Source: a virus
Reading direction: 5' to 3' (one strand)
UHGV virus genome: UHGV-0179878
Length of the DNA: 43,949 nucleotides
Shown here: positions 1-43,949 of the stretch, piece by piece
How positions within the stretch are numbered: the first letter of the stretch is position 1
How the letters are laid out: every line of letters begins with the position of its first letter
Made by a program: the position numbers and the translations under genes
The notes under the pieces: generated by a model
Seen by the model: the letters and a program-made list of their open reading frames with translations, nothing else
Told to the model about the DNA's origin: nothing
The model's database searches: none

Positions 1-1070
1 TCGTTCTGTTCAGGGTTATCGACCGAAGTTTTAGGTTTAATCTTTATGGTTGTCTTTGTAGTTGTTGTGGTAATCGTTTCTGTGAGTAATTTATCTCTTT
101 TTAAATATAAACCTATTATTTTCTTTTCAACTTCTTTATATTTACTTTCATCAGGAATACCGTTTTTGATTAAGTCGTAATTAATTAAATCTTTCATAGA
201 ACGCCATATATTAGGGTCTGCTTTGATTGATGATTCAGATAGTTTTACCTTACTCCAACTTAGCAACCAAACGCCGTAGATTAACGCTCTGATTTGATTG
301 AGCATGAATTGCCGTTTACTCTCTGTTTGTCCTCCACAAACTTCCATAACAAGCCAACCTGGATGTTCTGGCGCTTCTTCTGAATCAGGTCTAGGCGTCC
401 ATACACGCTCACGGTCTATATATACATGAGGGTATTCATCCTCATTTACATATTTATTACGTTGTAAATATAATTCTTCAACAGAACGCATATGTGTACT
501 CTCTTTGATATATATACCTTTTACTTTCCCTATCAACTTTTGACCTTCAACCATATAATGATAAATGTACTCCAAATCATCGTCTAAATCATATGCGAAT
601 GATGTATAGGAAACTTTAGTAACCTCTTTGGTTATAGGTTTCGTTTGTTCTTTTTTGTTTTTAGGAGTGTTGTCATTAGAGGGTTTAGACGGTGTGTTAC
701 TTGATTTAGATGGTTTCTTAGTTTCTGCATGATAAGGAGGTCTGACGAACCCACTTATACCATAGTATGTGTGTTTTTCTAACGAACCAGGAGAACCGGT
801 ATAACCGTTGGAATTTCGCCAATTTTGGTCCACACTGGTGAAGTAACTCTTGTTAGATGGACCTACTACAACAGCTGTATGTCCTGTACCATTATTATAG
901 GAACCCTTTCCCCAAACTGCCATGTCACCAGGTTTCGGAACAAAGTTTCTAGTATTTCTATAAAATTTAAATCCTCTAGGGTATCTATACCATGCCATAG
1001 CTATAGCGTTTCCTGTTGTTTTAAAATGCCAATATCTATTGAAAATGTAGTTTGGTAAATCCCAACATTG
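1..1070 (-). CDS. Virion-associated peptidoglycan hydrolase (HydH5-like), exon 2, 5' part. It runs off the window start and continues in frame at 43949.
   Basis: My own translation of the minus strand gives ...QCWDLPNYIFNRYW...KPGDMAVWGKGSYNNGTGHTAVVVG...VDQNW, which is the Cys and His halves of a CHAP domain (compare LysK DGYYHAQCQDL...). No stop occurs before position 1. The frame leaves an incomplete codon, GA, that is completed by the T complementary to position 43949. Confidence 0.75.
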
Positions 1071-2053
1071 CGTTTGTATTTAACTTAACGCCTTTCCCCG
1101 CATTAATTTCTTAATACGCTTGTGTAACGTTAAATTGCTCTATAAAAAGAGCCTCATGCTTTCACATGAGACTAGACTATATCTTAATATTCATTTTTAG
1201 CTTTTTTATAAGCTAAGTGTGCTTCTTCTGCAGTTTCATAAACACCTAAGTATATAAATTTCTTGTTTTTGTAAAGCTGCGCTTGATATTTGTTTAGATG
1301 TGGTTTGTAAGTTACTCCTGTATATCCTGTCTTATTATGATATTTTCGTCGATTGTTTGCATTTTCTTCATGACTAACCCATCTGCAATTTGATGGTTTA
1401 TAATCGTCATCGTTGTTAATTCTGTCTAATTCAGCACCTTCGAATGGTACATCCCCCATATCTTTGTAGAATTGCATAAAGTCATCTTTCCACTCATCAC
1501 AAACCTTTATACCTCTACCGCCATATGCGCTGTAAAAATCATAGTTAGAGTTGTAACATCGTTGCTTCATACCTTTCCATTTATTATAAATTAAAGTTCC
1601 AGTCATACCATGTTTTTTAGAATGACTAACTTTATTCAAACAACCACAACTTTTAGAATAACCATTTTTCACTTCGGTACCAATCATTATTTTTTCATTA
1701 CCGCATCTCGTACAGTAACATTTATATAGTTTCTTTTTATGTTTATTTCTGCCATAAAACTCTAGAACTTTAAGATAATTAAACTGCATTCCTACAATGT
1801 CCATTTGACCGCTCCTTATCAATCGTCAAATACATTGTATCACACATGAATATTTAATGCACTGCCTATCAATTGATAGTACATAGTCGTTGAAGCTTCC
1901 TCTACTATTACCATAGAGGCTTGCCTGCTGATTGCCCAATCCTTAATATTTTTTAACTTTCACGCTTACCGTTACCAGTTACGTTGTAGTTATTAAGGTT
2001 CTAAGGGTGTCCCAGCAATTCACATTATTTTTTTACATGGAACCCATTAATTA
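1071..2053 (-). mobile_element. Group I intron (983 nt) interrupting the CHAP domain, carrying an HNH homing endonuclease ORF.
   Basis: Exon 1 ends ...DVDGYYGA then TAA; exon 2 resumes QCWDL. The joined sequence matches the contiguous CHAP motif DxDGYY(G/H)AQC(W/Q)DL. The 5' exon ends in U and the exon end GGAGCU can pair with the intron sequence GGUUCC about 10 nt in, giving P1 with a U.G wobble at the splice site. The intron's last nucleotide is G. A free-standing HNH ORF sits inside. Confidence 0.7.
1184..1822 (-). CDS. Intron-encoded HNH homing endonuclease (HNH_3 motif plus C-terminal AP2 DNA-binding domain).
   Basis: 212 aa. HNH_3-like motif ...ELDRINNDDDYKPSNCRWVSHEENANN. AP2-like segment TGYTGVTYKPHLNKYQAQLYKNKKFIYLGVYETAEEAHLAYKKA. 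Lies wholly within the intron between the two hydrolase exons. Confidence 0.75.
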   Translation of the reverse strand: MIRSGQMDIVGMQFNYLKVLEFYGRNKHKKKLYKCYCTRCGNEKIMIGTEVKNGYSKSCGCLNKVSHSKKHGMTGTLIYNKWKGMKQRCYNSNYDFYSAYGGRGIKVCDEWKDDFMQFYKDMGDVPFEGAELDRINNDDDYKPSNCRWVSHEENANNRRKYHNKTGYTGVTYKPHLNKYQAQLYKNKKFIYLGVYETAEEAHLAYKKAKNEY

Positions 2054-2161
2054 AGCTCCATAATAACCATCTACATCAACTCTTCTGCCAATCATCCTTT
2101 TTGCCCATGCTGCAACTTCCGAAGCAGTAGGTTTTCTTTTTTTAGGGCTAGGTAATCCCAT
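2054..2161 (-). CDS. Virion-associated peptidoglycan hydrolase, exon 1 (N-terminal 36 aa of the CHAP domain).
   Basis: RBS AGGTGG, then ATG. Encodes MGLPSPKKRKPTASEVAAWAKRMIGRRVDVDGYYGA followed by TAA, which falls inside the intron. Matches the N-terminus of LysK/HydH5-type CHAP domains up to the residue before the catalytic Cys. Confidence 0.65.
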
Positions 2162-2211
2162 ATATCCACCTCATTTCTGGCATAATAAAAAGTCGATACA
2201 TAAGTACCGAC

Positions 2212-2658
2212 TTAGTTTCCAAATAGCAAAGGGGCAATTACTTTACTTAGTGTTTCTAATAGTGCGAATGCACCTACAAGTATAGCGCCTAAAGTTTTAT
2301 TAGATAATTTCCTTTCTTCCAATATAAATTGCTTATCTTCAATCTTGCTATCTAATGTTTTTCTGATATCCCTTACTTCTTCGTTAACTTCTTCAAAACG
2401 CCTATTTGTATTAGAATTTGATTGCCTCAACTCTTTCACAAGTCCTTCTATGCTATTCGCCATTCTATCCGTATTTTTTTCAGTGTTAGCAGATGTACCT
2501 TTTAATTCTGTAATAACTTGTATCGTTTCCGTATATCTATCGTCATGTTTTTCATCAACTTTGTATAACTTTTCAGTCGTTTTATCTATATTAGTTTCGG
2601 CTTTATCCATACGTTTTTCTAAGCTAGTAATTCTTTGTTCTTCTATTGTTTTTTGCAT
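2212..2658 (-). CDS. XhlA-like coiled-coil protein with a C-terminal transmembrane segment.
   Basis: 148 aa. Long coiled coil, then hydrophobic tail LGAILVGAFALLETLSKVIAPLLFGN. Sits next to the hydrolase gene as xhlA does in PBSX. Confidence 0.45.
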   Translation of the reverse strand: MQKTIEEQRITSLEKRMDKAETNIDKTTEKLYKVDEKHDDRYTETIQVITELKGTSANTEKNTDRMANSIEGLVKELRQSNSNTNRRFEEVNEEVRDIRKTLDSKIEDKQFILEERKLSNKTLGAILVGAFALLETLSKVIAPLLFGN

Positions 2659-3086
2659 AAAATCAAAACTCCAATTGCAACCAAGATGATTTGTATGATA
2701 CCAACACTCAAATTAATGTAATAGGTCGTGAACATCTCTGCACCACTTACTGACAATAAACCGAAAAGTATATGGATGAAACCACTTAAACTATTACCTA
2801 AAACGATGAATATAGCATATGCTTTACCATCTAAGAACATCGCTGCAATAAGAATGAATGAACCTATTAACATAAACCAACCCATAGTCTGAATGTCAAA
2901 ATAAAGACTTATTTTGGTATACAAAGGAGATATTTTTTCTAGTTCATCTACCGTTTTATCAATCCACTCTAAGCTTCTTATTCCACCTGTAACAGCTAAC
3001 AATAAAAGTAAAAGGTTGGACATTAAGTCTGATGTGTTTATTTTCTTCAAGGTTAATACACCTACTTCACTTAAAATAAAAACCAC
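2643..3086 (-). CDS. Multi-pass membrane protein (holin-like, about 4 transmembrane segments).
   Basis: 147 aa with several hydrophobic helices. Overlaps the start of the XhlA-like gene. Function is uncertain because a canonical phi11-type holin exists at 41127..41402. Confidence 0.5.
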   Translation of the reverse strand: MVFILSEVGVLTLKKINTSDLMSNLLLLLLAVTGGIRSLEWIDKTVDELEKISPLYTKISLYFDIQTMGWFMLIGSFILIAAMFLDGKAYAIFIVLGNSLSGFIHILFGLLSVSGAEMFTTYYINLSVGIIQIILVAIGVLILCKKQ

Positions 3087-3092
3087 AAGTTA

Positions 3093-3233
3093 TTTAACTT
3101 GCGGTTCGTAATCTTTACCTGTAGTTTCTTTAAATTGCTCCGGAGTAATCCAACCAACTCTAACAAACTTTTTGAAAGTTTCGTCAGTGTATAATTTTTT
3201 CTTATATAAATCGATTACTACTTTATCCATATT
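3093..3233 (-). CDS. XkdX-family small phage protein (46 aa).
   Basis: Not in the ORF track because it is under 60 aa. RBS GGGGGAAG, then ATG. MDKVVIDLYKKKLYTDETFKKFVRVGWITPEQFKETTGKDYEPQVK carries the ITxEQ(F/Y)KEITG signature of XkdX. Confidence 0.5.
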
Positions 3234-3570
3234 ACGCTTCCCCCAATTTTTGATTTGCTTGTTCTTCAGTTATTAGTGCGATGTTCTGCTTCAAACTCAT
3301 AACTTCTTCTTGTAAATCGACAACTAAGCTAGTTAATTTAGCTATAGCAATATCTTTGTCATCAACAGGAATTTCTACTTCAGGCAACATCTTTTCTAGC
3401 TCATCTTGGGTTTGTCCAACCCATTGTTTACCGTCATAATAGCAAGGTAAGATAATACCTTGAGGAGGTTGGTTCTCTGTCCATTTTTCATCAGGATAAA
3501 CATATTCATCTTCTTCGTTTTTGTGAACAATAATTGCTTGTCCATTTTTCCATAAATAAACTACTTTCAT
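3232..3570 (-). CDS. Hypothetical tail-module protein.
   Basis: ORF 3232..3591. The more likely start is the internal ATG with RBS GGAGTG (MKVVYLWKNG...). Translationally coupled downstream of BppU. Confidence 0.5.
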   Translation of the reverse strand: MKVVYLWKNGQAIIVHKNEEDEYVYPDEKWTENQPPQGIILPCYYDGKQWVGQTQDELEKMLPEVEIPVDDKDIAIAKLTSLVVDLQEEVMSLKQNIALITEEQANQKLGEA

Positions 3571-3574
3571 TTCA

Positions 3575-5107
3575 TCACTCCGTCCATTCATATTGACCGT
3601 AAATATAATCTGTATCAGTCCACGCTGATGGATCTACAGTAGCGTCAAAATTCACTGTTCCTGATGTGTTCAACGAAATACGTCCGCTGTTTTTGTTTCT
3701 AGGTGCACTTATTGAGAAAAACATTAAGTTTTTGACGAATTCTTTAGGTAAAAGTGCAATAGTCTGTCCATGTTTGATAGTTGTAGCATTAATGCGTAAC
3801 ATTTTCTTAGTAACTCCATTCTGTGTGATTGTTCTGTACGCACTAGTGAAGCCACCCTTAGTAACTAAGTCGTTATGAGGTGATGCACTGTTCACTAGTT
3901 GTAAATCAATCCAACCAGTATCTACAACATCTGAACCGACACGTTCCCAACCACTCCAACTCTTATAAAATCTTTTTTGGTAGATTACAGTTGAATTGTA
4001 AGGTTGGTATTGTATTAGAACTGCATCTCCATTTCTTTTATACTTTGTTAACCACCCATTATTATTTGTTCCAGTTGGGTTGTTCAAAGTAAGAACAACA
4101 TATCTAGTTCCTATCGGTAAAGACATTAATTGTTCGTTATTATCGAAATCTATTTGTAGGTTAGCATCATAAAAATTAGTACCATCATCATTTGTTAATT
4201 TAAATTTTTGCCAATCCTTTTCTGTAAACTTACTTTCTACATATTCAGGAGTAGTAAAGCCATCTCTTTCAAGGGTTTCATTAAATGTTTGTAGCTTTTC
4301 ATCAATTGTTGTGTTAGCTTGATTAACATTTGAATTAAAAGCGTCCACATTGCTATCATAAATTTTTTGGAATGTATCTGAAGCTAAATCATAATCCGTC
4401 TTGATAGCGTCACGTTTAGCATCTATTTGTCTTAACGCTTCTTCTCTCTCTAAGTCAATGCTTTGGTTAGACGACAATAATGCGTCTGTAATTGAAACAA
4501 TAGCATCTGCTTGAGCCTTGTTTATTTTAATGAGGTATTCTTCAGCTGTTTGCTTAATAGATTCAATCAACGTTTGTGTATCGCCTATATCTTGCTTAAG
4601 TTGTTGCACTTTCTTTTCTAATTCCGAACGCAAATCATCAAACATGCGAATATAAGATACTTTAATGTCGCTTTCTATTTGATTGATAAGACTGTCGCGT
4701 ACCGTGAATTTAAAAGTACCTAACACAACAGTGTCGTCTTTCCCTACGTTATTCACATCATTGAGTGATAAGTAAATTTCACCCAACACTTCAGAATCGA
4801 CAACATTTTTCAGAAACCATTGAGGTACCGTAATGCCTATTAATCCTTTCATTGGATCAATGAACTCTACGTCTAATACACCCGATGTACTAGGTCGTTT
4901 TTCTTCTGTTCCGTTCGCAGCTTTAAAGAAAGCATAACCTTTAACGTTCTTATCGCTGATTAACAAAGGTTTGTTGTCTTTTTGTACTACAAATTGAAAT
5001 TTAGCAGTATTTTTATCGAGATTATAAAAACCGATACCTCTATTAGATATCGGTTGTAAATATGGTTCTTCATTTAAATCAAGTTTACCTACTTTTTCTA
5101 ATTCCAT
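3575..5107 (-). CDS. Baseplate upper protein (BppU-family N-terminus) / receptor-binding tail protein.
   Basis: 510 aa. N-terminal MELEKVGKLDLNEEPYLQPISNRGIGFYNLDK... is typical of the siphovirus BppU N-domain. Start overlaps the upstream stop (TAATG). Located after Tal and the fibre genes. Confidence 0.6.
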   Translation of the reverse strand: MELEKVGKLDLNEEPYLQPISNRGIGFYNLDKNTAKFQFVVQKDNKPLLISDKNVKGYAFFKAANGTEEKRPSTSGVLDVEFIDPMKGLIGITVPQWFLKNVVDSEVLGEIYLSLNDVNNVGKDDTVVLGTFKFTVRDSLINQIESDIKVSYIRMFDDLRSELEKKVQQLKQDIGDTQTLIESIKQTAEEYLIKINKAQADAIVSITDALLSSNQSIDLEREEALRQIDAKRDAIKTDYDLASDTFQKIYDSNVDAFNSNVNQANTTIDEKLQTFNETLERDGFTTPEYVESKFTEKDWQKFKLTNDDGTNFYDANLQIDFDNNEQLMSLPIGTRYVVLTLNNPTGTNNNGWLTKYKRNGDAVLIQYQPYNSTVIYQKRFYKSWSGWERVGSDVVDTGWIDLQLVNSASPHNDLVTKGGFTSAYRTITQNGVTKKMLRINATTIKHGQTIALLPKEFVKNLMFFSISAPRNKNSGRISLNTSGTVNFDATVDPSAWTDTDYIYGQYEWTE

Positions 5108-7773
5108 TATTTAGCACCCCACAATACTAATGCTATTGCACAGCCACGTTCTTCAGTGTATTCAGAAGTTATCTTCATGACTCTGCCTTTACCATTCACA
5201 TTATCTTTATATCCTACACCTGCTCTACCGTTGATATAGTCGCCTGGTATAACGTCTTTCTCAATGTTTGTGTAGATTTGACCTAATAATCCGACTACAT
5301 TCCATTCAGGTCTTTCTGAACGTGATTGATAATCGATTTTGTCGTTATATTCAGGGTTTTCTACTGGTATGTCACGCCATTCGAAAGAAACGTTGCCCTC
5401 ATCATCTACAAATTCAACTTGTTTTCTATTCGTGATAGTCACACCATATTCGTTTTTAAGAAATCTATCTTTGTGGTGGAACGTTTTTTCGTTCGCTACC
5501 AACGCGGCAGTTCCAGATATAACGCCAATTGGTGTGTCATTAGGTTGCGCTTTTCTTATCTTATCGCCGTCTAATGTAACGATAGTTCCTAAATCGATTG
5601 CTAATCCATTTTGTGACTCAAATAACTCTGCGATATCGGCACTATCTTGTTTAAGTTGACCGGCTAAAGTTAAGTTTCCTGAATAAGTGCTTAAATCAAA
5701 TTTAATGTTAGATGTAGAAGCATTACCACTAGAACCATATCCAGCGACAACATGATAGTTACCAGGTGACTTAACACGATTACTATTCATAATCAGTTGT
5801 GTATGGCCTTTTTTATCAGTTTCAGAATTAAGTGAATTGATAATACCGCTACGTGAACCATAAGATTTGGAGTTAGCACCAGAACCTAATACAAAGCTAC
5901 GATTACTGTATGCTTTCGAACCACCTGTAGATGCAATAACTGCACTAGCGTTTGCTACACCAGCACTTCCTGTAGACGCTATACTAGCGCCGCCTTTTCC
6001 TACTGTAGGTGGTGTGTCGTACTTTTCTCCTGCTATCCATGCAGAAGTTGAATAATTATCAGCTGTGACGCCGCTAATCATAGCGTGGTTATTTGTCAAA
6101 CGTAATCCTATACCTGAACCATTGCCGTGTAAGTTACAATTAGTTATTTTAGTGTCGTATATTTTACTTCCAACACCGATACCGATATTGTTAGATGAAT
6201 TCCAAATATTTATGTTATTTAGTGATACTCTAGACGGTCTATTATCTCCGCCAAATAATCTAATATCTACTTCTGCATTTTTAAAGTTACGCACATTAAT
6301 ATTATTAAGCGAGATGTTTTCGGACATGAATTGGATGGCTATTGCTGGTTGTTTTTTATCTAGTTTTCCACCTTCTAATTTTCCGAAATCACTATCACCT
6401 ATAGCTGTAAAGTTATTTACAGAAACATTTCTATAAGCACTGATTAATAATGCTCTAGGTGTTGAGCCTGGATACACACCATTGTATTTAGGGTTTAAAG
6501 CTAAGCAATTATTTAGCACCACGTCATAAGCAGTCAAACTTTTATTGTCCGTTTTAGCTCTATGATGACCGATGTGTCGAATGTTGTAAGCTCTTGTATC
6601 TTCGATTGATACGTGACCGTTAACGAACACACCACTTGCAGCACTTGCATTACTGTGTGCTTTGATTTCTAAACCACCGAAGTTACCTTTGGTTCTGTTG
6701 TTTGATAAGAACACATATTGTGAGCCATCGTCAATTTCTACACCGTTGTTATTACTTCCACCTGTTGGTGTATGTGCATAACAATTAGAAATTGTAATGT
6801 AACGAGAGTGATGGGTAGTGATACCATCATCTCCGCAACCATATACCTCACAATTATCAATATGAATATGCTTACTTTCTAATGCGTAAGGCACTCTGTT
6901 TCCATCGCCTTCGTAGTAATAATTGTCATTTGCATATGTTACATCGATACAGTGTAGTAAAGCGTCATATGATTTAACGTTATAGATATATCCATTAGTT
7001 ACACCCGCAAATCTAATGTTAGATGAACGAGAACCACCGGTAGCTTTAAGTGTTTTATTTTGTCTAAACTTATTCCCGTTGAACGAAAAACTTTCTAATG
7101 AAATGTTTTCAGCTCCACCACTCATTTTTAAGTTAGTGATACCAATATTTTCTGCAGGTGTTTCGTCCATAAACTTAATTGTAGTAATGTCTTTACCTTG
7201 TCCTACCAAACGAGAGTTGTTAGGCATTTTAATACCTGTTGTAAGGTAAGTACCACCACTCATAGTTACCTGTACATTGCCGTTACCTAATGCGTCTTGG
7301 AAAGCTTTCGTACTGTCCTTTTGACCTGTAGGATCTCCGCCAAAGTCATCAACGTTAACAATACGTTGTATTTTCTTAGTTAAGTCGGCTCTTAGTTCTT
7401 CTCTAGCGTTACTTTCTCTTAAAAAGTCGTGATATAGACGTTGGTGTAAAGAATCGAAACTTTGAGCGTCCATTGATGTGTGACTAGCTTTTAATTCGTT
7501 ATTGCCATCACCGTTATGACCTAACACAAGATGTTCAATAAGTTCATCTTGATAATTTTCATGATTAGATAATACGACATCTTTACCTTTTGTAGTTTTG
7601 TGTTTGATTTGATCAGTTGTATGCGCATTTTTTTGAGTGGTTAAATGCTCGTTAAAGCTATCATCACTTTTATTAGTCCAGTATTTTATTTGTTCGAAGT
7701 TATTCTCAAGTTGACTTACAAACTTTTGACTAAAGTACGAGTGAAGTTTCGTAATTAAGTTATCTAATTTCAA
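5107..7773 (-). CDS. Tail fibre / depolymerase-like protein with a pectate-lyase-3 right-handed beta-helix domain.
   Basis: 888 aa. Motif ...VNVDDFGGDPTGQKDSTKAFQDALGNGNVQVTMSGGTYL... matches the Pectate_lyase_3 N-cap. Long run of NxxG/beta-helix-like repeats. Gly/Ser-rich segment near the C-terminus. Confidence 0.65.
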   Translation of the reverse strand: MKLDNLITKLHSYFSQKFVSQLENNFEQIKYWTNKSDDSFNEHLTTQKNAHTTDQIKHKTTKGKDVVLSNHENYQDELIEHLVLGHNGDGNNELKASHTSMDAQSFDSLHQRLYHDFLRESNAREELRADLTKKIQRIVNVDDFGGDPTGQKDSTKAFQDALGNGNVQVTMSGGTYLTTGIKMPNNSRLVGQGKDITTIKFMDETPAENIGITNLKMSGGAENISLESFSFNGNKFRQNKTLKATGGSRSSNIRFAGVTNGYIYNVKSYDALLHCIDVTYANDNYYYEGDGNRVPYALESKHIHIDNCEVYGCGDDGITTHHSRYITISNCYAHTPTGGSNNNGVEIDDGSQYVFLSNNRTKGNFGGLEIKAHSNASAASGVFVNGHVSIEDTRAYNIRHIGHHRAKTDNKSLTAYDVVLNNCLALNPKYNGVYPGSTPRALLISAYRNVSVNNFTAIGDSDFGKLEGGKLDKKQPAIAIQFMSENISLNNINVRNFKNAEVDIRLFGGDNRPSRVSLNNINIWNSSNNIGIGVGSKIYDTKITNCNLHGNGSGIGLRLTNNHAMISGVTADNYSTSAWIAGEKYDTPPTVGKGGASIASTGSAGVANASAVIASTGGSKAYSNRSFVLGSGANSKSYGSRSGIINSLNSETDKKGHTQLIMNSNRVKSPGNYHVVAGYGSSGNASTSNIKFDLSTYSGNLTLAGQLKQDSADIAELFESQNGLAIDLGTIVTLDGDKIRKAQPNDTPIGVISGTAALVANEKTFHHKDRFLKNEYGVTITNRKQVEFVDDEGNVSFEWRDIPVENPEYNDKIDYQSRSERPEWNVVGLLGQIYTNIEKDVIPGDYINGRAGVGYKDNVNGKGRVMKITSEYTEERGCAIALVLWGAK

Positions 7774-7787
7774 ATTTTTTGACCTCC

Positions 7788-9644
7788 TTAGCCATAAAAA
7801 CCATAAAAGTTTTTAATCAATTCGTACATAATGACCTCGTGCCCTTTTTCATTAGGGTGTACCCCGTCAGGCATACTCGATTTTCTGTACGAAGGTATAT
7901 TGGGTTTGAATTGTGTTGAATGATAAGCGTCATAAACAGGTATATCCAGTTCGTTACAAGCGTCTATTTGAACATCTACATAATCAGCTAAAGTGTGACC
8001 TAAATCGTTCTTAGTAGTGTCTTTTCTTACGGTTTTGCCGTCTTTTATATAACATTGTTTAGTAGGTGTCATAACAATTATTTTAGAGTTAGGGTTATTA
8101 CTCTTGATTTTAGTGATAGCACTATAAAAGGCACCGTAAAACGTTTTAGTATCCGTTTTATCAGTGCCTATATTAATATCATTAGTCCAATCATCATCTG
8201 TACCTTGCACAATGATTAAATCAGATTTAATTTTGGTCGCTTGTTCATAAATGCTATTATCTTTGTTTGTGCTCATTGTCGCACCACTAACAGCTAAGTT
8301 TGTTGATTTAGCCTTTATCTTCTTAGCTAACATTTGAGTAAAGTTAGTTTTAGCACCAGTACCTTTAGCGACAGAATCTCCAATAGTACCTATTGTTTTA
8401 ACTTTCCTAATCTTAGACTTAGGTGTAAAGTCGTGAACAATAGTACCGTTTGCAGTTGTAACACTCTTAGCATGCGCGCTTTCTAATCTTCTTTTTATTT
8501 CATCGGTTTTCTTCTGCAAATCTTGTGCAGTCTTAGTATTTGCGTTGTTTTGAGCTTGAATCATCCTTAAGTCTTTAGCTGGATCAGATTTGTTAGACTT
8601 AATAGCTTTAACATAATTTGCAGCAGTGTTTACTGCTTTCATGTATCTATCTTGTAATCTAAATTCCCCAAGCACTACGTCTTGTTTGATAATCTTGTTG
8701 TTAATATCTCGTTGCGTAGTGATTTCGATAATTCTAACAAACTCATTTAAACCTATTAAATCATCAATCACATTCACAATATCCCCAACTCTAGGTACTG
8801 CTTCTTTAAAATGTTTTTGCAAAGAAATAAAATCTAGTGTTACAGACGTTTTTAAACTTTCTTGTATAACTAACTCCATAGCTTTTTTGAGTGTATCCCC
8901 TTTAGTTATGCGTCCATCTACAACAGGTGGTGCATGGCGTTTGCCTATTAAGTCAGCTAAGGGGTGTGTATACTCATATTGCAAGCTGGCTTCGTTGAAA
9001 GTTTGTTGCTCATCAAAGCCACCATAACCTCTGATGTATGTGTAACACTTAGAAGCATCTTCTTGGACTTTTACATTATTAGCATTGACACCTGCTTTAA
9101 TGTAATAGTTAGCTTTTCTTTGAACAATATCATATAAATGAAATGTCTTTGTTTTGGCGTTATATTCATATTCTAAGTTATATCTTTCCAAACCTTTTTT
9201 GAATAATTCTAAATTGGTATCGTGGTTACCTAGATTTTCAAATTTGGAAGATGAAACCTTAGCGTGTAATTCATACTTATAACCGGTATCTTTAAAAACT
9301 AAATCGAAGTAGCTTTTTCCTGTAAAACTACCGTTATATACTTCGTATACTCTTAAATTGTTTAGATCATCTAATTCGACAGGACGCGCTTTGATTGTTA
9401 ACTTTTCCTTTTGACCTACAGTTGTTTTGTCTAACATAACGATACGGTATTCGTTTAGGTCATCAGCACCACCAACACCTGTAATCGTCCACATTTTAGT
9501 AATAGCCCCTATAGCGTCAAATGTAGCTTTGTTTTCTACCATTTCTATTTCTAAGGAGCCATCTTCATTTAATTTCTCGTTTAATTTTGTTTCTACAGGT
9601 AGGGATTGCCCAATGCCCTGTAACGTTTTTAATAATATTGGCAA
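7788..9644 (-). CDS. Tail-associated lysin (Tal): tail endopeptidase N-domain plus C-terminal SGNH/GDSL hydrolase.
   Basis: 618 aa. N-terminal Tal-like region directly downstream of Dit. C-terminal IGTIGDSVAKGTG...IVQGTDDDW...DGVHPNEKGHEVIMYEL carries SGNH blocks I, III and V. Confidence 0.7.
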   Translation of the reverse strand: MPILLKTLQGIGQSLPVETKLNEKLNEDGSLEIEMVENKATFDAIGAITKMWTITGVGGADDLNEYRIVMLDKTTVGQKEKLTIKARPVELDDLNNLRVYEVYNGSFTGKSYFDLVFKDTGYKYELHAKVSSSKFENLGNHDTNLELFKKGLERYNLEYEYNAKTKTFHLYDIVQRKANYYIKAGVNANNVKVQEDASKCYTYIRGYGGFDEQQTFNEASLQYEYTHPLADLIGKRHAPPVVDGRITKGDTLKKAMELVIQESLKTSVTLDFISLQKHFKEAVPRVGDIVNVIDDLIGLNEFVRIIEITTQRDINNKIIKQDVVLGEFRLQDRYMKAVNTAANYVKAIKSNKSDPAKDLRMIQAQNNANTKTAQDLQKKTDEIKRRLESAHAKSVTTANGTIVHDFTPKSKIRKVKTIGTIGDSVAKGTGAKTNFTQMLAKKIKAKSTNLAVSGATMSTNKDNSIYEQATKIKSDLIIVQGTDDDWTNDINIGTDKTDTKTFYGAFYSAITKIKSNNPNSKIIVMTPTKQCYIKDGKTVRKDTTKNDLGHTLADYVDVQIDACNELDIPVYDAYHSTQFKPNIPSYRKSSMPDGVHPNEKGHEVIMYELIKNFYGFYG

Positions 9645-9657
9645 TTAAGCAACCTCC

Positions 9658-10596
9658 TTACAAGTAATATCTTTTGTGTTTAAACGTGATTTTTTGAAGT
9701 TTCTTAGTAGTATGGAAAGTATTCCAACCAGGCATTAACACAGGTTGTTGTTTCGTCTTATTGTAATCATCAATGCGTAAGTTATTACGATATACATGGA
9801 TGCCGTCAAATTTGATAACATCACCGGCTCTCAATTCTAATCCACTTATTTTCATAATGTCACTATGTGTCATATAGAAGTTAAAACCATCGCTATCATT
9901 TTTACTGACATTTTCTCCAAGTGTCATTTCTACAACACTATCTTGGTTGAATTGGTTAATTTCAGCTGTACCACCGTAATATACATCGCCCACTTTAGTG
10001 TCATAGAATGTGTATCTACGTTCTTTATGAGATGTGTTGAACGGGTTTTTGTCTGGAATACCCCATTTATTCAAATTACCACTCTCTTTTTCTAAATCTG
10101 TACTATACCCAATACTCTCAAAGTATGGTAATTCAATCGTTTCGAAATCTAGTGTGAATTCACCTGACGTTTTAGTAGTATCGAATGACACTTCGTTAAC
10201 TAAGCCAACAAGTATCTGCCTGCCGTCAACATATTCTAGTTCAAAAGATTGTTCCTTAGGTTCGAATATATTCTCGAATTTAATTTCACTTTCAGACGCT
10301 GCTAATTCTCTAAGATAAAAATGACCTCTTAGCATAGCTTGTATATTCGCTTTTAAATGAGAAGCATAAGCTATCTTTTCTACATCGTACCTAACCGTCA
10401 TAGATATACTTTTCTTTTCTTCTTTAGTAGCATTATGAAATCTACCGTTAACACGATCGATTTCATCAAACTTTCGGTCATAGCCTGCACCTTTAACATC
10501 GTAAGAAACAACTCTCAACGCAGTACCAGTAAAGCGATTGTTACTAATACGCAAACGTTCTTTATTTTTGTATACCTCAACATCATGTAATATCAA
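9658..10596 (-). CDS. Distal tail protein (Dit, siphovirus tail family).
   Basis: 312 aa, immediately downstream of the tape measure gene and upstream of Tal. Identified from this conserved position in the siphovirus tail gene order. Confidence 0.65.
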   Translation of the reverse strand: MILHDVEVYKNKERLRISNNRFTGTALRVVSYDVKGAGYDRKFDEIDRVNGRFHNATKEEKKSISMTVRYDVEKIAYASHLKANIQAMLRGHFYLRELAASESEIKFENIFEPKEQSFELEYVDGRQILVGLVNEVSFDTTKTSGEFTLDFETIELPYFESIGYSTDLEKESGNLNKWGIPDKNPFNTSHKERRYTFYDTKVGDVYYGGTAEINQFNQDSVVEMTLGENVSKNDSDGFNFYMTHSDIMKISGLELRAGDVIKFDGIHVYRNNLRIDDYNKTKQQPVLMPGWNTFHTTKKLQKITFKHKRYYL

Positions 10597-10611
10597 TTAA
10601 CAATCACTCCT

Positions 10612-13600
10612 TTAAAATAATCCGAAACTTGCGTCTTTTGAGTTGGAATCTTCAATGTAAGATTTAATAGCCGGTATATCTGACTCATTGCGAACAGTCA
10701 CGTTAACGATAGGTTTGTTGTTCTCTTGCATGCTATGACGTACGTCTTTGCTCATATGAGCGTCGAAAGAGCCCCCTAAACCAGCCAATCCTTCTTCTAA
10801 AAAGTCTGGTTTTAAGTCTGCATTGAAGGCATCCATAACTTTTAATGCCGCTAATTTACTTTCTCTTGCAGCTTTTCCTGCATATTCAGAGATACCCATA
10901 CCTAATCCAGTCATACTATCATTACCTAGTTGTATGAACTTACGAGAAGGAGAATGACTATCTAAAGCGCTTTTCGCAGCGTTCAATGCACCTTTTGCAG
11001 CGTTCCATGCAGCTGCTGCTAAATCTTTAGCTTTTTGAACGATACCTCTTATCATTCCAGCTATCATATCAACGCCTACTTGATAGAAATGACCAATAAA
11101 ACTGCGTGCTCGATTTAATGCGTTTCTCATGCCATTTCCAACAGCGCCGACCACTCTGAAGAAACCACTAACTACTGCTTGTAAAAATCTACTCATTGCA
11201 GAAATGATGCTTGAAACCCATTGTGCACCACCAGAAATAATACGACTGAGCGCTTGCATCATTTTTTGAGCAACTGTTGAAACTACACGTGAAAACCAAC
11301 TTGCTACAGTATTCCAAATTCTAGTAACTGCGCCTGAAATCGCAGACCAAATTTGGTTCCAACTTGTAATATTAGTACCAAGTATTCTGTTTAAAACGTT
11401 GAATATGAAGTTAGAAATCTGGTTCCAAATTGATACTAACGTATTCCAAATCGTAGTCATTACATTAGAAATCGTAGTTTGTAAAGTTAGCCAAGCACCA
11501 GAAAAATCTCCGGTAAGGAGCTGTATTAATGCAGTAAACAAACCGAAAATCAATTGCGTAGCAGCTTGTAGTATTCCACCTATCGCAGTGAATACTACTG
11601 AAATCACAGTCCAAAGAGATTGGAAAGCAGTTACTAAACCATTGATAAGGCTGATGAATAAGAAGCCGAGAACTTGGTTTGCAACTTGCCCTAACATTTG
11701 TAAGATAGGGATAATTGGTTGTAATGTTTGTTCGATAGACGCTCTGAACTGATTGAACCAGTTAATCACTGATTTTACAGCGTTCATTATCGTATCTTTA
11801 ATTGTGTTCCAAGCTTCAATACAAGTTTTTCTGAAATTCTCATTTGTTTTCCACAACCAAACAATAATACCTATTAAAGCAACGATAACGCCTATGATAG
11901 CCAATACAGGCCATGAAATCGCACCTATAGCTACACCTAACGCTTGGAATGCACCACTTAACATAGGTAAGATACGCATAATTGTACTAATAGGGCTCAT
12001 AAGGAGCCTGAAAGCTATTTTTACTAAGTTTAATGCACTTCTAAGTATTTGAGTGTTTCTAGCAAAAGCTAACATTTTACCGATAGCTTGGATTAAACCT
12101 ACACCGAACACATTAGATAGCATTGTACTTACTGCGATGATTGGTGCTAGTAAAGCCCACAACATACCACCGAGTATCATACCTATACCAACCATTCGAG
12201 CTATAGCTGGGTGTGTTTCAAACAATTTAGCTATGAAACCAGCTAATGCTGTTACTACTTTTAATATCACACTTGCTATTGGTGCCATTGCAGTACCGAA
12301 AGCAACCAATACTCTTACAATATTACCGATTAGATCCATAATGACTGGACCATTCTCTTGTACATATTGAACAAACTTTTTAAACCCTTCAGATTTACCA
12401 ACTTGTTCAGACCATTCTCTAAACTTAGCAGTCATTTTAACTAACCAATCAAAGATATTAGAACTGTTTTGAGCAAATGCTTTCATCAAGTTACCAATAC
12501 CCATGAATACATTGCCGAATATTTGACCTATTTTAGGTAAATTAGTTTTAGTGTATTCAATAAATGATTTAATAGCGTTCTGACCTGCTACACTGTTAGC
12601 CCAGTTTTGGAACTTTTTACCTAGATTATCTAAGCCTTTAGCAGTCCATAAGAATAGTGGACCTAATTGAGTGAATACATTAATAAGTCCGTCACCAAAA
12701 CGTCCTGCAGCACTTAATAATGTGTTGAATGTCTTAACACCTGTTGTATTCATCATGTTAAAAAATTTGCTAGCAGTTTGACTGTTTTGAGCCCATTTTA
12801 AGACACTCTGTGACGCTTGTTCCATTCCTTTAGAGATACCTGCTAAGAATGGTTTCATACGCCCTAAAGCTACGTTAACAGTGTCTAAAGCGTTAGATAG
12901 TGTGTTGAATATCTGCGCTTGATTTTGCTTGATAATGCCTTCCCAAGTTGACTTAACTTGTTCTAAAGACGCTTGATATCTTCTTGTTTGCGCAGTGGCT
13001 TGTAATGTTCCGTCATTCAACATTTTAATTGCACTTACTGCCATAGCGCCAAATGCAAACGCACCACTTGCAGCAATACCAAATGCACCAGCTACACCTA
13101 ATGCACCACCAGCAACTACACCTAATGCGTTAGCTACTGCCATGATGGCGGGTACTAAACCAGCTATAATAGGAATAAGACCTTGAAAACTAGCGATTAG
13201 CACACCTTTGATTTGTTGTCCAAACACAGTGCCAAATGTACGAATACGAGTAGCTAATCTATCCATTTTGTCGCCGTATTCATCTAAAGACTGACTTAAA
13301 GCTCTAGTTAATACTTGAGCTCTTGTCATCCCCCTTGTATCAAAGTTAACTTTTACCGTTTTATCATGTAAGGTTGCCAACATAGCCTTAGCACCTAATA
13401 CTGAACGTTTTAAGGGATTGTTATTCCCTTTTATGTCTACTTCTTTATCTCTTAATTGCTGTAATTTCTCTTTAACTACTGCAATTGCTCGTTTGATAGG
13501 GTTATTGTTACCGTCTATTTCAACGGTGTGTCCACGCCAACGTTGAGCCATTGCTTTTGCAGTGTTTAAGGCTCGTTTAAACTTACTAATATTCGCATCG

Positions 13601-13716
13601 ACTTGTGTTTCGATTTCATCGGGTATTTCAGTTTTTGCCATACGTTGAGCTTTTCTGATATTCCGTTGGAAATCTGTAATGATCGCCGATATACGAGCCA
13701 TAAAGTTTTTATTCAT
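10612..13716 (-). CDS. Tail tape measure protein.
   Basis: 1034 aa. Long helical and hydrophobic/Gly-rich central region. Located after the G/GT chaperone pair. Confidence 0.85.
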   Translation of the reverse strand: MNKNFMARISAIITDFQRNIRKAQRMAKTEIPDEIETQVDANISKFKRALNTAKAMAQRWRGHTVEIDGNNNPIKRAIAVVKEKLQQLRDKEVDIKGNNNPLKRSVLGAKAMLATLHDKTVKVNFDTRGMTRAQVLTRALSQSLDEYGDKMDRLATRIRTFGTVFGQQIKGVLIASFQGLIPIIAGLVPAIMAVANALGVVAGGALGVAGAFGIAASGAFAFGAMAVSAIKMLNDGTLQATAQTRRYQASLEQVKSTWEGIIKQNQAQIFNTLSNALDTVNVALGRMKPFLAGISKGMEQASQSVLKWAQNSQTASKFFNMMNTTGVKTFNTLLSAAGRFGDGLINVFTQLGPLFLWTAKGLDNLGKKFQNWANSVAGQNAIKSFIEYTKTNLPKIGQIFGNVFMGIGNLMKAFAQNSSNIFDWLVKMTAKFREWSEQVGKSEGFKKFVQYVQENGPVIMDLIGNIVRVLVAFGTAMAPIASVILKVVTALAGFIAKLFETHPAIARMVGIGMILGGMLWALLAPIIAVSTMLSNVFGVGLIQAIGKMLAFARNTQILRSALNLVKIAFRLLMSPISTIMRILPMLSGAFQALGVAIGAISWPVLAIIGVIVALIGIIVWLWKTNENFRKTCIEAWNTIKDTIMNAVKSVINWFNQFRASIEQTLQPIIPILQMLGQVANQVLGFLFISLINGLVTAFQSLWTVISVVFTAIGGILQAATQLIFGLFTALIQLLTGDFSGAWLTLQTTISNVMTTIWNTLVSIWNQISNFIFNVLNRILGTNITSWNQIWSAISGAVTRIWNTVASWFSRVVSTVAQKMMQALSRIISGGAQWVSSIISAMSRFLQAVVSGFFRVVGAVGNGMRNALNRARSFIGHFYQVGVDMIAGMIRGIVQKAKDLAAAAWNAAKGALNAAKSALDSHSPSRKFIQLGNDSMTGLGMGISEYAGKAARESKLAALKVMDAFNADLKPDFLEEGLAGLGGSFDAHMSKDVRHSMQENNKPIVNVTVRNESDIPAIKSYIEDSNSKDASFGLF

Positions 13717-13718
13717 GG

Positions 13719-14578
13719 CTAACCTCCTTTTTGACTAGTATTGCGTAATGAATTCATAAAGCGTCGTGTACCTTGTTTCTGAACATTTCTAATGCGTTTG
13801 TTATGTGCTAACTTACGTTCTTTCATACGTTCGTATTCTTCTGACTGTCCACGTACTTCGTATCTTGCACGCTCTAACTGCTTCTGTAATCGTTTAAGTG
13901 ATTTACCAGCTTGCACAAGACCGTTAGCTTGAGCACCAAATAATAAAGTTTCTTGTTCATCAAGTAACGCCAATCTACGACCTACAACCCAGTCTTTCCA
14001 TTCATTAGGCGTCAAACTCATTAATTCATCATAAGGAAGATAGCCTATGTATTGACTGGTTATCTGCCGTATTTCTGAATAATCTAGTAAGGTAGCTCGC
14101 CCATGATTTCTTTGTAATTGTTCTTCATGAACTCGATACCGTTCTTCGTAGACTCTTTCTCTTCTTCTTTGACCATAGATGGCGCTGAATTCATTTGTGT
14201 CCAGAATAGACGTGATTTCTGCTTGAAAAAACCACTATGATTTAATACTTGCAATGCACCTTGTAATAATTCGATAGAGTCTTGTTTTTCTTCGATAATA
14301 TCCATTAGTGTTTGTTCGATATCTTCACGTTTAGGTGCGTTCTTACCTAGATAAGCTGTTGCACATTCCCAAAAATCAGCTATTGCGATTGGATCACGTT
14401 CTAAAATGCCATTATAAATAGCATTAAAACCAGACACTTTAGTTGTTTTACCATTTTCGTCTTGCTCATCTTTAGCAAATTTCTTAGCCGCTTTATCGAA
14501 TAAAAAAGTCGCTTTAGCTTCGACTTCTTCTCCGTTGATTTCTAATTCAGTAATAGGATTGAATATATTTTCAGTCAT
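13719..14578 (-). CDS. Tail assembly chaperone long form (gpGT-like), made by a -1 programmed frameshift at about 14225..14231.
   Basis: After a -1 shift at U_UUU_UUC the frame reads FFQAEITSILDTNEF... with no stop, straight into ORF 13719..14021. That ORF cannot start on its own in a sensible way. Confidence 0.6.
14084..14578 (-). CDS. Tail assembly chaperone (gpG-like, short form).
   Basis: 164 aa. Lies between the major tail gene and the tape measure. Contains the slippery heptamer T_TTT_TTC near its 3' end. Confidence 0.75.
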   Translation of the reverse strand: MTENIFNPITELEINGEEVEAKATFLFDKAAKKFAKDEQDENGKTTKVSGFNAIYNGILERDPIAIADFWECATAYLGKNAPKREDIEQTLMDIIEEKQDSIELLQGALQVLNHSGFFKQKSRLFWTQMNSAPSMVKEEEKESTKNGIEFMKNNYKEIMGELPY

Positions 14579-14602
14579 TTTTTTAACCTCTTTCTGTTAT
14601 TT

Positions 14603-14640
14603 TGTACAAAAAAATAGAGGGCTTAATGCCCTCGTAAAAC
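14603..14640 (-). terminator. Intrinsic terminator/attenuator between the major tail and chaperone genes.
   Basis: Minus strand: GAGGGC-AUUAA-GCCCUC perfect hairpin followed by UAUUUUUUUGU. Confidence 0.6.
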
Positions 14641-15180
14641 TTATGCACCAGCACTAGGTGTACGGTTTTCGTATGAGTCTGTATAAGCTCCCATATCTTC
14701 CCATTCAACTGTAGGAGCAGCAGCACTAGGGTTGAGCCATTCTGGTGGTAATGAATCAACAGAACCGTCTGCACTGTTAAATTTAACTTTTGCAGTGATT
14801 TCGATTTTGTCATCCTCATCATCAAATGACCATTCGTGCTCTTCTACAATTACATAAGCGAAAGTACCGTGATGTTTACCGTCACGTTTCTTAACTTCCC
14901 AAATCCATAAACGTAACTGCTTGAAGTTTTTAACTGACTCTTTTAAAGCTTCTTGACCTTTGTCGCCAGGAACACGGTCAACAGTTAACTTGATTTCTTC
15001 TTCTACAGAGTTACGACCGTAGTCTTTTTTGCCACCTGTAATCATTTCAGCTAAGTCATTACTGATTGTGTGTCCACCCTCAGCTAAACTAGCTAACAGA
15101 ATAGCATCTTCTTCTTTTAGCTTGCTCGCTAAATCTTTGTCAGCGATTTGTAACGCTGCAATATATTTATTCTGCGCCAT
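14641..15180 (-). CDS. Major tail protein.
   Basis: 179 aa. Followed by a terminator and the G/GT pair, as in the standard siphovirus tail module. Confidence 0.65.
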   Translation of the reverse strand: MAQNKYIAALQIADKDLASKLKEEDAILLASLAEGGHTISNDLAEMITGGKKDYGRNSVEEEIKLTVDRVPGDKGQEALKESVKNFKQLRLWIWEVKKRDGKHHGTFAYVIVEEHEWSFDDEDDKIEITAKVKFNSADGSVDSLPPEWLNPSAAAPTVEWEDMGAYTDSYENRTPSAGA

Positions 15181-15604
15181 TCGTTACACTCCTTTGTAAA
15201 GTATTGTGTCTGTATTTAAAAATAAGCCGAATGATACCGTGCTTCGTGTACTGATCAATGTCGGTTATCACTTCTTGTGTATCAATTCGACTTTTTATAA
15301 ATGAATAGTTATTTATTTCTATTTCAGAGTTAAGTACAAAACCTAAGTATTGGATGATTTGTGAGGCTTCATCTCTATTTCTAGCTTGGCTATAAACATG
15401 CAATGTAACGCCTACATCTTCAAACATACTTGTCGTTGTCTCTTTGTTAGTGACGTTTGTTTCACCCACAACGATATATGGGTAAACAGCGTCTTTTTGA
15501 ACGCAATCAAAAACCCTACCACCAAGCTGTTTTTTGATGATAGGGTTGCTTTTTAATTTGTTATATATCTTGTTAAACAGATACCGTTCTACTGATACCC
15601 ACAT
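15167..15604 (-). CDS. Tail completion protein (DUF3168-like).
   Basis: 145 aa, located between the gp10-like gene and the major tail gene. Confidence 0.5.
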   Translation of the reverse strand: MWVSVERYLFNKIYNKLKSNPIIKKQLGGRVFDCVQKDAVYPYIVVGETNVTNKETTTSMFEDVGVTLHVYSQARNRDEASQIIQYLGFVLNSEIEINNYSFIKSRIDTQEVITDIDQYTKHGIIRLIFKYRHNTLQRSVTNGAE

Positions 15605-15616
15605 ATCTTAACCACC

Positions 15617-16030
15617 TTATGAAAAATACTTATTGAAAAACGCTCTACCTTCATCGATTGCAGGTTCCCAAAAAGGCTGTGCATGTTGCCCTTTAGTTGT
15701 GTGCCAATGTCCGTCTGCGTCTTTGTAACGCCACGGGATATTCTTTGCACGACTACCACCCGGACCGACTGCGTATATCCCTGTACCGTAGTTGACGTAA
15801 ACTGCGTACTCACTGCCGATATTAATAACGCCTGTTAATCCGCCCTTCTTAAAGTCCATAGAAACACTTTCTCTAAGATAACCGGTATCAACAGGCATGT
15901 TACTAACTATTGAATTGTGAATAATTGTTGTTGTCTTGGCTATACCTTTTTTAGCCCATCTAATCGTTTCTTTTTCAAACTCCTCAAGTTCCTTAACTAA
16001 ATCCCAATTTCCGTATTTAACCTTAGCCAA
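15617..16030 (-). CDS. HK97 gp10-like head-tail joining protein.
   Basis: 137 aa. MAKVKYGNWDL...MPVDTGYLRESV matches the HK97 gp10 family. Confidence 0.55.
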   Translation of the reverse strand: MAKVKYGNWDLVKELEEFEKETIRWAKKGIAKTTTIIHNSIVSNMPVDTGYLRESVSMDFKKGGLTGVINIGSEYAVYVNYGTGIYAVGPGGSRAKNIPWRYKDADGHWHTTKGQHAQPFWEPAIDEGRAFFNKYFS

Positions 16031-16352
16031 TAGGACATTCTCTCAATCTTGTTAAGTTGATTTCTTGTTGTCCGCCTTGGTCGACAGGTTCTCCTACTAC
16101 TTCGTAAGTTTTACCGTTGTATTTAAATAAGTTTGTGTTAGTTATTGGCAGGCTGTACGGCGTATATAGGTTTCTGTCGTATGATTGGTTCATTTGATGA
16201 AACTTGAGTTGTTCAGATGAAGTGGGAGTATCCATAAACCCTTGTATTGTTTTTTCGCTCTTAAAGCGCTCTTGTTCACGTGGATACTCTCCTACAATCT
16301 CTCTTGAGCCTAATTCGATTGTATGAGGAAACTCGTTTAATGGATTAAACAT
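16023..16352 (-). CDS. Head closure / head-tail adaptor protein.
   Basis: 109 aa. Positioned between the gp6-like and gp10-like genes. Confidence 0.5.
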   Translation of the reverse strand: MFNPLNEFPHTIELGSREIVGEYPREQERFKSEKTIQGFMDTPTSSEQLKFHQMNQSYDRNLYTPYSLPITNTNLFKYNGKTYEVVGEPVDQGGQQEINLTRLRECPIG

Positions 16353-16659
16353 GATAACCAGTCCAACGTAAGCGTCTAAATGGTTTAAGGTAACCGTATG
16401 TCTCCTTAGGTAGATCGGTAACGAATGTGTAGCTCACAGTTCCCATAGTACGTGAAGAAATATTGCTAGTCGTACCTTGTTTAATACAATTAGCAATAAA
16501 TTTCTCTACATTACTAGGTAATGACTGTCTATCGAATGTTTGATTACAATATTCTTCAGCTACATTCAGATACTTTTCGATAAGTAATTCGATTGTTTCG
16601 TCATTTGAAGTATCATCGAGTGAGAGATTGTTTAATAATTTAACGTCTTGTGCGTTCAT
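16345..16659 (-). CDS. gp6-like head-tail connector protein.
   Basis: 104 aa. N-terminal MNAQDVKLLNNLSLDD...EEYCNQTFD is typical of the Phage_gp6-like family. Confidence 0.55.
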   Translation of the reverse strand: MNAQDVKLLNNLSLDDTSNDETIELLIEKYLNVAEEYCNQTFDRQSLPSNVEKFIANCIKQGTTSNISSRTMGTVSYTFVTDLPKETYGYLKPFRRLRWTGYHV

Positions 16660-16949
16660 TACTCAACACTTCCTAATGCTTCAATGAGTTCATCTTTTTT
16701 CATACTAGAAAAGCCCTCTATTTCACGTTCTTTAGCGAGTTCTCTTAATTCTGATACTTTCATACCTTTTAAGTCTTTGTCGCTCTCTACACGCTCAATA
16801 AGGGGCTTGTTTTGACGGTTCTCTTTTGTGGATAGTTCAGTTAATCGTTCATTACTTACATTTAAACCTTTACGAGGGAACGTATCTCCAACGTTATATT
16901 CGTAGTTGTTATCTTGTAAGTCTGTGAAGTATTCGATTACTTTATACAT
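16659..16949 (-). CDS. Rho_N (SAP-like) domain protein.
   Basis: 96 aa. C-terminal MKVSELRELAKEREIEGFSSMKKDELIEAL matches the Rho N-terminal domain motif. Confidence 0.55.
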   Translation of the reverse strand: MYKVIEYFTDLQDNNYEYNVGDTFPRKGLNVSNERLTELSTKENRQNKPLIERVESDKDLKGMKVSELRELAKEREIEGFSSMKKDELIEALGSVE

Positions 16950-16965
16950 ACGTCACTACCTCCTT

Positions 16966-17796
16966 TTATGCGCCTGAGTCTGTAGTTCCTGCGCCTTTAG
17001 TAACCTTAACTGCTTTAGATTCATCATATAAGTATGCTACATAATGTTTATCACTGTATAAAGCAGTTGTTTTAGTTGAAGGATCACGGTCAGTTTCTAA
17101 GAAGAAATCACGTTTAGTGATTAATTTAACTGCACCACGTTTAGCTAAAATAGCTTCGCCCTCATCTAATTTCTTAGAACGTACAATAACAGCTCCTAAC
17201 GCTTCGCCAAACGCACCTTTAACGATAATGTTATCGCCTAATTCAGTAGCGCGAGTGAAGTTATCTGAAGCACTAGAACGTAATTTACCAGCGTCTTTAG
17301 GATTAATGAATAATACCATTGGTTCTAAATCTTCATCGTCAAATGTATCAATAGCAGCTTCTAAACCTGCTAATGTACCAATATCTCCACTAACTGTTAA
17401 TTTCGTACCTCGTAAAGCTTCTAATACGTCGTTATCTACTTTGTTAGCAATAGCTAAACCATGTTGACGTACTGCTTCACCTTGCGGATCACCATAACCA
17501 GATAATAAAGCTTCATCAGTAATATCAGTACCTTTACCGATTTTATGAATTTTAGCTTCACGTCTGTTAGTTTCGATTTTGTCTACAGGGATTTTTTGCC
17601 CTTCAGGTACTACTGTAGCGTCACCACTGTAAACAAATGCAGGGAAAGTTAAAGTGTCGCCTGGTTGTCCTACTAATGTACTGTCAATGTCTGCAAATTG
17701 TGCAAATCTCAATTTCTTATCTAATTCTGCTTGCATCATAGGTTTTAATACTTCTGGAACGATTTGTGTACTTTTAGTTGTTGTTCCTTGTGCCAT
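16966..17796 (-). CDS. Major capsid protein.
   Basis: 276 aa, between the scaffold gene and the connector genes. Strong RBS. Confidence 0.65.
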   Translation of the reverse strand: MAQGTTTKSTQIVPEVLKPMMQAELDKKLRFAQFADIDSTLVGQPGDTLTFPAFVYSGDATVVPEGQKIPVDKIETNRREAKIHKIGKGTDITDEALLSGYGDPQGEAVRQHGLAIANKVDNDVLEALRGTKLTVSGDIGTLAGLEAAIDTFDDEDLEPMVLFINPKDAGKLRSSASDNFTRATELGDNIIVKGAFGEALGAVIVRSKKLDEGEAILAKRGAVKLITKRDFFLETDRDPSTKTTALYSDKHYVAYLYDESKAVKVTKGAGTTDSGA

Positions 17797-17813
17797 ATGT
17801 TATTACCTCTTTT

Positions 17814-18407
17814 CTAATTGTTTATTAGAGTGTCGTAAGTTTTTCTATCGTTAACGAATAGATTAGTTCTCTCTGCGACACTCATATTGTTAAATTCTTC
17901 TTGTGTAATCCCACCATTTACGTTTTTACCGTCGTCTGGTGTGCGTCCACTTGGTTTACTTTCAGCAAATAAATAAGGCTTAGACTCTTTTAACGATTCA
18001 ATCGCTTTATCTAAACCTTTAACTTTGCCGTCATCTTGTAGTTCTAGTTCATCTTTGTTGATGAAAGCTAGAATGTCGTCAGCGTCGTTTGCGTCTTTCG
18101 CAACAGCTAACTTAACAGCGTTATTCAATTGTGATTCTTGGTACTTAGTTTGCCACTCTGCGTTTTTATCTTTTAATTCATCGAGTTCTTTTTGTAACTC
18201 GCTATCATCTTTCACAGAGTCATGTAATTTAGCAATTTGTTCATCACGGTTAGTAATCTCTGCTTTTAATTCATCGATTTCAGCGTTCTTGTCATTCAGT
18301 CGAGAACGTGGTACCATACCTGATTTCGATTCATCAATAGCGTCAATCACTTTCTGTTTATCGATTTCACCGTCTTTAAATTGCCCTAATAATGCGTATA
18401 AGTCCAT
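17814..18407 (-). CDS. Scaffolding protein.
   Basis: 197 aa, highly charged coiled coil (KDDSELQKELDELKDKNAEW...), immediately upstream of the capsid gene. Confidence 0.65.
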   Translation of the reverse strand: MDLYALLGQFKDGEIDKQKVIDAIDESKSGMVPRSRLNDKNAEIDELKAEITNRDEQIAKLHDSVKDDSELQKELDELKDKNAEWQTKYQESQLNNAVKLAVAKDANDADDILAFINKDELELQDDGKVKGLDKAIESLKESKPYLFAESKPSGRTPDDGKNVNGGITQEEFNNMSVAERTNLFVNDRKTYDTLINN

Positions 18408-18500
18408 ATTTAATTGCTCCTTTTACGTTTTTTACGTGTAACGACACGAAAGATTTGTATAAAAAAGAAGCCTTTTAACGACGGTGCTAAGGTCGAGTAT

Positions 18501-19448
18501 TTACTGCTTACGTTTATTCTTCTCCCACTCTCTATAGTTAGTGAAAGGTATTACGCCATCTTTTTTAGTTCTCATCGTTGTAGGTAATTCATCTTCATCT
18601 ATGTAGTAAAGCAACTTACAACGACAGTTGATGTTCTCTTTTGCGCTAGCTACACCTACAAACAACTTAGGTGCAGGACCTACACAACCACTAGAATGAA
18701 AGTTATCTTCAATATCGACTGAAGTGCCGTCTAAGTGTCTGTGTGTATCACGTGTGCGTGTATCTTTAGTAGCATACCAGCGTTTTTTCATATCAAGTCC
18801 GTTATCTTTAGCTACCATTGCGCTATCTAATCCAGCTTGTGATAATGCACGACCTGTTTCTGTTCTAGCTACACGCACTGATTGAGCTTTTGACATACCT
18901 AAATCATCTCTTAACGCTTTAGCTATCTTAGAATAACCTTCACCACTCATAATGCCTTGTGTTATGTGCGTGCGAATACGTTTCAATGTATCATCACGAT
19001 GTTTCTGTAACGTAGGTACTAACTTAATAAACTCAATAGGTTGTTCAATTGCCGTCTGTATCGTCTGCGCAGTAGGTATATCGAAGTTCATAGACGTTTG
19101 ACTCGCTACTTCATACAAAAATAGGCTCATCATGTACTTTTCCATATAGACGTTCTGTTGTGACTGTTTAATAGCCTTAGCGACTTCTCTATAGTCTTGA
19201 GATAACATCTGACCTATACGGTTAAGTTCTTTGTTGAGCCTGTTGTATTTATTAAATTCAGTCCATGTGACTTGTGGTTCATCTTTGTCATATTTCTCAT
19301 ACATATTCGCTATAATCTGTTTAATTTCTTTCAAACGTTTAGCAAATAGTATTTCTATTTCTCTCTCTGCTTGATTAACCAGTTTGTCGATGTAGTTATC
19401 TATGTCATTCTGATTGGTTATTTTCGGATTGTCTTTGTTGTTCGTCAT
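18501..19448 (-). CDS. Minor head / head morphogenesis protein (SPP1 gp7 / Mu F-like).
   Basis: 315 aa, immediately downstream of the portal gene and overlapping its end. Confidence 0.6.
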   Translation of the reverse strand: MTNNKDNPKITNQNDIDNYIDKLVNQAEREIEILFAKRLKEIKQIIANMYEKYDKDEPQVTWTEFNKYNRLNKELNRIGQMLSQDYREVAKAIKQSQQNVYMEKYMMSLFLYEVASQTSMNFDIPTAQTIQTAIEQPIEFIKLVPTLQKHRDDTLKRIRTHITQGIMSGEGYSKIAKALRDDLGMSKAQSVRVARTETGRALSQAGLDSAMVAKDNGLDMKKRWYATKDTRTRDTHRHLDGTSVDIEDNFHSSGCVGPAPKLFVGVASAKENINCRCKLLYYIDEDELPTTMRTKKDGVIPFTNYREWEKNKRKQ

Positions 19449-20841
19449 TCAATCCCTCCTCAATGTTAGGAAGTTGTTGATTGAGTTCTATGTTTTCTTG
19501 CTCTATTCTTTCCATTTCGGCCACAGGATCTTCAACCCAAGCATGGTTAGAAAGAATAGTTTCTTTAGATAATAGCCCTGTAGAATTCATAGCAATTTGA
19601 GAGTTTTCTAACTCATTTACCATTACATTGAAGTTGAACGTAATCTCGATGTCTTGCACTTTCACATCTAATCTGTAGAAGTCGATGATGTACTGCAATA
19701 ATTCTTGTAATGCAGTAAGTGTTTTATTCTTCAATTTATTAGCTTTCAAGTCTAAGTTACTGTACATAAATTTGAGCGCTATACCACTAGGGCTATTACC
19801 AAACTTATCTTGTTGGAAGTCTACACCTTGACCAAACTCTATAATGTAATCACGTAACATCTTCGTGTATTCCTTAACAGAGTCAATAGGCACTTCTACT
19901 TTGATAGTATCTACACCAGAACCACTTTCTCCTGCAACACTAATTGCTTTATAGTATTTAAGGTTATGCATGAAGTCTTTCATATCTTCACCTTCATAAC
20001 CTTTTAAGATATAGATTAACTCTACTGATTCGTCAAAAGTGTTTTGCGTGTCTGATAATCGCTTATCTAACGCGTCTATGATTGTTTTGTACATGAATAA
20101 GTCAGATACTTCTTGTGGGTTGTTCTTGAACGGAATAAAAGGAACACGTCCCCAACTCATCAATTTATTACCTTGATAATAATGAGGTTGTATATGATCT
20201 TCACTACGATAGAAATCAGGGATAAGTTGTCCTTCTTTCAACTCATAGAATGTCACATCATCTTTAGTCCAATACTCAACGCGTTCTGCTCCGTCTAATT
20301 CATATACACGAATAAACGCTTGCAGTTCATCTCTTTCTTTATTAGTCCAAATAGGTACAGCTTGTTCTGCAGGTACACGAAACGTTTTAAATTCTCCTTC
20401 TTCATCTACATAAGGTTGAACCCATTCGATACCTTTATTACTTGCAGCAGTTAATATATCTACTAATTTGTCATCCCACTTGTGATTAAGTGTGTGTTGT
20501 ATTTGCTTTAATGCTTTGTCATTATCTACACCAAACGTCACAGGATTAGCAACTGCATAAGCTACTTTCTGGTCTACTAAGTTTTGATGGTAGTTAGTAT
20601 ACATGCGCCAGTCTGGTTTAGTTTCGTCATAGTCGCCGTTCACATCTCTTTTGAAAGGAGCGTCTAATATATCTGGGTGATGATTATAATATCTTTCGCC
20701 CATTGTGATATTGTCTATATTCTCTTTATGTTCTCTAACCAAGCGCAATATCATTTCTTCTTGCGTTTCGTACTTCGGTTTGATTTGTTCTACCACTTGT
20801 TCGTGATATGGTTTGTCCCACGGCCAGTTAATGCTAATCAC
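19405..20841 (-). CDS. Portal protein.
   Basis: 478 aa, directly downstream of TerL. Acidic C-terminus. Confidence 0.8.
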   Translation of the reverse strand: MISINWPWDKPYHEQVVEQIKPKYETQEEMILRLVREHKENIDNITMGERYYNHHPDILDAPFKRDVNGDYDETKPDWRMYTNYHQNLVDQKVAYAVANPVTFGVDNDKALKQIQHTLNHKWDDKLVDILTAASNKGIEWVQPYVDEEGEFKTFRVPAEQAVPIWTNKERDELQAFIRVYELDGAERVEYWTKDDVTFYELKEGQLIPDFYRSEDHIQPHYYQGNKLMSWGRVPFIPFKNNPQEVSDLFMYKTIIDALDKRLSDTQNTFDESVELIYILKGYEGEDMKDFMHNLKYYKAISVAGESGSGVDTIKVEVPIDSVKEYTKMLRDYIIEFGQGVDFQQDKFGNSPSGIALKFMYSNLDLKANKLKNKTLTALQELLQYIIDFYRLDVKVQDIEITFNFNVMVNELENSQIAMNSTGLLSKETILSNHAWVEDPVAEMERIEQENIELNQQLPNIEEGLNDEQQRQSENNQSE

Positions 20842-20846
20842 CTCGT

Positions 20847-22139
20847 TTACGTAAGTATGCTAAGTTTATTCTGCCTCATGTCACGCTCTAAGGCGTATCT
20901 AGTGGCGTCTATTGTGTGATTGTCTTTATCTTCTAATCTCGGTTTAACGTTGCCGTCTTTGTCAGTTTCATAGTCGATATTCTCAAACTCTCTCGCTATA
21001 TTAGGTGTTCTGTTAGGATCTATCACAATAGCTGTTAAATCATCAAGCCATTGTTCTCCGTGTTCTACACTGTCAGGACCTTTTTTCACACCTTTAATTC
21101 TCTTGATACCGTGTTCTTGTTTCAGCTCTGCGATTGATTTCGGTTCAGCGCTATCTGCGAATATTTCATCTGATTGATAGCCTCTACGCTTTAACCAGTT
21201 AGCAAACTCTCTATTGCTTATTTGTACACCATAGTGTTCATCAACTGCATAGATAATACGTTTCTTCTTATCATAGTGCCAACGTACAAATGCCAACGGA
21301 TCAGTAGCATAACCAAAGTCAACTGCATTACGTATATTATCGAATGTCTTGTGTAAGTCATCAGGTATCTTCTCTATTTGCAAGTTGTTAAACGGTACAA
21401 CGCCACTACCAATAGCTTCACCCATATATTCCCAACGATAACGTTGTTCGTTACGTTCTTTTGCACTCTCTGCCTCTTGTATAAACTGTTTAGAAATAAA
21501 AGGGTTATCTAAGTACGTTGAATGGTGTACGAACGTATTATCCGGTTGGAATGAGGTCTCATATTTTTTGTTAACCCACGATTGTTTTCTCTTAGGTGGG
21601 TTGTAACTAAAGAAAAACTTGTAAAACAATCCGTCATCTAATTCTCCACGTAACATAGAGTTAGTAATTGTCGTAACTTCATCTTCTGTCTTAAATTCTG
21701 CTAACTCCTCTATCCACATGATAGAAAAAGGGAATCGACTATCTTTTAACGACTTTAATCGTTCAGGGTTCTGCGCCCCTCTAAAGATAATCCGATTCCC
21801 TCTAGGAACATACGTAATTTCCATTGGCGACACTTTGACTTTGAACAGGTGCGACACCTTTTGTTCTTCTATCGCCCACTTAATTTGCTCAAATACTGAT
21901 GTAGCTAATGTATTGTCTGTCTTACGTACTACAACTGCATTCATAGGATAACGCATGATTAACTGTGTAATGATGATAGATATGTCAGACGACTTACCAC
22001 TACCACGTCCACCTTTAGCTACTATGTTCAACTTCTCTCTATCTTTAGTCGCTTTCCATAAGCTATGAAAGTGTTTAGGTAACAGTTCAGATAGATTAAT
22101 CGATATCGTCATTGAACTGTACCGTCGCAGTTGTTTCAA
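20847..22139 (-). CDS. terL: Terminase large subunit (pac-type).
   Basis: 430 aa. Walker A-like VAKGGRGSGKS near the N-terminus. Overlaps the terS 3' end. Confidence 0.85.
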   Translation of the reverse strand: MKQLRRYSSMTISINLSELLPKHFHSLWKATKDREKLNIVAKGGRGSGKSSDISIIITQLIMRYPMNAVVVRKTDNTLATSVFEQIKWAIEEQKVSHLFKVKVSPMEITYVPRGNRIIFRGAQNPERLKSLKDSRFPFSIMWIEELAEFKTEDEVTTITNSMLRGELDDGLFYKFFFSYNPPKRKQSWVNKKYETSFQPDNTFVHHSTYLDNPFISKQFIQEAESAKERNEQRYRWEYMGEAIGSGVVPFNNLQIEKIPDDLHKTFDNIRNAVDFGYATDPLAFVRWHYDKKKRIIYAVDEHYGVQISNREFANWLKRRGYQSDEIFADSAEPKSIAELKQEHGIKRIKGVKKGPDSVEHGEQWLDDLTAIVIDPNRTPNIAREFENIDYETDKDGNVKPRLEDKDNHTIDATRYALERDMRQNKLSILT

Positions 22140-22530
22140 TTTGTTGCTTGTCTGTCCACATCATATATCGTTTACCTAATAATTCTGCAGCTTTCGTTCT
22201 AGCGTTAGTATCTGATCGTTTTTCCAAAGACTCTACTTCCATTTCTCCTCTACCAATTCCAATCGGTATGAGTTCTTGGTCTGTTATTTCCCCACGTAAT
22301 ACAGAAGTGAGATATTGAAGTATTTCGTCTTGGTCTGCAATTGCATCTTTTTTCAGTTTTTCCATTCGTTTGTCTATCTCTGCTTTTATTCCAACATTTT
22401 CCAACAATTTATGACTACTTGATTTTGCGTATTTCTCACTATAACCAGCCCTGATTGCCGATTGATAAGCAGTACCTGTCTTAATGTACTCATCAACAAA
22501 TGTTTGTTGTTTAAGATTCAGTTTCGTCAT
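22096..22530 (-). CDS. terS: Terminase small subunit (phi11/80alpha-like).
   Basis: 144 aa. N-terminal MTKLNLKQQTFVDEYIKTGTAYQSAIRAGYSEKYAKSSSHKLL resembles phi11 TerS (FADEYI...AAISAGYSKKTA). Confidence 0.8.
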   Translation of the reverse strand: MTKLNLKQQTFVDEYIKTGTAYQSAIRAGYSEKYAKSSSHKLLENVGIKAEIDKRMEKLKKDAIADQDEILQYLTSVLRGEITDQELIPIGIGRGEMEVESLEKRSDTNARTKAAELLGKRYMMWTDKQQIETTATVQFNDDID

Positions 22531-22578
22531 CGTATATTACCACCTACTCTCACGGTTAAGCACCTTTATTTGACGTAT

Positions 22579-22605
22579 AAAAAAAGACACTGCATAAACA
22601 GTGCC
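22579..22605 (-). terminator. Intrinsic terminator-like hairpin about 50 nt upstream of the terS start.
   Basis: Minus strand: GGCACUG-UUUAUG-CAGUGUC (7-bp stem with one G.U) followed by UUUUUUU. Confidence 0.5.
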
Positions 22606-23062
22606 TAATGATTATGTTTTTATAACTGGGATATTAATAAGTGATTTGATGAATTGGCTTGTAATGATAAGCAAGTTTCACATTTATTATGGCAAGTAAT
22701 AAATCATTTGTTAATTTGTTATTTATTCAAGTTTATCCACCCATATCACATCAATACATAAAAAAGTTACCCGTGTGTTCTCACGGATAACTAATTAAGG
22801 GGAGGAGAAAGATTGTATATTATGTTCATACCAACTCATCAAAGCACGTGTTGTAAGATTCAATTAAACTACCCGCCATTGTGACGGATAGTCAAGCAAT
22901 CGGATGCGCAACGTCTATAAAGGCGATAAGCACTTATCCAATCACTTTGAATTGAATACCCCACCATAGTGCGAAAGGATAAACACTATGTCTTGTGAGG
23001 TAATTCTTACAATATCATAATACACCGATTATAAACGGACTTACACACTTCAAAAGTCCACC

Positions 23063-23479
23063 TTACACATAACCTATAAATTCTGCCAATCTATTTATCA
23101 TTGCGTCACGTCGTCTTAATATACTCGTCTTACTTGTTCCGAAGTAGTCAGCTATATCTTCCCACTCACTACAACCTATCGGACATTCCCAGTATCTCAA
23201 GCGCATTAAGTCTTGTGTGTCTTCATCTGATTCATAAATGAGCTTATCTACACCTTTTACAATGTTACGTAAGTTGTTATAACGATTGTCGCTTAACTTC
23301 TTAATTGATTCTCTCTCGATAGGATTACCTGGTATATTACTCTTACCTGCTCCTACATTCTCGGGTTCGTGATTTTCTAGTAGTTCATACTCTCTTACTT
23401 TTAACTCTCGTCTGTAGCGTTCTATGTTCTTGATATAATCTTCTAACTTCTTTATATCGTGTCGTTCAATCGTTATCAT
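23063..23479 (-). CDS. rinA: Late-gene transcriptional activator, RinA/ArpU family.
   Basis: 138 aa. N-terminal ...KKLEDYIKNIERYRRELKVRE... and C-terminal ...ILRRRDAMINRLAEFIG match the architecture of phi11 RinA (...ISRLAEELG). Located upstream of terS. Confidence 0.65.
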   Translation of the reverse strand: MITIERHDIKKLEDYIKNIERYRRELKVREYELLENHEPENVGAGKSNIPGNPIERESIKKLSDNRYNNLRNIVKGVDKLIYESDEDTQDLMRLRYWECPIGCSEWEDIADYFGTSKTSILRRRDAMINRLAEFIGYV

Positions 23480-23481
23480 AC

Positions 23482-23622
23482 TTACCCTCCATTCTCCAAC
23501 TTATCTCTTAACACTTCAATTTCATACTCTTTCACTTCTAACTGATGTTTTAGATCATTCTGTTCAAGTATAGAGCCAAATAGTAGTAAAACTAATATAA
23601 TGATTGCTATTACGCCCCACAT
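23482..23622 (-). CDS. Small membrane/coiled-coil protein (46 aa).
   Basis: MWGVIAIIILVLLLFGSILEQNDLKHQLEVKEYEIEVLRDKLENGG. Its stop sits adjacent to the rinA RBS and start. Not in the ORF track (under 60 aa). Confidence 0.3.
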   Translation of the reverse strand: MWGVIAIIILVLLLFGSILEQNDLKHQLEVKEYEIEVLRDKLENGG

Positions 23623-24008
23623 TGTTTGACCACCTCTAAATTAGGTTTGTGTTCTAGTACACGTCCGTTAAAACTACATGCATCTTCTTTAGCTGAATAT
23701 AAATCGTCGTAAGATAAAGCTTCAAATACATTGTCAGTGATTATGCATGTGTTTCCATAACTACCTATATATTTTTTCACTAAATATACTCCTTTTTTTA
23801 ACTCAACCACGTATTTGCCTATGTTGTTTTTATTATCCTTATTTTTCAACCAAGATACCTCTCTTTCTAAATGTAACTTATCTAATTGCAATCCATGTTT
23901 ATCTTCCTGTAACTCATTAACTCTTTTCTCTGCTTTAATCCACTTATATATAGCAAAAATACACAGTACTAACACAATTATTACCGATGAAAAACTTATC
24001 CAAATCAC
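23610..24008 (-). CDS. Hypothetical protein with an N-terminal transmembrane anchor.
   Basis: 132 aa. N-terminal hydrophobic helix MIWISFSSVIIVLVLCIFAIY. Confidence 0.5.
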   Translation of the reverse strand: MIWISFSSVIIVLVLCIFAIYKWIKAEKRVNELQEDKHGLQLDKLHLEREVSWLKNKDNKNNIGKYVVELKKGVYLVKKYIGSYGNTCIITDNVFEALSYDDLYSAKEDACSFNGRVLEHKPNLEVVKQCGA

Positions 24009-24009
24009 A

Positions 24010-24210
24010 TTAATAACCTCCTAAAATCCCAAAATATAAAAAGTGTAAAAATAGCAAGATAGAAAGTAAAAACATGGTAACGGAAAACCCAATCGTTACA
24101 TATTCCTTGTATTTAATTCCTTCAACAAAAAGATATATTATAAATATCTCCATTAAAACAAAGACTATAGACAATGTTATAATTGTAATCATATATATAA
24201 TTTCACCCAA
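24010..24210 (-). CDS. Small hydrophobic membrane protein.
   Basis: 66 aa, two transmembrane helices. RBS GGAGGT upstream. Confidence 0.45.
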   Translation of the reverse strand: MGEIIYMITIITLSIVFVLMEIFIIYLFVEGIKYKEYVTIGFSVTMFLLSILLFLHFLYFGILGGY

Positions 24211-24213
24211 TAT

Positions 24214-24384
24214 TTAATAACCTCCGTATATGCCATTTAAATGAGCGTGGTCGTGTTCGTCGAAGTCCTTAGGCACTTCCACCTCATCGTTTGCAGTTAA
24301 CTTATAATACAACTCTCTACCAATCCATTTACCTAACTCATACATAGCGATAGTGAACCAAAGTTTTATTAGTTTCTTAATCAT
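24214..24384 (-). CDS. Small hypothetical protein (56 aa).
   Basis: RBS AAAGGAG, then ATG. MIKKLIKLWFTIAMYELGKWIGRELYYKLTANDEVEVPKDFDEHDHAHLNGIYGGY. Its stop overlaps the RBS of the next gene. Confidence 0.35.
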   Translation of the reverse strand: MIKKLIKLWFTIAMYELGKWIGRELYYKLTANDEVEVPKDFDEHDHAHLNGIYGGY

Positions 24385-24488
24385 TTTATCGACTCCTTTA
24401 ATATTACAATTTTGAAAGTTTGATAAAACCTCCTGTAAATCTCGAAAATATTACGTTATATTTGCAATATCAATTAGGAGGTGTAGAA

Positions 24489-24791
24489 ATGAGCAAATCA
24501 GCGAATAATGTGTTAGCTTCTTTTTGCTATTTCAGTGTATTTTTCATGCCTTTTTTATTTCCACTTATCGTTTGGATATTAGCTAGTGGTAATACTGCAA
24601 GACATGCTAGAAAAGCCTTACTTTACCATATATTACCTATTATTTTTATAATCGTATCAGCAGTAATACTATCTACAATTAGTAATGATTACAATAATAT
24701 AACTTTTATAGTAGGTATTATTATTGGCTTACTTGCAATATACTATATGATTAAAAATTTGTTTTTAGGAATAAAATTACTATTAGCTTAG
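24489..24791 (+). CDS. Plus-strand membrane-protein moron (about 100 aa, 3 transmembrane segments).
   Basis: RBS AGGAGGTG 7 nt upstream of ATG (MSKSANNVLASF...). Opposite orientation to the surrounding operon. Own terminator immediately downstream. An AT-rich, promoter-like region lies upstream. Confidence 0.6.
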   Translation: MSKSANNVLASFCYFSVFFMPFLFPLIVWILASGNTARHARKALLYHILPIIFIIVSAVILSTISNDYNNITFIVGIIIGLLAIYYMIKNLFLGIKLLLA

Positions 24792-24796
24792 AAGTA

Positions 24797-24830
24797 AAAA
24801 GTCCTTTTGGGCTTTTTACTTTTTTACCTT
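24797..24830. terminator. Bidirectional intrinsic terminator.
   Basis: AAAAAGUCC-UUUU-GGGCUUUUU hairpin flanked by an A-run and a T-run. It ends both the plus-strand moron and the minus-strand dut transcript. Confidence 0.55.
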
Positions 24831-24881
24831 ACTTTTCGTTACTCTTTGCGAAGTATTCTTTTAATCTCTGCTACTATATCT

Positions 24882-25307
24882 TTACTCTCCTGTGCTTCCA
24901 TATGCACCTCTGTCACTTTCATTTTCAAACCAATCAACCTGTTTGGGCGTAGGATATACAACTGGTGCTACAACTAACTGTGCCAGTCTTTCTCCTTTTT
25001 CTACTGTAATATCTTCATCACCTATATTGTCTGTGATAATACCGATTTCTTTATTGTATGTTTGGTCTATTGTTCCTAATGCTACACGTAACTTTGTTTT
25101 AAGCGACTTACCAGATCTAGGTCTCACTTGTGCCTCATATCCATAAGGCAGATTAATTGCTATATCTGTTTTAACTACTTTAGTTGCGTGTGCAGGAATG
25201 TTAATCGTTTCTGATACATACAAGTCCAATCCACTATCCGTAGAATTTGCTCTCTTCGGCATAGTCGCATTTTCTGATAACAATTTAATTTCTAATGTAT
25301 TTGTCAT
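24882..25307 (-). CDS. dut: dUTPase (trimeric Dut family).
   Basis: 141 aa. Conserved dUTPase motifs RANSTDSGLDL, RPRSGKS, GTIDQTYNKEIGI and C-terminal RGAYGSTGE. Confidence 0.85.
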   Translation of the reverse strand: MTNTLEIKLLSENATMPKRANSTDSGLDLYVSETINIPAHATKVVKTDIAINLPYGYEAQVRPRSGKSLKTKLRVALGTIDQTYNKEIGIITDNIGDEDITVEKGERLAQLVVAPVVYPTPKQVDWFENESDRGAYGSTGE

Positions 25308-25310
25308 TTA

Positions 25311-25487
25311 TTATTCCTCCTTGTAATTGATAAGTTTATATGTGTACTCTGCTCCGTAATCTTTCATAACATGCTCAGCAAGAATACTTACGTTAACTCT
25401 TAATTTAGCTTTTTCCTTACGCAACCTTACATAGTCTGCAATAAATGCACCAATTATAATTAGCACCAATACATGGAACACCGTCAT
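25311..25487 (-). CDS. Small membrane protein (58 aa).
   Basis: RBS GGAGGA, then ATG. MTVFHVLVLIIIGAFIADYVRLRKEKAKLRVNVSILAEHVMKDYGAEYTYKLINYKEE. Under the ORF-track size cut-off. Confidence 0.35.
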   Translation of the reverse strand: MTVFHVLVLIIIGAFIADYVRLRKEKAKLRVNVSILAEHVMKDYGAEYTYKLINYKEE

Positions 25488-25772
25488 TTATTGTTCCTCC
25501 TTAAAATCTTCTATTGTTTCTTTTATATTATCTATGAAATCGTCTATACTTTTTCTTATATCTTTACCACTGCAATTGTTAGGATCTTCCATAGTTTCAT
25601 GTCGCAAATTTACTAATCTCACTAAAACCATACCAAACAGTTCATTTAAACTATCTATTTTACTTGCTGCCTTTGCATCTTTATTCACTTCTCTATGAAA
25701 CCCAACATCTTCTAACAAATCTTCGTCGTTTATCTCTATCTTTAAATTTAATTTCAAAACATTACACTCCAA
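25488..25772 (-). CDS. Hypothetical early protein.
   Basis: 94 aa ORF in the same-strand early operon. Confidence 0.45.
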   Translation of the reverse strand: MECNVLKLNLKIEINDEDLLEDVGFHREVNKDAKAASKIDSLNELFGMVLVRLVNLRHETMEDPNNCSGKDIRKSIDDFIDNIKETIEDFKEEQ

Positions 25773-25795
25773 TATTTTTTATAGTCGTTTATTTA

Positions 25796-25987
25796 TTACT
25801 CCCAGTATTTAATCAAAATATGTGAACAATATTCATCGTAACTTTCCACCCAGTTAACTTGATAACCAACTACTTCATACTCTTTAATTCCATTAATTCT
25901 TAAAAATTCATTTACCACTTCATGTATTTTGGTTGATGAACGTTCAAATTCTTTAATCTTCCACATCACTACCACGCTCCAAATCAT
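25796..25987 (-). CDS. Hypothetical early protein.
   Basis: 63 aa ORF in the operon. Confidence 0.4.
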   Translation of the reverse strand: MIWSVVVMWKIKEFERSSTKIHEVVNEFLRINGIKEYEVVGYQVNWVESYDEYCSHILIKYWE

Positions 25988-26261
25988 TTATCTTATTTTC
26001 AATATTTTTATATGCGATTAGTAAGTTTCCGAAGTATCCAAAGTTATTAAAATTTGGTGCAAACTCTTTTCTTGTAGTTAACGTTTCAATTTTGTCTAAT
26101 GTATATTCCTTTATCTCATCAAACGCCTCTGCCTTCCTTTTCACTTCTGCCATATCATTGATAAGTTCATCACGTTGCTTACGGAAACTGTCGCGTTCTC
26201 TTTTTGCTTTCTTCAATCTAGCGTCCATAACACTAAAAACAAACTTAGCTTCTGCGTTCAT
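25953..26261 (-). CDS. Hypothetical coiled-coil early protein.
   Basis: 102 aa, charged coiled coil. Confidence 0.45.
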   Translation of the reverse strand: MNAEAKFVFSVMDARLKKAKRERDSFRKQRDELINDMAEVKRKAEAFDEIKEYTLDKIETLTTRKEFAPNFNNFGYFGNLLIAYKNIENKINDLERGSDVED

Positions 26262-26264
26262 TTA

Positions 26265-26651
26265 CTAGTCCACCAACTTTCCATTTTCCCAAATAAGTAT
26301 GAGTGTTCCATCGTTATTAATCAGGTAATAAGCGATAGTTCTAGTGCTAGTTTCAGATATATGGATAGATGTACTGCGATATATAGAAGCCTCTGTTGCG
26401 TTATCTCTCGTTTCGTAAATTTTTAAAAGTAAAGGGAAAATAGTATCTTCCGTAATTTCCTCTTCGACTTCTATTGTAAAAGTTTCATCTATAGCAGTTT
26501 CATGCTCTATCGATACATTTTGAAGCTTATCGAAATACACAGAACTACCATCGAGATTGCTATAAAACGCTTTTTCTGTAATACGGTTCTTCCAACCCCA
26601 CTGAATTAATTCCGGTAATGTCATTTTCTTCTTTTGTTTAATCTTTACCAT
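26265..26651 (-). CDS. Hypothetical early protein.
   Basis: 128 aa ORF. Confidence 0.45.
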   Translation of the reverse strand: MVKIKQKKKMTLPELIQWGWKNRITEKAFYSNLDGSSVYFDKLQNVSIEHETAIDETFTIEVEEEITEDTIFPLLLKIYETRDNATEASIYRSTSIHISETSTRTIAYYLINNDGTLILIWENGKLVD

Positions 26652-26865
26652 TACTCATGCACTCCCTATTCTTCCTTATATTTTCTTTCTCAACTTTCAT
26701 CGTCACTCTACTTCCTGCTACCTTAACCACAAAGCCTTTAACACCTAGCTGTCGTAATTCACGCTGTATTTCTGTAGGTGTTTTGCCTTGTGTGTTATAT
26801 CTGTATCTTTGGTTGATTGTGTCGGATAGTATCATGCGTTCATCTTCTCGTATTCGTCTGCCCAC
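26638..26865 (-). CDS. Hypothetical early protein (basic).
   Basis: 75 aa ORF. Confidence 0.4.
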   Translation of the reverse strand: MGRRIREDERMILSDTINQRYRYNTQGKTPTEIQRELRQLGVKGFVVKVAGSRVTMKVEKENIRKNRECMSNGKD

Positions 26866-27527
26866 ATATACATCAATCCGTCACTTACATGTTTACGGTT
26901 GCACTTCCTTGCGATATTCCGTCTGTCTATGAACAATAATTTTTGAGCTTCTACTGTACTTGCGAATTCTTCAACAATTTGGTTGTCGCTATCTACTAGA
27001 TATACTGGTTTAGATACACCTTTATTTCTGCGATATACTCTATATTTCTGTAATGTAGACTGGAATAAGTTATCTGCAGTAAAGTTGTTGTATCTACTAT
27101 CTTTAGGATATGCATGTAATCCATTTTTCAAATTACCGATAAATGTTTCATATACAATATCTGCTGCACGATACTTCTTATTTTTATAAATAACTGTGGA
27201 AATACCGTTACATCCATTCGCGAATTTATATTTACCATCAGACCTTTTCATTCTGCCTAAGTTACTTACGTATAGATCGTACTTCTCGCTGTACTTCCAA
27301 ATTTCATCTTTTGCTACAACTCTTTCGTTAAACTCCTGTTTCTTATTCACTCTAGGCATTGTGTCGGTAAAGAAGCACTTTAACTTATCGTTATATGTGC
27401 CACGTTCCTTTTGGTACCACAGTGTGTTTAGTGGAATACCTGTAATGTTGTGCAAATGAGTTAAGTCTGTCTTAGTCACTGTGTGGCTAAATGGTTCGTA
27501 CATATATACCATAATTAACCCTCCCAC
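26832..27527 (-). CDS. Free-standing HNH homing-endonuclease-like protein (NUMOD4 + HNH_3 + NUMOD1-like C-terminus).
   Basis: 231 aa. NUMOD4-like YDLYVSNLGRMKRSDGKYKF. HNH_3-like LHAYPKDSRYNNFTADNLFQST. C-terminal PVYLVDSDNQIVEEFASTVEAQKLLFIDRRNIARKCNRKH resembles the I-TevI/Seg-type DNA-binding helix (NUMOD1). Confidence 0.6.
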   Translation of the reverse strand: MGGLIMVYMYEPFSHTVTKTDLTHLHNITGIPLNTLWYQKERGTYNDKLKCFFTDTMPRVNKKQEFNERVVAKDEIWKYSEKYDLYVSNLGRMKRSDGKYKFANGCNGISTVIYKNKKYRAADIVYETFIGNLKNGLHAYPKDSRYNNFTADNLFQSTLQKYRVYRRNKGVSKPVYLVDSDNQIVEEFASTVEAQKLLFIDRRNIARKCNRKHVSDGLMYMWADEYEKMNA

Positions 27528-27946
27528 TTCTCAAATGCTCTGTTTAGATACCAACGTGCTTTGTCTAAATCTTCTTTTCCGTTCTTACGATTAGCTCGAC
27601 TGATATACTTGATTGTATTACCAATCGCAAATGCTAACTCTGGTTTATAATCTTTAGTAACTTGCTCTATGAATTCAATTATTTCTATATCTCCATACGT
27701 GTAATGTGACGGGTGGTTAACCTTGTCATCTAATGTCTTTTCAACTTCTTTACTAGTTGATTTAGGCAAGCTGATAAAGTCAGTATTTTCATTAATCATC
27801 GCTACTCTGCCATCGGTTAATTTTACGTAAGCATAATATTTTTGGTTTTCATCACAGTATACTTGCTGCACCTCAGAGTATTGATCTATGTTACTAGCAT
27901 CTCTAAATACAATTCTTTCTCCTACAGTCAAATCTTTAATACTCAT
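27515..27946 (-). CDS. DUF3310-family phage protein.
   Basis: 143 aa. ...NHPSHYTYGDIEIIEFIE...KYISRANRKNGKEDLDKARWYL matches the DUF3310 signature. Confidence 0.5.
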   Translation of the reverse strand: MSIKDLTVGERIVFRDASNIDQYSEVQQVYCDENQKYYAYVKLTDGRVAMINENTDFISLPKSTSKEVEKTLDDKVNHPSHYTYGDIEIIEFIEQVTKDYKPELAFAIGNTIKYISRANRKNGKEDLDKARWYLNRAFEKWEG

Positions 27947-28356
27947 GATCTAACCACCTTTCTAGGAAAGATGTCATTTTCCATAAGGTGCGTGCACCAT
28001 TCACCACGAGAGTGTACTTGAGGCACTTCAAATAAGTGCGGTTTCTTACGTCTTAGATTAAATTCTTTTTGCCGTTCTAATCTAACTAACCTCATTCTGT
28101 CCTCATGTTCCAATTGAGATAGTTGTTTTCTCTCTTTCGCTTCTGTATCTTGCTCGTTGTACTCTTCAAATAAAGCTTCTTCAGGACTGTAACCAGAATA
28201 CTTAATACGTCTTACAATGAGCTTCCAGGGTGTGCCTGTATATTCAGCTTCGTGTACATCTTCAACTGGCAATAAGTGTTTCTGTTCTTCAGTTTTTACA
28301 ACGTAATATAATCTATTATTTTTAAATTCAATCGTTCTATTCTTTGCTAATTCCAT
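27943..28356 (-). CDS. Hypothetical early protein.
   Basis: 137 aa ORF, coupled to its neighbours. Confidence 0.45.
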   Translation of the reverse strand: MELAKNRTIEFKNNRLYYVVKTEEQKHLLPVEDVHEAEYTGTPWKLIVRRIKYSGYSPEEALFEEYNEQDTEAKERKQLSQLEHEDRMRLVRLERQKEFNLRRKKPHLFEVPQVHSRGEWCTHLMENDIFPRKVVRS

Positions 28357-28542
28357 TTACTCCACCTCTAAATCATCTATTTCAATATCGTAATTTAATA
28401 CATCTCTCGGACTGTCTAACAATTGTTCTTTATAATTTTCTATCGCGTCAGAAGGCGTTTGACCTTTTTCAACTGGAACAAACGCATTAACATGACCTTT
28501 AATCGTAAAATCTAATCTCGTTTGAACCTCGTAGCTATTCAT
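28357..28542 (-). CDS. Hypothetical small acidic protein.
   Basis: 61 aa ORF. Confidence 0.4.
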   Translation of the reverse strand: MNSYEVQTRLDFTIKGHVNAFVPVEKGQTPSDAIENYKEQLLDSPRDVLNYDIEIDDLEVE

Positions 28543-28949
28543 TTATTTAACACCTCTTTCTTCTTTTTCTCTCGTCTAGCTTTTAAAAGTTCTTCATACG
28601 TTATCCACTCTTGACCTGTGTATTTAGGCGCTTTACATATCCACGTGAGTGGTACTTCTCTGTTTTGATATCTAAATATCTTTGATTTTATTTTGGCTTC
28701 TGGAGTAGGCATACCTTTTACATCTATCACTTCGATTAGCTTGCCATCTTTCCATAAAGCAAAATCTGCTACATAGTTAATAGATCTGAAATTTTCAAAT
28801 TTAGGTTGTAATTCGTACTTAGGTTGCAACTCTATATGGTCATATCCCTTACCTAAGTTACGTTCTAAATATTGGTAGTAGTCACATTCAATTTTGCTAT
28901 CGAACACGACACCTTTATATTCAACTTTTTTAGAATTGTATTTACTCAA
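28539..28949 (-). CDS. DUF1064-family protein (PD-(D/E)xK nuclease-like).
   Basis: 136 aa. ...YVADFALWKDGKLIEVIDVKG... fits a D...E/DxK nuclease core. This family is common in Staphylococcus phage replication modules. Confidence 0.45.
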   Translation of the reverse strand: MSKYNSKKVEYKGVVFDSKIECDYYQYLERNLGKGYDHIELQPKYELQPKFENFRSINYVADFALWKDGKLIEVIDVKGMPTPEAKIKSKIFRYQNREVPLTWICKAPKYTGQEWITYEELLKARREKKKKEVLNK

Positions 28950-28958
28950 AGTTCCACC

Positions 28959-29228
28959 TCAAAATAATAATTCGTTAATTGTCATCTGTTGTTGCAATTC
29001 TTCTTTTCTGAAAAGCTTATGTTTGCGTTTCAGTTTTTCTAGTTCATCTTTCGTTACCGTTCCTGAAAATGTGTTTCTAAAGTGTATCCCTGCATAGTTA
29101 CCTAACTTATAAGTATCTTCTCCTAACGGCGTTACACTGCACATCTCCCAACCGTCAATCTGATATAACGTGTATTGCTTTTTAAGTCCGTCGATAAGTC
29201 CCATCTGGTTGCCTCCACTTCGTTTCAT
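28959..29228 (-). CDS. Hypothetical early protein.
   Basis: 89 aa ORF. Confidence 0.4.
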   Translation of the reverse strand: MKRSGGNQMGLIDGLKKQYTLYQIDGWEMCSVTPLGEDTYKLGNYAGIHFRNTFSGTVTKDELEKLKRKHKLFRKEELQQQMTINELLF

Positions 29229-29403
29229 TCATGATTAATTCTTTAACGCTTTCGTAATCGTCAAAAGGTTTAATGGTGCCGGCGTCAAGCAACCTATTAA
29301 TTGCCCACCCAGACTCAATTAATATTTTGGCTATGATTGGATCTTCTTTATAATCCTCTCGATACATAAAACCTAAAAGTTGCTGATACTCATAAACTTT
29401 CAT
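29182..29403 (-). CDS. Hypothetical early protein.
   Basis: 73 aa ORF. Confidence 0.4.
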   Translation of the reverse strand: MKVYEYQQLLGFMYREDYKEDPIIAKILIESGWAINRLLDAGTIKPFDDYESVKELIMNETKWRQPDGTYRRT

Positions 29404-30650
29404 CCATAAAACCTCTGCGTTTTCTTGTAGAAATCAAGGTGTGCCACCCCTGTTTCTCCGTCTTTATTTTTAGAAATAATGAATTCAATTTCCGACTTGC
29501 CTGTAATGTTGTCTTGTTGGTCTTGGTCGTAATAATCGTCACGGTATAAGAAGAAAATCATATTCGCGTCTTGCTCTATTCCTCCTGCTTCTCTTAAATC
29601 AGACATCATCGGACGCTTATCACTACGACTTTCTACACCTCTACTTAATTGAGATAGCGCGATAATGATACAACCTGTTTCTTTAGCTATAATTTTTAAA
29701 TCACGAGAAATCTTTTCGACTTCTAACCGTCTATCACGTTGAGGTACATCTGATTGCATGAGTGTAAGATAATCAATAAATATAACGTGAGGTTTATCTG
29801 TTTTTTGAGATGCGACTTCTCTAACGTCTTGTGGTGTCATTTGTGCTTGGTCCTCAATCTTTAAAGAATTACATTTTTTAATTTGATCTATAGCAGACAT
29901 TACCGATGAAACTTCATCATCATTTAATCCGTTACCTTGCTTAATTTTAGATAGTGGGATATTTGTTATTGTTGCAACTAATCGTTCAACGATATTGTTA
30001 CCTCCAGTTTCTAAACTAAAGAACGTTGTAGGGTACCCACTCTGCGCGATATTCCACATCATCGTTAATGCAAGAGAAGTTTTACCTAACGAAGGTCTTG
30101 CACCTAATACATTCAACTGACCTGGTTCAAAACCAATGATTTTGTTATCTATAGAAGCAATACCAGTTTTAATAAATTGTTTTGGTTCATCAGATAGAAT
30201 ATTTTCTACAACTTCAGCTAGAAAACTATCAGTAGCGTCTGCTTTTTTTATTGTCATACCTTTTAATTTCTCTAATTCCTCTACCAAATAATTAAAATTT
30301 TCTTTATTCGGCATTGATTGATACTCTGTCAGCTTCTCACGAGCTTGTGACAAAATGTATTCTTGTAATAGGTTCAATTGATCGTCCATAAAAAACGCCT
30401 TGTCAGTGCCATCTGAGTTGTATAAACGACCTAATCGGTCAGTAGATATAAATTCATTATCATCACGACTTTTAAAGTAGATCTGGTTTACATCGACCTT
30501 CCCTTGCTCTAGTGCATACTCAATGAACACTCTTAATTTTTCATCAGTAAACATTTCAGGTTTCAATCTGAATTTACTTAGTAACTCTGGGTTACGCATG
30601 AGGTTAGATATAATAGATTCTTCGGTACTCAACACATCAATACTCATCAT
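29400..30650 (-). CDS. Replicative DNA helicase (DnaB family).
   Basis: 416 aa. Walker A LGARPSLGKTSLAL. DnaB-like H2-H4 motifs. ...REAGGIEQDAN... near the C-terminus. Confidence 0.85.
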   Translation of the reverse strand: MMSIDVLSTEESIISNLMRNPELLSKFRLKPEMFTDEKLRVFIEYALEQGKVDVNQIYFKSRDDNEFISTDRLGRLYNSDGTDKAFFMDDQLNLLQEYILSQAREKLTEYQSMPNKENFNYLVEELEKLKGMTIKKADATDSFLAEVVENILSDEPKQFIKTGIASIDNKIIGFEPGQLNVLGARPSLGKTSLALTMMWNIAQSGYPTTFFSLETGGNNIVERLVATITNIPLSKIKQGNGLNDDEVSSVMSAIDQIKKCNSLKIEDQAQMTPQDVREVASQKTDKPHVIFIDYLTLMQSDVPQRDRRLEVEKISRDLKIIAKETGCIIIALSQLSRGVESRSDKRPMMSDLREAGGIEQDANMIFFLYRDDYYDQDQQDNITGKSEIEFIISKNKDGETGVAHLDFYKKTQRFYG

Positions 30651-30990
30651 CTAACCCCCAATCCTCTTTCATCTTTTGCCATTGTTTTCTTAATTGTTGC
30701 CTTCTCTCTCTAAACTCTTTATCGTGTTGCATTCTATATTTATCAGTTTGTTCTTCTGGTATCACTGCGCTTTTCATTTCTGGTGGTTTGCGATCAATAA
30801 TTTGTGCAATCGTAGGTTTATAACGACTTTCTCTAACATATTTCTTTGTTTTGTGTAGTGTTCTGTCGAAATCCCCATATTGTGTGAGTTGTTCTACCCA
30901 AAGATTGTACTTAATTTTATTGAATTTCATATCGTAGACATTATTTATTAACTCTAATATTTCAATTGCCTCTAGTTCAGTCATTGACAT
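30637..30990 (-). CDS. Hypothetical protein between the replisome organizer and helicase genes (possible helicase-loading accessory).
   Basis: 117 aa ORF overlapping the helicase start. Confidence 0.4.
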   Translation of the reverse strand: MSMTELEAIEILELINNVYDMKFNKIKYNLWVEQLTQYGDFDRTLHKTKKYVRESRYKPTIAQIIDRKPPEMKSAVIPEEQTDKYRMQHDKEFRERRQQLRKQWQKMKEDWGLDDEY

Positions 30991-30995
30991 AATGT

Positions 30996-31739
30996 CTAAC
31001 CTCCTAATAGTTCCTGTTTCTTCTTAGCTAGGTAATCATCTTCTTTATTGTTTCTAGGTTTAACTTTAGATATTGCTTTCTCTTTAGTATCGACACCGTC
31101 TTTACTCCAGTTTTCTAATACTTTGATAAGGTAGTTAACACCTTTGTTATTTTCTTTACAGTAATCAGTAGCTACAGTAACGATCTCTAGTTTGTTATCT
31201 TTAAAATCCTTTATAGCTTCTTCTAGTTGTTGTGCTTTTAATGGACTTTGTATGATTTCTAAGTTATTACTAATATATTTAAATACATGTGATACGTCGT
31301 CTCTGTCTCTCTCTGAATAAATCTCTGTGTAGTCTCTGGTATTGGTCGTATCATTCTGATACACTCCATCGTTTCTTTTTGATACGCTCGTCGTATCATT
31401 TTGATACGATGGTCGTTTCATACCTTCTAACTTTTCATAATTGATGCTGTACCACTTCGTTTTATCGAATTTAGCTTTGTTATAGTTGCCTACATACAAT
31501 AGGTTTTGTTTTTCTAAACTATATACAGCACGCTTGATTGTCATTACAGACCAAAAAGGAAAGTGTTTTTGCCATTCAGGGAATGAATTGTATATCCAGT
31601 GTCTACCATCGTAGTTATGATTACTTTTCTTCAACCAGTAGTGCATTTGCTGTAATACAATTGATTCGTTAAGTCCTATCTCAGTTGCTAACGTAGGAAG
31701 TACAAGTATTGGATAATCGTCAATTAGTAGATTGCTCAC
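30996..31739 (-). CDS. Replication initiator / replisome organizer (N-terminal phage replisome organizer plus DnaD/DnaB_2-like C-terminus).
   Basis: 247 aa. Position upstream of the DnaB helicase. Internal DNA iterons. C-terminal region ...KENNKGVNYLIKVLENWSKDGV... is DnaD-like. Confidence 0.65.
   Translation of the reverse strand: MSNLLIDDYPILVLPTLATEIGLNESIVLQQMHYWLKKSNHNYDGRHWIYNSFPEWQKHFPFWSVMTIKRAVYSLEKQNLLYVGNYNKAKFDKTKWYSINYEKLEGMKRPSYQNDTTSVSKRNDGVYQNDTTNTRDYTEIYSERDRDDVSHVFKYISNNLEIIQSPLKAQQLEEAIKDFKDNKLEIVTVATDYCKENNKGVNYLIKVLENWSKDGVDTKEKAISKVKPRNNKEDDYLAKKKQELLGG
31340..31420. repeat. Putative origin iterons inside the replisome-organizer gene.
   Basis: TGATAC occurs at 31357, 31380 and 31402 (22-23 bp spacing), within the repeated units GTCGTATCATTYTGATACR. 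TGATACGCTCGTCGTATCA also forms an inverted repeat. Confidence 0.5.
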
Positions 31740-31975
31740 GTTTTACCACTTCCATTCAGTAACTCTGTTACAGTAATATTCATGTCATCAGCGATTAATT
31801 TGAGTCTTTTATTGTTAGGTTTTGAAATGTCTTTTTCCCACTTAGAAACTATTGATTTATGTGCTGGAGGTTCGAAATGTTTTCCGTATTCTTCCATTGT
31901 TTCTCCCAAGTTAACCCGATGGTCTTTTATTTTTTGTCCTAAAGTCATTTCTATCACTCCCCGTACAATAGCCAT
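31736..31975 (-). CDS. Small XRE-family HTH protein.
   Basis: 79 aa. ...HKSIVSKWEKDISKPNNKRLKLIAD... is HTH_XRE-like. Confidence 0.5.
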   Translation of the reverse strand: MAIVRGVIEMTLGQKIKDHRVNLGETMEEYGKHFEPPAHKSIVSKWEKDISKPNNKRLKLIADDMNITVTELLNGSGKT

Positions 31976-32184
31976 TCAGGTGTTGTTTTGAATATGAATG
32001 CTATTAATTTTATTTTTTCAAGATTAGGAATTCTTTTACCTTCTTCCCATTGTTTTATGGAGAAAGGAGATACATACAAGATTGCAGCGAATTCGTTTAT
32101 ATCAAAATTTCTTTGTAATCTTATTTGCTTGATTCTATGAGCAATTTCTTTTTTATTTTCTTTAGTTATTACTCTCGAATTCAT
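31954..32184 (-). CDS. Small XRE-family HTH protein.
   Basis: 76 aa. ...FSIKQWEEGKRIPNLEKIKLIAFIF... Confidence 0.5.
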   Translation of the reverse strand: MNSRVITKENKKEIAHRIKQIRLQRNFDINEFAAILYVSPFSIKQWEEGKRIPNLEKIKLIAFIFKTTPEWLLYGE

Positions 32185-32851
32185 TTTTAGCTCCTTTCAG
32201 CATTTTGTTTAGTCGTTCATCCACATCCACCCAACTGTCTGTTAGGTGATATTTGTTATTGAATGTGTCCATTCCTATTTGGTGCTGTTCGTTGTGATGA
32301 GATCTACATAGAGCTAACACTTGATTTCCGAAATGATTAATCTTCGTTCTATCTCTGCCACGTCCTACCGCAAATCTATGTGCTAAGTCGGAATGTGGTT
32401 TACCACAGATAACACAGTTACGATTGACCGTTGACCAATAAAGGAACGCTTTATCATTTTTGAGTAGGTCACTTGTCTTATAATTAAGTGGTATATTGTT
32501 GTGAAACACCCAATCGAGAATAAGTTCTATGACTTGTTTAGCTTGTTCTCTTGTGCAGTCACTCAATGAGAGGCGTTTTTCATAGCCGTAGAGGACTTCT
32601 ACATAATCCATGAACAAATACCTCATATAGTCGCGTGGTTGTCCTGTATAAGCTTCTATGTCGTTACAGAGAGCAAACACTTTTCTGCGTTGCTTATCTG
32701 TAATCTTGAATGGATCTACAACTCTTACATCTGCTTCTACTTCGTAACCGTTGTCTAAAAGCAATGATGTTTTGTTATCTAGTTCTACTCCTTTGATGAC
32801 TACAGTCGTTGTACCGTCATCTTCTGTAATGTAGTTTTTTATTACTACCAT
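32162..32851 (-). CDS. HNH-motif nuclease (DUF968/YajD-like).
   Basis: 229 aa. C-terminal CVICGKPHSDLAHRFAVGRGRDRTKINHFGNQVLALCRSHHNEQH (C..C..H..N..H..H). Confidence 0.55.
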   Translation of the reverse strand: MVVIKNYITEDDGTTTVVIKGVELDNKTSLLLDNGYEVEADVRVVDPFKITDKQRRKVFALCNDIEAYTGQPRDYMRYLFMDYVEVLYGYEKRLSLSDCTREQAKQVIELILDWVFHNNIPLNYKTSDLLKNDKAFLYWSTVNRNCVICGKPHSDLAHRFAVGRGRDRTKINHFGNQVLALCRSHHNEQHQIGMDTFNNKYHLTDSWVDVDERLNKMLKGAKNEFESNN

Positions 32852-32864
32852 CTAATCAGTCCAA

Positions 32865-33278
32865 TCAGAACGGTAATTCTGAATTATCTATGTCTGTGCC
32901 GTTAGAAAACGGGTTATTGCCTGCTGGTGCTTGTCCTCTTTGTTGTTGAGATTGACTATTTTGTTGATTACTACCTTTGCTATCTAAAAATTCAATTCTG
33001 TTAGCAATCACTCGTACTACTGAACGATTGTTACCTTCTTTATCTTGGAAACGGTCTTGCTTCAAGTTGCCTTCGATTAAGACTTTGCTTCCCTTACCGC
33101 AATAGTCGTTTAATAGTTGGGCAGTTTTGCCAAACGCTACGATGTCAAAGAATGATGTGTCATCTTTTTTGAATGGATTGTCCACTGCCATAGAGAAGTT
33201 AGTTACTTGTGTTTGTCCTGCTTTTTTAAGTTCTAAATCTTTAGTGATACGTCCTGTCAAAATTGTTAAGTTAGTCAT
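32865..33278 (-). CDS. ssb: Single-stranded DNA-binding protein.
   Basis: 137 aa. OB-fold N-terminus MTNLTILTGRITKDLELK...GNLKQDRFQDKEG. Gln-rich tail ending DIDNSELPF (acidic C-terminal tip). Confidence 0.85.
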   Translation of the reverse strand: MTNLTILTGRITKDLELKKAGQTQVTNFSMAVDNPFKKDDTSFFDIVAFGKTAQLLNDYCGKGSKVLIEGNLKQDRFQDKEGNNRSVVRVIANRIEFLDSKGSNQQNSQSQQQRGQAPAGNNPFSNGTDIDNSELPF

Positions 33279-33912
33279 TCGAATTCTCCTTATCTAATTG
33301 TTTTAGTCCTGCATCTAGTTTTTGATGTGCATTTGCTATATCTTTTTTAGTAACTTTGTTAAGGTTTTGAATACCTAACCAACGCATTGTTTTGTCTAGC
33401 GTTGCGTCTCTACCTTTTTCTTGAGATAAAGTTACAAACTGGTTGATACGTTCTTCTAATTCTGTAATGTCATTGTCGTTAGCGCTTGGAACTTCTTCCC
33501 CGTTGTATATATAAAGACCTAGACCATGTAATGCTGCAGCTTTAACAAAACAACGTTTTTGAGCTTTATTAATATCAAATGTTGTCGCGCTACCCTTTGC
33601 TAAAGATTTGTTTCTAAAATCCAATACTGGAAGCCATTCTGTTTCAGTTTGTCCTTTTACAGTTACTGACACTTGTACGAAGTAACCCTCTGGTGTAGCT
33701 AAATAAGGCACAAAATAGTTATCTAGTGGTACATCAGGGTGTACAAATTCATGTGTTTTAATACTGTAATTGCTGTCTATCTTCTTTAATTCTTGATGAG
33801 CGTATGACCATGCTAGGTAGGTTAATCCGTTTTTCTTTTCTACATGATCGTTTACATCTTTCTGATTTAATTGGTTAAATAGTGTTTCTTCAGTCATACT
33901 CAACCTCCTCAT
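33271..33912 (-). CDS. Putative single-strand annealing protein (DUF1071 / Rad52-like Sak).
   Basis: 213 aa, immediately upstream of and coupled to ssb. This gene is typically annotated DUF1071 in Staphylococcus phages. The family assignment is from memory. Confidence 0.4.
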   Translation of the reverse strand: MRRLSMTEETLFNQLNQKDVNDHVEKKNGLTYLAWSYAHQELKKIDSNYSIKTHEFVHPDVPLDNYFVPYLATPEGYFVQVSVTVKGQTETEWLPVLDFRNKSLAKGSATTFDINKAQKRCFVKAAALHGLGLYIYNGEEVPSANDNDITELEERINQFVTLSQEKGRDATLDKTMRWLGIQNLNKVTKKDIANAHQKLDAGLKQLDKENSND

Positions 33913-34120
33913 ATTCAGTTGTTTCTGTTACTTTCTTTTTAATTGCTCTGTGCTTAGTCATGTCGATACTCACATCTTCTAGTCCTGCAAATTCTCTTGC
34001 TCTCCGTCTATCTCTTGAATAAGAAGTATCTTCTTCGTTGTTAGGTTTATTAGTGATATACAGGTCGAAAGGAGCGTCTTTCAGTTTAATTAGATATGTC
34101 ACTGTTTCTTTCAATCCCAA
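33890..34120 (-). CDS. Hypothetical early protein.
   Basis: 76 aa ORF. Confidence 0.4.
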   Translation of the reverse strand: MGLKETVTYLIKLKDAPFDLYITNKPNNEEDTSYSRDRRRAREFAGLEDVSIDMTKHRAIKKKVTETTEYEEVEYD

Positions 34121-34361
34121 TCACTCCTTTATGCAACATGTCGATTGTTCTATCCATGACTTTGATTGTTTCGTTTTGTGTTTCGCATGATTCTATAGCT
34201 TTTCTGAAATCTTTTCTAAGTTCGAAATATCTATCGCACATATCTTCATAACGTTTGTTTAAATAGTCGTAGTCACTTTGCAAGAAATCTAAATCTATTT
34301 GGCTTTTGATTAGTTGAGAGTATTCTTCTCTAGTCAACTTGACTGTAATTATCTCTTGCAT
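34086..34361 (-). CDS. Hypothetical early protein.
   Basis: 91 aa ORF. Confidence 0.4.
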   Translation of the reverse strand: MQEIITVKLTREEYSQLIKSQIDLDFLQSDYDYLNKRYEDMCDRYFELRKDFRKAIESCETQNETIKVMDRTIDMLHKGVIGIERNSDISN

Positions 34362-34427
34362 TTTCTCTCCTCCACTTGTATATTTAAGTTGTATATTTTT
34401 ATAAATTTTCGATTTTAGACTGTTACT

Positions 34428-34599
34428 TGTTGGCGCAAGTTTCAGTCTTTTTTGTTATCTCAAGCCACTTCTCCCAGAAGAATGTGCTAAAGATTAGCGT
34501 TAACATCGCAATTCCTAATACTGTTGTGAAACCACCTCCTAAAAGTAATGTGATGATCATTGCGATAAACATAGTCATGTAGCTTAGTAGATATTTCAT
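34428..34599 (-). CDS. Small membrane protein (57 aa).
   Basis: MKYLLSYMTMFIAMIITLLLGGGFTTVLGIAMLTLIFSTFFWEKWLEITKKTETCANK. Its start overlaps the upstream stop (ATGA). Confidence 0.35.
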
Positions 34600-34712
34600 T
34601 TATCATCCTCTTCTTTCATTTCTAACTCTTCTTTCATTTCTAAAAGTTTTTCGATATAACCTCTTTCTAATGCAAAATCAAATAGCATTTGTTGAATGTG
34701 TGGTGGCATAAA
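34599..34712 (-). CDS. Small acidic protein (37 aa).
   Basis: RBS AGGAATGG, then ATG. MPPHIQQMLFDFALERGYIEKLLEMKEELEMKEEDDK. Coupled to the next gene. Confidence 0.3.
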
Positions 34713-34733
34713 AACCATTCCTTTCGTGTATAA

Positions 34734-34895
34734 TTAGAAAATAAGTGATCCATTTTTTGCATTTTCTTCATTTACAATTTTTGTTAATTGTTTTTCGTCT
34801 ATACTGGCACTAACTTTTACTGTTCGTTTTCTATCACTTCTAATCTCCTCCGCCAAGATGACGATTAGGAGTGCTATTTTTAGTTTTTTTAGCAT
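34734..34895 (-). CDS. Small secreted/membrane protein (53 aa from the internal start).
   Basis: RBS AAGGAGG 7 nt upstream of the ATG (MLKKLKIALLIVILAEE...). The ORF-track start at 34943 lacks an RBS. Confidence 0.4.
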   Translation of the reverse strand: MLKKLKIALLIVILAEEIRSDRKRTVKVSASIDEKQLTKIVNEENAKNGSLIF

Positions 34896-34932
34896 AGCTA
34901 AGCCTCCTTTAAGTTGTTTGTTCGATTGTGGG

Positions 34933-35706
34933 TTATAGTTCAAATTGACTTACGTCTACGCCATATTTGATTGCCATACTCTTAATCACTGAAATATAAA
35001 TTTCAATCAATCTTGGTTCATCAGTAATTACATCTAATTTTGAAAGTTTATTAATCTGTGACTTAGTCGCACCTTGTGAAAGCATTTTTGCTTTGCGATT
35101 ATTTAATCGTTGTTCTAACTTGCAACGTCCTTTTTCTTCAAGTAACTTGTAAGCCTCAATTCTTACTTTCTGATGTTTCTCTCCACCACCTAAATGTTGT
35201 GCTATTGCACCTAGCATTTTGTTAGTATCGTTACGCCAATTCTTAGTTTCAATACCTACAATATTTCTAATTCCAGTGATTTCACGTTTCATTTCTTTAT
35301 TAAATTGTTCTTGGTCTTTCTGTACTTTGAACATCATTTCTAATGCTTGCATTGGTGTTTGTGGTACATTCAGTTGAGATTGCTTGATATGTTCGTCCAT
35401 CTTATGGAATGCGTCTACATACATTGCTGTAAATAAAACACCTTTTGAACCAGTCATTTTATTTGCTACCATGTCGCAACCTTTTTTAGTTAAAAGATAA
35501 TGTTTTGTATACCTGCCGTTTTCTCCTAAATATCTCGATTCTACAAAGTAATCTTCAGAGCTCAATTTTGAGCTTTGTAATAATACACTTTTGTAATTAT
35601 CTATATCCCTTATTAAATTTTTATGTTGTTTATCAACCATTTCTGCTACTTCTCGACTGTCTACATAAAATTCGTTATTATGTTCTATTACTTGTAAATC
35701 TTGCAT
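34933..35706 (-). CDS. Antirepressor (phage Rha-family N-terminal domain).
   Basis: 257 aa. MQDLQVIEHNNEFYVDSREVAEMVDKQHKNLIRDI matches the Rha signature. Confidence 0.65.
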   Translation of the reverse strand: MQDLQVIEHNNEFYVDSREVAEMVDKQHKNLIRDIDNYKSVLLQSSKLSSEDYFVESRYLGENGRYTKHYLLTKKGCDMVANKMTGSKGVLFTAMYVDAFHKMDEHIKQSQLNVPQTPMQALEMMFKVQKDQEQFNKEMKREITGIRNIVGIETKNWRNDTNKMLGAIAQHLGGGEKHQKVRIEAYKLLEEKGRCKLEQRLNNRKAKMLSQGATKSQINKLSKLDVITDEPRLIEIYISVIKSMAIKYGVDVSQFEL

Positions 35707-35755
35707 ATTGTTTATGCTCCTTTCTGCTATACTCCTTATAAAAGGAGGTGATTTT

Positions 35756-35962
35756 ATGAAAAATATTTATGCTTGTTTACTTGGCGAATGGGTAAATCTA
35801 TCTGAATCAAATGATGTTGTAATTGATAACGCATATACAGATATAAATCTTTGGTATAAAGAACAAATCGATAACTTGTTCAATTTCAACTACATCAACA
35901 TTAAAATTGATAATGTGAATTACCGAATCCACCCTAGTTTCATTCAAGTTTTAACTAAGTGA
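35756..35962 (+). CDS. Small plus-strand hypothetical protein (68 aa).
   Basis: Strong RBS AAAGGAGGTG 6 nt upstream of ATG (MKNIYACLLGEW...). Opposite strand to its neighbours. Confidence 0.45.
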   Translation: MKNIYACLLGEWVNLSESNDVVIDNAYTDINLWYKEQIDNLFNFNYINIKIDNVNYRIHPSFIQVLTK

Positions 35963-36115
35963 TTTTCTAATTGTTTTACAGCTATGACTGTCAAGCTCTA
36001 CCTTGACGGTCTTATGGCTGTAAGCTTTGCTAACTTCATGTGCAATTCTGTCCCACTCGTATTTAGGCATGCCTTCTATTATTTTTAAAATCGCATCTAA
36101 TTTTTCTTCTTTCAT
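35951..36115 (-). CDS. Small hypothetical protein downstream of cro (54 aa).
   Basis: RBS AAGGAGGA, then ATG. MKEEKLDAILKIIEGMPKYEWDRIAHEVSKAYSHKTVKVELDSHSCKTIRKSLS. Confidence 0.4.
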   Translation of the reverse strand: MKEEKLDAILKIIEGMPKYEWDRIAHEVSKAYSHKTVKVELDSHSCKTIRKSLS

Positions 36116-36127
36116 TTGAATTCCTCC

Positions 36128-36370
36128 TTAAGTTGTTTGTGGTTCTCGTTTCATTTTTGAGACATTGTGATTAAAAAAATAATCATCCATACTAATATCT
36201 AAAACATCGCAAATCGCACTTGCTTCATCAATAGTAAAATTGCTTTTGTTTTTATTAATCTTTTGACTAAAGCGTGCAGGATTCATACCAATCATGTTAG
36301 CGACATCTTTATGAGAATACTTACTCTCATCAATGAAATTTCGTAAATCTTGATATCTCTTTTTATTCAT
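36128..36370 (-). CDS. Cro-like XRE-family HTH regulator.
   Basis: 80 aa. HTH ...HKDVANMIGMNPARFSQKINK... Transcribed divergently from the repressor gene. Confidence 0.7.
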   Translation of the reverse strand: MNKKRYQDLRNFIDESKYSHKDVANMIGMNPARFSQKINKNKSNFTIDEASAICDVLDISMDDYFFNHNVSKMKREPQTT

Positions 36371-36414
36371 GTTTTTATCACCTCTTTCGTCTCATTTATG
36401 AGATTACACTAATT

Positions 36415-36443
36415 ACTATACAAGGCGACTGTTTCGTTGTCAA
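36415..36443 (-). promoter_or_regulatory. Early (cro) promoter.
   Basis: Minus strand: TTGACA (36438..36443), 17-nt spacer, TATAGT (36415..36420). Confidence 0.6.
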
Positions 36444-36484
36444 CGAATAAATTTCATTTTTGAGAAATAAATTTGTAAAATGTG

Positions 36485-36532
36485 TTGCAAATATGAGAAC
36501 AAACTTATATAATAAGTTTGTAAAAAACAAAC
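36485..36532 (+). promoter_or_regulatory. Repressor promoter with overlapping operator inverted repeats.
   Basis: TTGCAA (36485..36490), 17 nt, TATAAT (36508..36513). The inverted repeat ACAAACTT-ATATAAT-AAGTTTGT (36499..36521) overlaps the -10. A second repeat GTTTGT-AAAAA-ACAAAC sits at 36516..36532. An imperfect repeat ATTTGTAA-N6-TTGCAAAT sits at 36470..36492. Confidence 0.55.
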
Positions 36533-36545
36533 AAGGAGTAAAAAC

Positions 36546-36878
36546 ATGACTAATTTCTCAGACAACCTTAGTAAATTAAGAAAATCACGTGACTTATCAT
36601 TAAAAGAATTGAGTGACAGACTTAATGCAAAATATGAAGTTAAATTTTCAAAAGCATCAATAGATCGATGGGAAAAAGGTGTTACTAGCCCTTCTATGGA
36701 ACATGCTAGCGCGTTATCGGATTACTTTAACGTATCTTTGGATGAGTTAAGTGGAAGAAAAGAAATGAAAATCGAGGAACCTCAAACACTAGCCGCGCAT
36801 TTAGAAGGCGAGCTAAAAAAGGAGGATGTAGACTATATTTTAAGTTTGATTGATAGATTTAAAAACGAAGATAAATAA
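36546..36878 (+). CDS. CI-like repressor (XRE HTH only, no S24 peptidase domain; ImmR-like).
   Basis: 110 aa. ...LSLKELSDRLNAKYEVKFSKASIDRWEKG... is HTH_XRE. First gene of the plus-strand lysogeny operon. Confidence 0.7.
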   Translation: MTNFSDNLSKLRKSRDLSLKELSDRLNAKYEVKFSKASIDRWEKGVTSPSMEHASALSDYFNVSLDELSGRKEMKIEEPQTLAAHLEGELKKEDVDYILSLIDRFKNEDK

Positions 36879-36883
36879 AGGGA

Positions 36884-37354
36884 TTGATTTTATTGTCACA
36901 TTACGAAGAATTACTTACTAAGAATGAACACATTAAAATTAAAGACACACACTCGTTACCTAATGGATATAGTGGTTTTTATAAAGATGGAGTAATACTT
37001 ATCGATAAAAACCTGTCTGAAAGACGTAAAGCTGAGGTATTATACGAAGAACTAGCACACCATAAACTTACATATGGAAACATCTTAGACCAATCTAAAT
37101 TCAACAACCGTAAATTTGAAAACTACGCTAGGCGTCACGGATATGAAGCTGCCCTACCTTTACGCATTATTGTGGAGGCGCATAACTATGGTGTTAGTAA
37201 CTTATATGAATTAGCTGAATATGTACAATTAAGCGAGGGATATATAGTAGAAATATTGAAACATTACAAAAATAAATATGGTATTGGAACTCACCACGGA
37301 GAATACCTAATTACATTTGATCCATTGAGGGTTTTTAAATATAAAGAAATATAA
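36884..37354 (+). CDS. ImmA/IrrE-like metallopeptidase (DUF955).
   Basis: 156 aa, TTG start. ILIDKNLSERRKAEVLYEELAHHKL aligns to B. subtilis ImmA ILVNSNISERRQRFTIAHELGHYLL. Classic repressor plus protease pairing. Confidence 0.55.
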   Translation: MILLSHYEELLTKNEHIKIKDTHSLPNGYSGFYKDGVILIDKNLSERRKAEVLYEELAHHKLTYGNILDQSKFNNRKFENYARRHGYEAALPLRIIVEAHNYGVSNLYELAEYVQLSEGYIVEILKHYKNKYGIGTHHGEYLITFDPLRVFKYKEI

Positions 37355-37370
37355 AAAGGAGAAATGTAAA

Positions 37371-37937
37371 ATGAAAAAGATTTTATTTTTAATATTTGCA
37401 AGCTTATTAGTATTAGGTGCATGTGGACAAAACGGGGATAACTCGAATAAAGATGATAATAAGAAGTCTGAAAGCAAATCAGATAAGAAGTCGAATGGTC
37501 CGAAGAAATCAGATAGTAAGGATAAATCAAACAAAAACACTAATTACGAAAAACAACAAGCTAGTTCAGATGATATTAACAATGATACTACTAGCAATAA
37601 ATCTGAAAGCACATCTAAAAATAACAATAGCAAAACTCAAAGTGATAATGGTAATAATGAACGACCACAAGGTAAACAAACTCAAGCAACACAACAAAAC
37701 AACAATCAGCAACAAGCTAATAACAACCAACAAACACAAAATAATAATGGTTACATGACCCAATCAGAAATTGACGAATGGAATAGAACGAAAACAACTA
37801 CTCACAATGAGTCACAAATGGAGGGAGTACCGCAAAATAATCAAAATCAACGTGTAGATCGTAGAAGTTTTAACGAACCATTGCCACGTTCAACTACAAA
37901 TGGAGTGGCAAATGAGGCGTGGGACGGAAAAATATAA
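37371..37937 (+). CDS. Lipoprotein, Asn/Gln/Lys-rich low-complexity.
   Basis: 188 aa. Signal peptide with lipobox LVLGAC-G. Long N/Q/K-rich region. Own terminator downstream. Confidence 0.65.
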   Translation: MKKILFLIFASLLVLGACGQNGDNSNKDDNKKSESKSDKKSNGPKKSDSKDKSNKNTNYEKQQASSDDINNDTTSNKSESTSKNNNSKTQSDNGNNERPQGKQTQATQQNNNQQQANNNQQTQNNNGYMTQSEIDEWNRTKTTTHNESQMEGVPQNNQNQRVDRRSFNEPLPRSTTNGVANEAWDGKI

Positions 37938-37945
37938 TATTTCAT

Positions 37946-37975
37946 GGGTAGCTCGCCTACCCTTATTATTTTTTT
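37946..37975 (+). terminator. Intrinsic terminator after the lipoprotein gene.
   Basis: GGGTAG-CUCGC-CUACCC, then UUAUUAUUUUUUU. Confidence 0.6.
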
Positions 37976-37988
37976 ACTTTTTTAAGGG

Positions 37989-39368
37989 GTGATGAATTAT
38001 GAACGTAGCTATTTACGTTCGTGTCAGGTCAGTACATTAGAACAAAAAGAACATGGTTATTCTATTGAAGAACAAGAAAGAAAGCTCAAATCATTTTGCG
38101 AGATAAATGACTGGAGCATTTCAGATGTATTTATAGACGCTGGTTTCTCTGGTGCTAAACGTGAACGACCAGAATTACAACGAATGATGAATGATATTAA
38201 ACGGTTTGATTTGGTTTTAGTGTATAAGTTAGATAGGCTTACACGTAATGTACGTGATCTACTTGATTTATTAGAGGTATTCGAACAGAATAACGTAGCA
38301 TTCAGAAGTGCTACTGAAGTTTATGATACATCTACAGCTATGGGTAGACTGTTTGTTACGTTAGTTGGCGCTATGGCAGAGTGGGAAAGAGAAACCATTA
38401 GAGAGCGTGTTATGATGGGGAAACGCGCGGCGATTAAACAAGGCATGATACTTACACCACCACCCTTTTATTATGACCGTGTAGATAATACTTACATTCC
38501 TAATGATTATAAAAAAGTAGTTTTGTGGGCATATGACGAAGTGATGAAAGGTAATAGTTCAAAAGCTATAGCTAGAAAATTAAACGATTCAGATATACCA
38601 CCTCCTAATGGTAAAAGGTGGGAAGATAGAACAATAACGAGAGCGCTAAGAAACCCTATAACAAGAGGTCATTATACTTGGGGAGATGTATTTATAGAAA
38701 ACTCTCACGAGCCTATCATTACCGAAGAAATGTATCAACAAATAAAAGAAAGATTAGAAGAACGGATCAATACTAAAATAGTCAGTCACGTATCAGTATT
38801 CAGAGGTAAATTTATTTGCCCGAGATGTGGTGGCACATTAACAATGAACACAGCAACAAGAAAGAGAAAAAAAGGGTATGTTACTTATAAAACGTATTAT
38901 TGCAACACGTGTAAGACTAGAAAACAAAGTTTCGGTTTTTCAGAGAATGAAGCATTGAGAGTGTTTCGTGATTACCTATCTAAACTAGACTTAGATAAAT
39001 ATGAAGTAAAGACAAAACAAAAAGATGATGTTGTTACTATTGATATAGATAAAATTATGGAACAACGTAAAAGGTATCATAAGTTATATGCTAAGGGGTT
39101 AATGCAAGAAGAAGAATTATTTGAATTGATTAAAGAAACAGACGAAACAATTGCAGAATATGAAAAACAAAAAGAATTAGTACCCAGAAAAATACTAGAT
39201 ATAGATAAGATAAAAAGTTTTAAAAATGTATTGTTGGAATCATGGAATATATTCTCGTTAGAAGATAAAGCCGACTTTATTAAAATGGCTATTAAATCTA
39301 TAGACATAGAGTATGTAGAGCTTAAGAATAGGCATTCCATTGAAATAAAAGAGATAGAATTTTATTAA
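37989..39368 (+). CDS. int: Large serine recombinase (integrase), with a frameshifted N-terminus.
   Basis: 459 aa ORF. ...VSTLEQKEHGYSIEEQ...DAGFSGAKRERPELQRMM...LVYKLDRLTRNVRDL... is the resolvase catalytic domain. Recombinase domain and zinc ribbon (CPRCGG...CNTC) follow. The canonical start MNVAIYVRV is in the +1 frame (37999..38025) and is cut off by a GTCAG-GTCAG duplication. Confidence 0.8.
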   Translation: MMNYERSYLRSCQVSTLEQKEHGYSIEEQERKLKSFCEINDWSISDVFIDAGFSGAKRERPELQRMMNDIKRFDLVLVYKLDRLTRNVRDLLDLLEVFEQNNVAFRSATEVYDTSTAMGRLFVTLVGAMAEWERETIRERVMMGKRAAIKQGMILTPPPFYYDRVDNTYIPNDYKKVVLWAYDEVMKGNSSKAIARKLNDSDIPPPNGKRWEDRTITRALRNPITRGHYTWGDVFIENSHEPIITEEMYQQIKERLEERINTKIVSHVSVFRGKFICPRCGGTLTMNTATRKRKKGYVTYKTYYCNTCKTRKQSFGFSENEALRVFRDYLSKLDLDKYEVKTKQKDDVVTIDIDKIMEQRKRYHKLYAKGLMQEEELFELIKETDETIAEYEKQKELVPRKILDIDKIKSFKNVLLESWNIFSLEDKADFIKMAIKSIDIEYVELKNRHSIEIKEIEFY

Positions 39369-39375
39369 CATATGT

Positions 39376-39423
39376 ACGGAAGTATAGACACTTGATTAAT
39401 ATTTAATGTGTATACTTCCGTAT
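39376..39423. repeat. Inverted repeat downstream of int. Could be the int terminator, part of attP, or both.
   Basis: TACGGAAGTATA-N24-TATACTTCCGTA perfect 12-bp arms, extended by imperfect symmetry around a central AATATT. Followed by TTTTTGTTT. Confidence 0.4.
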
Positions 39424-39440
39424 TTTTGTTTATAGAACCC

Positions 39441-39465
39441 GTCGAATTCGACGGGTTTTGATTAT
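39441..39465 (+). terminator. Intrinsic terminator.
   Basis: CCCGTCGA-AT-TCGACGGG palindrome followed by TTTTG. Confidence 0.55.
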
Positions 39466-39680
39466 CCGTGTCGAAATCGAGGCGTTTGAAATAAAAAACC
39501 ACCACACTCAAAAGAATGTGGTAGCAAAAATTATAAAGGAGTAAAAAAGATTAAATTGTATGTAATTTAATTGTAGCATAGATCGTGTAACCAATGTAGT
39601 GTTAAACTATGTTTTTTTAATATCAATCTAACATCTTCATATTATAGACATAATTAATTATATTTTATAAGAAGGGTAGC

Positions 39681-39701
39681 CATAGCGACTACCCTTGTAT
39701 A
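39681..39701 (-). terminator. Hairpin just downstream of the endolysin stop.
   Basis: GGGTAG-N9-CTACCC stem with a U-rich tract on the minus strand. The stem sequence is shared with the 37946 terminator. Confidence 0.45.
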
Positions 39702-39723
39702 ATGACGTGGTAATTCAATTATA

Positions 39724-41127
39724 TCATTTCCAGTCTATTTTACCCCAGTATTTTTCATTTTTGATTTTTTGTTGTTTGTCTGTGATTTTACAAACGGCAC
39801 AATAGAAATGTTTATTACTTGAGCCTGGCTGAACATATTTAAATCTAATCCACCAGTACCCATCTTTTTTGATTACTTGGTCAAAAGGAACATAATTCCC
39901 CTTGTATAACCACGAACCACTTTCAACTACAGTACCTTTAAGTCCAGGTGACTTACGTACTTTAATAGTACTGTTAGCAGTGAATTTACCTCCCCAGTTC
40001 CACGTTATTTTAATTTTAGACGGCTTACTCTTAGGCGCATTGATTTGTCTACCGTTGATAGCCTCTGCAAGTCGTTTAGTAAAACTGTTGATGTTCTTAG
40101 TGATATAGTCCATGTCTTTTTTACTAGTGATAAAACCTAACTCAATCAATCTGTAATTTAAATTGAGTTGGCCTGTAACGTTAGCATTTAATAAATCATT
40201 TCTAGGTGTTACACCTCTAATTTTACCAACCGTCTTACCTAGTGCGCTAGATAACGCTTTGTCTATATCATCTGCAGGATACCTGTCACTTACAATGACA
40301 TGACCACCACTTGCTTGAGGACTAGCAGCATCTAAGTGGAATTCTACAATGACATCAGGCTTAACATTCTTTTTAACCCAATATAAACCATAGTCGGAAT
40401 AATTACCTACACGTTGTCCATATAACGTATCTTGATACAAGTCTTGATTCATTGATTTGCCACCGTATAAAACAACTGTATTACCTACACTTTCAAGATA
40501 TTTCTTTATTCTAGGAATAATTTCCTTTCTATTGAAGTCACGTTCATTATATCCGTTTGCTACGGCGCCTGGATCATTTGAATAAGCACCTTTACCATGA
40601 CCTGCAACAAGCAAGATTTTCTTACCTTTCTTAGCTTTTGCTTTCTTAACTGGTTTAGCTTTGCTTTTAACTTTGTTCTTAGTCATTTCTTTAGCGTAGA
40701 ATGGTCTAATAAACCACATAGGAAAATCGTAGCCATGTGTACGTCTTGTAGTAACTTCAGGAGGTGTCCAATACGCACCGCCAACCCAATTTTGCTCCAG
40801 TATAGTTATAGAGTTAGAAGTAGCAGAAATAACGATACCTACGTGACCATAACCCCCGCCATAATTCCTGTTGAATATTACAACATCTCCAGGCTTAGCT
40901 AAAAATGATAGTGTATTTTCATAAACAGTAGCTTCTCCTGTAAAATTGTTCCATGTCGGAATGTCTGCAGCACCCACACCTTTTAAAGTATGACCGAATA
41001 AATAAAGCCAATATTGGTTGGCTACGTCGAAACATTGAAAACCATAAGCACCGTCAGGGTTTAACGCTTTGCCCTCTAAACTTTTTAAATATGCAATTGA
41101 TTGTTTATATGTTCTGACAGATGTCAT
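39724..41127 (-). CDS. Endolysin: CHAP + Amidase_3 + SH3b.
   Basis: 467 aa. N-terminal ...GAYGFQCFDVANQYW...KPGDVVIF...GHVGIV...LEQNW is a CHAP domain. ...LLVAGHGKGAYSNDPGAV... is Amidase_3. The W/Y/G-rich C-terminus is SH3b. Similar to phi11 LytA. Confidence 0.9.
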   Translation of the reverse strand: MTSVRTYKQSIAYLKSLEGKALNPDGAYGFQCFDVANQYWLYLFGHTLKGVGAADIPTWNNFTGEATVYENTLSFLAKPGDVVIFNRNYGGGYGHVGIVISATSNSITILEQNWVGGAYWTPPEVTTRRTHGYDFPMWFIRPFYAKEMTKNKVKSKAKPVKKAKAKKGKKILLVAGHGKGAYSNDPGAVANGYNERDFNRKEIIPRIKKYLESVGNTVVLYGGKSMNQDLYQDTLYGQRVGNYSDYGLYWVKKNVKPDVIVEFHLDAASPQASGGHVIVSDRYPADDIDKALSSALGKTVGKIRGVTPRNDLLNANVTGQLNLNYRLIELGFITSKKDMDYITKNINSFTKRLAEAINGRQINAPKSKPSKIKITWNWGGKFTANSTIKVRKSPGLKGTVVESGSWLYKGNYVPFDQVIKKDGYWWIRFKYVQPGSSNKHFYCAVCKITDKQQKIKNEKYWGKIDWK

Positions 41128-41402
41128 TAGAAATCATCTCCGTTCATTTGAGGTGCTCCGCCTGTTGAGTCTGTTCCAGCTTTAACTTCATGCAATTTTT
41201 GTTGTCCTTTTTGTGCCGCGTGAGAGAAATTATTATTTTTCCACCAAGTCCATAAAGACACTGCACCAGTGATAATAGAGCTGATAGTCACTTCATCTAC
41301 TGGAATAGGCGAAATGTTTTTAGTAGCTAAAAATTGGTTAACCCAAGCTAAAATAAATACGATTGTTCTTACAATTGAACCTACATCTGTTTTCATACTC
41401 AT
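41127..41402 (-). CDS. Holin (phi11-type, phage_holin_1).
   Basis: 91 aa. ...IVFILAWVNQFLATKNISPIPVDEVTISSIITGAV... closely parallels phi11 holin ...LILALVNQFLANKGISPIPVDEETISSIIL... Overlaps the lysin start. Confidence 0.85.
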   Translation of the reverse strand: MSMKTDVGSIVRTIVFILAWVNQFLATKNISPIPVDEVTISSIITGAVSLWTWWKNNNFSHAAQKGQQKLHEVKAGTDSTGGAPQMNGDDF

Positions 41403-41596
41403 ATCTCCTTTTAGATAAATTAAAAAGCCAACGCAAAGCGTCGGCTATCAAATTATTCTATACATTCACTTTTTCTGGATCATATTCAACACCCGTTAAT
41501 TCTAAATATTCTTCAGGTGTTACAAATCCTCTTTTAACAAATAAAGCAAACTGTTCGTTTGTATAATATCCCATTTTATAATATTTAACTCCGATA

Positions 41597-41948
41597 TCAT
41601 GCATTTGTTGTGCCTCCTAAAATTTGAATAGTTAAATCAGATATATCTTTTCTAACATCGTTTAATTCTTCTTGTGTTTTTAGTAATTCTAAAGAAAGCT
41701 CAGCTATAACTGTATCTTTCTCATCGATTTCATTTGGATTAGGTTCAAATATTTCTTGTTTCTTTTTCCATTCTTCACACGACGTCCCTATCCATTCACT
41801 ACCATTAAAATGCATTGGCTCATATATATCGTTTGGAGGTTGTACTTCTGTGTACTTGTCTACATCGTAGTTGAGTTCGTTCATTTCATCGTACATTACC
41901 AATTCTGGTTTCCCGTTAGATACATCGTAAATTTGTTTGTATTCCATA
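41597..41948 (-). CDS. Hypothetical protein between the tail fibre and holin genes.
   Basis: ORF 41597..42016. The better start is the internal ATG (MEYKQIYDV...) with RBS AAGGATG 7 nt upstream. Confidence 0.5.
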
Positions 41949-41960
41949 TTTTCACATCCT

Positions 41961-43169
41961 TTATAAAGAGTATTGACCGTCAAATACAACGTAATCTGTG
42001 TCTGTATAAACGTCATTTTCGTTAGTGTGTATTTCTATATCCCCGTTCACAATAATAACTTTAGGTGGCGTTTTAGCTATCGTAGAAACACCTGTTTTAT
42101 ATACCTTATAATTGTTGTATTTTTGAGGTATGGAAGCGACAACGTTTTTACCATTTATTAGCCCTTTGACACCTAAACGTATATATACAGTTTCAGAACC
42201 TGGTTGACCTTTTATTTTATAAGATGGTGTATATCCGGCTTCAGTATAAGTTTGATATCCGTTTTTTAAAGTTAACGGTAACCAACTAGTATTAGTAGTT
42301 TTAGGTTTCAATTGTTCTAATTGTTCTTGGGTAAAGTCACTATACGTGAAAGACTTTCCGTCTACCCCATCTTTACCAGGAATACCTTGAATACCCTGTT
42401 CGCCTTTTAAATCTGCAAGTTGTTCTGATGTAAAATCTTCATAACGGAACGGCTCTCCTTTAGGACCTTGTAATCCGGTTTCTCCTTTTTCTCCTTGAAT
42501 GCCTTGAGGACCTTGTAAGCCTTGTTCTCCCTTTAAATTAGCGAGTTGCTCTGGCGTGAAATCTTCGTATCGGAAAGGTTCCCCTTTAGGTCCCTGCAGA
42601 CCAATTGAACCTTGAACACCCTGCTCTCCTTTGAATGTATCAGCATTTTCTTCCATATATACTTTCAAATCGTTCTCTAACTTATCTTTGAAATCATCAT
42701 CTAATAATCCTATAGCATTCTCTTTCATAACGTTTCTAACTAAATCTTGTAATGAATCTACATGTACTTCTTTACCAATCGGTCCGGTCATTCCACTGTC
42801 TTTGATGGTGAAATAAAAGTTAGCAACGTGAACACTATCTTTATTATTAGCTAAAAATAACTTTGCATCCATTTTACCGGCATGTTTAATAACGTTGTCA
42901 GACACCTTGTATTGAATAACGCCACCTTCGGGTAAAACAATTTCTATTGGTTCGTTAGTGAATATAGAACCGTCTGAACTAAATAAGTCTAAACGAGGAA
43001 CCATATCAGTTTTATTGAAATCTAATACTTCGTTGTTATCTCTGATAGTGATTCTTATATAAGCTGATCCGTCATCTTCTGTATAAAAATTAGCGCCAAT
43101 AAAACCGTTCTCAGCTGTACTAACGTTAATGTTAGTAGCTACATCTGTAAGTTTTTGTAACATATACAC
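41961..43169 (-). CDS. Tail fibre protein with collagen-like Gly-X-Y repeats.
   Basis: 402 aa. Two near-identical units of about 40 aa, GEQG(L/V)QG(S/P)(I/Q)G(L/I)QG(P/E)KGE(P/T)...FRYEDFT(P/S)EQLA(N/D)LK, reflected as about 120-bp DNA tandem repeats. Confidence 0.75.
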   Translation of the reverse strand: MYMLQKLTDVATNINVSTAENGFIGANFYTEDDGSAYIRITIRDNNEVLDFNKTDMVPRLDLFSSDGSIFTNEPIEIVLPEGGVIQYKVSDNVIKHAGKMDAKLFLANNKDSVHVANFYFTIKDSGMTGPIGKEVHVDSLQDLVRNVMKENAIGLLDDDFKDKLENDLKVYMEENADTFKGEQGVQGSIGLQGPKGEPFRYEDFTPEQLANLKGEQGLQGPQGIQGEKGETGLQGPKGEPFRYEDFTSEQLADLKGEQGIQGIPGKDGVDGKSFTYSDFTQEQLEQLKPKTTNTSWLPLTLKNGYQTYTEAGYTPSYKIKGQPGSETVYIRLGVKGLINGKNVVASIPQKYNNYKVYKTGVSTIAKTPPKVIIVNGDIEIHTNENDVYTDTDYVVFDGQYSL

Positions 43170-43216
43170 ACCTCTTTCAATTATTAAAGGCTACTCACTG
43201 TCAGTGAATAGCCTTG

Positions 43217-43949
43217 TTATCTATATTTATCTCTAATGTAATACATACCTTTTAAACCAATTTGTTTATATAAATTATTAATTGTAATAGCTTGATGTTG
43301 AGCCCACTCTATAGCAGTAGCATATTGATGTGTAGCAGGATGTTTAGGGTTCCATCTAATTCTATATAATGTGTTTTGTCCTTTGTTGATGTAGTCTTTT
43401 CTCACGAAACTAGCTCCACCCATAATAGCTTTTGCTGGAGTAGTCCAACCTCTTTTTCTAGCGAATGTCATTGAATAATTAGGGTTGTTATCATATGCAC
43501 CGATACCAAAGTAGTTATAAGCCCCATATCTACCACTAGCGAAGTTACTTCGGCCATATCCACTTTCTAGGAAAGCATGAGCGATTAAATATATCTCGTT
43601 AATATTATTCTTTTTACACCCCTCAGCAAATGCTTTACCTTGACCGGATAGGGTGCCTTTACCTTTAAGTATCTTGTTTAATTTACTTACTGATATACCT
43701 TGATACTTACCTAAATCTAGCATTTGATACCTTTGTACTGAACTATTCCATATAGTGTTAGGGTTCATATACTTACTTGTTTGTGACCTAGAAGCATTTC
43801 CCCAACCCCAACTATAAGATTTTTGAGGCATGCCATGAGCCATTTGTGCATTAAGTGCTTGTTGGAAAGTATATTTACTTTTCTCTACAACTACACGAGG
43901 TTTATTTGAAGTTCTATTTGTCTTTTTGCCTTTTTTGTCTGTTGGTTTA
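43217..43949 (-). CDS. Virion-associated peptidoglycan hydrolase, 3' part: C-terminal GH73/LYZ2 glucosaminidase domain. Its 5' continuation is at 1..1070 of this window.
   Basis: ...IYLIAHAFLESGYGRSNFASGRYGAYNYFGIGAYDNNP... is the mannosyl-glycoprotein endo-beta-N-acetylglucosaminidase signature. The frame is open upstream to the window end and matches the frame leaving position 1. Confidence 0.75.
   Translation of the reverse strand, partial: KPTDKKGKKTNRTSNKPRVVVEKSKYTFQQALNAQMAHGMPQKSYSWGWGNASRSQTSKYMNPNTIWNSSVQRYQMLDLGKYQGISVSKLNKILKGKGTLSGQGKAFAEGCKKNNINEIYLIAHAFLESGYGRSNFASGRYGAYNYFGIGAYDNNPNYSMTFARKRGWTTPAKAIMGGASFVRKDYINKGQNTLYRIRWNPKHPATHQYATAIEWAQHQAITINNLYKQIGLKGMYYIRDKYR

Follow-up and report, generated by a model that had tools for sequence, protein, structure and literature searches.

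We found a group I intron of IA-like structure in a Rockefellervirus-type S. epidermidis phage, where it interrupts the gene for a tail-associated peptidoglycan hydrolase with CHAP and glucosaminidase domains. The window, i.e., the whole stretch of viral DNA that was analysed, is 43,949 nt long (UHGV-0179878), and the intron occupies 983 nt of its minus strand (1071..2053). In the reading that we favour, to which we assign a probability of roughly 0.85, the intron splits the tail hydrolase gene, is removed by standard splicing, and carries in the loop of its P8 helix an open reading frame (ORF) whose product is most likely a homing endonuclease. An intron in a phage gene is as such a textbook phenomenon, and the ORF-bearing intron described here belongs, as an unremarkable representative, to a family known from staphylococcal phages; an intron at this site was already proposed in 2014. 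The notable points are the corrected gene model, a nuclease motif with Arg in place of His, a 2-nt shift of the insertion site with adaptation of the guide sequence, and the presence, within 6 bp, of sites for two introns that do not occur together.

Exon 1 (2054..2161, minus strand) consists of 36 codons, from ATG at 2161 to GCT at 2056..2054, and encodes MGLPSPKKRKPTASEVAAWAKRMIGRRVDVDGYYGA; its tail GGA GCT lies at 2059..2054 and is directly followed by TAA (2053..2051). After the 983-nt insert (2053..1071), the frame resumes at 1070 with CAA TGT TGG GAT (QCWDLPNYIFNRYW...), where CAA UGU encodes Gln37-Cys38 and Cys38 is the catalytic Cys of the CHAP domain. The first part of exon 2 (1..1070, minus strand) exits the left end of the window. 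If the window is a circularly permuted genome, exon 2 continues at 43217..43949 (minus strand) with a glucosaminidase domain and a stop codon; read as such a complete genome (1 -> 43949, gene end 43217), it gives a spliced product of 636 aa containing both the CHAP and the glucosaminidase domains. RefSeq names the orthologues 'tail associated cell-wall hydrolase'. Every coordinate given in the first-pass annotation is correct in the sequence, as is the 983-nt length of the insert, and the exon and the intron end in U and G (1071), respectively, as it had noted.

When the exons are joined, the junction GGAGCU|CAAUGU is read as ...DVDGYYGA-QCWDL..., and the peptide over the junction is ...GYYGAQCWDLPNY.... 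The intron begins with UAAUUAAUGGGUUCC and ends with ...ACAAACG. The earlier claim that the CHAP domain is split just before its catalytic Cys agrees with the domain search: the insertion point is one codon ahead of Cys38, and the Pfam CHAP domain (PF05257) spans the junction, with spliced residues 31-119 corresponding to profile positions 4-81, and exon 2 alone enters the profile at position 10. The downstream part had also been described as having no start codon. Indeed, a TAA is located four codons upstream of CAA, and no start codon was found in the exon-2 frame between this TAA and Cys38. The first in-frame ATG of exon 2 is Met61, downstream of the catalytic Cys38.

The uninterrupted gene cn25 of CNPH82 (633 aa), whose N-terminus matches exon 1, served as the intron-less homologue with which a comparison had been suggested. 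When the window was spliced at GCT|CAA, the protein was identical to that of CNPH82 across the junction. The DNA differed at 4 of the 90 nt compared (window/CNPH82: GAT/GAC, GGA/GGC, GCT/GCC, and CAA/CAG), and all four differences are synonymous and located within 20 nt of the site. One of them concerns exon position -1, which is U in intron-bearing alleles only and C in the intron-less CNPH82; the U is needed at the 5' splice site for splicing. The intron boundaries were thus set to the base by CNPH82 cn25, and the ORF-less orthologue of phage DW2 also supports them. Furthermore, exon 1, its start codon, and the junction frame are preserved in the copies from S. epidermidis, S. aureus, S. xylosus, and S. 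hominis, which suggests selection for splicing and which we count as support. The high titre reached by DW2 (PMC4124061) and the in vivo splicing reported for a different intron 6 nt away in PH15 point, indirectly, in the same direction.

The intron was numbered so that intron nt i equals window position 2054 - i, with the in-frame UAA first and omega-G (1071) last. The first-pass annotation had proposed that the exon end GGAGCU pairs with GGUUCC at intron nt 10-15, giving P1 with U.G at the splice site. This helix is present and is in fact 8-9 bp long: the last 8 nt of exon 1, AUGGAGCU (2061..2054, minus strand), pair with the internal guide sequence GGUUCCAU (2037..2044, minus strand; intron nt 10-17), and the G10.U-1 wobble lies at the splice site. 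The 5' half of the core (1855..2027, minus strand; intron nt 27-199), delineated by the Rfam alignment, pair counts, and the minimum free energy (MFE) fold, contains the 5' strand of P3, P4, P5-P5a-P5b-P5c with a GUAA loop, P6-P6a, the 5' strand of P7 (1888..1883), P7.1, and the 3' strand of P3. P2 is absent from the 983-nt intron. The 5' strand of P8, AAUAUUC (1848..1854, minus strand; intron nt 200-206), pairs with GAAUAUU (1186..1192, minus strand; intron nt 862-868), and this 3' strand consists of the last two sense codons of the ORF and the first base of its stop codon (GAA UAU UAA). The 3' part of the ribozyme (1071..1185, minus strand; intron nt 869-983), delineated by the second Rfam match, pair counts, and the fold, contains J8/7 AAGAU, the 3' strand of P7 (AUAGUC, 1180..1175), P9 with a GAAA loop, P9.1, P9.2 and P9.2a with a GAAA loop, and omega-G. 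The J8/7-P7 segment AAGAUAUAGUC is present. P10 is weak by eye. The P7.1 hairpin (intron nt 175-188) was 100% paired in the family, with changes on both sides in 4 of its 5 pairs and on one side in the remaining pair; since it lies between P7 and P3', the intron was placed in subgroup IA.

The suggested Rfam scan of the insert for Intron_gpI (RF00028) gave two pieces when the region was searched alone. The first (2063..1809) scored 40.2 bits (E = 1.7e-08) and extended from P1 through the P8 region, and the second (1187..1155) scored 21.3 bits and covered J8/7-P7 and a hairpin. The two pieces are split exactly by the ORF, i.e., by the 652-nt insert in L8, and both are below the gathering threshold of 50 bits. 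The ORF-less DW2 copy at the same site was matched without a break and reached 80.1 bits, well above this cut-off of 50; accordingly, Rfam support at the curated level comes from the DW2 orthologue and not from the window itself. Scans of the whole window gave no Rfam match either at the gathering threshold or permissively; as they missed the known intron, they do not exclude other introns in the window. In a motif scan, all four core motifs occurred together at 1175..2020 only. A terminator-like match at 1173..1150 and an Rfam match to the SpF51 sRNA (E = 0.002) proved to be the P9/P9.1 hairpins. A promoter scan of the window gave 5 matches compared with 7.0 expected by chance, and hence no evidence of an intron-internal promoter.

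The structure was built by hand and tested against nine aligned members of the family, with the interior of L8 removed. The members were taken from annotated phages because most matches in a pattern scan of viral contigs were distantly related phage group I introns, L110 being the sole close relative. The core helices P3-P7 were sought and found. Standard pairs were formed in 96.9% of 642 cells, compared with 33-43% when the partners were slid by 1-3 columns; both sides had changed in 46 of the 80 pairs, and none of 500 shuffles reached the covariation score. Covariation was observed in P3 (5 of 7 pairs), P5a, P6, P6a, P7.1, P9, P9.1, and P9.2/P9.2a. P4 and P5 were largely invariant, with a single covarying pair in each, and P7 did not vary. 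P8 is formed at the base of the ORF loop in all family members, and its strands are unrelated in sequence. P1 was tabulated per sequence and not by alignment column, since subgroups differ by 2 nt in the position of their splice site. In all ten sequences P1 was formed with U.G, the last base of the intron is G in each relative, and the guide changes along with the exon at the differing insertion sites (GGAU/AGUCC, GGGU/AGCCC, GCGU/AGCGC, and GGAGCU/GGUUCC). In addition, the same helices were obtained when the mini-intron was folded without constraints (MFE, z = -7.4). Taken together, the Rfam match, the covariation, and the boundaries fixed by the intron-less allele identify the insert as a group I intron, as the first reading had it.

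In the phage collection, the full intron was found in BE28 (99.8% identical) and PG-2021_93 (99.7%) only; one IMG/VR contig also carries it. Prophage copies of the ORF, 72-91% identical and in the same arrangement, occur in S. aureus, as a cluster of 147 sequences with the same site, in S. xylosus, again with the same site, and in S. hominis. In the S. hominis copy, the splice site is 2 nt upstream (GGGU|AUCAAUGU, compared with GGAGCU|CAAUGU here), and the 3' halves of the ribozymes are nearly identical. Homologous hydrolase genes number about 200, most of them uninterrupted, and the intron is patchy among near-identical phages. The ORF-bearing form carries no intron annotation in BE28, PG-2021_93, or the prophages, and the annotations of BE28 and phiIPLA5 show a truncated hydrolase gene only. 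We found no published account of the ORF-bearing form, including that of BE28, in a literature search.

The intron ORF (1184..1804, minus strand; 206 aa plus stop) is located wholly in the P8 loop (L8), in agreement with the peripheral position that had been ascribed to it. The 212 aa reported earlier hold for the ORF as listed (1822..1184, from TTG); however, ATG at 1804 is the better start, has the Shine-Dalgarno sequence AAGGAG (1817..1812) ahead of it, and gives the 206 aa of the BE28 annotation. Apart from the AP2 domain at its C-terminus, the product has a Cys4 cluster, the motif YGGRGI, and an HNH-like motif (LDRINN...NCRW...EEN). Of the HNH_3+AP2 content stated in the first-pass annotation, the AP2 part was confirmed by Pfam (PF00847, 33.5 bits against a cut-off of 33.3), and the ORF has the AP2 fold. 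The HNH_3 part was not: none of the Pfam HNH families matched the ORF even at E <= 10. The NCBIfam models gave no match with the ORF, and a PDB search with its single sequence returned AP2 domains only. HNH-like homology was detected by a nine-sequence profile, which matched the HNH motif of I-HmuI (1U3E) with E = 0.005 and aligned VVDHKDGNKDNNLSTNLRWVTQKINVEN with ELDRINNDDDYKPSNCRWVSHEENANN; by homology and fold, the ORF thus contains the beta-beta-alpha-metal motif. It also matched PHROG 374 (9e-83), whose name 'HNH endonuclease' comes from annotation and not from a functional assay.

In the alignment of homologues, the Cys4 cluster and Asn139 are invariant, Asp127 and Asn151 occur in at least 90% of the sequences, and YGGRGI is conserved. 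Arg128, which aligns with the His of the D-H dipeptide of I-HmuI, is invariant in 36 homologues. This His is said, by Shen et al. in 2004, to be the general base. The label 'HNH-AP2' therefore seems correct as far as homology and fold are concerned, whereas canonical HNH chemistry is not assured with Arg in place of His. The ORF family is large (5,415 matches); for the best 120 homologues, the precomputed Pfam matches are mostly to AP2 and none is to an HNH domain. The ORF is intact, is 72-99% identical among the tail-hydrolase copies of the four host species, and has homologues of 48-52% identity (tblastn) in related introns that interrupt other genes, where they too lie in L8 in every case.

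These features suggest the following mechanism. P1 would be formed by the guide GGUUCCAU and the last bases of exon 1; its U.G wobble would mark the 5' splice site, and an external guanosine at P7 would attack this site. The terminal G (1071) would next occupy the G site, and ligation of the exons (GGAGCU|CAAUGU) would restore the catalytic Cys38 in an intact CHAP domain. On unspliced RNA, ribosomes would stop after 36 residues because the first intron codon is UAA. The ORF product, with its AP2 and HNH-like beta-beta-alpha-metal domains, would nick or cut intron-less hydrolase alleles near the Gln-Cys codons. With the intron-bearing copy as the template for repair, the intron would be passed on between co-infecting phages and prophages. 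Homing endonucleases typically target the codons of critical residues (PMC3984707).

The intron might splice while its ORF does not encode an active homing endonuclease; the product might be a remnant that still binds DNA, assist in the manner of a maturase, or act as a nuclease of other chemistry, and the present distribution would then result from ordinary phage recombination with no ongoing homing. We regard this as rather unlikely. It would account for the missing Pfam and NCBIfam HNH matches, for the invariant Arg128 at the position of the I-HmuI His, for best homologues that are mostly AP2 proteins with no HNH domain, and for the persistence of the ORF-less form in DW2. On the other hand, an inactive ORF would hardly be expected to stay intact with its Shine-Dalgarno sequence and to be conserved across four host species, or to accompany introns of other genes in the same L8 position. 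Likewise, the conservation of Asp127, Asn151, Asn139, and the Cys4 cluster is as expected of a working beta-beta-alpha-metal site, and the patchy occurrence of the intron among near-identical phages is the usual signature of mobility.

It is far less probable that the insertion has decayed and no longer splices, so that the gene is broken and yields a peptide of 36 aa together with a hydrolase that lacks its N-terminus and the catalytic Cys and has a structural role in the tail only. Keary et al. weighed this idea for DW2, with reference to the structural role of the phi11 hydrolase (PMC4124061). The truncated gene models of BE28 and phiIPLA5 and the existence of a downstream ATG (Met61) are also in line with it. 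However, the ribozyme helices are maintained by compensatory changes, P1 covaries with the exon, and exon 1 and the junction frame are kept in the lineages of four host species; moreover, U at exon -1 is confined to intron-bearing alleles, and the frame from the in-frame stop to Cys38 offers no start codon. Finally, a free-standing HNH/AP2 cassette between two genes, with no ribozyme and with a coincidental continuity of the CHAP domain, is refuted, common as free-standing HNH genes are in these phages (e.g., PH15 ph58), by the ORF-less DW2 insert at the same site with its score above the curated Rfam threshold, by the P8 and conserved core formed by the ORF flanks with their covariation, and by the junction that matches the intron-less CNPH82 allele exactly.

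A hydrolase gene split by an intron with its own ORF calls for corrections to existing records. The hydrolase is called N-truncated, lacking the catalytic Cys, in the phage of the window, BE28, PG-2021_93, phiIPLA5, and many staphylococcal prophages, and the intron ORF is labelled as a transcription factor, a dUTPase, or a plain 'AP2 protein'. Tail hydrolases such as HydH5 and THDW2 are under development as enzybiotics. The truncated hydrolase ORF gave a weak enzyme when cloned (Keary et al., PMC4124061); hence, the true spliced N-terminus matters.

The closest known system is that of DW2. The first-pass annotation was uncertain whether the insertion site had been described; in fact, Keary et al. 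proposed in 2014 a group I intron in the DW2 hydrolase at exactly the same site (PMC4124061). The basis of their proposal was solely a BLAST similarity to Twort nrdE-I2, and neither a structure nor splicing was presented; they noted that the intron lacks an endonuclease, deferred the characterisation, and described DW2 as growing to high titre (PMC4124061). DW2 and the window share the gene and the site (GCU|CAAUGU), and the ribozymes are 90% identical over both halves. The hosts differ, being S. aureus for DW2 (Phietavirus) and S. epidermidis here. The DW2 insert has 349 nt and aligns to intron nt 1-206 and 859-983, with 19 nt where the window has the 652-nt middle section (the ORF and its leader in L8). 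It lacks the ORF but retains AAUGAAUAUUAA, the last codons of the ORF, as the 3' strand of P8.

A different group I intron, also at the catalytic Cys, is found in the orthologous hydrolase gene (ph24) of PH15 and sister phages. It is inserted 6 nt downstream of the site in the window, after the Cys codon, and it is ORF-less, 246 nt long, has P2, and scores 94-96 bits; only the catalytic core is common to the two introns. This type was found in 14 staphylococcal records, including PH15, phiIPLA5, E72, and BE01, and none of the genomes searched carried both types. In the PH15 record, only two CDSs are given as joins, and ph24, in two pieces, is one of them; the two introns of PH15 are reported to splice in vivo in a passage of PMC7235722 that cites Daniel et al. 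2007. E72 hyd was predicted by Fisarova et al. in 2021 to contain a noncoding intron (PMC8125051), and introns are not mentioned in the phiIPLA5 paper. The locus is therefore a compact natural system with three alleles (intron A, intron B, and none) within 6 bp in near-identical phages, in which the competition of introns and the drift of target sites could be studied.

Introns of the same ribozyme family as that in the window also occur in the endolysin gene, in place of the tail hydrolase gene, of Lacachita, JDF86, PT94, PG-2021_46, PMBT8, 184DA, and OPT-SC01, and wherever they have an ORF, it is a homologous AP2 ORF in L8. In JDF86, Lacachita, PT94, and PG-2021_46, the CHAP domain is split just before Gln-Cys at GGAU|xxCAAUGC, 2 nt upstream of the site in the window. 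The introns of PMBT8 and 184DA split the GHG motif of the amidase, and that of OPT-SC01 is located at DADG|YYHAQC. As a tentative possibility, which we hold with low confidence, a single intron lineage may have been re-targeted repeatedly between CHAP-coding sites, both between endolysin and tail hydrolase and by a 2-nt slide within tail hydrolases, with the guide sequence changing to match each time. Simple homing would hardly produce such moves, and they would hint at transposition of a reverse-splicing or otherwise non-canonical type, possibly linked to the invariant Arg-for-His replacement, and the lineage may compete with the unrelated intron for the 6-bp window at the catalytic Cys.

HNH-type endonuclease ORFs are also carried by the phage group I introns Twort nrdE-I2, with I-TwoI, and that of the Bacillus phage SPO1 DNA polymerase gene, with I-HmuI. 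The host genes of these introns differ from the hydrolase gene of the window. Furthermore, I-HmuI has the D-H dipeptide and no AP2 domain, whereas the ORF described here combines D-R with AP2.

The site of the 983-nt group I intron (window 2053..1071, minus strand) lies beside that of a second group I intron within the gene for the tail-associated hydrolase. The sister phages PH15 (L003:2200-2445) and phiIPLA5 (L001) carry a different, ORF-less intron of 246 nt, which was found in 14 staphylococcal phage records. This intron is inserted after the Cys codon, 6 nt downstream of the site used in the window and equivalent to window position ~1064. No genome was found to contain both introns together. 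These results suggest that the 983-nt and 246-nt introns are mutually exclusive, because the insertion of either one would break the target of the other.

The insertion site also shifts within the lineage of the 983-nt intron itself. In the tail hydrolase of a Staphylococcus hominis prophage (L135-L137), an intron of the same lineage is located 2 nt upstream (GGGU/AUCAAUGU, where the slash marks the insertion site), whereas that in the window is located at 2054/1070. The same 2-nt upstream position was observed in several endolysin CHAP domains (L130, L006, L129, and L132). The splice site tracks the nearest U of the codon preceding Gln, and the guide sequence, which pairs with the end of exon 1, is adapted to match.

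In the family of the intron-encoded protein (window 1184..1804; residues 31-55, 94-99, and 127-151), a Cys4 cluster is invariant and a YGGRGI motif is conserved, and an invariant Arg occupies the position of the catalytic His of HNH enzymes. Despite more than 5,000 homologues, no model for the nuclease-like domain was found in the curated libraries Pfam and NCBIfam. In the P8/L8 region of most relatives (L130, L131, L127, L006, L129, L128, and L132), a near-consensus promoter, TTGACA-N17-TATAAT, was observed directly upstream of the ORF or its former site, and its -35 hexamer forms the 5' strand of P8. This promoter is absent from the window, where only TGTGATACAAT (~1847..1835) was found, and from the ORF-less intron copy of Staphylococcus aureus phage DW2. 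The P9/P9.1 hairpins coincide with an Rfam match to the SpF51 sRNA (window 1132..1178; 31 bits, E = 0.002) and with a terminator-like hairpin (1150..1173), both of which most likely arise from how the ribozyme folds.

Public annotations near these introns disagree (L001, L002, L129, and L006). The hydrolase is annotated as N-truncated in the phiIPLA5 and BE28 records. Exon 1 is listed as a 36-aa hypothetical protein of its own. The intron ORF is labelled dUTPase in PT94 and "AP2-domain transcriptional factor" in other copies. Separately, a "lysin" of Xanthomonas phage SU1 (OR842880, 38246..38530) showed 78-92% DNA identity to the 5' end of the staphylococcal hydrolase gene, which is odd for such distant hosts; the record could be contaminated or chimeric, or the sequence could have been transferred recently.

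The window is a complete, circularly permuted phage genome cut within the hydrolase gene, which becomes whole once position 1 is joined to 43949 (pieces 1..1070 and 43217..43949). Unlike that of PH15, which is interrupted by a ~970-bp intron carrying the SegB-like endonuclease ph3, the large-terminase gene of the window has no such intron at the corresponding site (21308..21313).

Follow-up and report, generated by a model that had tools for sequence, protein, structure and literature searches.

Two adjacent genes at positions 5107-9644 of the viral genome UHGV-0179878 (43,949 nucleotides, here called the window) probably encode two central components of the baseplate with which a Staphylococcus epidermidis phage recognises its host: a tail-associated lysin (Tal) hub with an SGNH esterase, and a chimeric tailspike that binds wall teichoic acid (WTA) and probably hydrolyses it. 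We put the probability of this overall reading at roughly 70%. The original prediction of two enzymatic-type tail tip proteins in tandem proved exact in its coordinates, on the minus strand, and every motif that it quoted is present. Both proteins are already known, and for a genome scan the locus is rightly annotated but unremarkable, in a phage group that has been studied in depth.

Genomic context of tal and rbp

The interval is filled by two intact minus-strand genes, tal and rbp (Table 1), whose lengths equal those of the annotated orthologs in phages phiIPLA7 and E72. Both start with TTG, in each case 8 nt after a strong Shine-Dalgarno sequence, AAGGAGGT, that shares bases with the upstream gene's stop codon. 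With dit directly upstream of tal, and the ATG of fibL overlapping the rbp stop codon (TAATG), the gene order TMP-Dit-Tal-RBP-FibL is that of E72 and 80alpha. Across the region, 25 S. epidermidis phage records show 96-98% nucleotide identity, and the phage is a temperate S. epidermidis siphovirus of the genus Rockefellervirus (phiIPLA5/phiIPLA7/CNPH82/E72 group). NCBIfam gave zero matches for any of the three proteins of the region. An Rfam scan of the window at the gathering threshold returned no match, and the hyd intron is thereby unconfirmed as a curated group I family.

Table 1. Coordinates of the baseplate genes and protein modules in the window, with supporting matches.
Feature	Position	Strand	Support
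tal (tail-associated lysin / baseplate hub, 618 aa, TTG)	7788..9644	-	611/618 residues shared with phiIPLA7 IPLA7_0017; PDB 6v8i_AE; PHROG 663
Tal N-terminal hub, aa 1-312, TT1_Tal + Prophage_tail	8709..9644	-	PF24650, PF06605
Tal C-terminal SGNH/GDSL hydrolase domain, aa 421-604	7833..8384	-	Ser424 codon 8373-8375; His596 codon 7857-7859
rbp (receptor-binding tailspike, 888 aa, TTG)	5107..7773	-	880/888 residues shared with IPLA7_0018 = Dpo7; PHROG 4775
RBP N-terminal anchor/stem, aa 1-130, siphovirus baseplate attachment	7384..7773	-	6v8i_BH, 5efv and 9m7x matches; tblastn
RBP right-handed beta-helix body, aa 138-712	5638..7362	-	phi29 gp12 PDB matches; Pfam Beta_helix
Putative catalytic cluster of the RBP beta-helix, aa 315-404	6562..6831	-	Invariant residues in an 8-sequence alignment
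RBP C-terminal intramolecular chaperone, Peptidase_G2, aa 713-888	5110..5637	-	PF11962; 3gqh alignment
dit (distal tail protein)	9658..10596	-	PHROG 33 'distal tail protein Dit', E 3.6e-35; Dit in E72 annotation
fibL (BppU-type lower tail fibre, 510 aa)	3575..5107	-	Pfam BppU_N, E 3.6e-9; FibL in E72 annotation

Modules and conserved residues of the tailspike

The 888-aa protein (RBP) is a baseplate receptor-binding tailspike in which a siphovirus anchor is joined to a phi29-gp12-type body and a Peptidase_G2 autochaperone. PHROG 4775 covers its full length (E 0), and its ortholog is labelled 'receptor-binding protein' in phages E72, 27 and 459. It is effectively the same protein, at equal length and 99% identity, as Dpo7 (gp18, 'pre-neck appendage protein') of Staphylococcus phage vB_SepiS-phiIPLA7, whose gene likewise lies between tal and the gene for the BppU fibre. 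None of the eight substitutions between them (R448K, S461D, S517I, V569I, D572N, S576P, K655S and M662L) falls at a position that is invariant in the alignment described below. An earlier description of the protein as a 'pectate-lyase-fold fibre' holds for the right-handed beta-helix, which is of the depolymerase kind, but not for the generic fibre, as the phi11/80alpha-type anchor and the phi29-gp12-type body belong to a receptor-binding tailspike. The 'Pectate_lyase_3 cap' assigned to the same protein, read from VNVDDFGGDPTGQKDSTKAFQDAL...GGTYL at aa 139-177, amounts only to a resemblance: an hmmscan against Pfam-A at E<=10 matched Peptidase_G2 (PF11962, E 3.2e-57) and Beta_helix (E 1.9e-8) alone, leaving Pectate_lyase_3 (PF12708) unmatched.

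The anchor is related to the RBPs of S. aureus siphoviruses. Residues 4-127 match the 80alpha RBP gp61 (PDB 6v8i_BH, E 1.5e-7), a phi11 Gp45-like protein (5efv, E 3.9e-7) and Gp17 (9m7x, E 2.9e-9), and by tblastn aa 6-140 match the RBP N-termini of many S. aureus phietaviruses. The stem is thus homologous to that of phi11 Gp45 and 80alpha gp61 (5EFV; 6V8I chain BH; E about 1e-7), which are encoded at the same gene position between tal and fibL. In contrast, their propeller platform and tower are replaced in the window RBP by the gp12-type beta-helix and intramolecular chaperone domain, and neither PDB profile matches nor tblastn detected any platform or tower similarity beyond aa ~130-140. Whereas phi29 gp12 docks on a podovirus collar, the first ~130 aa of the window RBP form a siphovirus baseplate RBP stem; alignments with the phi29 and Goe1 proteins begin only at RBP aa 115-138, and no podovirus-collar docking domain was found. 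The idea that this N-terminal anchor is shared with free-standing SGNH proteins (347 aa) from S. pseudintermedius prophages was rejected: BLASTP gave E 9.9, and neither PDB nor PHROG connected those proteins to RBP stems.

From aa 138 to aa 884, the RBP is homologous to the beta-helix and Peptidase_G2 autochaperone of phi29 gp12 (PDB 6QZ9, 3SUC and 3GQ7; E 7.6e-124 to 8.4e-95), with 36% identity to both the phi29 and the phi105 homologs. A D-x-x-E cleavage motif and an acidic/His cluster are conserved in both gp12 and the RBP. In an alignment of eight sequences from Staphylococcus and Bacillus phages, 35-99% identical to the window protein, the densest stretch of invariant columns is aa 315-404. 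The invariant residues are D315, D316, H321, N343, E346, D348, D349, E369, K371, H373, H387, D392, R394, R399, H400, H403 and H404, and the phi29 equivalents of D315, D316, H321, E346, D348, D349, E369, K371 and H373 are D279, D280, H285, E310, D312, D313, E333, K335 and H337. Judged from this conservation, the acidic/His cluster is the putative active site of the RBP.

The protein ends in a 176-aa Peptidase_G2 domain, which was absent from the original prediction. PDB 3gqh, the released C-terminal domain of phi29 gp12, aligns by its residue 1 to RBP aa 713, and the invariant D713, E716 and E719 have D692, E695 and E698 as their phi29 counterparts. Self-cleavage is therefore predicted between Ala712 and Asp713. 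As recombinant Dpo7 migrated mainly at about 98 kDa, that is, uncleaved, self-cleavage may be absent or may depend on the native setting.

Activity and candidate substrate of the tailspike

Expression followed by biofilm and halo assays, proposed earlier as a check, is already published for the 99%-identical Dpo7, and anti-biofilm activity was found. The recombinant protein disperses matrix at 0.15 uM and forms halos (PMC4658415, PMC11335607). In strains that produce polysaccharide it strips >90% of the biofilm cells, but it does not remove the biofilm of S. aureus V329, which is protein-based; expanding halos surround phiIPLA5 and phiIPLA7 plaques (PMC4658415). We consider it very improbable that the beta-helix is a non-catalytic, purely structural adhesin for receptor binding only. 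Although many beta-helix fibres do nothing but bind and a defined chemical product for Dpo7 is unreported, such a role fits poorly with the matrix dispersal and halos, with the phi29 homolog being an enzyme, and with the dense cluster of Asp, Glu, His, Lys and Arg at aa 315-404, which stays invariant down to 35% identity.

The substrate is a separate matter: the candidates named in the original prediction, WTA and PNAG/PIA, are the same two that the Dpo7 literature leaves open (PMC4658415, PMC11335607), and a 2024 study of Dpo7 in S. aureus could assign no single substrate (PMC11335607). The beta-helix might be mainly a PNAG/PIA depolymerase that clears biofilm matrix for access to the cell, with WTA serving only as binding receptor. 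The name 'EPS depolymerase Dpo7', the removal of polysaccharide biofilms with sparing of the V329 protein biofilm, and the expanding plaque halos are all in its favour, yet we regard it as a minority possibility. The activity of Dpo7 was the same on SA113 as on an ica deletion mutant of that strain (PMC11335607), which indicates that PNAG is not its sole target. Furthermore, homologous beta-helices with the same invariant residues are found in the B. subtilis phages phi29, Goe1 and phi105, and the evidence from phi29 and from close relatives, set out next, points to WTA.

Glucosylated glycerol-phosphate (GroP) WTA appears, by analogy, to be the likeliest native substrate of the RBP, because its close relatives E72, 27, 459 and 456 need it for binding: these phages lose binding on tagE, gtaB and pgcA mutants with GroP-WTA without glucose (PMC11005348). 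Their RBPs are about 99% identical to one another, and the published identity to the 80alpha RBP is about 25%. phi29 gp12 digests wall teichoic acid, and among the gp12-type tailspikes compared hydrolysis is demonstrated for gp12 only. The phi29 host and S. epidermidis both have poly(glycerol-phosphate) WTA; that of B. subtilis is glucosylated, and phi29 gp12 prefers glucosylated poly(GroP). A preprint classifying RBPs (10.1101/2024.03.04.583386) covers S. aureus phages and is silent on the gp12-like type described here. E72m5 was considered as an rbp or tal host-range mutant and set aside, as it actually has a PICI-related deletion elsewhere in the genome.

The Tal hub, its SGNH domain and a baseplate model

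Tal is matched over its full length by 80alpha gp59 (PDB 6v8i_AE, E 5.5e-195) and by PHROG 663, and is 99% identical to phiIPLA7 gp17. Its N-terminus, matched by PF24650 (aa 1-90, E 1.4e-34) and PF06605 (aa 95-312, E 8.7e-24), is a gp27-like trimeric cap below Dit. In the 80alpha baseplate (PDB 6v8i), Tal accounts for 3 chains and the RBP for 18. The orthologs 80alpha gp59 and phi11 Gp44 (6V8I chain AE) share the architecture of hub, linker and SGNH domain, together with the motifs GDS, GTDDDW and DG(L/V)HPNE(K/R)GH, whereas 80alpha differs in its S. aureus host, in a few short insertions in gp59 and in having a propeller/tower RBP as partner instead of a beta-helix.

By its sequence, Tal carries an SGNH-type serine esterase domain with the triad residues intact, as had been proposed for its C-terminus. 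The domain is matched by Pfam Lipase_GDSL_2 (E 2.2e-16), has the alpha/beta/alpha SGNH fold, and contains IGDSVAKG (aa 421-428), GTDDDW (aa 481-486) and DGVHPNEKGH (aa 593-602). These supply Ser424 of block I (IGDSVAK) and Asp593 and His596 of block V (DGVHPNE), and the Gly of block II is present as Gly454. The name-giving Asn of block III, which belongs to the oxyanion hole, is Asp484 in Tal; this Asp is invariant across the clade, and GTDDDW aligns to the GGVNDF/Y of 7bxd and 3dc7. A homologous SGNH domain (E 8.5e-59) is found in gp6, the 'RBP anchor; hydrolase' of Andhra (PDB 8EGR chain K), which also infects S. epidermidis and has an RBP, gp15, related to the phi29 gp12 beta-helix. However, Andhra is a podovirus, its SGNH domain sits on a separate anchor protein rather than on Tal, and the block II Gly of gp6 is changed to Ser.

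Two other roles for this domain were weighed. It could be catalytically inactive or weak and act as a binding or structural module, as the clade-wide change of the block III Asn to Asp, the additional loss of the block II Gly in Andhra gp6, and over a decade of phi11 and 80alpha work without reported activity might suggest. The literature describes the esterase activity of phi11 Gp44 and 80alpha gp59 as not established, and reports none for any staphylococcal Tal. We nonetheless consider such a role quite unlikely, as 29 homologs of 51-96% identity keep the Ser-Asp-His triad and the motifs around it strictly unchanged, which argues for selection on catalysis. Alternatively, the domain could be a lipase or acyl-hydrolase acting on the membrane or on the glycolipid anchor of lipoteichoic acid at DNA entry, rather than a glycopolymer de-esterifier. 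Tal occupies the extreme end of the tail and reaches the membrane first, SGNH proteins include lipases and lysophospholipases, several structural neighbours of the domain (the closest being uncharacterised proteins) are annotated as lipases, and the Andhra and 80alpha papers use the label 'hydrolase/lipase'; we hold this to be unlikely.

The further suggestion that both enzymes act jointly on one polymer found no support from co-inheritance, because related phages carry the two modules in independent combinations. The gp12-like RBPs of phage 37, Lacachita and phi105 are paired with SGNH-less Tals, and the SGNH Tal of 80alpha with an unrelated RBP body.

Overall, we favour a model in which the Tal trimer would form the hub under the Dit ring, with the SGNH-type serine esterase on a linker at its C-terminus, and the RBP would be present as probably six trimers, as in 80alpha. 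Trimerisation of the RBP would be assisted by the C-terminal Peptidase_G2 domain as an intramolecular chaperone, with predicted self-removal at Ala712|Asp713, and the phi11/80alpha-type stem would plug the tailspike into the baseplate. The gp12-type beta-helix would bind the glucosylated poly(glycerol-phosphate) WTA of the host and probably hydrolyse it, which would allow the tip of the tail to move down through the layer of teichoic acid. The Tal esterase would next remove an ester substituent of the wall, most plausibly peptidoglycan O-acetyl or teichoic-acid D-alanyl esters, and the virion hydrolase Hyd (CHAP and glucosaminidase) would then open the peptidoglycan. In a doubtful version of this model, the two enzymes would be a 'strip and cut' pair working on teichoic acid or the wall: the Tal domain, an atypical SGDH variant, would release teichoic-acid D-alanyl esters, peptidoglycan O-acetyl groups or PNAG O-succinyl groups, and the tailspike, at present named an EPS depolymerase, would be a glucosyl-GroP-WTA phosphodiesterase. 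The two kinds of module are found in the unrelated S. epidermidis podovirus Andhra as well, as gp6 and gp15. If true, the 'strip and cut' version would provide the first defined chemistry for a staphylococcal Tal esterase and re-assign the substrate of Dpo7.

Proteins of the Dpo7 type are being developed against staphylococci, to attack biofilms and to serve as phage adjuvants. Knowledge of their modules, a gp12-type teichoic-acid body, a siphovirus anchor and a removable chaperone, guides construct design, such as tag placement and the decision on expressing aa 1-712, and also the choice of substrate for assays.

Organization of the tail locus

Every long ORF from 1 to about 35 kb of the window lies on the minus strand, constituting a siphovirus morphogenesis module. 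The two tandem ORFs originally predicted at 5107-9644 correspond exactly to a 618-aa and an 888-aa ORF, in which we found all of the sequence motifs quoted in that prediction. Both start with TTG, preceded at 8 nt by a Shine-Dalgarno sequence (AAGGAGGT) sharing nucleotides with the stop codon of the gene before it, and the stop of the 888-aa gene is overlapped by the ATG of the 510-aa fibre gene. Over its full length, the 5107-9644 region showed 96-98% nucleotide identity to 25 records of siphoviruses of S. epidermidis in the genus Rockefellervirus, including vB_SepS_27, 459, E72, 456, phiIPLA5, phiIPLA7, CNPH82, CNPx and PH15. Outside this region, the window has a mosaic relationship to the group, with coverage of at most 77% at about 95% identity. 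As the virion hydrolase gene (hyd) spans both ends, the window represents a circularly permuted complete genome, which fits the headful packaging reported for the group.

Coordinates of features in the window
Feature	Position	Strand
Tape measure protein	10612-13716	-
Dit	9658-10596	-
Tal, 618-aa ORF	7788-9644	-
Tal Asp484 codon	8193-8195	-
Receptor-binding tailspike, 888-aa ORF	5107-7773	-
Intramolecular chaperone domain of tailspike	5110-5637	
BppU-type fibre, 510 aa	3575-5107	-
Two small ORFs	2212-3086	-
hyd	1-2161 + 43217-43949	-
hyd exon 1	2161 to 2055	-
hyd insertion	1071-2054	
212-aa ORF in hyd insertion	1184-1822	-
hyd exon 2	1070 to 1, resuming 43949 to 43217	-
402-aa protein	41961-43169	-

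The hyd gene, which encodes CHAP and glucosaminidase domains, is split in two ways: exon 2 is cut by the arbitrary start of the window, and a 984-nt insertion follows exon 1. As in group I introns, the last nucleotide is T in the 5' exon and G in the insertion; an Rfam scan of the window at the gathering threshold returned no match. The same site is occupied or empty in relatives, with a 'noncoding intron' in E72 and an endonuclease ORF in phiIPLA5 and BE28. The 212-aa ORF within the insertion carries an AP2 DNA-binding domain at its C-terminus (Pfam, E 5.9e-8) and looks like an intron-encoded homing endonuclease. After hyd, the position of the 169-aa FibU of phiIPLA7 and E72 is taken by a protein of 402 aa that combines a BppU_N domain with a collagen-like repeat. 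Phages 456 and CNPx carry a variant accessory fibre set, in which fibU is replaced by other genes, and the 402-aa protein may be its counterpart. Between the fibre-assembly gene and hyd, there are two small ORFs. The product of one, 147 aa long and without a Pfam match, is predicted to cross the membrane several times; the other encodes a 148-aa coiled-coil protein with a hydrophobic C-terminal tail. In relatives, the genes found here go under the names 'holin regulator', DUF2951 or XkdX.

The receptor-binding tailspike

The 888-aa protein is a receptor-binding tailspike and corresponds to Dpo7, the anti-biofilm enzyme gp18 of phiIPLA7, with which it shares 880 of 888 residues. None of the eight differences falls on a position that is invariant in our eight-sequence alignment of the family. 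Produced in E. coli under the name Dpo7, gp18 removed >90% of the cells attached in biofilms of S. epidermidis and S. aureus strains that make polysaccharide, but did not remove the protein-based biofilm of strain V329 (PMC4658415). In a 2024 follow-up, an ica deletion mutant was still sensitive and no substrate could be assigned; the authors name wall teichoic acid (WTA) and the exopolysaccharide PNAG/PIA as the most probable targets (PMC11335607). The biofilm-degradation assay suggested along with the original prediction has therefore already been done on an essentially identical protein, which dispersed biofilms.

The N-terminal module (aa 4-127) matches the stems of baseplate receptor-binding proteins (RBPs) from 80alpha (6v8i_BH), phi11 (5efv) and 9m7x Gp17 (E 1e-7 to 3e-9), as well as the N-termini of RBPs from many S. 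aureus phietaviruses. The following aa 138-884 align to the phi29 tailspike gp12 (E 7.6e-124, 36% identity), with further relatives in the B. subtilis phages phi105 and Goe1, S. aureus phage 37, large Sextaecvirus phages and Lacachita. Within this part, aa 659-884 are Pfam Peptidase_G2, an intramolecular chaperone that phi29 gp12 cuts off once trimerised (PMC9863714). The cleavage motif is invariant in the alignment (D713, E716 and E719, equivalent to D692, E695 and E698 of phi29), and aa 713 is the position aligned with the first residue of the released phi29 domain (3gqh), which predicts self-cleavage between Ala712 and Asp713. Cleavage of this kind would be expected to give products of about 77 and 20 kDa. 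Most recombinant Dpo7 migrated as a species of about 98 kDa, next to a minor fragment of 32 kDa; either the protein made in E. coli is not processed, or the tagged form of the construct hinders processing.

The Pectate_lyase_3 cap that had been proposed for this protein was not borne out, as Pfam gave no such match at any threshold. A lack of catalytic acidic residues in the beta-helix would have counted against the original prediction, and the alignment shows the opposite. The densest run of invariant columns across the family lies at aa 301-400 and comprises D315, D316 and H321 (GDDGITTHHS), N343, E346, D348 and D349 (NGxEIDDGS), and E369, K371 and H373 (GxEIKAH); H387, D392, R394, R399, H400, H403 and H404 are also invariant. 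Staphylococcus and Bacillus phage proteins share this acidic/His cluster at an overall identity of only about 35%, and we infer that the cluster is functional and constitutes a putative catalytic site.

Tal and its SGNH domain

The 618-aa protein is Tal. It is identical to phiIPLA7 gp17 at 611 of 618 positions, aligns over its entire length to 80alpha Tal gp59 in the baseplate structure 6V8I (E 5.5e-195), and contains the Pfam domains TT1_Tal (aa 1-90), Prophage_tail (aa 95-312) and Lipase_GDSL_2/Lipase_GDSL (aa 418-606). The last of these carries SGNH block I Ser424 (IGDSVAK), block II Gly454 and block V Asp593 and His596, and its GTDDDW lines up with GGVNDF/Y in two solved GDSL proteins, 7bxd and 3dc7. 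Ser424, the D-D-D triplet, Asp593 and His596 were invariant across 29 homologs (51-96% identity). At the block III Asn position Tal has Asp484, giving 'SGDH', and Asp is likewise present in 80alpha gp59, Andhra gp6 and all 29 aligned homologs. Judged from these alignments, Asp-for-Asn is a clade-wide departure from the oxyanion-hole residue that lends the SGNH family its name. Papers on phi11 Gp44 and 80alpha gp59 also describe this domain, stating explicitly that its activity is not established.

Joint action of the Tal esterase and the tailspike, as had been proposed, gains no support from co-inheritance, because the modules are paired otherwise in relatives. In S. aureus phage 37, the Tal that accompanies a gp12-like RBP has no SGNH domain. 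The partner of such an RBP is a lysozyme and M23 Tal in S. epidermidis phage Lacachita, and phi105 combines one with a glucosaminidase and a short Tal, whereas in 80alpha an SGNH Tal is paired with a propeller/tower RBP. In S. pseudintermedius prophages (L010 and L011, 7001-8044), SGNH is encoded on its own, by a 347-aa gene lying between those for a short, esterase-free Tal of 465 aa and a BppU fibre, indicating that the module has moved between tail proteins; no similarity linking the N-terminal ~100 aa of this protein to RBP stems was detected. In Andhra, a podovirus of S. epidermidis, the RBP anchor gp6 has SGNH as its C-terminal domain (E 8.5e-59 against the Tal domain) and adjoins a gp12-like beta-helix RBP. 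The SGNH and gp12-like modules are thus mobile and combine freely, and their recurrence together in Andhra is suggestive of cooperation but is not proof.

Both proteins fall into well-described families over their full length (Tal, PHROG 663; tailspike, PHROG 4775), and the tailspike is near-identical to a published, biochemically handled enzyme. The original prediction was thus right in what it observed and broadly right in its interpretation, although for proteins that were already known.

Wall teichoic acid and a proposed scheme for entry

Phages E72, 27, 459 and 456, which share 96-98% nucleotide identity with this block of the window, point to WTA as the probable target. The preferred substrate of gp12 is glucosylated poly(glycerol phosphate). 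The RBPs of the four phages are about 99% identical among themselves, and the phages fail to bind or plate on S. epidermidis tagE, gtaB and pgcA mutants, whose glycerol-phosphate WTA lacks glucose (PMC11005348). B. subtilis WTA is recognised and digested by phi29 gp12 (PMC9863714).

The most economical reading is a four-step scheme. Going by the chain counts in 6V8I (18 RBP, 3 Tal), the baseplate would carry six RBP trimers. These would bind and cleave glucosylated glycerol-phosphate WTA, thereby bringing the hub to the wall, where the putative Tal esterase would take off an ester substituent and Hyd, with its CHAP and glucosaminidase domains, would open the peptidoglycan. On this reading, Dpo7 could act on biofilms by stripping teichoic acid off the matrix or the cell surface, by a second activity directed at PNAG, or in both ways.
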